Positions 1 through 64,000 of a stretch of 64,000 nt of DNA are shown here, piece by piece; position 1 is the first letter of the stretch, and each line of letters begins with the position of its first letter. The notes beneath the pieces are model-generated. The model ran no database searches. It had not been told where the DNA came from and saw nothing but the letters and a program-made list of their open reading frames with translations. A program made the translations under genes and the position numbers. Origin of the DNA: Podarcis liolepis (lineage: Eukaryota); NCBI GenBank assembly GCA_965112155.1, contig OZ218101.1. The stretch is one strand, 5' to 3'.

Positions 1-44
1 ATTTCTTTTGGAGAAAGTGCAGCATACCAGTGCTGCCTTGTAAG
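1..44 (+). other. TIAM1: Probable 3' end of an upstream non-coding (5' UTR) TIAM1 exon
   Basis: Good donor AAG|GTATGT at 44/45. The first coding exon starts with an acceptor at 6810, so an upstream UTR exon is required. The sequence resembles the mammalian TIAM1 5' UTR as I recall it (not verified). Confidence 0.4.
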
Positions 45-760
45 GTATGTATGTTTAAGCATTTTGCATGGGAATTTGCTCCCTGGTGTGCAGTTTTGGG
101 AGGAGAATGTGGCTTACCAGTCTACCTGTTGAGCAATATAGGAGAACTGGAATTTCCATTTGGCGGCAAATGATGAGATCCTTTATTCCCTCCTTCCCTT
201 TGTTTTCTGCTTTGAATTGCCTGCAGGACGTTTCCCAAATGCATTTTATACTTCAATGTGTTGATTATGAAACAAAGTATCTGGCCATAGATTTATAACT
301 TAAAAAACCCCACACCTGTGATATGCTTTGTTATGGTTTCTTGTGAAGTGCCGAGTAATAAGAGACTTTAAAAAGGTTAAAACTACTGCAGGTTTATAAG
401 GGTATATATTTAAAGTAGATGAATAAATGAGCAAATTAAGTTAATTTGGATTTGCAGAGGATATTAAAAATAAATTTAAGGAACAGGAGTATGTGCACAA
501 ACAAGAAGACTTTGATGAATACAGACTATAGTGCTTTATTTTATCTGATTCATCAGATTGAGGCACAATTTAAATGTGATGCCGGCAGATCCATTTCTTT
601 AAATGTAGGTCTTTTCCAATTATATAATGAAGAGAGGAATGGTGGAGGGCTCGGTTTCATTTTGCTTTTTAGAGGAAAGGCGGGGTAGGCACTTACACAT
701 GGCACACATTCCTATATTCTTGATGTAACTGTAAAGCACCTATTGCAAGAGGCTATAGGG

Positions 761-894
761 AAGAGGTAGGAATCTGTGGCTCTCTAGATGTTGCTGGGCT
801 GCTTCCATCACCTGTGACCACTGGCCATGCTAGATCGGGCTGCTGGGAGTTGGGAGTCCAACATCACCTGGAAGGCCACAGGTTCCCTGCCCTG
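761..894. mobile_element. ~130-bp foldback hAT-like MITE
   Basis: ggaatctgtggctctctagatgttg...caacatcacctggaaggccacaggttcc inverted arms; same family recurs at about 1965, 25030, 41665 and 53900. Confidence 0.7.
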
Positions 895-1324
895 TTCTAA
901 ATGGCAGCTGCCAGGTTGATTCAGATATTTTTCCTGCATACCCCTTTCGCTCCAAAAATCTTACCTTGGCCCTGACTTTGGAGGTGACTATGGCAGAGCT
1001 GGGCTTAGAGAAATTAGTCTCCTGCTGTTACGTGTGCTTTGAGCCCAAACAAGGTAAATTCTATTTCAGTGGATGGCTGGTTTGTTTTTGGAAACAAAGG
1101 GCATGCTATTGGTTGGATCTTTCATCCCATTTTCACAGTATTAAAGCTTGGCTGTGAGCAGAAAATACAGATTTCATGCTAACAGCCTCCCACCAGAATC
1201 TAATTTTAAATTTGCAATCTGTTGTCTCACAAGGTACTTTGTATTTAATGGTGAAACTATGAAGTTCATAAAGCCTAAAACTTTGGTGGTTAAATTTAAT
1301 TTTTCATAGTTCTTTCATATATAG

Positions 1325-1460
1325 CAGTGTTCCCCAAACTTGGGTGTCCAGCTGTTTTTGGACTACAACTCCCATCATCCCTAGCTAGCAGGACCAGTGG
1401 TCAGGAATCATAGGAACTGTAGTCCAAAAGCAGCTGGAGACCCAAGTTTGAGAAACCCTG
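1325..1460. mobile_element. hAT-type MITE with 8-bp TSD
   Basis: TIRs cagtgttccccaaacttggg / cccaagtttgagaaaccctg; internal ggactacaactccc / ggaactgtagtcc; flanks atatatag / gtatatag. Confidence 0.8.
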
Positions 1461-1964
1461 GTATATAGTATGGAGCTTAATTCGGAAATAAAAAAGCGTT
1501 CCAGGAAAATAGAATAAAAAACTTAGTTGATGAGGATGCCTGTCTGCATGGAAGAGTTGGGAGAATCAGCATTCTCTATCTTTGGAAATCTTCTCCTTGT
1601 ACCTAATATATAGAAAGATGGATAATGACTGATTTGGTCTTGCAGTTAAATGTGTGTGTAGTAATGTAGGGGGTCCCTGTTCAATTTTCAAAACAATGGC
1701 TAACACAGACCAAAGTGCGCTTTAAGTTTGTTTGCCTTCAGTGGGATCAAGCATGCTTAACTCTGTATTGGATTGTGGCTTTTAATGGCAGATCTGCAAT
1801 GTTGTAAGTCTTCTTTGGTGGACTTTGATGTGAGAGCAATAAACCCAATAGCCAATTCCCTTCAAACAAATCATCTTGTTGCATTTAATCACCCAATCAC
1901 TTTACTTTAGCATTTCTATAGCACTTGAGAGAATTCCAGGAACTTCACACGTGTTATCTTGTTA

Positions 1965-2090
1965 CCCAAGGATATGGCCCTCCAGATGTTATTGGACTAC
2001 AACTCCCATCATCCCTGACCATTGGCTATCTGGTTGGGACTGATAGGAGTAAGAGACTACATTTAGAGAGCTGTAAGTTACCTGCATATG
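1965..2090. mobile_element. Degraded ~130-bp foldback MITE
   Basis: tggccctccagatgttattggactacaactcccatcatccctgaccattggc core shared with the other copies. Confidence 0.65.
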
Positions 2091-3011
2091 CCTTAGAACA
2101 GTGGTTCCCAATTAGGGATCCAGGGACCCCTGGGAGCACGCCCAGAGGGTCCACGGTCCCACCCCTTGCCTCCCCCCAACTAATTCTTAGTCACTTTTGC
2201 ACGGCAATATCGCAAATTTTATAGTCTGTTTTCGCGCTGTGTGATTTTTCAATATATAGGCCAAAATCATTTTTGAAAACACACTGTGATAACGATTTTG
2301 ACCTGGCAATACACAGCAATATATTGCTCCTCGTGTGAGGATACTGCACGATGATCTCAGCCGCTGACACTGCTGATCTGAGCTGCCTTCCCTCACGCTG
2401 AGCGAGACTCGGAACACTCCAACCTTCTCTCACGTTGAGGGAAAACAGGGCAGCCGATTGCGAGGCGCTGCCTTCCCCTCACACTTATGGAGAACAGGTC
2501 TGCTGCTCACCTTCACTTCAAGGCACTGTGGCACTACCTTCCCCTGGTACTGAGGCGGAGCATCTTTTCTCAGTCAGTAGGAAAGCAGCAGCAGCAGCCA
2601 CAGTGGACGTGCATCTTCGCTGGCTCCCCTGTTGATGGTGGCTTGATGCAGCCCCCCATCTCCTCCCACTCAAGCCATGCCGTGGAGGTGACTCCACTTC
2701 CTCTCTTCCTCAAGAACCTCCAATTTTTCTTCATGATTGATATAAAATACTTGCACCCTACCTTTCTTTCCAACTGAAACTCAAGGCAGCTAAAAGAGAT
2801 ATATAATACTGGCCACTCAAAACAAGGCAAAGAAGGGTCTGTCCTATTAAAGCACAAAAAGAGGGTCTGGTTGTCGGTTGTGCTCCCTCCCGCACCGCTA
2901 ATGCAGTAATGACTGCAGTTTAGTGGGAGCCCAAGGAGGGAGGGCATTTGGACCAGGCAGGTTGACTTAAAAGCTCATATATTAAGTTAGCAATTTAGCC
3001 ATTATGCCACA

Positions 3012-3072
3012 TTGTTGTTGTTGTTGGTTGTTGTTGTTGTTGCTGCTGCTGTTCCTGTTGCTGCTGCTGCTA
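3012..3072. repeat. Imperfect (GTT)n/(GCT)n microsatellite
   Basis: ttgttgttgttgttg...gctgctgctgct. Confidence 0.85.
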
Positions 3073-6000
3073 TATATTATTTATACTTTGGGAAGCTTAT
3101 AATACATAGAAAAACATAGTCAAACCTCAAACTTTAAAAACCTGATACTGGGCTGGCTTCAGATGTTTTCTTAATGTTCATTTCCTTAACATCTGATGGG
3201 AGGGTGTATCACAAGGAGGGTGCTACTGCCAAGAAGGCCCTCTGCCCTCAGATGATTGCTGCAGTCTGTTGGTATCCAACCTGTATTTCAACCCTTCAAA
3301 TATGCCTAAAAGTCTCATTTAAAAAGTAGGATTTACATTTTTGTTAACTTGGGTGGTGAGTTAAAAGTCTTGTGTAATGCCTGTCATTCTTTGAACATAA
3401 TCCAGGACAAGTTAAAACCCTCAACTTGCATCATGTCCAACGTATTAAGGATGGTCTGCTTACGTCAGAGTACTACTCAACAGATGCCTTTTATCACGAC
3501 CTATTTCTTGCTAAAACTTTCCCATGAACACCTGTATTTGTATTCCCAAAGATGATGGTATTAAGAGAACCATTATCACAGCTAGTGAATTTTGTGGTAG
3601 CAAATGAATGCTCTTTGAGGGAAAGCACTTTTCTCCTAGCTGCTTTTATTTCTTGCTCAATAGAGATTACTCTTGGGTTCTTTGGGGGGGGGGAAGCTTT
3701 TTAATTTTTTTATGATTTTGTGCATTATTTATGTTCTGTGTTGGGTTCATTGCATGTGCTGAACTGGCAAAATGCATGCAGTTGCTTTATTCATTGGGCA
3801 AGTTGCTGCGTGTCTAGGGACTGAGTTTCTGTATAGCAAGTTGGTCTAAAATTAGCAGCTCCTTTCTCAGTAGTGGAGTCTCATGCTCCTTCTTCATCTG
3901 GCACAAAATAGTGATCTCATAATTTTCGAGAATGATCCATTAGAACTTAGATTTTCCCGGCTCTAAAGAATGTAAGGTGAATTTGGCTGCTTTGGTTTGA
4001 AACCTTTTAGTTGGTAGTTCCAAACCTTCACTGTAAAACCTCTTTGTATCCTTTCTAATACACAGCAGAACATGTTGAGACTAAGCACACTTGCCTTGGA
4101 GCAAGGCCAGTTGAACACATTGAGATTTACTTCTGAGTAAATAAGTATAGGATTGTTCTGAAAGTCTCCTAATTGCAGTTAAGACTACACTCTTAAGGTT
4201 GCCTGAAAGAGATTAGTTGCCCCTTGAACATTCTTAAGTACTGTGTTGTGCTTCTACTTAGGATGATCGAAGAGTGATAAATGGATGGATTTCTGCTGCC
4301 CTTTCCACTGTTGGGGGAGATAGAATTTTAAACAAAAATGGAAAATGGTGGAGAGAATGGTGGAGCTGCTCTGTTGTCAAATTTGTAAGCCCTTCTCCAA
4401 AAGAATGGCAGTGGAGCCTCGCTATGTAGGTAGAACATTTAATTCTTGAAATGTCCTACTGACAATTGCGGATGACATTTGAGTATCTTGTGGGTGTGTA
4501 TGTGGGTGTGGACCTTCCCCAGGACTGTGTGTTTCACACTGTTAAGAGAGAATTTTGCACCAAGGGTAACCAGTATTCAGTGACGAGGAAACTTGTATGA
4601 GTCATATAACAAATTAAACTAACTTTAAATGAATTTGTATTTTGCATAGGTAGGTTGTACTATTTTGCATATTTGAGACTAAAGACAGATGTAGTATAGA
4701 AACAACTTCCATGGAGCTGTCAGCCCTCGTTTGGTATTAACACCTGTCTCCAGTGTACTAGTAAATTGAACAGTTGACATATCATTCTTGTCCTTATGCA
4801 GTACATTTGCTCAGCTGCCTGGTTGCTACTGTTGGCTTTCTCCTCTTCCGTCTGAGGAACAAAGTGCCTTGAAAGTCAGGATGCTGAGATGGAAGCCATC
4901 TCTGGCACCCAAGTGCAGGACACTTCCTTTCCCAGCTGGGCAAGGTGGTATCAGGGAGAGGCAAGAATGACATACTACCATGCGATTCACTGGTGTGCTA
5001 AAAATTGATTTTAATATAAAAAAGAGAAGTAATTGCAGCTCTTTCTGCCTCTGCATCTATCTTTAGGCATAATCTGCTTGTGTTTGTCTGTGGGAAGGGC
5101 AGGAGCTGTATAACGTCCTTCTCTCAAACAACTGAAGAATGTTTAGCAGATTCTCTGGCTTCTGAGGTTTCATCAGCTATTGCCCACAATCACCAGAACT
5201 ATGAGGCTACAAACTACCATTTTAAAACTAGAAAGCATTTTTAAGAATATCACATTTGCTGGTTTTTCGGCATTCCTGTAGAATTGTGGGATACACACAG
5301 CCCTGTTTTTTCCTCCTTTTTGTTATTCCAAACAGTTTGAATTCTACCTCTATTGCTTCATGCCATCCACCATCTTGGAATGTGAGCTCCCCTTTGGATC
5401 CAGCCCTTGACCTGCTGTCCATTCATTAGTGTGACTCAGGCAAGGAAGCCTTCATTCATTTAATCTATTTGCATGGAGGTGTCTGCAGATTCCAGAGCCT
5501 TGAGCAATCTGAAACACTAACGCTTTGGGACATTTTGTTTTCTTCTTTGACTTATTCTGAGCCATTCTGCTTCGGGTGGAGCTTTTAAGATTTCCACACC
5601 AGAGGTTTTTTTTTTGGCTGAGCTCTTATTCCAGAATAAGTAGCCCAGTTTGTCTGGATTTTTGGTGGTGATGAGAGTTGTGGTTCCAGGTCATGTTCAA
5701 GAGGGGCTTTTGGATAATGGTTCAGGGTTCTGTCCAGAAAATATCAAGTTTCTTTCTGGGATTTTCATTCAGGTTTGGTTTGACCCCCTGAGGAGTAGTA
5801 ATTTGGTTTATCCTGATCTCCCATTAGCACTGCAACATGTATGCACCCTGTTTTAGGGAAACATGATTTCTAATTTTGCCATTCTCACTGCCCTGAGTGG
5901 CTTGTGAATACATTCTTAACTCATAAGTCCACATTTTTAAAATAAAAATTCCACTGTGTTCAAGTGTGTTCATTGGTAACCGGTTTGACACATTGCTGAG

Positions 6001-6821
6001 ATATAAAATATAAAACTTGAAAAAGAGCAACGTTGACTCTTAAATTCCATTGGATTATTATAGTCAGCACTCCTATTAATTTCGTTATATTTTATTGTAT
6101 TTAAAAATATTTCAATACTTGTTTTCTTCTAAAAATCTGAAAGAAGTTTACAGCACAGTGCAAAAATTGCAGTGGAACTTAACACCTATACAGTGATGAT
6201 AATAAAAGCAATAAAATAATAAGAACAGTTGGATTAATTACCAATTGAGTCTTGGGAGAATAAGTTTCCAGCAGACACTGATATATGAGCACATGCCATA
6301 ATACAGAGGGCAGGTATTTGTTGAATTGTGTATGAGAGCACAAAAAAGATATATGTATATACATACCCACTCACAGTCAGACACACCTCGCGTAAACCAT
6401 TTCAGTTTCAGACTGAGGGTTAAACAAAGTCATGGGTCACAGAAAAGCATTTTGTATTGTTGTGGGGTGTGGGGAAAATAATTGGTTAATTCAACCCCTT
6501 GGCTACCTTTTGATTTTATTTCAGTGAAGCCTGTGTTGCTTTTTATTCAGGTTATATTTCGTAGATCAACTTATGAATTTGGAAGTAATGGCATATGTAT
6601 TGTTTATTACCTCATAGCATTGTGAGACTTGGGCATGTTTTGTCAGATCCATACAGAGCAGCTGCTTGATATATAGGATAATGAGTGGGTCTGTCAGGAA
6701 CACTGGCAGGTTAAACTAATCTTTTATTAACACGAAAAGGGGTGGGGACGCTTTATGTTTGGAGAATATAGGTTGCATTTGTAACACATTCATGTTTCTT
6801 GTTCTTTCAGACCCTTAAACC

Positions 6822-7790
6822 ATGGGAAATGCAGAGAGCCAAAATGTAGAACATCAATTTTATGGAGAGAAACATGCCAGCTTGGGAAGAAAACATACAT
6901 CACGTTCCCTTCGCCTTTCGAACAAAGCATCTCGCCGGACCAGACATGCTTCCTCAGGAAAAATTATTCACAGGAATTCAGAAGTAAGCACACGATCTAG
7001 CAGTACTCCTAGTATTCCTCAGTCATTAGCAGAGAATGGCCTGGAGCCCTTTACCCAAGAAGCCAACTTGGAGGATTTTGGAAGCCCAATCTGGGTAGAC
7101 AGGATGGATATGGGCTTAAGGCCAGTTTCTTACCACACTGATTCTTCGGTTACTCCCAGCGTGGATAGCAGCACAGTCCTCATGGCAGCCTCAGTACAGA
7201 GTATGCCAAATTCAGAAAGTGGTAGACTTTATGGAGATGAATCAACATACCTGGCTGAAGGGGGTAGCAGGCAACATTCGTATTCAACAAATGGGACCAA
7301 TTTCTTGGAGCCTATAAGTTTCAAGAAGAAACGTTCAAAATCTGCGGATATATGGCGTGAGGACAGTTTGGAATTTTCACTCTCTGATCTCAGTCAAGAA
7401 CATTTGACAAGCAACGAAGAAATCCTAGGCTCTACTGAGGAGAAGGAAAGTGAGGAGACTCGAGGGAGAGAGGCGGTCAGCAGTCGCCAGCCATTGGTCA
7501 CCTGCCAGCGCGCCAATTCCATGAGTGACTTGTATACTCCAAAAAACTCAAATGCTGCAATCAATGGGGGTCCACGAAATACGCTAGGAGGGTACTGTCG
7601 GAATTTAATGTCTCATATTCCAGATATGGAGAACCACAAAATGTCACCAGCCACAACAGAGAATGTTCCTTCTTACAGTAATTACAACACGCTCCCCTGC
7701 AGGAAATCTCATTGCCTCTCGGAAGGAATCACTCACCCAAAAATGAGCCATAGCAACAGTATGCATGGCAGACGAGCAAAAACAACTCAG
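6822..7790 (+). CDS. TIAM1: TIAM1 coding exon 1 (N-terminal regulatory region; exon starts at 6811)
   Basis: MGNAESQNVEHQFYGEKHASLGRKHTSRSLRLS...KKKRSKSADIWREDSLEFSLSDLSQEHLTSNEEILGS...YNTLPCRKSHCLSEG is the TIAM1 N-terminus. Acceptor ttctttcag|6811, Kozak accATGG, donor CAG|gtaaaa at 7790; 969 nt, phase 0. Confidence 0.97.
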
Positions 7791-8009
7791 GTAAAAGACC
7801 CATAACTTATTTCAAACTTGACAACCTGTGGTGTTCACTGCTATAAATATGCTGGGTTTTTAAAAATTGAAATCGTTTGATAGCTATGTTCCATTCAGAT
7901 CCTTGATTTGTAATGAAGAGTCAATGCAGCCATGGACAGAACCAATACTTTCCTGATGATTAAGTAGAACTTGATTCCTAGGTGATTTTATCTATATACA
8001 ACCTAGTCT

Positions 8010-8067
<58 letters not shown>
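8010..8067. repeat. (AAC)n microsatellite, about 19 units
   Basis: Perfect aac run read directly. Confidence 0.95.
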
Positions 8068-8267
8068 TACACTCTTAGTATTGGAGTTGTTGGTAAGGGG
8101 ACTTGCCTAAGAATCAAATTGCAGTTATTAGACTATAGAACTACCATGGTTCATGAGAGTCATATTTTCATGACAAAATATTCACATAACAAAACATTTG
8201 GGTGGTAACAGATCATATATGCAAATATCATCTTAGTTATCAGTGGCTTAATTGTTAGCAGCAACGT

Positions 8268-8400
8268 ACCGTAGATTCTGGCATATAAGACGACTTTTTA
8301 ACCCCGGAAAAGAGGTCAAAAAGTCGGGGGTCGTCTTATATGCTGGGTATGGCTGCAGTGGGCGGCGCGGAGCGGAGCCTGCTGCCCACTGCTGCTGCGG
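8268..8400. mobile_element. One end of a Tc1/mariner-like non-autonomous element
   Basis: ta|ccgtagattctggcatataagacgac...gtcgtcttata (internal inverted tataagacgac/gtcgtcttata) followed by a GC-rich segment. Other end not found. Confidence 0.55.
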
Positions 8401-10513
8401 AGAAAAGGAGAAAACTACTACTTTGTCCAGTCAAAAAGAAAGATGGTGGCTCTGTAGGCTTTGAAACAATGCTACTTTTAACATTTCCTGATGTTCTATT
8501 ACTTTTTATTAAATATGTTTCATTCTCAGTGCATAAAAAATAACAAGAATACCACAACCATTCATCACAGTTAATTGACATATAAATTGAAGGTGAGAGC
8601 AGTTTTGTTATCACCAGTGGCACTGGTGAGATGGTTTGTAGGCAGAATTGCCAGTAGCTGCTGCTTGGTAATGGAGTTTGTGTAGAATTTGTGTCTGGGG
8701 CAGCTGTCCATTCAGCAACTCTGCACTTTCATGGTGCTGGCTGTGGCATGTCTCCACTCCTAGTGCAAAGGGTAGGAATTTCCATCATTTATCAGCATGC
8801 ATAAAGTGCCATCAGCTTTATCTCCCAGATCATCTCCCTGGTCATACTGGTTATCGCTATCAAGAAATTCTAAAATGCCTTATTCTGCTGCCCGATTTCT
8901 CTGTTCCATCATTTCCTCCCTGATTTGATATACTCAAGTTCCTCTTTCCCCTTGTTAGTTTCCTGTGACCAGCTGTAGCAGTGATATGAGACTCTGGTCT
9001 TAAATTTGCATGATGTTGTTTTTTTCTCAGGCCTTAAGCAGTTGCCAAGACCTTGCATGGAGGTGTTCTTTTAGCTCAGATGGTATGAGTGGCTTTGAGA
9101 TAGGCTACAGCTTTAACTGATATGTCAGTTTCAGGCACAGCCACCAAGTCAGCCTTCTAGGGATAAAGCAGTACCTTTTCTCCAACCAAACTATTACTCC
9201 AAAATCTACTTACCTATTAATTGGGACCACACCTCCATGTTTTCTAGGGATGTAAGTGCCTTTTCGTTGTATGGTATAAATACAACATGCATGAATAGAC
9301 AAATATAAGCCAACTTCCTCTGTCAAGTAGTTCTGCAAATAATAGCTGACAAGCCAAGGCGGGAAATGTTGGGGCTAATAAAGAAAGAACCATACCTTTC
9401 TTATCCCCCTTTATATGGACATCCAATGACATAAAATGTATATTTTCATAAATATACAATCATGCCAACCATAGGCTTAACATTGTCCCAAGCAGAAATT
9501 TCTTGACTTGACCAAGTTTAAACGTTTGCTATTTTCTTTATTATTTTGTAGCTACTGTAAGTTCTAGAGATGGCATATTCTGCATGTTGTACCGGTCTGC
9601 TCTCAACCTAAGTAAGAGTATGAGTCAGGTCAAAAGGAAACTATGAAATTTATCCTGTATACGGTATATTCAATGTGCAACTCTTCCTGTTGACATATAT
9701 TTGTAATTAATAGTCTTTACGGCATTCATCTTCTAAGAAGTAATTGCTCAAATGAGGTTAGTTATAGCGTTTCTTGGTTTTTGGTATTTGCCTTTTGTAG
9801 CTATCTGTTGTGAAATGTAGCTAGCGGATGAAATTGAACAATCCCAGAAAGAAGCCTGAACAAATAGGTCAAGACTAGCGCTAGACAGCATGCTTCAGTG
9901 ACTACTCTGATTTTATTTTATGTTCCATTTTAGTACATATGTAGCAGAGAATGCAGACTCTTATCTTGTGACCCGGAAAAAGAAAAACATTTCACGTAGG
10001 GATTGGATAGGGGCGATAAACCATCTGACTTGCATCCTGATGCTGAGTTAAGTTTGGGCAATGCACCATTCTTAAGTGCAATTAGATCTGACAGTGTGAG
10101 CTGGTCAGATGAACAGCTTCTACAAGTGTAGGTGTTGGGATAAATAACACATCAGCGAAAGATGCCCACTGGATGGCAAGGAGAAGCCTGAATGGATGGG
10201 GAGGGGGAGAGAGGGGAAGAAAAAGAATGCATCAGTTGGCACTAACTTGTAGGAGGTAACTGGAGGCGGGTATCTGGATTAGCTGCTTGCGTTTGATCCA
10301 TGAAGATGTGCTGTTTCTAAATATAAAAATGACATTCTGAAACAGATGATGCTGTTTTCCCACAGCAGAAGCTCTATATTAAAAACAAAAAACCCCCCAA
10401 AAGCATCAGCCTTTTAGTAGGGGTGCTTATGCAACATCAATATAGACGTTCTTCACAGTTCTGTCAAGGCTGCTGAGCACAAATTAAAGCTGTTGGTGAT
10501 ATCCAACTAGAGA

Positions 10514-10885
10514 GGCAAAGGTAAAGAACCTCACAGTTGTTCATCCAAAGGCGAATCTGGAGTGTGGCCGCTCATCTCGCTTTTTAGGGTGAGGGAGCCG
10601 GTGTTTGTCCACAGACAGCTTTCCAGGTCATGTGGCCAGCATGACTAAACTGCTACTGGTGCACAGAGGACTGCGACGAGTGCCAGAGCACATGGAAGCA
10701 CCGCTTACCTTCCTGCCGCAATGGTACCTATTTATCTAACGCTGGCGTGCTTTCGAACTGCTAGGTTGGTAGAAGCTGGGACAGAGCAACAGGAGCTCAC
10801 TCCGTCACGCGGATTCAAACTGCAGACCTTCCAACTGGCAAGCCCAAGAGGCTCAGTGGTTTAAACCACAGCACCACCTGCATCT
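10514..10885 (-). mobile_element. Sauria SINE (Squam1 type), near full length
   Basis: Reverse complement has a tRNA-like head (ggtggtgctgtggtttaaaccactgagcc), body cagttcgaaagcac...agataaataggtacc, catgctggccacatgacc, and an (ACCTTT)-like tail. Homologous to the copy at 45194. Confidence 0.85.
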
Positions 10886-11019
10886 CTACGCTATCAAACT
10901 AAGCCATACTTGAAAATAAACCCATTGAAATCAGTTGACTGACCCAAAGGTTCTGCTAATACCCCCTTTTCAGGCAAGGTGGTGGACAGGGCAGTAGCTG
11001 GACAATTTCAGATTTGTTT

Positions 11020-12370
11020 GGAATGAAAGGAATTATCTTGACCCATTTCAATCTGGATTCAGGCCTGGTTTCAGCGCTAAATCAGCTTTGACCACGCTGG
11101 GTGATAACCTGTATTGGTAGAGACACAGAAAAGGAGAGTGAGCCTGTTGATTCTTCTTGATCACGCTGCAGCCTTTGATACCATCAACCATGATGTCCTC
11201 CTGAAGTAGCTCTGCAGGTTGGGAGTTGGAGATACAGTGATATGGTGAGGAACAGCGGTGTAGTGGTTCTGTTCCAGTGCTGCAGTGCTGTTTTGAAAGA
11301 GCATCATTTGGGTGCTGCTGCTCAGCCACTGGGCAATTGTTCTATGTATTTTGCTCTGTCCTATGAGCACAGGGCTCTGTCTTGTCTCTATGCTGTTTTA
11401 GCATCTAGGTTCCTTGAGGGGAAAGGGCAGTGTCAGGAGGCAGTAATGGGCTGGATGAGAGCCAGTAAATTGGCACTGAATCCTGATATGATGGAGGTGT
11501 TGATGGACAGCTTTTGTGTTCAGGAAATGGAGAGACAGTTGGTTCTAGATAGAACTTTTCTTCCTGAAAGAGCAGCTCCTTTGCTTGTGGGGAAGAGAGG
11601 TGCTCTTCAATTTAACACTGGCATTGGAGACGTACCGTAGATGGCAGCAGTGGCAAGAAGTGTCTTATTTCCACCTCCGGCTGGTACACCAAGTACAGCT
11701 GTTCCTGGATCAAGATAGACTTACTAGAAGAACCAGTGTTCTGGTAACTTTGCAATTAGTCAACCATAATGTGCTCTTATAGACAGTCTGGAAGCTGCAG
11801 CTAATGCAGATTATGGCTGCTGGAGTTGTGGTGGCATATTTAACTGGGACCACATAACAACTGTTTACCAATATATTGTATGCTACTGGGGCCAATCAAG
11901 AATTTTGGAATTAATACATATAATGCTGAATGAGTTTGGTCCCAAATGCTTGAGTATGTTTCTCATTATCAGTTGTTAAGGTCTGTTGGGGGAAGCCCTT
12001 ATGATGCTACTTCTGACCATCACAGCCCACTGTGCAGTGATATGGGACACAACATCAGCGGAATTACCTCCCCATAGAGATCCAGTTGCCATCCTCATTA
12101 TTGAGTTTTTGGTAGCATTTGAAGACATTACTTTCACTTGGGTCCTTTGACAGACTGAGGTACCCAATACCATTATTATGCTGCCTGTATTGTGCTAATT
12201 AAATTTGATAGGTGGTAATTTTTAAATGTAATTGGTTTATGTATATTTTAATGGTTTTATTAATGGATTTTTTATTGTTCTGATTAGGTATTGCAGATTT
12301 CATTGGGATCTTTTTAATGGTTTTAAAGTCAAATCAAATCAATCAATCAATCAATCAATCAGTCAGTCAA
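11020..12370 (+). mobile_element. Degraded L2 LINE 3' part (RT domain to tail)
   Basis: Frameshifted RT motifs LDPFQSGFRPG, LILLD..AAFDTI.H, WMRASKLALNP, KLQLMQ; ends in (TCAA)n. Confidence 0.8.
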
Positions 12371-13258
12371 TGAAAGCTACAAATCTGAACATGCCCACAT
12401 TCCTCTTGACAGCTTTAAGCTACAGGGAAAAGAACAAATTAAGGGGTGCCTGAAAGTACTGGCCTTCCTCAAAACTGTCAGAACTACAAGCCTAACTTCC
12501 TACCTGGGTGTCCTTCAGTGCTGATCAGAAGTTGCTTTATCCATACTGTGTACATGTTCTCTTGGTTGGAAAAAATGGGAGATCCATTTTTTAGTGCTCA
12601 AACTGGCTTCTAAAATGGATTCTGGAGTCTTTCACTTACAAAGCGAAACTGAAAAGGAGCAGAGAACCCAGTATTCTTTTAGTCTACCAGTGTTGATGAC
12701 CTCATTATGCAGACATAGCCGAAGGAAATGTTCTTTGTTTTCTTTTGAGAAAGCGAATAGAATCTTAGTTTCCTGAAGCTTAGTAGTATAACCCCCCCCC
12801 CCTTCTTAGCATCACTTATTTAAATTGGAGCTTAAACGTGGGTGTTGCTTTTCTTTAATTGGGACAGCCTTTTGGTGCTTTGGAAATAATTAGTGTCAAT
12901 ATGCACATGCAATTAATATCTAGGAGTTGTTTTGGGGGCACCCACACAGCAGTTTCATTTTAATATTAAGTGTTCACTATAGCTGAGCAAGACCTCCTAG
13001 AGAGTTGAAGGGAAAATACAATTCAGCTTTTGCCGCTGAGGGAAGAATACCAGACCAGCTCCTTGCATTCAGCTTGGTACCACCTTTTTCTTGCATTTTA
13101 TTCACCTGTCAAGAGAGCAAATGTTCCAATGAGCAGTTTATTTGACATCCTTCCTCCCTGAAACAAAACTCTGGCAAAGTTTTACAAACCACTGAATTGG
13201 TAAATACACATTTTGAGAATAGTGGTGATTATGGAAAACAAAAAAGGAACAATTTATT

Positions 13259-13259
<1 letters not shown>

Positions 13260-13306
<47 letters not shown>
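13260..13306. repeat. Compound (CT)n(GT)n microsatellite
   Basis: Read directly. Confidence 0.9.
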
Positions 13307-13307
<1 letters not shown>

Positions 13308-13937
13308 CTCTTTCCTTCCTTTTCTGCTCTACTGTTTACTGTTTCCCTCTTTTTGAAGTGCTAATTATCAATGGAAAGAGGAACACGGAGCCTTTCTGCT
13401 TTACTCACTGGTTTAGTAGCCATTCCGTTTCACCACAGAAGCCCTGCAGACTGCAGTTCTGATAAGGGGCTAGATCTCTTTCCCTCAAAAAATCATCATA
13501 ATCCTTACCAGCTTCGGATCCTAGGATTCAAAGCAGTGAGAAAACCACAGCACCTGTGTACATATAAAATCAATATAAAATTAGTAACAATAATATGCCC
13601 ATACTGTGTGAAGTTTCTGAAAAAACGATTTGATGTGCAGCTGTCGCGCCTAAAAAAGTACAGATTTAGCAAAGTGCTTTTGCTGCCTTAAACTCCCCTC
13701 CCTCACCCGCTACGGATGGGTTTTTAGCTGGAATTATAATTCTGCAATCAATACTTAATTCCCCATTGTCAACTCCTATGAATCTTCCTTTGAAGTAATG
13801 GCTGGTGGGAGCGAGAGCTGTTACCTAGCTTGTCATTTTGATTACAAAATGAATAGCTATATGTCCTGACACTATACTTCAAAATAAAATTTTAAATCCA
13901 TATCATTGGAGGTAGGAGCAAATTGTCACACAATTGT

Positions 13938-13938
<1 letters not shown>

Positions 13939-13974
<36 letters not shown>
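13939..13974. repeat. (AC)n microsatellite
   Basis: Read directly. Confidence 0.9.
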
Positions 13975-13976
<2 letters not shown>

Positions 13977-14519
13977 GTTAAACGTAAGAGCACTTTGCAG
14001 TAATTGCGTTCTGTTTAGGTTTCCAAATGAGTACTCCACAGCTTCGGCTTTTCAGACCTGAAAGACAAGATTGAAATCGGATGTGTTTGTCAGAAGGTAA
14101 CACTGAGGAGTTGAGAAATCTACCACTTGTCTGGTAGACTAAACACAGCTTGCATTAAAAATAAGGATGGGTGGAGACACATAGCCCAAAATGGCCTTTA
14201 AAATACTTGTGACCCCTCTTGATTATAGATATACTCCATACTGAAGGGGATTTGGGAAACTTTGTGCACCTCTGTTGACTTGTCTCCATAAGAGGTTTTG
14301 TAGTCTAATCCCCCTGGGTTTAAAACCAAGGTAATTAATTTGTATTTAGTGGCATTAATTAGAGTTAAAACACTAAGAAATAATACCAGGGCACAAAGCC
14401 ACATTGGGATTTAGGTGGAATCTCAAGCATACTTATTGGAAGTTAACTCCATTGAAACCACTGTGATTGACTTCTAGGTACAGTAGTTTGGAGCAGGATG
14501 AAAGATACAGTCCTAAATT

Positions 14520-14833
14520 TTTACTTAATACTCTCCTTTCTTGAAACTTGAAGCCACTGGTTCAGGTTCTAGCCTCCGGGGCAAGAGAAAATGAGCTTGC
14601 TCCATTCTCCATGTGACAGCTCTTTAGATATTTGAAGATGGCTATCATAGGTCATCTCAGGCTCCTCTTTTCCTTGCTTAAACATACCCAACCCCCTCAA
14701 CCATTCTTAATATGGCTTGGTTTCCAGACCCGTGATCATCTTAGTTGCCCTCCTCTGCACATGTTCCAGGTTGTCAATATCCTCCTTCAATTGTGGCACC
14801 CAAAACTGGACACATTACTCCAGGTGTGGTCTG
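14520..14833 (-). mobile_element. CR1 LINE fragment (ORF2 C-terminal part)
   Basis: Reverse strand reads [36 protein letters not shown], the typical CR1 ORF2 motif. Confidence 0.85.
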
Positions 14834-14929
14834 ATAATGAGAAAACAAGCAAATTAATAAAATCCACTAAAAAAAACCTCATTCTCAGCACTCAAGTTGT
14901 TCTGTCTGCACACACACACATTCTTCAGG

Positions 14930-15368
14930 TGAACTTAAATTACATAAGCAGTTCGCTTTAAACAATAGTTTGGTTAAACAATGGTTCAAAGATCAACATG
15001 CCACATGCTGGTGTATAGGGAAGAATTGTAGCACTACGCTGCTCTCCTGCTGCCACCATGCTACCAGAAACCAAGCTATGGTTTGTCTTAGCATTATATC
15101 CAAATCAAGGCTTGTCTCTCTCCAAACAAACAATGAGTGGTAAGGCAAGAACAAATGATAGTTATAGCTTGTGGTTTGTTTGGAGAGGGACTAACCATGT
15201 TCCTGGGTTTGGATGTTTTGCTAAGGCAAGCCATGGGTCAGATCCTGGTAGTACAACAGGAGGAGGAGCAAAACAGCCACAAGTTGCTCTTTGGGCAGCA
15301 GCGTGCTGCACCTTCACCTTTAAACTACAGTTAAGCTTAATTGTGGTTTCAAGCAACGTGAACTGGGC
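14930..15368. mobile_element. Foldback (MITE-like) element with long imperfect inverted arms
   Basis: 15061-15110 is approximately the reverse complement of 15202-15250; inner arms ctctccaaacaaac / gtttgtttggagag. Confidence 0.55.
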
Positions 15369-15379
15369 CTTCGAAGGCT

Positions 15380-15564
15380 AGACCATGTCTCAATTGTAGA
15401 GCACATCTTTTGCTTGCAGAAGTTCTGAGGCATCTCCATTTGGAAGGATTGGGTAGCAAGTGATGGGGAAAACATCTGCCTCATACCCTTGAGAGGAACT
15501 GAGCAATGATGAGTTAGATGAGCAATGGTGTGACTCAAGATAAATCAAGCTTCCTACATTCCTA
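15380..15564 (+). mobile_element. Squam3-like tRNA-derived SINE, degraded
   Basis: Head ctcaattgtagagcacatcttttgcttgcagaag; 3' end gagttagatgagcaatggtgtgactc...agcttcctacattccta. Confidence 0.65.
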
Positions 15565-16599
15565 AGAGCAGATCTTATTTTTTCCTGAAGATCTGAGACA
15601 TGCAATCTCCCAGGACTAACATAGCACAGGTATTACCTAAGAAATTTGATCTAGTGAACCTCAAGGTACCTACCGCTGCTCTGCTTCAAAGGTGCATGGA
15701 GTGATCAGAAGGGGTAGCATTTTATTTCTTTGAGGTCCTGCTTGGTTAGCAGAAGGAGAACTCAGGAGACACGTAGCTCTTCATAGCATCCCTGGGCATG
15801 GAAGCCTTTTTTCAATATATGCCAAAGGAACTGACTTTGAAACAGTTGTTTAATGTTTTGATAACTTTTTAATCATTTCCTCTATTTGTGATGTTCAGCT
15901 GTAGCTTATCTAGTTAAAATGGCACCACCCATGCTGAAGAGGGACTTGCCAGCAGGCTTGGAGGAACCCCACAGGATGCAGAAGTACAGAAAATATTTGG
16001 GCAAATGAAACCAGAAGTTGGAGGGAGTGAGATCTCAAAAGGAATTAAATGAGAACTGAGAGATGATAAAATGATGCCCCTTTCCCTCATTTGTTTGCTG
16101 AACATGCAAAATGCTTATGAATATTTCTGAGTAGCTGCGTTAGATGGGCTGTGACCAGCATGTTTCTGGAGGGCGCAAGGAATGTTGTATGTTTATTTAT
16201 TTCTCTCTCTGGGCGTTTTTAGCTTGCTCTGTTATCAACAGTTCTGTGCAGTCTGCAGTAATAAAAACAGTAAAATGCTACCAAGCCAATATACAGCACA
16301 CGCTGCTCTATCAAAGCATTTAAAAGCAAAACAGGATCTGAAACTTAACATTCTATCCAACTTTGGCCCTATTTAATCTTTAATGAAAGCAATTAATTTT
16401 GAGTGCAATGAGAGTTGCTGTCACATTCAACCCACATTGAAAAGGCAGCATATGCTTTTCTGTATGTCTGTTGGGGAACAGATAATACTGATAAGGAAAG
16501 GACATAGGTTGTTTGTAGATTTCTGTGATGTGTATTAAAAAAATTGTGTTTCTCAAAGCCCATTGCATATACATCAAGCAATATGCAGAAAAGGGCAAG

Positions 16600-17190
16600 C
16601 AATATGAGAAAAGGGTTGGAACATGTTTCCTATGAGGAAAGGTTAATGTGTTTCAGGTTTGACTGACGTTTATAAAATCATGTTCAGTGTGTCTCTCTCA
16701 TAATATCAAAACATGGGAAGGTGTCATTCAATAGTTGATTGGCAGTAGATTCGAGATGAAGAAAAGAGATAGCTTATTCACACATAATGCATAATTAATC
16801 TGTGGTATTAGCAGGGCCTTTTTCCCCCTGCTGGAACTTGCCAGAACTCAGTTCTGGCACCTCTCAGGTGGGTACCATTGCCATTCTAAGAGAGTGAAAG
16901 AGGTGTTCATGGTGAGTTCTGGCACCTCTTTTTCTAGAAAAATAGCACTGGGTATTAGACTTTTGCAAGATGCAGAGATAACCATGAGTTTAAGTGTCTT
17001 TGAAAGAGGATTAGACAAATTCTGTCGGCGTTGCTTAACTACAAAGTCACTGAATGCCCATTGCTGGGTGGCTGCAGCAGGGAGTGCTGCTGCCTTCATG
17101 TCTAGTGTGGGGTTCCAAAACACAACTGACTGGCCAATGTGGGATGCAGGATTTTGGACTAATGTAGCCAGAAAAGCTCCACTTACCCTC
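16600..17190 (+). mobile_element. CR1 LINE 3' fragment interrupted by a MITE
   Basis: ggaacatgtttcctatgaggaaagg, gtttataaaatcatg and tttgaaagaggattagacaaattc are CR1 3' motifs. Confidence 0.7.
16812..16950. mobile_element. hAT-type MITE with perfect 8-bp TSD, inserted in CR1
   Basis: TSD ggtattag at 16804-16811 and 16951-16958; TIRs cagggccttttt / aaaaatagcactg; internal repeat agttctggcacctct twice. Confidence 0.85.
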
Positions 17191-18080
17191 TTAGGTTTTC
17201 ATGCCTAACTTCTGCAAACAAATGTGCAGGAAAATCATTTTTATGCCTTGAATATTTGACATATGAAAGATGCATCTGTGTTTAACATGAGAAATAAAAT
17301 TTCTCTTATTTTCCGCCATGTGTTTGCTGTAATGAACATAAAATTATTCCAAAAATCAGTCAAACAGCTTTAAGGTTATCCTGAAAGCATGACCTGAAGG
17401 CCACACTTTGAGTGTATGAGATAATATCATGTCTTAAAACATATAGGGATTCGTATTCTAGTATGTAATAGCAAATGGTTTGTACTCCTAGAATAGACAT
17501 TGTTCTTCTCTGACTCTCCTATTTTGTGCTATCAGTCAAAAGTCAGCTCCAGATAATGGCTCTAATAATTTTTGTTGTTGTACAAAATGTCTTAGCAGTG
17601 GGATTTTGAGATTTAGACAACAGTAGTTTTTTAACTGCAGAAAACCTCTTGATTATATATTATACGTTTCAAGGACCTCCATGCAAAAATGCACAATGAG
17701 TTGCCACAACTGACAGTTTGGGGTACTGTTCTCGATTAGATGGGTGTAATTTCCAACAGTTAACCTTTCCAGTTAAGTGCATGTTTGAAACATTTATTTT
17801 CAGAATGTTTTTGTGCATTTTTCTATGACCTAGTTGGCATCTGGTTTGGGAAATCTATCTCTGCCACATACATTCATTTTCAGAGGGGTGCCATGAGACA
17901 CTGTTTTTATTCATTTACATGATTGCTCAGGTAAACCTTTTCCAGATGTCTTATTGACTTGTTCAGCATTTTTTTCTGGTTTAATCTTGCGCATGTTCAA
18001 ACATGTTCTCAAAGCAAGGTTTAAGTTTGCTTTAATGTAGATCATGTAATAGTTTGTGTAAAGGCAGCAAAGTCATAGGC

Positions 18081-18389
18081 CAGGGGTCGGCAAAGTTTTG
18101 TGGCCTGGGCTGGTTCACGATCCCGCAGACGCCGCAGTGGGCCGGAGTGCGTGCGTGCGCATGTGCAAATGCTATTTCCAGCACAGAGGAGGCATGCGCA
18201 GCTTCCCATTGGCTGCAGGAGCTTCCTGCAGCCAATGGGAAGCCATTGCAGAAGGCGGTCCCTGCTCTGCGATGGTTTAGTGCGGTGCATGGGAGCCGAC
18301 TGAGCGGGTGGCGGGGGTCCCCAAGTGGGCAGCAGGGGTCCATGGGCCAGCTAAATGACCCCCCATGGGCCTTAGGTTGGTGACCCCTA
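18081..18389. mobile_element. hAT-type MITE with perfect 8-bp TSD and internal hairpin
   Basis: TSD tcataggc at 18073-18080 and 18390-18397; TIRs caggggtcggcaa / ttggtgacccct; CpG-rich interior. Confidence 0.88.
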
Positions 18390-19178
18390 TCATAGGCCCT
18401 TCTCTCACACTATGCAGAGGCAATCAAGTCAACATTCAAATAGGGAACTGCAACCAATCAGAGCTCCCTGATGGGTCTACCTGCAAAGTACACCTTTGCA
18501 AAAACACAGGTGTCACAGCCACAGTTTTTGATATATACTTTGATGGGCCACTTAAGCTTTGACATATGAAATGACCCAATTTCTTCAGAATTAAAGAGAT
18601 CGGTTGGAACAAGACAAACCACCATGTAGAAAGCCTACCCAGTTGATGCTGTCAAAAAACCCACATGCACACTATATAAAAGAGCGTAGGTTTCCCACCC
18701 CTTTCCCCTCTCTCTTCTCCCCCAACCCTATACTGTGTCCCACACTAATGTCTCATATCAAATGTAACTGATCTGTAGAAAAGACTTCACAATCTGAAAG
18801 AGATAGTGCATGTACTTTTGTAAACCAAGAAAACCTTTAACAAAAATTATTTGAAAAAGAAAGCGTTCCTAAAGTCAGACCATTGTTCATCTCATGGAAT
18901 CTGCATTTTCTACCTAGACCACCAAAACTGATACCACCTTCAAGGTCGTATCTATATAGTCTAACTAAATGTAGGACAAAGAGTTGTTGGGCACAGATGG
19001 CACATCTTTCATCATAACACAGTGACACCAGCTATGTGAAAGTGCTGACAACAGCAGCACAGTCCCATCATATCTAAATTCATAGCACAATATAGATTAT
19101 AACCATTTTCTTGCATCAATAGGCAAACACTTCCTAAGAACAAAATTCTAGATTGGTTACAGTTCCATTTCTCTGTTC

Positions 19179-19403
19179 CAGTGGTACCTCAGGTTACAAA
19201 CACTTTGGGTTACAAACTCTGCTAACCCGGAAGTAGTACCTCGGGTTGAGAACTTTGCCCCAGGATGAGAACAGAAATCGTGTGCTGGTGGCACGGAGGC
19301 AGTGGGTGGCCCCCTTAGCAAAAGCGTTCCTCAGGTTAAGAACGATTTCGGGCTAAGAACGGACTTCCGGAACAAATTACATTTGTAACCCGAGTTACCA
19401 CTG
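19179..19403. mobile_element. Tigger/Tc1-type MITE
   Basis: TIRs cagtggtacctc / gagttaccactg|ta; reverse-oriented homologue of the copies at 26543 and 52978. Confidence 0.85.
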
Positions 19404-20451
19404 TATTATGTATTTGAGAATGAGCTCTTAACTAAGCACACTTGGCTATCCAACTACTGATGGGATCAGCAAAGGGATACTCCTGGGATAAGGCAATTGT
19501 TATTGCTGGCTGTAGGTTAAAGTTAATAGTGCATTTGTTTCAACACTTAAACATATTAGCAGCCAAGCCAAAAAGAGAAAGGAGAATGACAGACCTGCAA
19601 AATTCTGCCCTCATCTTTCCAAACCTCAGGTGCTTTGAGTGCCCCCAAATGGAACAGATATTTCCAAATATCCATTCTTTAGCAATCAATTTGCTAAACT
19701 CTGCCAGCCAAAAAAATAGAAGACGTTTTCTTTCAATACAATCCATGTAGTTTTGTAAGATGGTTGAAAAAAATCTTTTTTTTTAAAGGAAGAAAATGAT
19801 TTAGACATTAAGGCTGAACTATATGAATCTTTTGCTTATTCGCCTTCCACATATTCCTGCATTGCACCAAAAACCATAATTTGATATTGTATCTGAACTG
19901 GACAAATTGTGGTTGCCACTAATTCTATTTTGTCCCCAAACTGGAATTAGATATTACAGTTGGAAAACTTTAGTAGTAACATTAGTTTGCCAGCTCTTCA
20001 CTGTGTTTGCAGTTTGCTGCAAAAAAGTAGTGAGTGTAGCAGAGGATAGGCTCATGATTATATCTTCTTACCTACCAGCTCTATCCAACATGTATATGAC
20101 ATGGCAAATGACATCATCAGTACGATAAATAAGCAGCACTCCTCTTTCAGCAAGTGTGTAGCAATCTACATTCTTAATTGTATGATGGGGCAGGGCAGAT
20201 CTTGTTGCACCAGTTTTTTTCTTTTGTAGTAACTGAAGAGCTCTTGCACAAGCATGCAAATTTATAGGTGATGCAGTGGGAGATGGGTGATGCAGCTGGG
20301 TAAGGGAGGAAGAAACTTTAATTATAATCCTACCAATTGCTCCTATTCTCTGGCTATTGTGACACAGTAACTTTTCCACTCATTTGTTTGCCTGGGGCAC
20401 CAACATTTGCGACATTTTAATAATCGCAAGGGAAGAAACTGAAAATGTATG

Positions 20452-21752
20452 TAATAATAATAATAATAATAATATATTTATTTATTTATTTATTATTAAT
20501 TTATTGGATTTATATACCACCATATACCTGAAGGTCTCAGGGTGGTTCCCAAAACAAAAACAAAATATAAAACCACAATATATATATAATCAAAATTAAA
20601 ACAGCAACCCAATAACCCCCCTTCCCCCAAACCCCACATTTTTAAAGGGCATTGGATGTCAATCAAATCACCCAAAGGCCTGGTTATAAAGGAACATATT
20701 TGCCTGGTGCGTAAAGGTGTAAAATGAAGGCGCCAGGTGAACTTCCCTGGGGAGAGCATTCCACAGATGGGGAGCCACTGCAGAGAAGGCCCGTTCTTGT
20801 GTTGCCACCCTCTGGACCTCTCAAGGAAGGAGGCACATTAGAAGGGCCTCAGAAGATGATCTCAGGGTTCGGGTAGGTTCATATGGAAAGAGGCAGTCCT
20901 TGAGGTATTGCAGTCCTGAGCCATTTCAGGCTTTATAGGTCAAAACCAGCACTTTAAACTAGGTCCAAAAACTAATCGGTAGCCAGTGCAGTCGGACCAA
21001 GATCGGTGTAATATGCTCAAACCGTCTTGCTCCAGTGAGCAACCTGGCCGCTGAATTCCACACTAGTTGAAGTTTCCAAACCATCTTCAGAGGCAGCCCT
21101 ACGTATAACGCATTGCAGTAATCTAACCTTGAGGTTACCAGAGCATAGACAACAGTAGTTAGGCTATCCCTGTCCAGATAGGGGCGTAGCTTGGCCACCA
21201 GCCCAAGCTGATGGAAGGCACACCAGGCCACGGAGGCCGCCTGAGCCTTGAGCAACAGCAGAAGATCCAGGAGTACCCCAAGCTATGAATCTGCTCCTTC
21301 AGAGGAAGTGTAACCCCATCAAGAGCAGGGGATCTCCCACCCATCCTGTTTAGGTAACCACCCACTAACAGTGCCTCATTTGGATTGAGTTTCAGTTTGT
21401 TGGCTCTCATTATCGAGGCAAGGCAGTGGTCCCGCACTTCTGCTGCCTAACCTGCAGATGTAAAGGAGATTTAGAGCTGAGTGTCATCAGCATACAGGTG
21501 ACAACGTACTCCAAATCTCCGGATAACCGCACCCAGTTGTTTCATGTAGATGTTAAACAATGTGGGGATAGGACTCAGCCCTGCAGAACCCCACATTGAA
21601 GGTTCCACGGGGCTGAAAAGCATTCCCCAAGCAACACCTTCTGGGAACGACCATCCAAGTAGGACTGGAACCACCGCAAAGAGGTGCCACCCAAACCTAG
21701 TTCAGACAGTCACTCTAGAAAGATACCATGGTCGATGGTATCAAAAGCCAAC
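20452..21752 (-). mobile_element. L2 LINE 3' part (RT domain to tail), frameshifted
   Basis: ORF fragments LFNIYMKQLGAVIRRFGVRCHLYADDTQL, MRANKLKLNP, ALVTSRLDYCNALYVGLPLK, LHWLPI; AFDTIDHG at the 5' end; (TTA)n/(TAAA)n tail. Confidence 0.92.
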
Positions 21753-23174
21753 CAAGTGCTGTCCTGTGTTTACCATAAAGCAGTGCTGTTCAGATTTGGA
21801 ATGAGGAGATAATGAACTTTTGGGATCCAGAGTTCACAAAAAGATGACGAAAGGAAACCTGTGCTTTGCCTCCCATTGCAGGGGAAATACAAACCTGGAT
21901 ATACAGTGGTGCTTTTTCTAGGTTACTGGACCTATGGGAAGAGCTTGAATTGGTGGAGGAGAGGAGGTGCTGGCCCAGGGCCCGCAAAAGACAGTGCACT
22001 GCCTGAGATGGGCAGCTCCAACCCTTCCTCCTGTTGTGACCCCCATGGAGACTTCTGGCAGCGCTGGTCAGAGGGGAAGGAGCATTAAGAGGAGAGTGTG
22101 AAATTGGATCCTTGGGGAGGGACCCAGTGGTCTGGGAAGTGGATAGTAGGGAGGGGCCCAGTAGGTTGTCAGGAAAGAAGCCTCCCTCTGTATCTTTGGA
22201 TTGTGCTACTGAATTATGTAGTTTAGGAAATGGGTGAGGTTCTGCTTCCTTCTGCAGAAGAAAAAGCTAGGCAGAATAAGCAACTAAGCCATATTAAGGC
22301 TTAGCATTGCAGGGAGAGCCTATGACAGACACTGTGGGGAAATTGGATACTGGCAGTAATGTGGATGGTTTATATTCCACTGGGCTAATATTATCAAGTT
22401 CTTTTAGTAAATATGCATACAGTCTTGTTGAAGATACACTGTAGCTTAATACTTTGGGGCTGGTTTTGAGTTCAACAGATCTGCAGGCCACATATCACAG
22501 ACTTTTCTGTGTTTTGGGATCACTGCAGTTTGTGAACTTGGGCAAGGAGTTCTTTGTTCCTTGTGTCTTCCCTGGTTGACTAGATCTGTGGACTCTCTGA
22601 TGGAGGAGGCCTACTCTTATCTTGTTTCTTTGCTAACAGATTTCTCTTCTTTCCTCCCCCCACAAAAAGCTTATCAGTAGAGTTGGTCTTTATCTTTTTA
22701 ACATAGTGCAGTTCTCGCATGCTAAGGCATATCTTTTGGAAATGTTTTGGTTGTTTTATCCCACCGATAGTGATTTTTATAAGGGTTGTAATGATGTGAT
22801 TTTTGCTATGATTCTTGTGTTATACTGTTTTGTTTTATTATCGCGTGGCCTCCTCTGGGACCTCCTGGTGAAGGGTAGGTAATGAATGCACTTAATAAAA
22901 AATAATTTTAAAGCCTGGAGGATTTTTGCATGTAACATTATAAGTATGAGGTATTTTACTTCCTTCGGTGATATACCAGCTTAAAAAAAATTAACTCAGC
23001 TGTAGCTTTCGAAATTCGTCCATTTTATATGATGGATGATAATATAAATTTGTGGCCTTGTTCTCAGAGAACATGAAGAGGTTTATGTGCTTCAGTGTTG
23101 GAATTGTTTCCCTAGTTGAGAAGAAGATAGCTAAGAGTCTATCAAACAAGGGCGAAAGTGTTGGAATAATGTCA

Positions 23175-23422
23175 CCGCATTGGCCTGAATATAAGCCTCA
23201 CTCCCCCCCCCCCCCGATTCTGACCGTGAAAAGTTAAAGTGCGGCTTAAATTTGCGACCTTACAAAAATGGGCTTTTACAATGTCGCCACTGAAACAGAC
23301 AAATGGAATGGGTGTGAGTGCTTGCTGAAATTTAAGGGAATGTCTTATATTTGGATATTGTCTTTTTTCTCTCCCCCCTCCCTTGAATTTTAAAGGTGTG
23401 GCTTATATTCAGGCCAATACAG
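23175..23422. mobile_element. Mariner-like MITE
   Basis: TIRs ccgcattggcctgaatataagcc / ggcttatattcaggccaatacag followed by TA. Confidence 0.8.
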
Positions 23423-24259
23423 TATTTGCCATTTTTTTAATCTACTGGTACCCAGTACCTGAAACCAGACAGGACACACACCAGTATTATGTCTAGTGAA
23501 AGAGAACCTCCATTTCTTTCTAGCAGTGAAGTGACAGAGCATTGCTCATGCAGGGAGGACTCTCAATATGGATTCCCATGTGATTAGGTGCTTCCTGTAT
23601 TCTCTGCAGAAGCTCCCTCCTGTGCTACAAAGATTGTGATAAGGGTACCTTTGTGGTACTTGTGGGTTGAAGGCGAGGCTTATCCTGAAGCAATCACCTA
23701 ATCATGCCTCCATGTAACAAACTCAGTACAGATCCATTCAACCTAACCAGCTCTCCCTGGGTTTGTAAGAACAATAATTTAGAGGGGGGAAGAAGACTGC
23801 CTGTACCCGTTCTCCTCTTTATATTACCTAGGCATTGCAATCCATACTCGATTTGTGAGAGGAAAGGGTTAAACCCTCTTTCACTCCTTTTAATTGTTGC
23901 TTCTAGAGAAACAGCTTGAGAAAAAGCTGGAGATTACCCTCAGGCAACCTAAGCAAGAGAAGCTGTTATGCAATGAGCATATGGATCCTGTGGAGTTTCA
24001 CCCAGGTGCAGGTGGAGATGATGTATTTTTTGTAGAGTGGAGGTGATTTATTTTTGAACTTCACTTCCAGGAAAGTTGTAAAATACCTGGTAACATTTCA
24101 TATTTTGGAAGGCTTTGCACACAAAATAGCTCTTAAAAGTTAAAAGTACTATTCTCCCTGGATCAGCTTTGGCGTTTGTTTCCAGCAAAAAGAGTTTCTG
24201 TTTTCATAGCAATATATAGCACACATCCTGCCCGTCCTAAATCTTTTTTTCTTCTTCAT

Positions 24260-24532
24260 GGTCTAATGGAGTGACTGAGAGTGTGTGTTGTGAGCCAACA
24301 AGTTTAAATTCAAATCTCACCACATGCATTAAACTTACTAGACGGCCTTAGCAAGTGAATATTCTCTTAGGCTCAGCGCCCTACTCTCCTCCAAACACCC
24401 AGTTTCCGCAATATGTGCAAATAATAATGCATAGGATGGGGGATAGTAAAAATTTGTCTTATGGGCCTCTTTTAAGAACTGCTGAGAGGTAGGTGAGGTA
24501 TTTTGAACACTTGAAGCTCTATAAATGCTTAT
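24260..24532 (+). mobile_element. Old MIR/Squam2-like SINE remnant
   Basis: ttcaaatctcacc...ggccttagcaag...ctcagc...cagtttcc...tttgaacacttgaagctctataaatgct pattern; highly diverged. Confidence 0.45.
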
Positions 24533-25029
24533 TGGTGTAATTTTTTTTTTAGTGTTGCATGCTTAAAAGGCTGACTCATCCTGTGCTTTTTTGACCTTTC
24601 TTGTCTGCCTTCCAGAGTATCAGCTCTCCTTCCTCTGTAGTACATTCAGTTCTGTAGAATTTGCAGAGCTGTAAAGGAAATGCAGAAAATCTGTAATAGG
24701 TGGCCTATCACGTACTCATCAGTTTTTAACTTGAGCTGTCCTAGAACATCACCATCCTTGTGCGCAAGAGCGGGAAGGTATCAGCAGTTTTGTAGAAGTA
24801 CCAAATGAAACAAAAAACACCCCTTTATCCTCAATTTACCTCCATTAATTCCTACCACCATTACTCCATATTGATAGCATACTGGCATTTCTGATGTATC
24901 CTTCATGTGCTTCTGATTCATTCAAGTCACCTTGTGTCAGAGCCATGCAGTATCTACTTGTTTCCTCCCCATGTGAGTTTTCAGGTGGGATGCTCACAAG
25001 TTAAGAATAGTAGGCCGCATGCTTCCCAT

Positions 25030-25168
25030 ACCTCGATTGGGAACCTATGGCCCTTCAGATGTTGTTGGACAACACCTTCTGTCATCCTTGTCCTTTGGCC
25101 ATGCTGGCTGAGGCTGATGGGAGTTGGGAGGCCAATAACACCTGGAGAACCACAGGTTCCCTATCCTT
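25030..25168. mobile_element. ~130-bp foldback hAT-like MITE
   Basis: gggaacctatggcccttcagatgttg...acacctggagaaccacaggttccc. Confidence 0.75.
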
Positions 25169-26542
25169 AGTCTACACCATAAAAAGAGGATGTCTCTATA
25201 GGGCTCTCCTTTGCTACACCTTATCCACGAGTTCCAGAATCACTTTGAGGGGGTTTCCAGATTAGGCTTACTGCTTCTGAAAAGCTGACTGCAGCAACTT
25301 TGCGGTCCATGTGCATTTCAGTAATGTAGTATGTGAAGCATAACTAAATTTACTTAGAATTTCAGCCAAAGGTTTTGGGCTAGTAGTCACTATGGAACCA
25401 TGAGAATTCAAACCACCTGACGTGTATTTTCTGATGTGTGAATGAGCGAGCATTTTGCAAATCTGAACATGGAGCCAAGTGTCTTATGTGCCCAAAATGA
25501 TGACTTAAACAAAGCCCACCTGTTTAATGCCTGACTCACTCGCTCACTGTGAAACTGATTAGTTGTGAAATATTTTTGTCAAGGGATAATTTTATGTGAC
25601 TTTCAGATGATCTGCTTTTAACTGAAAGCGAGAAATGTGTTAATCACAACATTTTAAAGTGCCTGTAGGAAATGTCATTGGTTTCTTTGTGTTTATGTAA
25701 AATATAAACAGTTTAATACGTTACAGAGTGGCATAAGGTGAACACAGATATAACTTTTTAGAGCGTTGAGCTGAATTTGGAAGCAGCCTCATTGTGTTCA
25801 ATCCAAAAATACTGTTTTGTCTCCAGAATTGACTTCTGGGACATAAAACTTTTTGCAAGCTTATTGCAGAACCACCCTGTGCTGTGATCCTCAAATGAAA
25901 GATGGCGTATAAATAAATAAATTTATTTCCATTCTTTTCCTGTGCAGAAGGCCTTCAAGCTTCTGCTAATTTACTCCATAGTTTAGGAACTTCTCCTTAA
26001 GCTTCTAATTGCCCCAAATATGTAACCATGTATTACTAAGGAACAGTATTCAACGAGTCCCCTCACCCCACACAATTAGTGACTTCTGAAGTTGTTATGT
26101 GGTGTTGTTCCTCATTGTTTCATGTTATCTTTTAAAGTTTATTTCGAAATAAAATTCCACAGTTAAAAGAGAGGTTATCCCATTTACTGCAGCAAATAAT
26201 CACCATCATCTTACATTATATACCTATTTTATTGTCCGGTATGAGCACAATGTGGTGTTATTTATTGGTGCCTTCATGTGGTCCTGTCCTAGATAATATT
26301 GTAGGGTGCTCTGCACTTTTTGGATTGTGTGGGTGGTGGCTAGAAGCAGTATTGCAGGGCTGTAATTCTCAAGTCCTGGAGAGATCTGGACTAATTCGGA
26401 ACTATCAAATCCATTCTATTTGTATGTAACAGTTTAAAATTTCTCTTAATATCTCTGGTTAATATTCTGCTTCAATAGCTCTTATTTAAAACACACTTAG
26501 ATATTATTGAGCTGTACTAAACGTAGTTCAATAAAACAATTA

Positions 26543-26782
26543 CAGTGGTACCTCTGGTTGAGAACTTAATTCATTCCGGAGGTCCGTTCTTAACCTGAAA
26601 CTTCTTAACCTGAGGTACCACTTTAGCTAATGGGGCCTCCCACTGCCGCCGCACTGCTGCCGCATGATTTCTGTTCTCATCCTGAAGTAAAGTTCTTAAC
26701 CCGAGATACTACTTCTGGCTTAACGGAGTCTGTAACCTGAAGCGTTTGTAACCCGAAGCTTTTGTAACCCGAGGTACCACTG
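26543..26782. mobile_element. Tigger/Tc1-type MITE with TA TSD
   Basis: ta|cagtggtacctc...gaggtaccactg|ta. Confidence 0.9.
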
Positions 26783-29305
26783 TATTATTAAAGTAGACAT
26801 CTAAAAAAAATAGAGACAATAAACAAAAATATGGATATTTCAGTAACCTTTACTTAGAAACGGTGTTTAAAATACCGAGTAACCATTTCATAACGATGGA
26901 ATTAGAAATTAATTACATATAAGGATGACCCACTTTTTCTAATAACCAAGCACAAGAAGCATTTAATCCTCCTCAGAGAGACTCTTATTTTTATCCTTTT
27001 TGACAGCTTGGTCTAGATTAACCACAGGGGCTGTGTCAGTCTAATACTGACATTTGCACAGTAGTGAAATGAGGCTTGCTATGTATTGGTAGCCAGTCAT
27101 CCCAAAAGCAACCTCTTGGAATCTCTCTTCCCACCCACCTACCCTATTTAACTCCCACGCTCCTTTGCTGTGGCTAAATTATATAGATAGATAGGCAGGT
27201 ATATAGACCATGTTCCAATGGGTCTCTCTAAAATCTCCTCTCTAAGTGTGTTCCAGTGAACTGGGAAATTATTTTATGATGTTGGGAATTGCCCCAGTTC
27301 AGTGAATGATAAAGAACAGAACAAAGCCCTCAGCCTTCAGATGGCTGAAGATAGGCTGAATACTGGGAGTAGAGATATTAGGATGATGCAAGATTTAGCA
27401 TTTCAGACTTGGTATCTAATAGGCTTTCAGGAAGTCACACAAGACCAGACTGCTTCCTTGTGTACCTCTTTGCAGTGGTGCAGTGGACTGGGTGGACTTA
27501 TTGGGAAAATGGAGAAGCTCAGTTATGGGCCCTCCTCATTCTTCTGAGTGGGACTCACGGGTTCTGTCCCAAAGGCCTGCGCTGATGACACCACTCCATC
27601 TTCTCTGTGAGAAAGGGTTATGTCCTGTACTTTTCATGTCACACTATAGCATATGTATAAGCATAAGTTTGATTTTTGTGGGTGGGCAGAAGTGAAAAGC
27701 ATATTCCAATATATGTGAATTATTATTCATAAGCCAGTATGCTGAGCAGACTCTCCCATCAGCCAGCGACCATTCACAATTTTCCAGCATTCAGAAAGCT
27801 CTTTGCTCCAAGTGGTGTGATTGTTCAGTCCCATTTCAAAGGGAGCTCTGCCTAGGGAGCAGCTGTACCACTTAGCTTTGCTCAGAGCATCCAATCAGAT
27901 TTGTAAGACATTCTCCTTGATCCGCTAGCTGGGGTGCTTGTTTTCTCTCCCCACTTCCTATCCCATGGAAGTGCTCTATGAACTACTTTGCATATATTTT
28001 AAGAATATGTAATTCGACGTTCTGAAACTACCCTCTAGCCAGAAAGAGATGGAAATTTGACAGCTTTTAACAGGCACCTACTTTGGGGAATAATAGTAAA
28101 GTGATAATCTGAAGAGATATCAAAAACGAATTGTCGTATTTCAATACATCTATATTTAGTACTTCCCCTCTGAATTTTCAGGGGCAATCATCGTTCCATT
28201 GGAGGTGGTTTTTCTCCTCTCACTTTTTTTGGGGTGGGGGTGGGGAATCTTTTGTTCATTTAAAAGAGAACATCATATTCTGCAGCTGTTGAACATTGAT
28301 AAGATGCAGGAAATATTTTGAAATGGCAACCAAAATGCTTTATTTTATCTGTTTGTTATTCCAGACCTTTGCATATGATAGAAAAAAGTCCCATGCAGTC
28401 GAATGGTGACTATTCCTAAGCAATGTTTAGGTACTTTATGCCTCAGTTCTGATATACCATAGGCACACAAATTAGGTTGTTCCGATTTAACATAGCAATT
28501 AGAAACTGATGGTCATCATCCAGTATTGGGCTTGGATCCAAAGAAACATTAACAGAACTCAGCTCATGCAGTAGAGTCTTCCTATCACTTCTTCTTTATT
28601 GCACCCCCTGTACCTCTGTACCTGCCAAAGATATGCCTGAGGGTCAGGGGATCATGCCATTTTAAGCAACAGCAAAACCTATTATCAGCAAAGGCCATCT
28701 TAACAAAAAAGTTGGCTTTTTGCATTTTCATTCTCAGTGAGTATATATTATCTTTTCAACTAAAAATATTTAATTTATTAAAATAGATTTAAAAACTTAA
28801 GCACATGTTTCAGTCTCTCACACTGACCATAATTAAGGGTTAGAAATGCTGCATTGTTTCCAATAAATATATTTAATCACTTTGTATATAAAACTTACAT
28901 GTATGTAATTTTATTTTGTAACATATGTTTTTAAACTGCTGATTTAATTAATATTTTGAAATTTTTTAATGTCAAATTGGTTCTTTATAAACTTTTACCG
29001 AGGATTAAATGTACATTTTCTGCTCCGTGTAACTGCTTAGAGGTTTTTGCAGTTAAGTAGTATATATATAATGTTAAATAAATAACGTAACAATTAAGTT
29101 TTAAAAGAGTAATCACTGGGTCAGTCAGATAAATTAAATAGGGATTTTTTACATGGGGCAGTGAATAACTTCATTGATTTTGAAATGGAGCTTCTTTTAT
29201 ATTTAGGCAAAAGAATGGTACTAGAATTATTCAAAAAGTATGCAATAACTATATTGAGACATCATTTCTCCACAATGTTTGCTTTTCTTTACTGTGTTAA
29301 TACAG

Positions 29306-29750
29306 GATGTGAATGCAGGCGAAGGGAGTGAATTTGCGGACAGTGGGATTGAGGGGGCAACGACTGACACGGACCTTCTTTCCAGACGCTCCAATGCCAC
29401 AAACTCCAGCTACTCTCCAACGACCAGCCGCGCCTTTGCTGGCAGCGACAGCGGCAGCTCTTCCACTGGAGATGGGGCTCGTCAGGGAGTCTATGAGAAC
29501 TTCCGGAGGGAGTTGGAGATGAGTAGCACCAATGATAACCTGGATGAAGCTGGATCTGCCCTGAGCGATGAGCAGAGCAGTGGGACTTTGAGTTCCCCAG
29601 GACAGTCGGACATACTTCTTACAGCAGGCCAGGGGACGGTACGGAAAGCAGGAGCGCTTGCAGTGAAGAACTTTCTTGTACACAAAAAGAACAAGAAGGT
29701 GGAGTTAGCCGCACGGAGGAAATGGAAGCAGTACTGGGTTTCTTTAAAAG
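29306..29750 (+). CDS. TIAM1: TIAM1 coding exon 2 (PEST/degron region and start of N-terminal PH domain)
   Basis: DVNAGEGSEFADSGIEGATTDTDLLS...GVYENFRRELE...VRKAGALAVKNFLVHKKNKKVE...KWKQYWVSLKG. tacag| acceptor, AAG|gtactg donor; 445 nt. Confidence 0.97.
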
Positions 29751-31494
29751 GTACTGTGAACACACCCTTATTTTCTTAAGAGATCAGAGAGTACAGCAAC
29801 TATTTGGTGGCAGTGAAGATCTTGTGTTACTTAAGCAGCTTACTTATTGGGTGGGTCACAATATTCTGAAAGTGCAGTATAAGATGAAATCTATTAAAAT
29901 AACTCTGCAAAAGGCTTGTTGCACAACTAGGCGTTACTTTTTTATGTAACACAGTTTTTTAAAACAAGTCCAGTTTCGCACCCCAGTTTTAGGCAGGAAG
30001 CTCAGGAAGTGGTCTTAGGTCTGCCTCTTATGGAAACATGTACAAAAGAGTAGTTCTGGGGCTAAAATGTTACTTGGAGTTCCCTGGAGTAAAGAGAAGA
30101 TACAAATATGACATGCAAAAAACCAAGACCCAAAATATGCCTGTCACACATGCCAATGCTCCTTCTTGTGAAGAGCTATTTGTACAGGGGTTAGTACAGG
30201 TGGACAGACAGTAAAATATAATGGGAACTGGCAAGATATAACATGAAGCTTCTCTAAGCATGTCTTTATTTCCACTGGCTATTTATTTTCCCTGCTTTTG
30301 CTACAAGCATAATTTCAAACCCACCAGAATTCTTCATCCACTTTGATCTGCGGATGAAAGTGAAAGTTAGAAACCAATCTGTGACGGCAGTCCTTTAAAG
30401 TCAATGCTTTGGCTGTTCATCTATGGCCATTTGGCTCTTCATATAGGGCCAGTGTGCCTGGCAAGTGTAGCCTAGGTGAGATGGTTCTGAATCTGCTCAT
30501 ATGAAATGTAGGTATTCTTCTTGCGGTTTTGCCTCTGCTTCTCCGCTTAAGATGGAACATGTATTTGAAAATGTTAGGGCTTGGAAATAGGAGTGTGAGA
30601 ACCACAGTTCTGAAAAGTCTTATCTACTCCCTTAAACAGGCTGAGAAAACTGAGGACAAGCTGTTACCTAAATAGGTTTCCTTGATCTGTTTGGGACGAT
30701 TCCTTCCAAATCAAAATACATTTTCTAATTCTATCTATTTAAGAATTGAGACCAAAGTAAAACAAAAAACGAACTCTGAGCAAAGCATATCAAAAGGGGG
30801 AAGTCACATTACAACCAAGTTCTGTTTTATATTGTTCAGAAAGGTCACAAAAGAGCGCAAGGTTACATGCTGAGTCCAAGGAATAAAAGGTGGGCCTTGT
30901 GATTTCACTATTATTCCTTTTGGTAATGAGCATTGCCTGGAGCAGCAGTTTGTAGGAGCTGAATGCATGTAACATTGCAACTGAGGTCAGGGAAATAGAT
31001 CAGAGACTTACCATGGCTGACTGAGCAAAGGAAGAGGCCATAATCATCCCAGTCCAGGCAGCATGATGGGAGAGTGTGATGGTGTGGTGCAAATAAACAA
31101 AGAGCCATCTGGAAGGAAAGAAAGGGGGAAGGAGGAACATAAAAGAGGTGTTACTTTAAAGTGTGACTTACACTGATTGTTTGTTTCTTGGATTACCAAG
31201 GCTTAATAACGTTCTAATAATGTTTGTATTTAGGCTTTGAAGTTAACATCTGCTGTGTCTTGCTGAAAAGTACTTTTTGCTGAAAATATTGTATCTGTCG
31301 GTCTTGGGTTAACATGGTAACCGCAGATTACTTGACAGCAGAAAATCTATGTAGAATTTTAAAACCAAACAAAATGAGAATTTTGTGTTAGGCAACCAGA
31401 GTGATGTTTATTATATTTACATGATAAAGCATGAATGCTTTCAGTGCAATCCTATACATATCTATTCAAAACAAATTCCACTGAGTGCAGCGTT

Positions 31495-31612
31495 TCGGGA
31501 GGTTTTTAATGCTTGATGTTTTTATTATGTTTTTAAACATGCTGTAAACTGCCCAGAGAGGCTGGGGAAACCCAACCAGATGGGCAGGGTATAAAGCATC
31601 ATCATCATCATT
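31495..31612 (+). mobile_element. L2-type 3' end fragment with (CAT)n tail
   Basis: gtaaactgcccagagaggctggggaaacccaaccagatgggcagggtataaa plus catcatcat; splits a short foldback repeat. Confidence 0.65.
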
Positions 31613-33625
31613 CTCAGTGGTACAGAATAGTAGGTGCAGGATTGCAACCTCAATTCTGTCCTTCCAAGTTTTACAATTCTACCTTAACTCTAAGTAACTA
31701 TTAGTTTCTGTGTTGATAACAACACATTGATCACCAGATAAAATATTCTAATAGAATGGAAACCTTATGGGTTGTTTTCTGCTGCCTTTTAATAAAATGA
31801 GCTCAGATTTATTTTTTCAGAAAATTTCTCAAAGTTCATTTCTCAAAGTTTGGACTTTATCAGTTAGTATCATCCCCTCCACTCAAATAGAATATATTTA
31901 CTTTTACACATCTAATGTACAATTGATGCAAGAAATGTTTTTCAGACCAGACCATAGTTTTTAAACATCAATGTATTTGCATGCTAACTTCCCCCTTTTC
32001 ATAGGCTGATGCATAAAAACCAATATGTTAAATTGTGCCTATGGGTAAAGGCTGACATGAATTTGGGTTCATATGTAAAAGTGCAACTCAATGTATCATT
32101 TCCTGCATGTGAAAAAGTGGGTTGTACTCCAGAAAATCCAAAGTAAATTTGTTAGCCTTTAAGGACTCCTTAAAAATTATTTACATGCTGACTGTTTATT
32201 CACCTCCATAAAACATTGTAACTGGCATCAGTTGTATTTTAGCTTTTTAAATCATTAAAACCAATCATTTTCAGGTCTGTTTCTCCTTAACAACTGGTTT
32301 TACTTTCACTTAGTATTGGCCTGTTACTTTCACAAATTTATTTGCAATTTGACCTGCCTTTAACCCCCATAGCCCCCTGGGAGGAGCTGAGTTTATAATG
32401 CCAGTCCACCATGGACCCACAGAAGAATTAACCTGCATCAACCATTATATAGATTGATTGAGGCTATACTCATATTGCCAAAGGCATTGTAGGGGCAATA
32501 TAAATTTGACCATATGAAATTTTGAAACCATGCTAGGACAAAAGGAAAGTTCCTTTCCATATCTCCATCTCCTTATGACGGCTTCATACATTATAGCAGT
32601 AGCATGTTTGCTTCTGTGTCATGGAGCTGCTTGTAGATCAAGACCAGAAATGTCATGTTGAAAATAAAACCTTTGGTTCCTCGAGTCTCAGAATTGCTTT
32701 TGAGTCACACAAAAGTACTTTGAAGGTTGAAGGGTTGCACATGAACCAGTCTAGACCTCAGGAAGTACTGGCAGGGGTGTGTTTGAGGATAATATATGTT
32801 GTAGTTTTATTATTGTCTAGGCTAGTTGTAACGTTACTTTTGTTAGAGATCCGGAGTCTCCTGGCCAGAGAGATTTTTAAAATTCGTTTATTTTAAATTT
32901 CAAACCAGTGCTAAGGAAAAAATGCATACCTGAAGAACAATATCAGGTTTGAAGGACCACAACTTTTTAGCAATTAGCTGACACAAATATATTCAGCATT
33001 TATAAAACATATATAAGTGTATATAAAACATACTACTTTCTGGAGCATGCTGTACAAATGAGTACTGTGATTAAGGAATTTCAACTGTCTGAGCTCTCTT
33101 GAGAAAGAGACACGTAGAGAAACCCATGATATGTGTGAAAAACAGTCACAAAAGGTCACAGATTATAAATTGCCTATGCAATGTTGTATCACGCTAAAGC
33201 ATTCTTTTTCTGGAATCATCATCATTTTCCCTGTTTCTGTTGTTCAGGCTGAGAGTGCTGTTTGCTAATTGGGCCCAACACACAAGATGGGTTGTAGCAA
33301 GAGTCTCAAGGTTTGCATAAATACAAAAAAAGCAAGGGGGAAACCTTTAGAGAGACCTCAGCAGCCACAGCATGCTGATTAAGTCTTGGAGATGGGGATA
33401 GGAACCCAGGTGAAATGGAATGAGGTATTATGGAGGAAGGCGTGAATGGTTGAAAGCAGCACTCCACACTGTTGCAGGTTCCATATGTGTTAAGATTTTT
33501 GATTTTTGGAAATATTGACATTGTATAGCTTGTAAACATGAAACTCAGTGCTAAGCTTGATACAGAATTGCAGTGTTATCTTGTTCAGGTGTGCAGTTTC
33601 CTAATACTTTGCTGTTTTTCTTAAG

Positions 33626-33798
33626 GATGCACATTATTCTTCTACGAAAGTGATGGCAGATCTGGAATAGACCACAACAGCATCCCAAAACATGCTGTCT
33701 GGGTGGAAAACAGCATAGTGCAAGCAGTGCCTGAGCACCCAAAGAAAGACTATGTTTTCTGCCTCAGCAATTCCCTTGGTGATGCTTTTCTGTTTCAG
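33626..33798 (+). CDS. TIAM1: TIAM1 coding exon 3 (PH domain)
   Basis: (G)CTLFFYESDGRSGIDHNSIPKHAVWVENSIVQAVPEHPKKDYVFCLSNSLGDAFLFQ. ttaag| and CAG|gtttgt; 173 nt, restores phase 0. Confidence 0.96.
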
Positions 33799-34274
33799 GT
33801 TTGTTCTGTCCTTGGTTCATTACATAATTGTTTTCTTTCTTTGCACTTCCTTCAGGCAAAGACCCAAATGGTGTCCCAGCAGCTGAAAGATGGCACCTTC
33901 ACACCTGATTATTTAGCGGCCTAATTATTTTATCAGCGGGTAGTCTTTGCTTTTGTGGCAGGTTCCAATACACTTCAGTGTCAAGATGCAACCAAATGGC
34001 TTTGTGACTTTCTTCAGCTTGGAGTTGATAAAGAGCTGCTTCCAGTTTCTTAGGGAGGCCAGACTCTGTTATGTAGAGCAGTCACTATGTTGTGACATAT
34101 TTGGGGCACCGTCTTCTGCCACAAGGAAATAATATCTAGGATCTAAAGGGAGATGTGTAAAACGTGCAGTTAATATATTTAGGGTTGAGTAGATCTGGGG
34201 GAAATATACTTCACAGACCAATAATTCTTTATGTTGCAGATCAGGGTATAGAACACTGTGCTTCTCAGCGCAAA

Positions 34275-34355
34275 CTAGGAACATAGGAAGCAGCCTTATA
34301 CAGAGCCAGACCACTGGTACATCTATACTTTCTCCACCATTGTTCTTTATTGACA
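34275..34355 (-). mobile_element. Squam3-like SINE 3' fragment
   Basis: taggaacataggaagcagccttatacagagccagaccactggtacatcta. Confidence 0.6.
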
Positions 34356-36401
34356 CTTAGATACTGGATATTGGCAAACAAGTCCTAATCTCTAAATGCA
34401 CAGGGGCTACAAAGCCTCAGAGTTATGCTTTTGCCTTCTGTCTATCTTTTTTAAAAAATTAATCTGTCTGCCTTATGTTTATTTTCCTATATGCAGCGAA
34501 TGAGAGTACCATAATTTACATTAAAGGGGGGGGTTTCCTTCATGCATGAAGTGCTTTTTCCAAACTGGAGTGGCTCACTTGGTTGGGCTGGGGGGTAGTA
34601 CAAGAACATATGGAAACAGCATTAGTGTAATAGACCATGAAGACCCTCCCCAATCGTATCTACATACTTAGACTGCTGCAAAATTGTACAGATGCATTTT
34701 GTTTAGGAAACCTCGATTCTCAGAAAATAAATGTGGAAGGGGCAGAAAGGTCGCATGGAGTGCATGGCTTTTATGGCAACATAGACCCTTATTTATTGCA
34801 AGTTCCATGCTGAGACATCAGCTTAGGTTTTCCAGTAACCTCGCATGGGAAAGAGCACAAAATGAACTTCTTTTTTTTTGGAAAAAGAATGAATTAGTGG
34901 GTTCTTTTCTTTTGAATTGTAAAGCTATTTGTTTGCAGTGTGTTGGAGCCCTTCTGAATCTAAAGGATTTTGAGGCTGAAACACGAGATGGATGAGAGGG
35001 GAGGAAGAACAATTGGACATAATTATGGAAATAATTGGCAAGTTACTGTAGCCTACAAGCTTGATGTGTTGTTCAGAGAACTGCTAGAGCATGTACATCA
35101 TTTGAGCTAGCAATAATATAGCCTAGCCCACATAATTCATGTACATTTAGAGTAACATGCAAACAGAATAAATAAGTTTATTTACTGGGAATTGCTGTTT
35201 AGAATTTTCTGTGTACAAGTTCTTGATGGTTTTTTTTATCTCATTTACCACTCTCTGCGTTCAGTAGAAACTGCTGATGTAACTGAATTCAAAACGATGA
35301 CGACAACGGCAACAACATTAATAATGGTCTTTCAGTCCTGCCAAAAGATATTTTTCATTGTAATCCTGTTCTTGCATTTTTGCATCCAAACATGCCACAC
35401 GCCTGCTACTAATTTCCTCCTCAGCCAGGCAGCTGTGATGAGGCCTACACAGAGCCATTAAATTTGAAAGTCCCTTGGTGTTGCCAGATGCTTACCGCAT
35501 CTTAAAATTGCATGCTCGTATTTCAGGTGTGTGCAGTTTCTTTGTAGGCTTTCACCTTTTCTTTGGAAGGAGAGTGGCCTTCTTATTTCCAGACTTGCTG
35601 TGTAAATCTGGCCTCCTACATCTCCCCGCTCCCCAGTGCAACTTAACATAATAATAATAATGTCCCCTTTGTGTGACCACCCAGGCAAAACATTGCCGTA
35701 ACCAAAGACTGGTTTTTTTGAGGTGGAAATCCATTATAATATTAACTTCACTCCCAGGTTTCTGTACATTTAGAATCAGGATTGTTCTGTCTGATTTCCA
35801 CAGCTAAAAGAGCTGTTGTTACTATCCAGCTTGGTAGCATTGCTTGGTGAGCAAGAGTATTTTGCCTTTTGGCTCAAAATCTAGTTGCTTTCTCTTTGAT
35901 GTGAGCTGCTCTGTTCATTGCTAGTTTCCCTCTTCAGCTGCAAAGCATTGGTAGTCTCACAGAGGTATTGTGGGGCTATAATAATTAATGATTATAAGCT
36001 TTCTCAGCAACAAAGCACTATAGTTTTCATTACGTTTACGATATCAGTGGGCACCATGTACATTAATTATTTTATGAATTGTAGCGGACTAGCCGTGTAA
36101 TTATTACGCTATAAAATATACAGGCATGCTTTCTGGTTACCTCAAGGTCTAAATCATTGTGCTCAAGGATGAGCTGAATATTATTGTAGCATTTGCGATG
36201 GGATAAAAAGCCATTGCTAGGGAACCTTCTGCACCCCAAAAGCACTGGTGGAAGATTTTGATTCTAATGCTGATTTCAAAAGGGCAAATTAAGAGTAGAA
36301 TGCCTCTTCATCACATGTCTCATAAGTGAGATGAATAGAAGTGGAATCATTTCAAACCCAGCATGTTTTAACCAACAGGATTCTACTTCTCTGTTTTTTA
36401 G

Positions 36402-36635
36402 ACTTCTAGTCAAACGGAACTGGAGAACTGGATTACAGCAGTTCATTCTGCTTGCGCGACTGCAGTGGCCCGACAGCACCACAAAGAAGACACTGTCAAG
36501 CTGTTGAAAACAGAGATTAAAAAACTGGAGCAGAAGATTGATATGGACGAGAAGATGAAGAAAATGGGGGAAATGCATTTCCTCAGTTTGTCTTCTGTCA
36601 GAGACTCCAAGAAGAAGAAGACAATTCTTGATCAG
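36402..36635 (+). CDS. TIAM1: TIAM1 coding exon 4 (end of PH plus coiled coil)
   Basis: TSSQTELENWITAVHSACATAVARQHHKEDTVKLLKTEIKKLEQKIDMDEKMKKMGEMHFLSLSSVRDSKKKKTILDQ. ttttag| and CAG|gtaacc; 234 nt. Confidence 0.96.
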
Positions 36636-37066
36636 GTAACCTCACTTGCATGCATTAAATATATGACTATAAAATAAAATTCAGGTGTCCACAAGTGTCT
36701 GCTACAGTTATTGTCCTACTTTAAATAAAATTGTTTTTATTAAATATTTTGAATTTTATAAATCCTAAAAACATAACACCAGAATAAACAACACGGTAGT
36801 AACAGAGCGATTGTGATGATCTTAAGTAGCTGGTGTAAAACTGAGGATCCATTGGACTTTCTGCTTTCTTTTTCAATTGTGTTGCTTGCGTGGTCATTGC
36901 TAATGTGGCTTCAGAAGCTTCATATATTTCTTCCCCCGTGGAGCATTGCATCTGGTCGTCTTCTGTACCTTATACTTCCAGTTTGAATTTGGCAACGTTC
37001 AGCTGACTTGACCAAAAGAAAATTTACTGTCTTACTCTTGCAGTGGCCATTTGTAGCTGTAAGCAA

Positions 37067-37884
37067 GGGAACATAGGAACCTGCATTTACTGAGTCAAAC
37101 CCATGGTTGGTCTTCTTCTTCGGCAATTGCTCGTAGCTGAGTAAGATTGTCTTTCATGAACATGGTCTTAACAGTGAGTCCATAAGTGACTGTGGAGGCC
37201 AATTCTGGATCCATATGCCCTTCCACAGTGGTGGTTTTCAGGCAGGAGTTGATCACGGTGAGGGTTTGCCAAGCGTGCCTTCCTCTTAGCACGTTTCTCC
37301 CTTTCGTCCTGAGTTCAAGCGTCTTTAAAGCCCATTGCACCTTTGGCACAGGCTGTTCTCCAGTTGGAACACTAGCAGGCCAGTGTTTCCCAGTTGTCTG
37401 TGTTTATTCTGCATTTTTTTAGATTTGCCTTGAGAGAGAGTCTTTAAACCTCTTGTGTTGACCACCAGCATTACACTTTCCATTTTTAAGTTCTGAATAG
37501 AGTAGTTGCTTTGGAAGACGATAATCAGCCATCCGCACAACATGACCAGTCCAACAGAGTTGATGTGGGTTTTTTTTAATTGCACATAATTCCTTTATTT
37601 TACTGAGATTAGGGCAAATGCAGCCATTGTACAGGCAGGGATACCACATACGGCTGTGGGGCAGAAAAGCTACACATGACGAAGTTGATGTTGAAGAATC
37701 ATTGCTTTTGACACTGGTGATCTTTGCTTCTTCCAGTACACTGGCATTAGTTCGCCTGTCTTCCCAAGTGATGTCTACACTGACTGGCAGCAGGGAGATC
37801 TCCCCACCCTACCTGGGGATGCCAGCAATTGAAACTGGTACCTTCTGCATGCACTGCAGATGCTCTCCTACTGAGCTACATCCT
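37067..37884 (-). mobile_element. Squam3-like SINE split by an RTE LINE (SINE parts 37067-37110 and 37773-37884)
   Basis: 3' part ggaacataggaacctgc...tgagtcaaac; 5' part tgtctacactgactggcagc...accttctgcatgc...atgctctcctactgagctac (tRNA-like head on the minus strand). Confidence 0.75.
37111..37772 (-). mobile_element. RTE-clade LINE 3' fragment
   Basis: Minus strand encodes WEDRRTNASVLEEAKITS and HQLCWTGHVVRMADYRLPKQLLYSELKNGKCNAGGQHKRFKDSL; (GAA)n tail at 37111-37121. Confidence 0.88.
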
Positions 37885-37887
37885 TGT

Positions 37888-38052
37888 CTAAAAGCAGGTT
37901 AAACAAATTCTTTGAGGATATCAATGACTGCTAATCACAATGGCTATGTATCTCCTCCTGCTTCAGAGGCCCTATGTCTCTGAAACTTAGTCGCTAAGGA
38001 ACACAAGTGGAAAAATGCTATTGCATTCATGTCCTGCTTGTGGGCTTCTCAT
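37888..38052 (+). mobile_element. CR1 LINE 3' end remnant
   Basis: aaaagcaggttaaacaaattctttgaggat...atggctatg...tgctattgcattcatgtcctgcttgtgggc; parallels 17000-17120. Confidence 0.55.
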
Positions 38053-38773
38053 GGTGTGATACTTACTAAGGAGCAGGCCCCACTGAGTTCACCAAGCCTT
38101 ACTTCTGAGTAAGTGTACTTACGATTGCAGTGTTAATCATGGAAAGGAACATATGGAGCCCCCTTTGCTGAGCTGCAGCAGCTCTTTAACCAGGCCTCTA
38201 AATGTTACTAGAATGTTAACCAAAGAAAAACTATGCAGTATTATGGAGATTTCTATCCTTTTCAAAGTGTTCCCTACTAGCAATCTGCACGGCACAGGCT
38301 GATGGTGGCATTCTGCTCTGCATCTGACAGATGTTAATGTATTCCCCAGTGTGCTTTATTCATTTTCTTTAGTACAATGACAAACTTCATTGCTTTTTAA
38401 GCTGCTGCTGCTGCTGACAGCCTAGGGATTTTTATTTTTTTTGCTGTAGTTCTGGTGTCTTCATACCTCTATTGTGTTTCAGGAAAACACTCTCTCGGTG
38501 AGAGGAGAATCCAGCTGCAATAAAGAGGAAATTAAAGCAGAATTTTAATGTTATTAGCATCGTATCAAAGTAATAGTTGTATTTGGATGTCTCCCCCTTT
38601 GAAAATAAAGATATTTACTTTGCTCCAACTTAGATCTAAATCCCCCTTATACATATAATAAATTTGGACAGTGAAAGACAATTTTATAAAATCTGGTATC
38701 TATACTTGTGTGTTATTATAGCGTATCATATGGACTTTAATGTTTACTTACCTCTGTGATCTTCTTCTTCTAG

Positions 38774-38959
38774 ATCTTCGTTTGGGAACAAAACCTGGAA
38801 CAATTCCAAATGGATCTCTTTCGGTATCGTTGCTACTTAGCTAGCCTCCAGGGCGGGGAACTGCCAAATCCAAAAACGTTGCTCGCATTTGCAAGTCGCC
38901 CAACTAAAGATGCAATGGGCCGTCTTGGAATCTTTTCAGTGTCTTCTTTTCATGCACTG
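38774..38959 (+). CDS. TIAM1: TIAM1 coding exon 5 (CC-Ex)
   Basis: [62 protein letters not shown], translated by hand (not in the ORF track). ttctag| and CTG|gtgagt; 186 nt. Confidence 0.96.
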
Positions 38960-39186
38960 GTGAGTTTAAACTGATGCCAGAGGTTATTGTTGCTAAAATA
39001 GAAATCACTTGGTGCTTTTGTAAGAAGGTTAACTGAGTGTTGTTGCTGTGCAGCCTCTGTACATCTTGGTGATATAAGTTTGTGCTTGGTCTCTTTTGCT
39101 GTCAGCAAAAAATATGTCTGTCTCCAAATATTTTTAGCATTTTGGGGGTGAAAAATTTGAATCAGTCTTAACATCTCAGAGATAAA

Positions 39187-39233
<47 letters not shown>
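39187..39233. repeat. (ATT)n microsatellite
   Basis: Read directly; explains the poly-Asn ORF at 38950-39240. Confidence 0.95.
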
Positions 39234-40622
39234 GTTTCATATATTTTGGATGCTAGAATCCTTTTTATTGCCATTCCTTATTGTAAAGGCTAATGTTTGT
39301 AGTTAGCTACTTTAGAGCTGTGGCATCCTCACCACCAAACCTATTTGAGGCTGTGTAAGAGAGTGACCTATCCCTGAGCCCACCCTCACCACAGCTGCAG
39401 CCAGAACAGAGTGGAAGGGGCAGCCAAAATGTGTCTGAAAGGCAATTTGAATACATTCTGTTTTGCTTCTCAGAGGGGAGAAGCAGATGGAGAGTGTTGG
39501 GCACCAGAGATAGTCTTTCTAAGCCACCTAAGCAAGAAAGGCAGCTGAGAGCCCCAGAAAGCTAGAGAGTAGGAAGGCATGGAGACTGAGCCCCATGGAG
39601 AGAGAGACCAAGAGGATAAGCTGCTGGGGGAGGCAAAAGTGGAAGTAACCTAGGAGTGAAGTAACTCCTTTTCTCTGCCCCCCTTTAAAGAGGGTGTGCT
39701 TTGTTGTTGTTTTTTGTCTCAGTTTGCCCTCTAGGGGTTACTGACAGAAGTGCTTGTTAACTCATAAACTCTTATAGCTAAAGGATGTTTTCGTATTAAA
39801 TTGCTCTTACGCATGTTACATAGCTCTTGCCCTGGGCTCTCTCTGTAATACAGTATAGCCATACTGGTTTCATTTCCCAACTGCGCTCCTATAATAAGTC
39901 ATCCTTGTCATACCTTTCGCTGCTCAGTCTTTCACAAAATGACCACATAGGCGACCAAGAGTTGGTGATTCCACTTGGACTCACCAGTTGGGAGAAAAAT
40001 CCCAGGTGTATAAAATGTTGTCCTCTGCCCAAGTGATGTTACCTTAATTTGCTTTCAGAATAAAATATAACTTGGAATTTCTGCTAGCCGTAGTCCTTGA
40101 TGAGAAAACAATGGCCCGTTGTTGAGAGTAGCAATTGATATTTATAAGCATTATATAATTTGTAGGATGGTAACAGAATTGCCACCTATGAAATGTATCT
40201 AGTGTATGAATGCTGATTGTAAAACATAGTTAATGTTCAGCAGTTTGTCCTAATGAATCACTGTGTTAGCATCTGGCTCTAAAAGTCAAACCAAAAATGG
40301 GTTTAAACTGATAGATTTCTGAAAAGAAGTATGATGTTTGACTCAGTGCAGACCCGTTTAAATTAATGAACATACTAAGTTAGGTATATTGATTTCAATG
40401 GGTATCCTCTGAGGAAAACTTTATTGATTACCACCCTATGTCTGCCCCAGTCCTCAGCACATACAAGGTAATTTTTGATTCATCATAATTTATACAAACC
40501 TCTTTAAAAATCTTGGCACACCTTAACATCTATGGGTCCTCGTTAAAATTATGAGGTCTGGTCCTCTAGCTTTGCTCTTATTGTGGTGTCTTTGGTTGAA
40601 TGGCTTTTAATGCACCTTGCAG

Positions 40623-40769
40623 GTGGCCGCTCGCACAGGCGAATCTGGTGTCAGGAGAAGAACACAGGTGATGTCGAGATCAGCAAGCAAACGGAGAAGC
40701 CGTTTCTCTTCCCTTTGGGGTTTGGACACCACTTCAAAGAAAAAGCAAGGGAGACCAAGCATTAATCAG
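40623..40769 (+). CDS. TIAM1: TIAM1 coding exon 6 (Ex/basic region)
   Basis: VAARTGESGVRRRTQVMSRSASKRRSRFSSLWGLDTTSKKKQGRPSINQ. ttgcag| and CAG|gtagcc; 147 nt. Confidence 0.96.
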
Positions 40770-41356
40770 GTAGCCTACCTCTTGAGAGAAAAAATTGCAA
40801 ACTTCTTGGTTGGATCCTGAGCTCCAACCTGTTTTGGGGGATCTGATAAAATTTTTCTACAATCTCTGAACTTTGCATTTCCACAAATACAGGAATGAAG
40901 TGTGGCAGATCTTGGTAAGCATCTTCCTTTGGTTTCCCACACAGGGTGTTTGGGGTGGTGATGAGATCGGCACTAGTTGGAGTTACCGCTTCATAAATTG
41001 TTGGAAGTATTGCTAGAATTTCACCACAGCTTATGAGCTGTTTCTTAAGTGCACTTTTCTGGCCTTGCATTTCTCCACTTTCCATTTGATCTGATTCCCC
41101 ACACATCCCTGAATGGGTCTCAGTAGGTCGCTGTTTAGATGGGGCAACCACCCTTGTTGGATTAGACCAGACAGCCATTTGCATTTGGCTATTTTCCTAG
41201 CCAGGAAGGAATTTTATCCAATTTTAATTTGAGATGATAATTTCCTCCCTTGAAACACTTATTCATTTGTCCCAGTAACATGAGATCTTTCCAAATTTAG
41301 AAAGCATTTGCATCATCCTATTGTAATTTAAAATAGCACGTTCTGTGCCTCTGCAG

Positions 41357-41431
41357 GTGTTTGGTGAAGGAGCTGATTCTGTAAAGAAATCTTTAGAAGG
41401 AATATTTGATGACACTGTTCAAGAAAGCAAG
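41357..41431 (+). CDS. TIAM1: TIAM1 coding exon 7
   Basis: VFGEGADSVKKSLEGIFDDTVQESK. ctgcag| and AAG|gtaaaa; 75 nt, phase 0-0. Confidence 0.93.
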
Positions 41432-41664
41432 GTAAAAAGAAGAAGAAGAAGAAGATTTTATTAATTTACACAAAGGAGTCCAATTAGCTTGTGAATCTGT
41501 TTTTAGAATGAAGCCCACTCCTTTAGGACAAAGTAAAAGTACTGAAGGGAAGAGCGAGTCATGCAGCAGCTCAGCTCTGCCAGATGTCAGCCTGTTTGAA
41601 ACATGGCCAAGCAATGAGGTAGAGGGAGCTTGGCACTGCTCAGCTCCAAAGTGTGCTGCAGAGG

Positions 41665-41785
41665 GCCAGTGGCCCTCCAGATGTTGTTGGACTATAACTC
41701 TCATCCCTGATCATTGGCTATGCCAGCTGGGGCCGATGGGAGTTGGAGTCCAGCAACATCTGGAGGATCACAGGTTCCCCACCCT
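41665..41785. mobile_element. ~130-bp foldback hAT-like MITE
   Basis: gtggccctccagatgttgttggactataactc...gagttggagtccagcaacatctggaggatcacaggttcccc. Confidence 0.78.
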
Positions 41786-43265
41786 AAAAAACAAAACAAA
41801 TACTCAGCCTCCCAGTTTCCAGAAGGGATTTTCAGAGAGTTTCATTTGGTTTGTGAAATTAAAGTTCTTTTTTCAGGGGTTCAAGAAAAAACTGAGGAGG
41901 AATTACAGGGCTGTGTTTACTGTGTTCAAAGCTCTGTAGAGCTGAAGTAGCCATTGGGGGGAAATGGCTTTAGCTGAATATACTGGGATAATACTTACCT
42001 CTTATATGGATCCCACCTTATGGTCACTAAGATTATAATTGTAATTGCTTATTTGCCTGGAGAACCAGGCATGCAGTGGTTCCTGATATTCCTTGACACC
42101 TTGCCACAACTGTTCTCCATATTTGCCCTCTCAAGGTTTGAGCAGCCCTTTCTTCAGGGTAAGGCCTCTTCCTGCATTCAGCAATTCCCCAGGCCCCCAA
42201 ACGTGGCTTTGCTCTTAATTCTGCCAAGCATAGTCTGTCCTTTTCCTCTGAAGAGGTGTTAGATTTTCATGAGGTCAAAAATACTTTGGCAACACTATGC
42301 ATTTCGCCACCGCCGCAAAACAATTTTGTACATGGCGAAACCTCACATTGCTTCCATATCACAAATAATAACAATGCGCAGGCAACGTGATATGTAAAGA
42401 CAGGGATTGAACATTTCACTTTTATGTGGAAAATGACTTCACAGAGACCACTGCTAATCTGGGTTGATGAGGACATATAAACACACCGTTCTCTGTGTTT
42501 GATCAATGTCTACACTGTAGAGAGACTTCTGCTCTGCCAATTACAGCCCTACCCTGTAACTCCCTAAAGAATACTGAGATGAAGCACCATTAAGTCTGGG
42601 CTAGGGGGCATATTTTTAATCGAGCAAATGGGGATGTGATTGCATTTAAAACTAATGAGAATTCCATACATCTGTCACTTGCTTGGAATTATATTCCTCA
42701 GGGGTCCATCTTAAACCTACAAAATAATAATAATGATAAAAAAATTAAATGCATGCAGCAGGTTGCCACTGGACAGTTCAACCAAACCCACAATGACTTT
42801 CTCACCTGCAACTCTTTCTGTTGTGAATAGTGTGAATAGTGGTGTCTCTTCTTAGATTTATTTATCCTCTTGGTTTTTGTGTGTGCGTACATTCCCCCCT
42901 GGTCCCAAGTCCAATGTATTCCAGGCGTTTTTTGCAAGCACGCTTCCCCCTTGACTCTGCTATTGCATGTGCAATAAGGATGCAGGCATCAAATAATTGT
43001 CCTTTACCAGAGTGGATAGACGTCAAAGAAGAAGAAAGGGAGTTGGCAACTTGGAGGCCAGCTGACAATCCTCTGGGGGTTGAATTTTAATTGGTTGCCT
43101 TCAGGGAAGCCAGCTCCCTACCCGTAATATAGTGCTTTAATTTTGTTTTTTAGTTTGATAGAAAACAAAGGCATACTTTATGGCCCTATATTTATGTTTA
43201 ACTGGCAAATGAATCAGTTGTATTTGAGCAGAATCATGTTAATAACTGTGTGAATTTCTATTCAG

Positions 43266-43436
43266 AGAGAAAAAGAAGTGGCGCTCACCACAGTCCACCC
43301 ACATAATCCTGATTCTGACATCTGGGTTCATGAGTATTTTACACCATCCTGGTACTGCCTGCCAAATAACCAGTCTGCTCTGACGGTAGTCCACCCGGGG
43401 GACACAACACGGGATGTCCTGGAAATGATTTGTAAG
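43266..43436 (+). CDS. TIAM1: TIAM1 coding exon 8 (start of Ras-binding domain)
   Basis: REKEVALTTVHPHNPDSDIWVHEYFTPSWYCLPNNQSALTVVHPGDTTRDVLEMICK. ttcag| and AAG|gtaaaa; 171 nt. Confidence 0.95.
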
Positions 43437-44572
43437 GTAAAAAAAGAAATATAGGAAACAGATTTTTGAATTTTCTATGATTATTTGAAATTGTGATTAT
43501 AGTCATTTTACTCCCCTCCCCCCTCCCAGTTTCAGAGTGTTCCAACTATAATGAGCTGTCCTGTAGTTTAATTTTACCAAAAACTAGATGGATTTCCCAC
43601 ATTTGAATGATCTGCAATCTGTGACAACCATATGTGTATGGAAATGTTTGTCATTTCACATCCCAAAAACCATTCTGACATTCTCACTCCTTATGGAAGA
43701 TTTAAATTTTAAGGTTTACCTTTTTATTTTATTTTGGCTTCTTAGCATTTATTTGTAGCTTGTGCCTATATTCTCCTATGCTATTATCATTTCAGCACAA
43801 GTTTTAATAGAATTATATATGTATTACACACACACACACACACAATTGTGAGTTTGGTTAAAATTAAGATGTTCAAAATCCAAGATAGTGATGTTCCAGT
43901 GCAGAGGTCTGTAAATGTTTCAGTCATACTCTTTTCCACGCGTGCTGAGCTGTTCCTTCCATTTAAGTAATGGTGGAAGCTTTACACAAACGGGAGCTTA
44001 TTGTCTGTACTAGAGCTCTTTCATGCTGAATCATTTTTATTTTGTATTAATGTATAACTTTGAGGTTTTATACACCTTCTTGCTGAGTATTCCTGTCACC
44101 CGTGGTACCTGAACTTAATGCTGTTATCCACTGGAAAAGTGAGTGAGCTCTGTTGAAATGAATTTTCTCCTGAGCTTTTTGGTCTAAATTTTAAATTTAT
44201 TTTTATTCACATTTGAATGATGAAATTTGCACCAGTTCCCTTCCAGTGTGCTTCCATTGATTATATTTGTATATTCAGCAAAACATTTTTCTGTCATTCA
44301 GTTAAGTATGTTCTATTACTTTTTCATGTGATTCACCTATTTTTCATCTGTATCTTCTCTATCAGTTTCCACGCTAAGCAATAAAACTTTTCAACTTCAC
44401 TCTTTTTTAATTAAAGTTTGGTATTCGGTTAAACTAAGAAAGATGTTGACAGAACTCAGCTGTGCTGTGAGTGTGATATATGCACCTCATTGCATTATAA
44501 TCAGCACAAGAATTCATATACTTTTAGATTCTCAGGTGTATTTTTTAGGATTAATGACTTATCCATCTATAC

Positions 44573-44899
44573 CAGGGGTCAGCAACCTTTTTCAGCTGTT
44601 GGCTGGTCCACCATCCCTCAGACCATGTGGTGGGCCGGACTATATTTTGAAGAAGAAGAAAAAAATGAACGAATTCCTATGCCCCACAAATAACCCAGAG
44701 ATGCATTTTAAATAAAAGGACACATTCTACTCATGTAAAAACACCAGGCAGGCCCCACAAATAACCCAGAGATGCCTTTTAAATAAAAGGACACATTCTA
44801 CTCATGTAAAAACATGCTGATTCCCAGACCGTCCGCGGGCCGGATTGAGAAGGCCTGTGGGCTACATCCGGCCCATGGGCCTTAGGCTGCCTACCCCTG
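44573..44899. mobile_element. hAT (Charlie-type) MITE with perfect 8-bp TSD and internal tandem duplication
   Basis: TSD atctatac at 44565-44572 and 44900-44907; TIRs caggggtcagcaacc / ggctgcctacccctg; 63-bp block repeated at 44681 and 44752. Confidence 0.9.
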
Positions 44900-45193
44900 A
44901 TCTATACAAACATGGAAATGGGTCTTGAATCTGCATACAAGTAGCATTTGAAATTTCCTCTAGTACTGTGACACATTCTCTCTCTTCACACTTAGATTAG
45001 CCATGAAAGGTTGTATCATAGTAAATATTAGTGGGATTGTTTGTCTGCTGACTGTCACAATTTGTGAATTGTTAGTTTGGGAAAAAAAGGAGAAGGAATT
45101 TTCAGATAAAGATAACTGTTAGCTGGGTTGCAACAAATTTAACTAATCTGTTTTCTGAGTTGTAGTGTTGGATTCTTTTAAGTATGGGACAAA

Positions 45194-45379
45194 GGGATGC
45201 GGGTGGCGCTCTGGTCTAAACCACTGAGCCTCTTCGGCTTGCCAATCAGAAGGTCGGCAGTTCGAATCCCCGTGACAGGGTGAGCTTCCATTGCTCTGTC
45301 CCAGCTCCTGCCAACCTAGCAGTTTGAAAGCATACCAGTGCAAACAGATAAATAGGTACTACTGTGGCGGGAAGGTAAA
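45194..45379 (+). mobile_element. Sauria SINE, 3'-truncated
   Basis: gggatgcgggtggcgctctggtctaaaccactgagcc (A box)...cagttcgaatccc (B box)...agataaataggtac...gggaaggtaaa. Confidence 0.88.
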
Positions 45380-46304
45380 TATAAGTCCATCCCTTGTAAC
45401 ATCCACTAACCAACTAAACTGAAACCCTTAAAGCAATTTGTTTAACACTTTGAATCTTTCATATTCAAATGATGCCTTCAGAAACATAACTTTATGACTT
45501 TTAAAGAAAAGCCCAGTGTTGCACAGAAGGTATGAAGAAAAGCATTTATTATGGGTAATTATATATTGTATTCACTGGCAAATGAATTTCTGGAGAGTAC
45601 TGACGCTCTCAGTGAGAAATGTCTCATTGTAACCAAAGGCAGATGACACTTTCAAAAAAAGACACAATAGGCAACAATTATAAAATGTTCTTAGCAATCA
45701 TTTTATTTTTAGAACTTTTACATAAGCAGTAAGCCAGATTCTCAGCCAACAGATACGGACTGCTCTTTTCCCTATACTTTACATTTTGTGAAGATAAATT
45801 CCTAAGCCCATGTTCTACTTCTTTTTAGGCTTTGGAGCCACAAACCTATTGGGCCACAGTTGGAACTGTATTAATATCAAGTCCACTGGGCTAAACTGAT
45901 CTGTAGTTCAAGATGTGAATCTGCTTCTTTCCGTACCAAATTATCAGCTTAGGGAAATACTTATGGTTGCATTCTTTCCTGTAACATCTAATAATAAATC
46001 TCTCTCTTCTGTCTCTTGTATTCAGCTCATTCTTTTTCCTTTAATTCTCTGATCCACATCATTTCACATCAGTTTGCCACCTGCCATCTGAGAACCAGTC
46101 GAGTTCTGGTATAGTAACCATTTCATGTGAACTCCTTCATGCCCTAGATTGTGTTGTTAAGATTCCCCATGTTGTAAATCTTCCCTTGACGGTGGGAACC
46201 CAAGGGTTTCAAATGCTAGATTGAATAGATGCCCAGGATTATTGTCCTACTATAACTGTGTTGATTGTCTGGGTCATGTGCTGTGTATTGAGCATTGGGC
46301 TGGT

Positions 46305-46968
46305 GGGACAAAGGTAGCTCAGTGGTAGAACCTGTGCTTTACAGTGGAACCTCTGCGGACATAATCTGTTCTGGAGGTCCATCTGCTGGTCGAAACGGGA
46401 CACTAGAAGAGGCGTCTTGTACGCTTGCACATTCGGCAGTAGTGCGCTTCTGCGCAGACACCAGAAGCTGCTTCTGCGCATGCACGAATCACAGCAAACC
46501 TGGTGTTTACTTCCGGGTTTGCTGTGGATGCAACTTGGAACATCCGTGAGACAAGGTGTATGTAAGTTGAGGTTCCATTGTATATAAAAGAGGTGAACCT
46601 CAGAACCAGAGGGTCAAATCTTGCCCCGTCAGACCTTTCAGTCTGGCCCTCTCCCCAGCTGTATCTCCTCTCCAGCCCTGGATGGACGATAGAGAGGGGC
46701 ATGTGTAGAAACCACTACACTGTACAAAGTTAACATTCACATGCTCTGCCCATTTTTGTCTCTGGCTGCCGGAAGGTTGCCAGAAGGGAATGCAGCCATC
46801 AGACTGAAAACAGTTCCCAATTTTTGCTGGGTTTGATACCGGGCACCTCCAGTTTTTGCTGAGAAAGTTTGAAACATGAAAGAAGCCACTGCCAGTCACT
46901 AAAGAGACAAACACAGAGCTATATGGTCAGTGGTCTGACTTGACATAGAGCAATTTCCTATGTTCCTA
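46305..46968 (+). mobile_element. Squam3-like SINE interrupted by two DNA-transposon MITEs
   Basis: Head gtagctcagtggtagaac at about 46313; remainder ggtttgataccgggcacctccag...ctgccagtca...ggtctgact...ttcctatgttccta at about 46828-46968. Confidence 0.7.
46342..46580. mobile_element. Tigger/Tc1-type MITE with TA TSD
   Basis: ta|cagtggaacctc...gaggttccattg|ta. Confidence 0.85.
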
Positions 46969-48220
46969 TTTGGGGAATCTCTAATAATGAACTTGCTGTT
47001 TTCAAAACTAAGGAAGTTTATTGTAGGGTTCCAGAGATGATGTTGATGATGATGATAGGCATAGCAACCAACCTTTTCTTGGAGGTCTCCCTTATTCTGA
47101 GAGAGCTATGGCTTTCCCCACAAGAAAGTAAATAGTTTAGAAATTGCTGTGCATCAGCATATAGCCCTCGGTATGTGTGGTTAGCCTGGTGCTGCCTGGG
47201 ACACTAGTCCCTGTAGGTTCTCTTAACATGTCGGAGTAAATCTCGCTGACATGCCTTTCAGTCACCGCTTCTCCTGACAGCTCTAAAGCTGAATGAGCTG
47301 TGGAATGTACATGAGGTTTTTGCTGATTGCTGACTGACAGAAAGAGGCTGTCGGAAGGAGGCTAGTGGGTCATTGGTTCCATTCACGTGGTTTTGTTTGC
47401 CTGTTCTTGTGCTGCCTTGTCAAGTTTCATTTCTGAACGTTTCTCAAGCGGCAGGCTTTCCCAAGTCTTTTTGTTCGCTGATACGCAGCTGACTTGCCTT
47501 CCAATTCCATCAACGCTGAAAACGGTTCAAATTCAGTTGGGTTTATTGGGGGAGGGCGGGAAGGAAGGGGATGCCTGAAAATGAAAAACAACCTAGAGCT
47601 TTTTGACTCGGTCAAAAACTGCGCTAATAGGCAAGGAGAAATGCTGTCTTCACAACAGATTTGGAGGCAGTAGGCCACATTGGGACTGATGTTAACTCAG
47701 TGTCATATGAAATAGCTGATGTGGCTCCAATTAGAATTTGCTACAGGCCTGAGGCAAGTAATGATTGCCCTCAGGTGTGTAGATGAATGGCAGCACTCAT
47801 TTGCCCTCCCTTCCCACCTAGATGCTGTTATGTTATTTCCCCAAAGGCCAGAGTATTGGAGAACTAGTGGGGTTTTAATTTTGAAAGAGATGTAGCCTTG
47901 CTACTTCTGCCACCAGCCTTGGGAAGAAACATTCCAGTCCTTCTGTCAGCCTTTCAATACAGGAGGGGAAGCTGGGTTGGCTTTCTGTTCCACACTGAAC
48001 TTTTCCTTGCACTACTTTCCTTTTACCTACTGTGGAAAAGAGTTGTGGTTGTGTCTGAATACTTAGCTTCAGTGGGCCAGAAGCGGCAGCTGTTTGTTCA
48101 AAGGTAGGGATAGTATGGTAGTAGTGGGACAGCCAGACATTCATTACCTTTCAGGCAGATGTGGGCCCGTTCTGCGGGCCGTTTTTTGTTTGTTAACGGA
48201 TCTTCTGTTAATTGTGAGGA

Positions 48221-48283
48221 GAATCAAAGAATCATAGACTTGGAAGGGGCCCAAGGGTCATCTAGTCCAACCCCTGCAATGCT
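48221..48283 (-). mobile_element. CR1 3' terminal fragment
   Basis: gaatcaaagaatcatagacttggaagggg...ggtcatctagtccaacccc is the reverse complement of a CR1 tail (attct repeats). Confidence 0.7.
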
Positions 48284-48997
48284 GAAGCTGCACTTGTTTG
48301 ACTTTGCTTTAGGATTCCTCAACTGCTTCAGATTTCTGAAGTAATTCTAAAATGGCATATATAAATTCCACTTGTTGGGAATAGGGAATAAGAAGGTGGA
48401 AGTGCAAATGCCATAACATCCAGCTAACGATAACTAACTCTTTTTTAAAAAAATAATAATGAGAGAATCTGGTAAACACATTCATGGTTATCTGTTTTGG
48501 GATAATATTATGTAATGCCTGGAATTTTAGGAGCCCTTTATCATTCAAAATTAGCAAGTATTTGATAACGTGATGGCAAACTGAGATGGTGAGATTCAGA
48601 AAGCAGCACCCCTGGTCTCCTACTGTATATGTCAGATTTTAGGAGCAAGCCGTTTCCTTTTCCTATGATACAATTAACTTCTTATCTACGCCAGCAGTAT
48701 TTTCATCCACACTGTAGGTGAGCAGAGCTGGACTTCAGCAGGGCTTCCCACTCAGAGGAATGCTGTTAGCTTTGCAATATCAAGACGGGGATAAGCGAGC
48801 ATTTCTTTTCTGAGTGGCAAATAAAGAATTATTCCGGGGTTGTTTAGACAGTATCTTTATAAAACATCCTTTTAAGCAAAAAGACCTTCCCTTCATTTTA
48901 CAGGAACATCTTTCACGAAAAGAAAATGGTTACTTGTGCTCTTATCTATATCTTGCAGTAACCTTCTCTCCCCCCTCCCTCCCCCCCCCCCCTTCAG

Positions 48998-49102
48998 GCA
49001 CATCAGCTGGATTACTCAGCTCACTATCTACGTCTTAAGTTCCTGACAGGAAACCAAATGCAATCCTACATACCAAAGCCAGAAGAGGATATTTATGAAT
49101 TG
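48998..49102 (+). CDS. TIAM1: TIAM1 coding exon 9 (RBD)
   Basis: AHQLDYSAHYLRLKFLTGNQMQSYIPKPEEDIYEL. cttcag| and TTG|gtaatg; 105 nt. Confidence 0.95.
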
Positions 49103-49284
49103 GTAATGCTCACCCTTCAATAATAATTCTGTGCAACGTTTCTTGTGAGAAAAAGACTCTTGTTGTAGTGCTTGGTCTTTTTTGGTAATTAATTGCAAGC
49201 TATTGATACTCATAAATATCAGTAACTTTAAACTAGTAGCACAAGATAATTTACTTGTGTGGCGGAACAAAAGATATTGATTCT

Positions 49285-49465
49285 GATATTATTGTTGTTA
49301 TTGTTACACTTGAATTCTACCCTTCAAGGAGCACACAGAGGTATAAATGCTCCTCCCCTCTTCACAACAACCCTGTGGGGTAGTTTTGAGACTGGCCCAA
49401 GGCCTTAAGGCTGGGTGAGGATTTGAACCAAGCCCTGCTAATCCTAGTCCAACACTCTTAATTTC
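49285..49465 (-). mobile_element. Squam2/MIR-like SINE remnant
   Basis: cacaacaaccctgtgggg...gactggcccaagg...ggatttgaacc...tagtccaacactcttaa. Confidence 0.6.
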
Positions 49466-49773
49466 TATATGAGACACTAACTTTAGTAATTCACTTTTAA
49501 GCAGGGTGATAAAATTCATGGCTTATGATTGGTGTATATGGAAAGAAGGGAGGTGGGTCTACGTTTTCTCAGACAGAGGGAGCATCATTGTGAAAGCTTC
49601 CATGGATATTGAGGGGTGGTCTTTGCCAAGCAAGATGGAGAAAAGAAATGTGGATTTCTGATGCAATGAAAAAGATGGTAGATACTGACCCCCAGTGGAG
49701 ATGAATAGTAGGACGACTGGATAAAGGGGAAATTATGTGCTTTTATTTCTGAGGTTAAGGCAGCAATCTTATA

Positions 49774-50005
49774 CAGTTGTACCTTGGTTCTCAAACGCCC
49801 TGTGACTCGAACGTTTTGGCTCCCGAACGTCGCAAACTGGGAAGTGAGTGCTCCGGTTTTCAAACTTTTTCTGGGAAACTGAACGTCTGATGCAGCTTCA
49901 ATGACTTCCGATTGAGTGCAGGAAGCTGCGCCTTGGTTTTCGAACATTTTCAGAAATCGAACGAACTTCCAGAACAGATTCCGTTTGAGAACCAAGGTAC
50001 AACTG
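49774..50005. mobile_element. Tigger/Tc1-type MITE with perfect 24-bp TIRs and TA TSD
   Basis: ta|cagttgtaccttggttctcaaacg...cgtttgagaaccaaggtacaactg|ta. Confidence 0.92.
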
Positions 50006-50505
50006 TATGTGCTTGCCTTGGAGTAAGTCCCATTGAGCTCAGTGGAGCTTGCTTCTGAGGAGAAATCTAGGGTTGTGGCTGAAAATCTAAACGGCTGAAA
50101 ATGAAGCTTAACACTTCTGCAGTAATTCACTGTTGTTCTTTAGAAATGCTATGAGTATACCAGAGTATACATATGCATCTACTCTGGTTCATGCAGTTCA
50201 GCTTGCTCCTCAGTGCACACCCATCCCTTTCCCACCACCTTCTGTCAACAATGACATTGTGAACCAGTATTTAATTTAGCAGTACAATCTGCCAAGTTAT
50301 TATTTTTATTAAATTTGTATTCATCTGAAGAACACAACATAACAATACAAAATGAAAAACGCAAGATTCTCTTCACATTGCTGTGGTTCTTCTTTAGACA
50401 TCTTTGTCTTCACTCTTAATTTTAAAAGGAGACTGTGTGAAAAAATAACAACTGACAATATATGTCCTCACAACAGACTCTCACTCTCTCTTTTTGCATT
50501 TTCAG

Positions 50506-50587
50506 TTGTATAAAGAAATTGAAATCTGTGAGAAAATTACACAGCAAATTCGGATTGAAAAATCTGACACATCGTCTGATAACTATG
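50506..50587 (+). CDS. TIAM1: TIAM1 coding exon 10 (RBD end, PDZ start)
   Basis: LYKEIEICEKITQQIRIEKSDTSSDNY(G). tttcag| and ATG|gtgagt; 82 nt. Confidence 0.95.
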
Positions 50588-50597
50588 GTGAGTTTGA

Positions 50598-50598
<1 letters not shown>

Positions 50599-50631
<33 letters not shown>
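50599..50631. repeat. (AC)16 microsatellite directly after the exon 10 donor
   Basis: Read directly. Confidence 0.95.
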
Positions 50632-50636
<5 letters not shown>

Positions 50637-52636
50637 TTGCCTTTACATATCTAAGCATGCTTTTAAATACATCTTCAGAAGATTTATTGAATAAACCACC
50701 TGTGGTCAAATCTCAGGACTGTCATTCACGTAGCTGTCACAGTGTGTGCCTCAGTATTAAGCCTTCTAATGAAACATGGCAAATCTGCCATTTTTGTCTT
50801 GCCTGAAGTGGTGTGCTAGATTTTCATGAGGGTTGATTTTAAGTGCAAAGGCTGGCCATTTCAAGAGCTGAGTCCTTCCAGGAATCAAGCCTCTCTTTGC
50901 TAAATAAATAAAGACTTTTCACACTAAGCAAGCCACAGCATCATCCCCAAGAAAGACTTTTTTCAAGGGCTGCCTTTTCTTTCGGCAGAAGCTGCCTTGC
51001 ACCATTCTGCCACTGGATTTGGCCAGCTGTTAATTGGATCCATTTAAAGATATTCATTTATTGTAAATGACTCTTGCGCCACTTTTCAGGATCAAAGATT
51101 ACCCCAAAGCAGCTTAGAATAAAGCGATCTCAAACAAGAACAATCAAACAACATTATTAACTCTACAGCAATACATAATTGTTAAATGTAAAAGTGAACA
51201 GAGCAATAGAAAATTAAAAATAACATAAAACCATCAGGGTTAAATTACTTAAACTTTTAATTACTTGCCCACGTTAAAGTAGCTTACATACTTCTAACAG
51301 AAATTATGTGTTGGTCATTAGCAAATAAGGTTGCCATCTTAACCCAATTTACCTGGGATTAAGCCCCATTGTATTCAATAGGACGTACTTCTGAGTAGTT
51401 ATGGTTTAGCTTGCATTGCAATTTATTAACCCCCCCTCCTTTTTAAAAGTATGTACAACTACTGACTTCTTTGTTATGTAGACACTGCCTAGTGCTAGTC
51501 ACCTGAACCCAACCAATTTTTGCCTTTATACCACAAATATCCATCTCTGAAGCTGTGATAATTCAGCGGTCTCATTTTTTCCTGCTGGGCTTCCATTAGG
51601 CAGTCCTGTTCATAGTGAATATATTATCTAAGATTACCCTTTCTTGCTGGCTTTGAATCTCTAAACACAATGAGATTTCTGTATTTCGTAGTACACAATG
51701 ATATTCTACTGTCTTTTCTTTGTCCTTTCTCTTTCGAAAGTGATGAATGAAAGTATCTTTCCCTCTACAAAAATTACTTTGAAGGCAGTTTGATTGAGAA
51801 TTGGATCCTATCACATCTGCTTCCTTATAGCTAATGGCCAATACTATGTTAAATATATTTCCCCCAGGAGGGTCATAAATATTTTGCTTAATAAACAAAA
51901 AGGCAAGCTGCTGCCTACATCTCCCTAGGAAGCCATCGAATTTCAGAGCAGCAAATGCCTCGTTTTAGAGAAAGCAATAAATAATGCATGATAGTTAACA
52001 TGTATTTACATCCTGCAAACTTTGGAGCAGATGATACAAACGAAATGCACCTTGAGGCAGGACAAAGTCAAATGCAGATATCAAGTATGATGCACACTTC
52101 TAATCCAGGTGTTGGCAGCTATTTTCCTGAAAAAACATTTCCCTGAAACACTCTGTATCTCTGCGTCTGTTTCCCTTTCTCCCACCCCCACAGTTTTAAA
52201 TATATGTGAGCCACTTGTGCCTTACCAGATTTAGAAAAAGTATAATATGTGGAGTGGTAACATGGCTTTAATCTTGGTCAGGCCTGTGTATTACACAATT
52301 CAGTGTAAGTGAGATCTATGTTTTGCTTAACATATTCACTTTTTTCTCTGTGTATCATGCACGTGCAGAATCCGGAAAGCAGAACCATAATGTTTTGCCC
52401 AAAACAAATAAAAAAACCATGTATTATTGTTGTCATCATGGAGTGTGGTATTCTGTTTTAGAGAGCAACTTGCATAGATTATTTCCATACAGGCTATATG
52501 AATAATGGTGGGAGTTTGGTCAGATTTGACAGGGTAAAGAAATGGTTTTACTTGATTAAAGCAAAGTTAATGGAATGGATCTTTTTGTGAAATTAAATCA
52601 AATGGTTCTCAGTTTTGCCACTGGGTATTTCAACAG

Positions 52637-52723
52637 GCTTTTCTCTGTCCTCTGTGGAAGAAGAGGGGATTCGGCGGCTCCATGTAAACAGTGTCAAAGA
52701 GACAGGCCTGGCTTTCAAAAAAG
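52637..52723 (+). CDS. TIAM1: TIAM1 coding exon 11 (PDZ)
   Basis: (G)FSLSSVEEEGIRRLHVNSVKETGLAFKK(G). caacag| and AAG|gtaggg; 87 nt. Confidence 0.95.
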
Positions 52724-52977
52724 GTAGGGTGCCAGGGGGTGTTGTATTTCCCTTTAAAACTTTTCCAGTGTTCAACAAAATGAGCCCTTTCCTATTTCTG
52801 CTATTCAAGATTATACCAGATCTCCATTGCACCTATGACAAAAATCATTTAGGAATGGTGACAAAAAGTGTAACTACGGTACCTTCCAAATTATGATACT
52901 GTTCAGTCCGTCTCTTAATTTTAAAAGATGAATTTATTGTAAAGCTGGTAACACAGTTATGTTGAAAGTTGACTATA

Positions 52978-53219
52978 CAGTGGTACCTCGTATTATGTAC
53001 TTAATCCGTTCCTGAGGTCCGTTCATAACCGGAAACAGCTCATAACATGAGCTGGGCTTTCAGTAATGGCTCCTCCTGCTGCTGCCACACTGCTGGTGTG
53101 TGATTTCTGCTCACATCCTGGGGCAAAGTTCGCAACAATGGGCATCTACTTCCGGATTAGCAGAGTGTGTAACCCAAAGCATTCATAAGGGGGACAGTAT
53201 GTAAAATGAGGTACCACTG
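52978..53219. mobile_element. Tigger/Tc1-type MITE with TA TSD
   Basis: ta|cagtggtacctc...gaggtaccactg|ta; same family and orientation as 26543. Confidence 0.88.
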
Positions 53220-53899
53220 TACATATTTCTGGACACTGAAGGTTGATATTCTTCCCTTTGCTGCATCTTTATATCTTGTGATGCTTTTGTTTCATGTTGA
53301 TATAGGAGAAATAACTCAAATGATCACAAGAAGTAACCTCCGAAGAGGGTTGGGGCAGGGATAAATCACATTATGGTTACTTCTTTTTCAAATATCTATC
53401 TACATGCATGTTTTGAGAACATGAATATCTTAACGTGAGAACTTTGAAAACTGGACAGCAATATACATTTCCTTTGAATTTTTTTTTTAAATTATGACAT
53501 TTATCCTACCATTGGAAACCTTCACACAATCATTACAACATAATTTTAGTTTTCTTGCAATACTAAATAAATTAAAAGAGACTCAGCTCTCTGTTCAGTC
53601 ATGAACTGACATAGTGCTCTTGGGTGAGTTACTTACCTTTCTTGGTCTTAGTTTTTCTACTTGTAAAATGTACACAATTCTTATTTTCTAATAAAATGAT
53701 TGAATGGAGAAATAAAATCAAGATTGTAAAACATGGAGCACAGTACCCAGAATGCTTTGCCATTCTGTACTGAACCTCATGTTGCCAGACACTTGGCTTG
53801 GCTGGACTGGGCTGTTGTATCATTACAGCACATCTTTGTGGTTTGTGCCCTAAAAGGGGTTTTCAGTAATGAAAAGTTTCTTGTTTGAAAGAAATAGCA

Positions 53900-54021
53900 T
53901 ATAGGCCAGAAGTGGCCCTCCAGATGCTTCTTGACTCCAACTCCCATCATTCCTGACTGGGGCTGATGGGAGTTGGAGTCCCCCAACATCTGGAGGACCA
54001 CAGGTTAGCCAATCCCACCTT
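53900..54021. mobile_element. Shortened foldback hAT-like MITE
   Basis: gtggccctccagatg...gactccaactcccatca / tgatgggagttggagtc...catctggaggaccac. Confidence 0.75.
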
Positions 54022-54113
54022 AGGCAGACATGAAATCTTAAATTCTGAATAGAAATCCAAATCTGATGGATAACTTTGAGTATGACTCTTGATTTTCTGC
54101 TTTCTCTTTGCAG

Positions 54114-54338
54114 GCCTGAAAGCTGGTGATGAGATCGTTGAAATCAATAAGAAAGCTGCTGAAGACTTGAATTCAGCCATGCTAAGAGATGTTCTTGTTC
54201 AGCCTTCTCTGTGCCTTACAGTACGGACTTATCCTGAGAGACAGGCAGGGCAGAAACTAATGCAGCTGCCACAACGCCGCACAGATGGTTCACTCGACTC
54301 GACCGACAGTCCATTGCGCTCTGTTGGCAATAGCCAAG
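54114..54338 (+). CDS. TIAM1: TIAM1 coding exon 12 (PDZ end plus linker)
   Basis: (G)LKAGDEIVEINKKAAEDLNSAMLRDVLVQPSLCLTVRTYPE...SPLRSVGNSQ(G). ttgcag| and AAG|gtaccc; 225 nt. Confidence 0.95.
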
Positions 54339-57300
54339 GTACCCATGTTTACTAGCATTGTGGGCTTACATTTTTGAATCTTCCAACTCTTCAGTTCTAT
54401 AAAAGAGACTTGCTGCTTTCAAAAACAGAAGCTGCTGCAATTTTAAAGGATACCTTTTTAAAGTTTTTAATCTGATGTTTCTCTTGCGGTGTCTTCCTTC
54501 ACCTCTCTTCCAAACATCTTTTTATTTTTATTTTTTTAAAAAAACACTTCTTCATGTATACTACTGCCAGGCAAACCTGATGCAAACATTGATACATTTA
54601 AAAAGTTCCAAACATTGCTTAGTTTTTGGGCTATGGCAGCTTTCGAAAGTGTCTCTCTGTTTTGCCACAAGATGTCAGCAGTGTCCTAGGTGAAAGCGAT
54701 TCTGTGTGGGATTCATTTGTCCACTGAACATGCTTGGTTAATAACAGAACAAAGATGAAAATGTTCTTAATGATGCAGTGAGGAATGGACCTTTTGAACA
54801 TGCAGTTCATACTGACTGAGGTATTAGACTCCGACAGCAGGTGTTCAAAGCATGTCCTTGTATGCCCACAGACTATAACATCTTTCATACACTACTGTGT
54901 TCACCAGGAAACTTGCAGTATCCTAGTGGCAAAACAAGCACGAACAAATCCTAAGAAATATGCTTTTTAAGTCATTGTGGTCCTAAATGTTCATAGTGAA
55001 ATAAGAGTTCAGGTAAGAAAGGAAGGGAAGCAATGGATTCACCTTGTTTGTGTGAATATTTTACCAGAAAAGCCCAGGTTCTTCCCAACAGGCAGGCCGT
55101 TTGTACGAAATTTGGTTGCTATCCTACACTTTCTAAGCACAATTTTCTTGTTACTTTTCAAGCCGCAAAAAGTATTGAGAGAAAGTTATCGGAAATTGTA
55201 GTGGAAAGTATGGGATAACTAGCTGTGCCGTATCCCCTATGTGTGAAAACACAAGCTCAATAAGCAGCTAGACAGGAAGCTCCCCAGATCTTTCCTTTTT
55301 CTGCTTTCCAGCACAAAAGATAAGGCTTTTTGCATGGTAGGAAAGATAGTCACGAACTCTGGGATATCACTGATGTTTGCAACTTCTGCAAAAAAGAAGA
55401 AGAAGAAGAAAAAGAGCAGCAGCAGAAGCACAATTTAGTCTATGGTTGAGGTCAGTTGAGGAACAACATGTTTGAAGTGTAAGGTAAAAACTGAGGAAAA
55501 GGAAAAGGGGGAGAGGGAACTGACCTGCTTGAGCCCTGAACAGGATATAATCTCCTGGAAGTGTGCATTAGGTTGGAAGAAGGAACGTGCTTCCATGGTT
55601 GACCCCTATCCCCATGCTGTATATCAGCAACACACCAAGGTGCAGGACCATCAGCCAGCCTTGTTCCTGAGCCCCTTTGCACTGCATAGCATAGGGAGGG
55701 AAAGCTTCAAGAAGCAGGAAATGAATTTTTAATAACATTCATTCTTGTTTTCAAATCTCACTTTTTAAGGATTCCAGAGTAAACGTTTTGTAGCCAGCAG
55801 AGTTTAAAGCCACACTTTTTATTTTTTATTATTTCATTTATTGAATTTATTTTCTGCCCCATACCCGGGGGTCTCAGGGTGGTTACTTTCTGTGAAGTAA
55901 CATTGTTCTGGCCATGTCCAGGAAGCTTCTTACATGACCTACTGCACTGTCAGATGCTCCTCACTGAGGGCAGTATATGATCCAAGCCAGATAGTAACTT
56001 GAATAATTCATGTGCGTAAATCCCTGGTGCAATTTTGGTTGGGCACAGTGGTCTGGTTCACACATCACACTGAACAATAAATGAAGCTGCAGTTTCATGT
56101 GAACAAGAAGCATGCAGTTGCACGCTGTTGAATGTGTCTTTTCCAGAGTTTCATAGTACTACAGAGTGCCATAAAAAGTTTTTTAAAGGTGAACTGTAAA
56201 CATACACTACTGCACTGCGTTTAAATAGCAATTGTAAAAATATATGGTTTCATTAAATTGATAGGGACAGCTCTGTGTGTGAGTGTTTGTTTGTGTATGT
56301 GTGTACATGCACAATAACACATGACTCATTTTTATTTGTGACACACAGTTTTGGTTTTAGGAGATTTTATTGAATGTTTTTGCATTACTTTTTTTGTAAA
56401 CCACTTAAGGATTTGATGATATCAAGCAGTAGAAATTATTTGTACACACAAACATATATTTTCCAATAAATAGATGCAGACAGTAAAAAGCATTCCATGT
56501 GTTCAGCTGTTCACTTAAGGCCCAAATGAACATTTGCTCTCTGTCTGGGACTGGAGTCTATACTGCAGGAAGTAGATTAAGGCACGTTTTTCCTATAACA
56601 GGAAAGAGGGCCCAGATAACTATAAAAAGTATTAGTCTCATCAGAATAGGGTGAGATTCCACAAGGCTTTAAAGGGACTGTTGATCATAGTGGACAAAAT
56701 GAAGCTGCTCAAACAAGATTGGATATGTCGGTGGCATTTTAAAGAATAGGTACTATTTTGATTAAATACTGAAATCTATTATTCAAGTAATATATTTTCA
56801 GTGCCATGGTGTTAGATTTTTTATAATTATTTAAAAACTATTCTCAAGTAATCAAGCCAGTTGAATAATTAGGGATTTTACTTCAGCTTTGATATCCATT
56901 ATTTGAGGTATCTTCTTGATGAGTCATATATGAAACAAATACACCATTGCTCTTTCTGAGTTTTGCTCTCTTCAGCATGTTGCATCAACAGACTTAAAAC
57001 TCACATAGCAATTGTGAGTTTGCCTATTATATCAGATTATATCAAATAATATCAATATTATATCAAATTTTCAGGTTGTTAAGAAACAATTTGCCAGCAG
57101 AATTTTAAAAGACTATGGCATTTACCAGTGGATCACATGGCAATTTGCATGGTGCATTTGGCAAACTACTTGTTCATTATGTATTTATTTAAAACATTAG
57201 TAGCCTGCCTTACCTCAGCAGAACTCAAGTGGCCAACGACAATTAAATTAAAACAACCGTTTAATGACCAATAAAAGCAGTACTGTTGTGCCCATCTGAG

Positions 57301-57729
57301 ATACAGTATTTTATTTTGAGCTCTTCAAGGTATTTCTGGAAGCAATATATGAACATAATGTATTACTTATTAGAGCAGAATGTAGGTAATTTTAAATATA
57401 TATCTAGTCATCTCATTATTACTGCTCCCATTCCCGCAGATCTAGTGTCATAAATGTTTGTTGTTTCATGCAAGCAACACTACACATAAAGCTACGAAAA
57501 ATACTCAGTTTTACTCTGACCCCACCCCACTCTGATGTATACTTTTTGCAAATAGTAATGGGCTCCATTAATGGCAATTTCAAGTGATCTAAGTGAAGTG
57601 TGCTCTAATAATGGCACTGGAGAGCTAAAAAGTGTTGTGTGTTTGCTCATGACATAACAGTATTTGCTGTGTTGCACTTCTGAATTGTTGTTCAACCCAT
57701 TATTTCACACTTCTGTCTCATCCTAACAG

Positions 57730-57833
57730 GACGCTTGTTCTGCAGTGATCAGGACAGCTGTGCTGAGACAACTCCAGAAGAGGCAGAAGTGCATGTCTTG
57801 GAGTCGTCCAGTGAGGGTGATAAAACTGGCAAG
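57730..57833 (+). CDS. TIAM1: TIAM1 coding exon 13 (acidic linker before DH; gene continues beyond the window)
   Basis: (G)RLFCSDQDSCAETTPEEAEVHVLESSSEGDKTGK. taacag| and AAG|gtgtga; 104 nt brings the spliced CDS to 3003 nt, phase 0. Confidence 0.9.
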
Positions 57834-59483
57834 GTGTGAAACTTTCATTTTCACATTGTAAATAGCAGAATCACTGCAGGCTAAAAGCTGGCATGCTGAC
57901 TTCACAGCTGTGTGCGATTAGAGCGTCTCTTCCAGGATAATGTTTACCTTGGGGTGTTTTTTTAAAAGTGTTTACATGATATGGAATGAACCCAATTAGA
58001 GCCTTGATTATAGCTCGACACCACCTGCTGTACCCAAATGCTCCCCCTTTGCCCATCATGGGTGGGTGTGGTGTGGTAATAATGATCTTGAATATAAAAC
58101 ACTACAGCCCCTTTGCTTTGGTTGTGAGTCTCCCTGAATGCCACTTGCCACATTTTCACATGCAGCCCTGCCTGTGCTTATAATTCTTAATATATGATAT
58201 GCTCAAATATATTTTTGCTTGTTGCAGAGTTTGCATGGTGGAATCCTAAATGGAAAGAAATGTTAGGTGTTCTACCTTTTAATTGTAGTGGAACTCAACA
58301 ATTAAATTAAACTGACCAAACAACTGGATTATTAATTGGGATACCCATCCCAATTGGGAGCTTATTAACATATGAGTTTATTTTTATGGGTGCCCTGTGA
58401 AGACGAGGTTGTTGTTTTTTTGTAACTGTGTGTGCAAAAATACAATTCAGCGTTAAAAGGACAAGCATTTCAAAAGTTGTTTGATGAGTGCTTTCATTTT
58501 ACACTCCACTGAAAGCGTGTAACCCCTTCAGAATTTTTCTGATAGTTAGTAACAGATAAGGTAAGTAGGTCTGAGCTTCCTTTTGTGTTCCTGTATTGCA
58601 ATGGTTTCCTCATAATAGTTTACTAATTACAACTTCTGCCTGAAGACAGCTTCACATATTACAAATTTATTAAATGAATGCCACTTTTTGTGAATGAAAT
58701 TCCACGTTTGTAATACATGCAGGTTGTCACATGTGACAAGCACTTTAATGTTTATTAACACAAGGCAGGAAGCTGAATTTGGTGGTATATCATATATTTG
58801 GTGGGGTGTACACGTAAAAAAATAAATGTGTGTGTAATTATCATACGTGACTATATTTATGTGGGTTACATGAAATATCCAATCTCAAAATTGTATCCAG
58901 GTAAGAAAGTAATTTTGTGGGAGGTGGCTCTTGGTTACGAATTAATCCACAAATGGTGTTGTTAGGATATCATAGTGGAAAGGAAGGAAAAACCTCATGG
59001 CCTCAGATTTCCTGCCCCTTTGTCTAACTAGCCTATAGCCCTTCCTTTGATAGCTAGACAGTGGAAGTCTGCTAGCAGGAGGTATTCCCAAGCTTGAAGC
59101 AGCTGCAAAATTGCATCAGCTACTAGAGCTCAGATGCAGAGCTCATATGACAAGCAGGAGGCTGTTGAAGTTTGCACTCTGGTTTCCTGCAGGACCTATT
59201 ATAGTAAGTGATGCTGGGTGGGTTTTCTGGCTTAGAAAAGAAGGGAAGTTCTGACCTCTAGAGGTATGTAGATCTTAAAATGTTAAGTATGGTCTTTGCT
59301 GGATTAATAAGGTGTTTAGAAAGGGTATGTCTCATTTTTAAAAGTGAGTAGTGTGGGAACTGGTTCATAGTTTTAAAATATTCTTATGCTGGTGCTTGTG
59401 CTATTATCTAGATTTTTACATTTTGCAAACTGCAGTGGTCATGTCCTGAGATTTTCTTCTTTTCAGCTGCAGATGTCTTAGAT

Positions 59484-59834
59484 CAGTGGTCCCAAACTTT
59501 TTCCCCCACAGACCACATGAATATTGCTGATGGTCTTTGTGGAATCACTTAATTATTATTCTGCTTGTTGTAGCAATTGCAGGGCACTTTGCTGGATGAA
59601 GTATTATTTTTAATTGTATGTTTATGCTTCTTTTGTTTTGTATATAATGTATTTCATTGCATCACAATTTGAATTCTATAGAATTCAGATTGTTGTGCAA
59701 TAAAATAAGAAATAAAAGAATGAATAAACATACAATTAGGGATCAATATGAATATTTAATGTGGACATGCCATGGACCATTTAAATGAAGCTCAGACTAC
59801 AGCTGGTCCACGGACCACAGTTTAGGAACCCGCC
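59484..59834. mobile_element. hAT-type MITE, AT-rich interior, 8-bp TSD
   Basis: TSD tcttagat at 59476-59483 and 59835-59842; ends cagtggtcccaaact / agtttaggaacc; gaccac subterminal repeats. Confidence 0.8.
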
Positions 59835-60685
59835 TCTTAGATAAAGATATGTTTTTAAGGTTAATAAATATGTATATTAGGGGAAAATGCAGTAGCTTGT
59901 CAGCTCCATGTAGCAAAACATACATCGTTGATGACCAACTTTCTTAAACTAGCTGAGTCATTAATACTCAGTAGACGAGTGTAATACCTTTCTAACTTGT
60001 GTAATCTCTTCCGTAGCAGAAGAATACAATAAGGAATGGAAACTTGCTTTGTATAAACGAAATGCCATTTATTTAATGTGCTCTTAATATGCTGAAATGC
60101 ATGTTTTGTTTATAAAGAGAGGCATACTTTTGAATTAATTCTGGATTTTTATTAAAGGTTTTAAAGGTGTGTGTTTACGCTGCTTGTTTAACCTGTGTTT
60201 ACACTGGAGAAAGCATTGCAAATGAATTCGTATTTTGAGTTGAATCGTTCATATATAATGCATAGCACAATAGCACAGCACATGCTTCCTGTATTCTTAT
60301 GTGATTTATGACTCTTTAATAACAAAAGATTATAGGAGCTCACTTGATTAACCTTATGTGGGTGTATGCTTGAAAAGTGGTTCTTTTACGTACTTCATTC
60401 CTAATTCTATCATAGCATTATATTTATGCTGAATTAAATCAAAGCTTTCCAGCAATAGCACCTTCCTTGTACAACACTAAATGTGCTTTTGTACATCTAC
60501 AGTTAGATTTCTTCTGCAGACTATGTTATATCAGTTGCATCATTAGTCTTCGTAGGACAGTGTTTCTAATAAGCCTTAAATGCCTACCCAAAATGTTTAT
60601 TAGCCGCCTTGTACCACACATACTTAGGTCAGTAGTATAGAAAAGAACAAACCTTCTTAGGCTTGATCCAGGCTTGGAAGTATGG

Positions 60686-60712
60686 TGTGTGTGTGTGTGT
60701 GTGTGTGTGTGT
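60686..60712. repeat. (TG)n microsatellite
   Basis: Read directly. Confidence 0.9.
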
Positions 60713-61848
60713 TAATGGTATCCATTTATTTCTTTTGGACAAAATTGATGTACTGCAATATAGGATGAAGCTGGGAAAAGCAAACCTCTAGAAGGAAGGA
60801 TTTGGTTGACCTCTCATCCCAGTGATGTTTCCAACTGCATCTCTTTGCTTTCTGCCAAAAAACCCAATCACACTTTAACAGCATTGTGCTGTTCAATTCA
60901 CATCTGACTGGGGGTGGTCTGGCTGTCACTGAGATGCTCCCTGCGGGAGAAGAGCCATTGTATTATCCTGTAATACACACGATGTACATATATGTACACA
61001 CAGATGGGTTGAATTGGTACCCATGAAAATGTTTTTGGGGGGTGGAAAGGAGATTTCAAGAGGCTGAAAAGTTTTATATAGCCCCCCTTGCTTTTCTGGT
61101 ATAGCCCCCCCTCTTTTTGGGGCTGCTTCTCTCCCCAATCCACAGGCTCAGTATAATTTAAAGCAAGCAAACGAAAAGCTCAAAGGGCTTCTTCTTTAGA
61201 GAATCTGAGCCAGTCAAGGATCACATGGCCATCACGATAACAACCTGTCATTACAGCCCATCAGATTGGCTAAGTGACAACACCATGGTGCTAATTCAGA
61301 GCAAGAGCAAAAAGCATTGTCTATACTCTGATTTGGTTTTCTGTCTTTCTTCATTCGTGATATAGCCAAATCTGGTTTTCTGCATGAAACCTGTTCAGTC
61401 TAATTGTCCTACATAATGATATCACAAGGCTAAATTAGAGTGTGGATAGTACCCACTCTGAATGGGCAAATATATTTTGTACTACTCATTCCCGAAATGA
61501 GCTGTGCTGATTTGGTTGTGTGGGTGTAAAATGCACCCTCTGCCCTGTTTTGACTTGATATTTTTATTTCAAATCCCCTTTTGGGGATAAAAAACTGCTG
61601 CCCGTTTGTTGCCTTTCATCTAAATTAAGGCAGCTGTATCTTAGCACTGCAGCTAATTAGCTAGCGATGGTAGCAAAGAGTCATGATTTTTGTTCAAATT
61701 ATTAAAGTATTTTGAACATGTTTCCCCCTTATATTTTAGCAATGAAGGACAGTCGTTTTGCTTCTTGCATTCAAAGCACATTAATTACGTTCTCTCACCG
61801 TCTACTAGTATGATTTGTAAAATATCTTACCTAAACTTCTTACCAGCT

Positions 61849-61935
61849 ATTGGCTTTCAAAGATTTCTAATTGGCAACCTGCTTTATTTCTGGAAATGTT
61901 AATATTCTTGTGCAGCACAGGTTGTAGCCAATCAG
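61849..61935 (+). promoter_or_regulatory. Cluster of CCAAT (NF-Y type) boxes; candidate internal promoter
   Basis: ATTGG at 61849 and 61870, AGCCAATCAG at 61926-61935, and another CAGATTGGCT at about 61262. Motif evidence only. Confidence 0.35.
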
Positions 61936-62343
61936 CTCTCCGGAGCCTCAGGCAATAGACATTTATTTTCCACCGGGGATTTTGCTTCTTCCTTTCAAGT
62001 TTAAGCTGTCCTTGCTTGAGTACTTTTTCGAAAGCTCCTTGAAAGGGAGAATTAAGGACTGACTCTGCAGCTTAAATCAGAGAATTTCATTCTAGTTGAC
62101 TCTATTGAGCGTGTAAAGTCTGAAGAGGAATACAAGAGGAATCTGGTAGCTGCCCATTCTCATTAACATGCAAGAAGGTATCCAGCAGTCAGGAATACTA
62201 TGAATTGGAATGAGAATATGTATTTTTTTTTTACCCATAAAGTAGGTCAAGAAATCTCGATGTGGGGTGTGTCTACCCTCCGTCCATTTTTTATTGCTGA
62301 AAATGGCGAATAATGGTATTGTCAGAGTAACATCGTTTTGGTG

Positions 62344-62430
62344 ATGTCAGTTTATTGGAGAGTTAAACGTAAGCCCAGAAATGAAGGCACCGGGAGAGCT
62401 TCTGATTCTCTTCGGCATATGCTTCATATG
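62344..62430 (+). CDS. TIAM1: Candidate alternative first coding exon of a short TIAM1 isoform (MSVYWRVKRKPRNEGTGRASDSLRHMLHM)
   Basis: 29 open codons from ATG 62344 end in a phase-0 donor ATG|gtgaga, matching the phase left by exon 13. Non-repetitive, CpG-containing context downstream of clustered CCAAT boxes. Confidence 0.45.
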
Positions 62431-64000
62431 GTGAGATCTACCATATAGCGGAAATAATGAGAGAATGTTATGTTGTTATGCTGCATTTTAAAGGAATAAT
62501 TGGCTGATGCTATCAAAGCAAATTAGGTGATTTTCCAAGTCTTGCCTTGAACATGCAATAATCTGGGTCACCAGAATATCACACAAGGTGAGATGGGGGT
62601 GAAATTTGTTATCCAGCTGAAAGAACATTAAATAAGCAGTGAAATTTGAGATTCAGCTGTTTTATAGTTGGATGAGGTAGAAATCTTGGGGAGCAAAATG
62701 TTATTGTATTGTGGAAAGGGGGGGAGCATTTTTAATGTGGCTTTTATTGGTCCTTGGGTGCATCCAATTCTGCAAGCCTAAAAATGCAGATTATGGCCAA
62801 CCGAAGTGAATGACAATTTGGATCTCCAGCAATTACTACTTCTCTTTAAAATATGTAATAAATGCTGATCTTTAATACACATATTTTTCAAGAAAAGATC
62901 CATATTAGTGGATGAGATAATTATTGCTTTTACTATCAGTTAACTTTAAAGATATGTAATTAAGCAGGTCTCAGATGAAGTAGATTCTTGCCTATGAAAG
63001 CTCATGCTTATAGCAGCTAAGAATTCCATGTACAGTTTTTCGGCTGTATTTTGTATCTTTGGCATGTTAAAGAATCACGTGTTGTTCCTTCTGGATATAA
63101 TAGCAGGCAATTTGTCTAAAGATAGAAAAGTTTGTGTAAAAACTTCTGAAAATGGTTATGAACCTGTATTTGTCAGGATATTGACATGTCCTGTCAATAA
63201 GTCCATGATTGTAGTTCTCTTTAAAACTTTTATTTGTGCTTTGATGTCTTGTGCGTCAAACTGTTCCTCTGTGTGGGGCTTGGCTTTATATGTGACCACT
63301 GCAATTTGCACAACCATGGTGGTCCTTTTTCTAAGCAATCAAAATTGTGTTAGGCATGTCCATATAACCCCTGCTGGCTTATAAACCTTCTGGCCTCATA
63401 TGCCTTTTGTCATGTATTTAAATTCATTGGTCTTCATGGAAATCACACAAAAAACAAAACACAATGTTCAATAAGGCACTAGAGCTCTGTTTCTGGTTCA
63501 GCAAACCATAAACTTCACAATCAAATGCAAACTTGCAAGACTTGGTGGAATATGTGTGTATATTACATACACATTGTATGATAAACACATACAAACACAT
63601 ATTGCAATATGAAATAATATTTTCATAAGCTATATAACTTTTATTGGGTCAGTGTTGTGTGTGTGTTTTTAGCTTTCTGTTAGCACAAGCTAAATCCTGC
63701 AAAGATTCAGTAGGAGAGTCTCTAAAAATAACCTTGTGCTGAAGTCTCTGTTTCAGTTACTCAACCTTACCTATCCCACACACCAATAAACAAACTCAAC
63801 TGCTTACTGGTTTCCTACATACCTTTGATATGCTCTCCAAGGGGCATATGGTAGCTGGAGAGGTTCATTTGGTCCTCATGATCTGTGGATGATTAGGGTC
63901 CATTTCCCTCTTCTAAGAACTGGAACCAGAAACACCCCTTCCAGTTCAGATCTCCATATTCCTTGACCCCAACAAAAACGCTCCTGTTTACTCTCCTGGT

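What the first reader, a model, noticed from the sequence alone, without database searches (positions are those of the whole stretch)
61849..62436. Candidate internal promoter and alternative first exon for a short DH-PH-only TIAM1
Seen: three CCAAT boxes in about 85 bp (including AGCCAATCAG) in repeat-free sequence, then an ATG at 62344 opening 29 codons (MSVYWRVKRKPRNEGTGRASDSLRHMLHM) that end exactly at a phase-0 donor (ATG|GTGAGA). Exon 13 also ends in phase 0, so this exon would join the next exon in frame. Established: the TIAM1 N-terminus and PH-CC-Ex are autoinhibitory and targeting modules, and the paralogue TIAM2 has an internally initiated short form (TIAM2S). Inference: this could give a Rac GEF lacking myristoylation, PH-CC-Ex, RBD and PDZ, with a basic WRVKRKPR leader acting as an NLS or membrane anchor. 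I recall short human TIAM1 isoforms with a distinct N-terminus joining near this point, but I cannot verify that. Several upstream ATGs lie between the CCAAT cluster and 62344, so the start site is uncertain.
Basis: partly seen in the sequence, partly recalled or inferred. Interest (0 to 1): 0.7.

Follow-up and report, generated by a model that had tools for sequence, protein, structure and literature searches.

The report
Ancient short TIAM1 isoform's first exon
Inside an intron of a wall lizard's TIAM1 gene lies the conserved start exon of a short form of this Rac-activating protein, already catalogued from fish to mammals; the nearby CCAAT boxes are only its likely promoter, and its basic 29-residue front end is predicted, not shown, to act as a targeting tag.

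Summary
Real, but already known. The 29 codons at 62344-62430 and the phase-0 donor are as described, in the intron after TIAM1 coding exon 13. The same leader, joined to the same downstream exon, starts database isoforms in other lizards (Zootoca 29/29, Lacerta 28/29, Elgaria 22/29), turtles, birds, mammals (mouse NP_001139359.1), paddlefish and teleosts. A profile built without lizards picks this frame at E 1e-13 among 7338 frames; the next scores 0.23. The predicted 628-aa, 71.7-kDa DH-PH protein matches the size of the human 71-kD short TIAM1 shown active in glioblastoma cells (PMC8551657). The promoter is unproven: CCAAT triples occur at three places in the window and eight upstream ATGs intervene. 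Four RNA runs of unknown tissue gave no reads on the exon, against 18 exon-13 junction reads. The leader's job is open; its charge is kept while the KRK core is not, which favours a membrane tag over an NLS. This scan found the exon before in another genome (e1-9077266).

The parts
62344..62430 (+). Coding part of the alternative first exon: 29-codon leader of short TIAM1 (basic/aromatic residues 1-13, variable middle, conserved tail 20-29)
   Evidence: (29/29 to Zootoca XP_060129603.1; 28/29 to Lacerta XP_033002801.1)
62431..62436 (+). Phase-0 splice donor GTGAGA; predicted to join acceptors beyond the window at extended positions 65407 (628 aa product) or 65482 (603 aa)
   Evidence: both acceptors are used from exon 13 in RNA reads; the join from this donor was not seen in reads
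61849..61932 (.). Three CCAAT motifs (61849 minus, 61870 minus, 61928 plus): likely but untested promoter element
   Evidence: triples are not rare in the window; no start-site data
61933..62343 (+). Probable 5' untranslated region, start unknown; seven ATGs at 62168-62313; the uORF from 62303 ends in a TGA that overlaps the main ATG; several possible acceptors (e.g. 62242, 62245)
57730..57833 (+). TIAM1 coding exon 13 (ends at residue 1001, phase 0), the upstream exon that the short form replaces
   Evidence: spliced reads
59147..59203 (+). A second alternative start in the same intron: 19-codon leader ending ATA|GTAAGT, used by Lacerta agilis X5/X6 and Podarcis raffonei X7 models

Best explanation
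This is the conserved coding first exon of the short TIAM1 isoform: an internal promoter, likely at or near the CCAAT cluster, would drive a transcript whose 29-codon leader is predicted to splice onto the exon before the DH domain, giving a 628-residue Rac1 exchange factor whose basic front end likely serves as a substitute targeting tag. The product keeps DH, the second PH domain and the C-terminal tail. It lacks the myristoylated N-terminus, PH-CC-Ex, the mapped nuclear signal at 684-710, RBD and PDZ. Shown: frame, phase, domain content, orthology of leader and junction. Inferred: transcription and splicing in this species, promoter position, release from N-terminal autoinhibition, and the role of the leader (membrane or anionic-surface tag about 0.4, helix docking about 0.25, NLS about 0.15, no specific role about 0.2).
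For: Same leader and junction in Zootoca, Lacerta and Elgaria RefSeq models and in turtles, birds, mammals, paddlefish and teleosts. 85 of 179 records with the junction or DH start in their first 400 residues score 15 bits or more with the leader profile; these are records, not species, and include the 18 seed rows. Independent profile test E 1.1e-13 against 0.23. Join at residue 1002; PDZ ends 928, DH 1048-1236, PH 1245-1414. Ape and gibbon records of 624 and 599 aa weigh 71.0 and 68.3 kDa, matching the 71 and 68 kD human isoforms, of which the longer was amplified, sequenced and shown to restore Lgl1 phosphorylation (PMC8551657). Engineered C580 and C682 fragments stay cytosolic and do not ruffle membranes, but a Src myristoyl-plus-basic tag on C580 restores both (PMC2139766); the natural leader sits at about the same place. 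Net charge of residues 1-13 is +4 or +5 in 8 of 8 leaders examined, fish to mammal.
Against: No read on the exon and no joint from 62430 in 4 runs (three bulk, one single-cell; 6-13% of each read; tissue unknown), against 13 canonical and 5 alternative-acceptor joints from exon 13. No Podarcis record with this leader was among those listed. CCAAT triples are common enough to be chance and seven ATGs follow the last box. The leader has no Gly2 for myristoylation, and a +5 patch alone is a weak membrane anchor (established knowledge); the Src tag that rescued C580 had a lipid as well. The tail of the leader is more conserved (0.73) than the basic part (0.53), which a charge tag alone does not explain.
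Confidence: 0.9

Rival explanations
1. The exon is real but internal: it is spliced from a non-coding first exon further upstream, or as a cassette into the long form, so the CCAAT cluster is not its promoter.
For: Pyrimidine-rich AG sites at 62242 and 62245 and others upstream; many upstream ATGs; the leader is internal in 1 clear (marmot, 1523 aa) and 1 weak (char, 754 aa) of 194 records over 700 aa.
Against: In nearly all leader-bearing records the protein starts at the leader's Met, and that Met is invariant in 70 of 70 aligned short isoforms; some models extend the frame upstream of the Met (oryx, parrots, ducks). Protein records cannot show whether the 5' UTR is spliced.
Confidence: 0.2
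2. The conserved tail of the leader extends the nearly invariant helix that follows it (residues 30-45), and together they dock on the DH domain or on a partner, giving the short form its own control switch, which the 75-nt alternative acceptor removes.
For: Mean column conservation: helix 0.97, DH 0.94, leader tail 0.73. The alternative acceptor deletes exactly the 25 residues holding the helix and leader-plus-skip records exist in primates, horse and birds. Both models predict the helix at pLDDT about 66 between disordered flanks. Tyr at position -6 in 69 of 85 records.
Against: The leader is at pLDDT about 35 in both models. The Tyr is Arg in all three lizard records and Phe in passerines. 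No solved structure covers residues 1-63 of TIAM1.
Confidence: 0.25
3. The leader is a nuclear localisation signal that replaces the one lost with the N-terminal half.
For: The functional bipartite signal at 684-710 (PMC5425402) is absent from the short form; the lizard, turtle and mammal leaders carry KRKPR.
Against: The KRK core is not kept in birds or fish while the net charge is.
Confidence: 0.15
4. The exon is a silent relic in this lizard and is no longer used.
For: No reads in 4 runs; Tyr and the last Leu are changed; a second lacertid start exon exists at 59147-59203.
Against: ATG, frame and donor are intact and the peptide is 29/29 and 28/29 identical to annotated isoforms of two other lacertid genera; gene coverage in the runs was only 18 exon-13 joints.
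Confidence: 0.04

Closest known systems
Zootoca vivipara TIAM1 isoform X5 (XP_060129603.1, 627 aa) and Lacerta agilis isoform X7 (XP_033002801.1, 628 aa), predicted RefSeq models
   Same: Leader 29/29 and 28/29 identical, same junction; the predicted protein is 619/628 identical to the Lacerta record.
   Different: Other genera; models, not experiments. No Podarcis record with this leader was listed.
Mouse Tiam1 isoform 2 (NP_001139359.1, 622 aa) and the human short isoforms NP_001340613.1 / NP_001340614.1 (71 and 68 kD; PMC8551657)
   Same: The mouse record has the orthologous leader and junction; primate records of matching mass have it too, with and without the 25-residue segment.
   Different: The lizard leader has Arg for the conserved Tyr and Met for the last Leu. 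The human sequences were not seen; their link rests on mass and on ape records.
TIAM2S / Tiam2s (PMC6394906)
   Same: Internal start before the DH domain in the paralogue, giving a DH-PH-only exchange factor.
   Different: Mouse Tiam2s starts in intron 15 contiguous with exon 16 and is translated from within exon 16; no counterpart of the TIAM1 leader was found in 60 kb around the equivalent TIAM2 exon of this genome (best E 0.59).
Engineered C580 / C682 Tiam1 and Src-tagged C580 (PMC2139766)
   Same: Nearly the same domain content.
   Different: The natural form has its own 29-residue leader without a lipid signal, and keeps the helix at residues 30-45, most of which C580 would lack (inferred from lengths).

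Membership tests
Short TIAM1 isoform (mouse isoform 2 type) | Own N-terminal leader orthologous to the mammalian one | tested here: met
   (non-squamate profile E 1.1e-13)
Short TIAM1 isoform (mouse isoform 2 type) | In-frame join at the exon that precedes the DH domain | tested here: met
   phase 0 on both sides; same join in three lizard records
Short TIAM1 isoform (mouse isoform 2 type) | DH and second PH kept; PH-CC-Ex, RBD and PDZ absent | tested here: met
Short TIAM1 isoform (mouse isoform 2 type) | Transcribed and spliced in this species | tested here: inconclusive
   0 reads on the exon in 4 runs of unknown tissue and low gene coverage
Short TIAM1 isoform (mouse isoform 2 type) | Own promoter and start site at the CCAAT cluster | not testable with these tools
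   no CAGE, ATAC or orthologous intron DNA available; motif statistics are weak
TIAM2S-type internal start | Translation from within a shared exon, without a separate coding first exon | tested here: not met
   here a separate 29-codon exon lies 2976 bp before the shared exon; TIAM2S layout
TIAM2S-type internal start | Homologous first exon in the TIAM2 intron | tested here: inconclusive
   no hit better than E 0.59 among 1407 + strand frames in 60 kb; a diverged or short exon would be missed
Vav-type Tyr-helix autoinhibition of DH (resemblance recalled, from no call) | Conserved Tyr in a helix that fills the GTPase site of DH | tested here: inconclusive
   Tyr in 69 of 85 records but Arg in lizards; leader unmodelled; alignment to autoinhibited Vav1 starts only at the DH domain

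The most novel reading that the evidence does not exclude
Since the common ancestor of bony vertebrates, TIAM1 has carried a second, compact control unit for its catalytic half: a basic leader for targeting plus a helix more conserved than the DH domain itself, which a 75-nt alternative acceptor switches in or out. The short form is then a separately regulated Rac activator, not a constitutively active fragment, and this one intron is a hot spot that has gained further start exons in lizards, turtles, frogs and lungfish.
Probability: 0.25. Interest if true: 0.55.

Novelty: already known. Interest (0 to 1): 0.25.

Why it matters
The isoform is catalogued and the human form has been shown to work in tumour cells, so the find is not new. 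What this adds is depth: leader and junction are kept from ray-finned fish to mammals, so the short form is a selected product and not transcriptional noise. TIAM1 is usually discussed as a 1591-residue protein controlled by its N-terminal half; knock-outs, antibodies or siRNAs aimed at that half would miss the short form. The job of the leader, and of the nearly invariant helix after it, is directly testable, and no paper on it turned up in eight searches.

Tried and rejected
A protein search with the 44-residue frame holding the leader found 1 candidate and no hit, although cluster members with the leader exist: the search sees representatives only. AlphaFold models of the lizard and mouse short forms were poor (mean pLDDT 49 and 48, PH domain unresolved) and cannot place the leader. 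The fold comparison aligned only DH and PH, not residues 1-59. The complex prediction of residues 1-50 against DH-PH was not available, so docking of the leader is untested. The protein atlas gave only hits under 0.9 for residues 1-50. The sigma-70 scan does not apply to a vertebrate. The leader has one match in the genome, itself. A recalled likeness of the leader's Tyr segment to the Vav inhibitory helix and to an ITIM was dropped as an explanation for the lizard, where the Tyr is Arg. TIAM2S as a homologue was rejected.

Full report
Setting. The first coding exon in the window (6822-7790) is 100% identical to Podarcis muralis TIAM1 records. A 1600-residue record (P0011) maps exon by exon over the window and the next 100 kb of the same contig: 13 coding exons lie in the window, the last at 57730-57833, ending at residue 1001 in phase 0. 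The next exon starts at extended position 65407, in phase 0, at residue 1002. PDZ ends at 928, DH spans 1048-1236 and the second PH 1245-1414. The finding lies in this intron.

Observation. The ATG, the 29 codons and the donor are as reported. The three CCAAT motifs are present, two on the minus strand. Taken alone these patterns are weak: 4 CCAAT triples within 85 bp at three places in the window, 14 in 164 kb, P about 0.016 per 600 bp; and 11 ATG-to-donor frames of 15 or more codons on the + strand. Eight ATGs lie between 61849 and the main ATG; three are in frame but closed by a stop at 62311-62313, and one uORF ends in a TGA overlapping the main ATG.

Conservation settles the exon. A search for proteins under 880 residues that hold residues 1002-1075 gave 177 hits among 187 candidates, of which 120 were listed. 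Many are 580-660 residue isoforms that begin with a leader like this one and join at the same residue: turtles, ducks, passerines, apes, rodents, paddlefish, zebrafish and many other teleosts. Cluster look-ups added the mouse record NP_001139359.1 and three lizard models: Zootoca 29/29, Lacerta 28/29, Elgaria 22/29 identical to the window's leader. Of 179 records with the junction or DH start in their first 400 residues, 85 score 15 bits or more with a leader profile; these are records, not species, include the 18 seed rows, and include four odd models (one read-through, one internal, one long extension, one shortened leader). As an independent test, a profile from the 15 non-squamate seeds scores the frame at 62314 at E 1.1e-13 and the next of 7338 frames at 0.23. 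No frog, lungfish or snake record with this leader was among those listed; frogs and lungfish show other starts at the same junction, so its loss or presence there is open.

Product. Leader plus residues 1002-1600 gives 628 residues, 71.7 kDa, 619/628 identical to Lacerta X7. A second acceptor 75 nt further on removes 25 residues and is used from exon 13 in 5 reads against 13 for the first acceptor. Primate records with the leader weigh 71.0 and 68.3 kDa with and without that segment. PMC8551657 (section 8 read whole, other passages) describes human NP_001340613.1 and NP_001340614.1 at 71 and 68 kD, amplifies and sequences the longer from glioblastoma cells, and shows that it supports Lgl1 phosphorylation; it expects the form to be constitutively active. 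The human sequences were not among my records, so the link is by mass and by ape orthologues. Its supplements were not read.

Expression here. Four raw RNA runs with the same species label (three bulk, one single-cell; 6-13% of each read) gave zero depth on the exon and no joint from 62430, while flanking exons had 1-6-fold depth in the bulk runs and essentially none in the single-cell run. Tissue is unknown and coverage low, so this neither shows nor excludes use.

How it likely works. Shown: frame, phase, domain loss, orthology. Inferred: an internal promoter produces a Rac1 exchange factor without the N-terminal targeting and inhibitory modules (their inhibitory role is established knowledge, cited in PMC8551657) and without the nuclear signal at 684-710 (PMC5425402, passages). 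Fragments of this domain content stay in the cytosol and do not ruffle membranes unless a Src myristoyl-plus-basic tag is added (PMC2139766, passages). The natural leader sits at about that place, is +4 or +5 over its first 13 residues in 8 of 8 leaders examined, and keeps the charge while losing the KRK core in birds and fish. I therefore favour an electrostatic targeting tag (about 0.4) over an NLS (about 0.15). Against this: no lipid signal, and the tail of the leader (0.73) is better conserved than the basic part (0.53); the helix after the junction (0.97) exceeds even DH (0.94). That supports the rival in which tail and helix form a docking element (about 0.25). Structure prediction could not decide. 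[quoted passage not shown]

Comparison. It is a member of the short TIAM1 isoform class by leader, junction and domains. It works like TIAM2S but is not its homologue: mouse Tiam2s starts next to exon 16 and is translated from within it (PMC6394906, passages), and the TIAM2 locus of this genome shows no leader match in 60 kb. The leader is rarely internal: 1 clear and 1 weak case among 194 records over 700 residues, plus one short-form model with a long upstream extension.

Novelty. Already known as database isoforms in lizards to mammals and as a studied human protein; this scan also noted the exon in another genome (e1-9077266). Eight literature searches (listings and abstract starts only, apart from the papers named; PMC12475976 passages added nothing) found no study of the leader, its promoter or its age; subscription journals are not covered. 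Interest 0.25.

Noticed in passing
window 59147-59203 (+): A second alternative start exon in the same intron: 19 codons ending ATA|GTAAGT, identical to the start of Lacerta agilis X5/X6 and 18/19 to Podarcis raffonei X7; joined to either acceptor; seen only in lacertid records among those held. A CCAAT triple lies at 58335-58353, about 800 bp upstream.
   Followed up: partly
beyond the window, extended 65407-65481 (L014:7907-7981): A 75-nt segment removed by an alternative acceptor encodes a helix that is more conserved (0.97) than the DH domain (0.94) in 70 short isoforms and is recognisable in the TIAM2 exon; both acceptors are used in lizard reads, and human isoform 4 lacks the segment.
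   Followed up: partly
window 62303-62344 (+): A 13-codon uORF in strong context ends in TGA overlapping the main ATG (GTGATG); turtle and many mammal leaders start Met-Met, which would give the same TGATG overlap.
   Followed up: no
window 62428-62430 (+): The leader's last codon is ATG in lacertids (Leu elsewhere), so it could serve as a later start; some turtle models begin with a single Met at this junction.
   Followed up: no
protein records P0125, P0129, P0142, P0150, P0285, P0289: Other short starts join at the same junction in frogs (4-5 residues), lungfish (46), paddlefish (3), alligator (26) and sea turtles (1): the intron seems to gain start exons repeatedly.
   Followed up: no
L014:6350-6680 and 7015-7350 (extended about 63850-64850): A transcribed interspersed repeat draws many 90-95% identical reads on both strands with loose ends; not TIAM1 signal.
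   Followed up: no
G000:C3:69345001-69405000 (L016, L018-L023): The TIAM2 paralogue; its intron before the equivalent exon holds several ATG-to-donor frames, one basic (69390999, 37 codons), none similar to the TIAM1 leader.
   Followed up: partly
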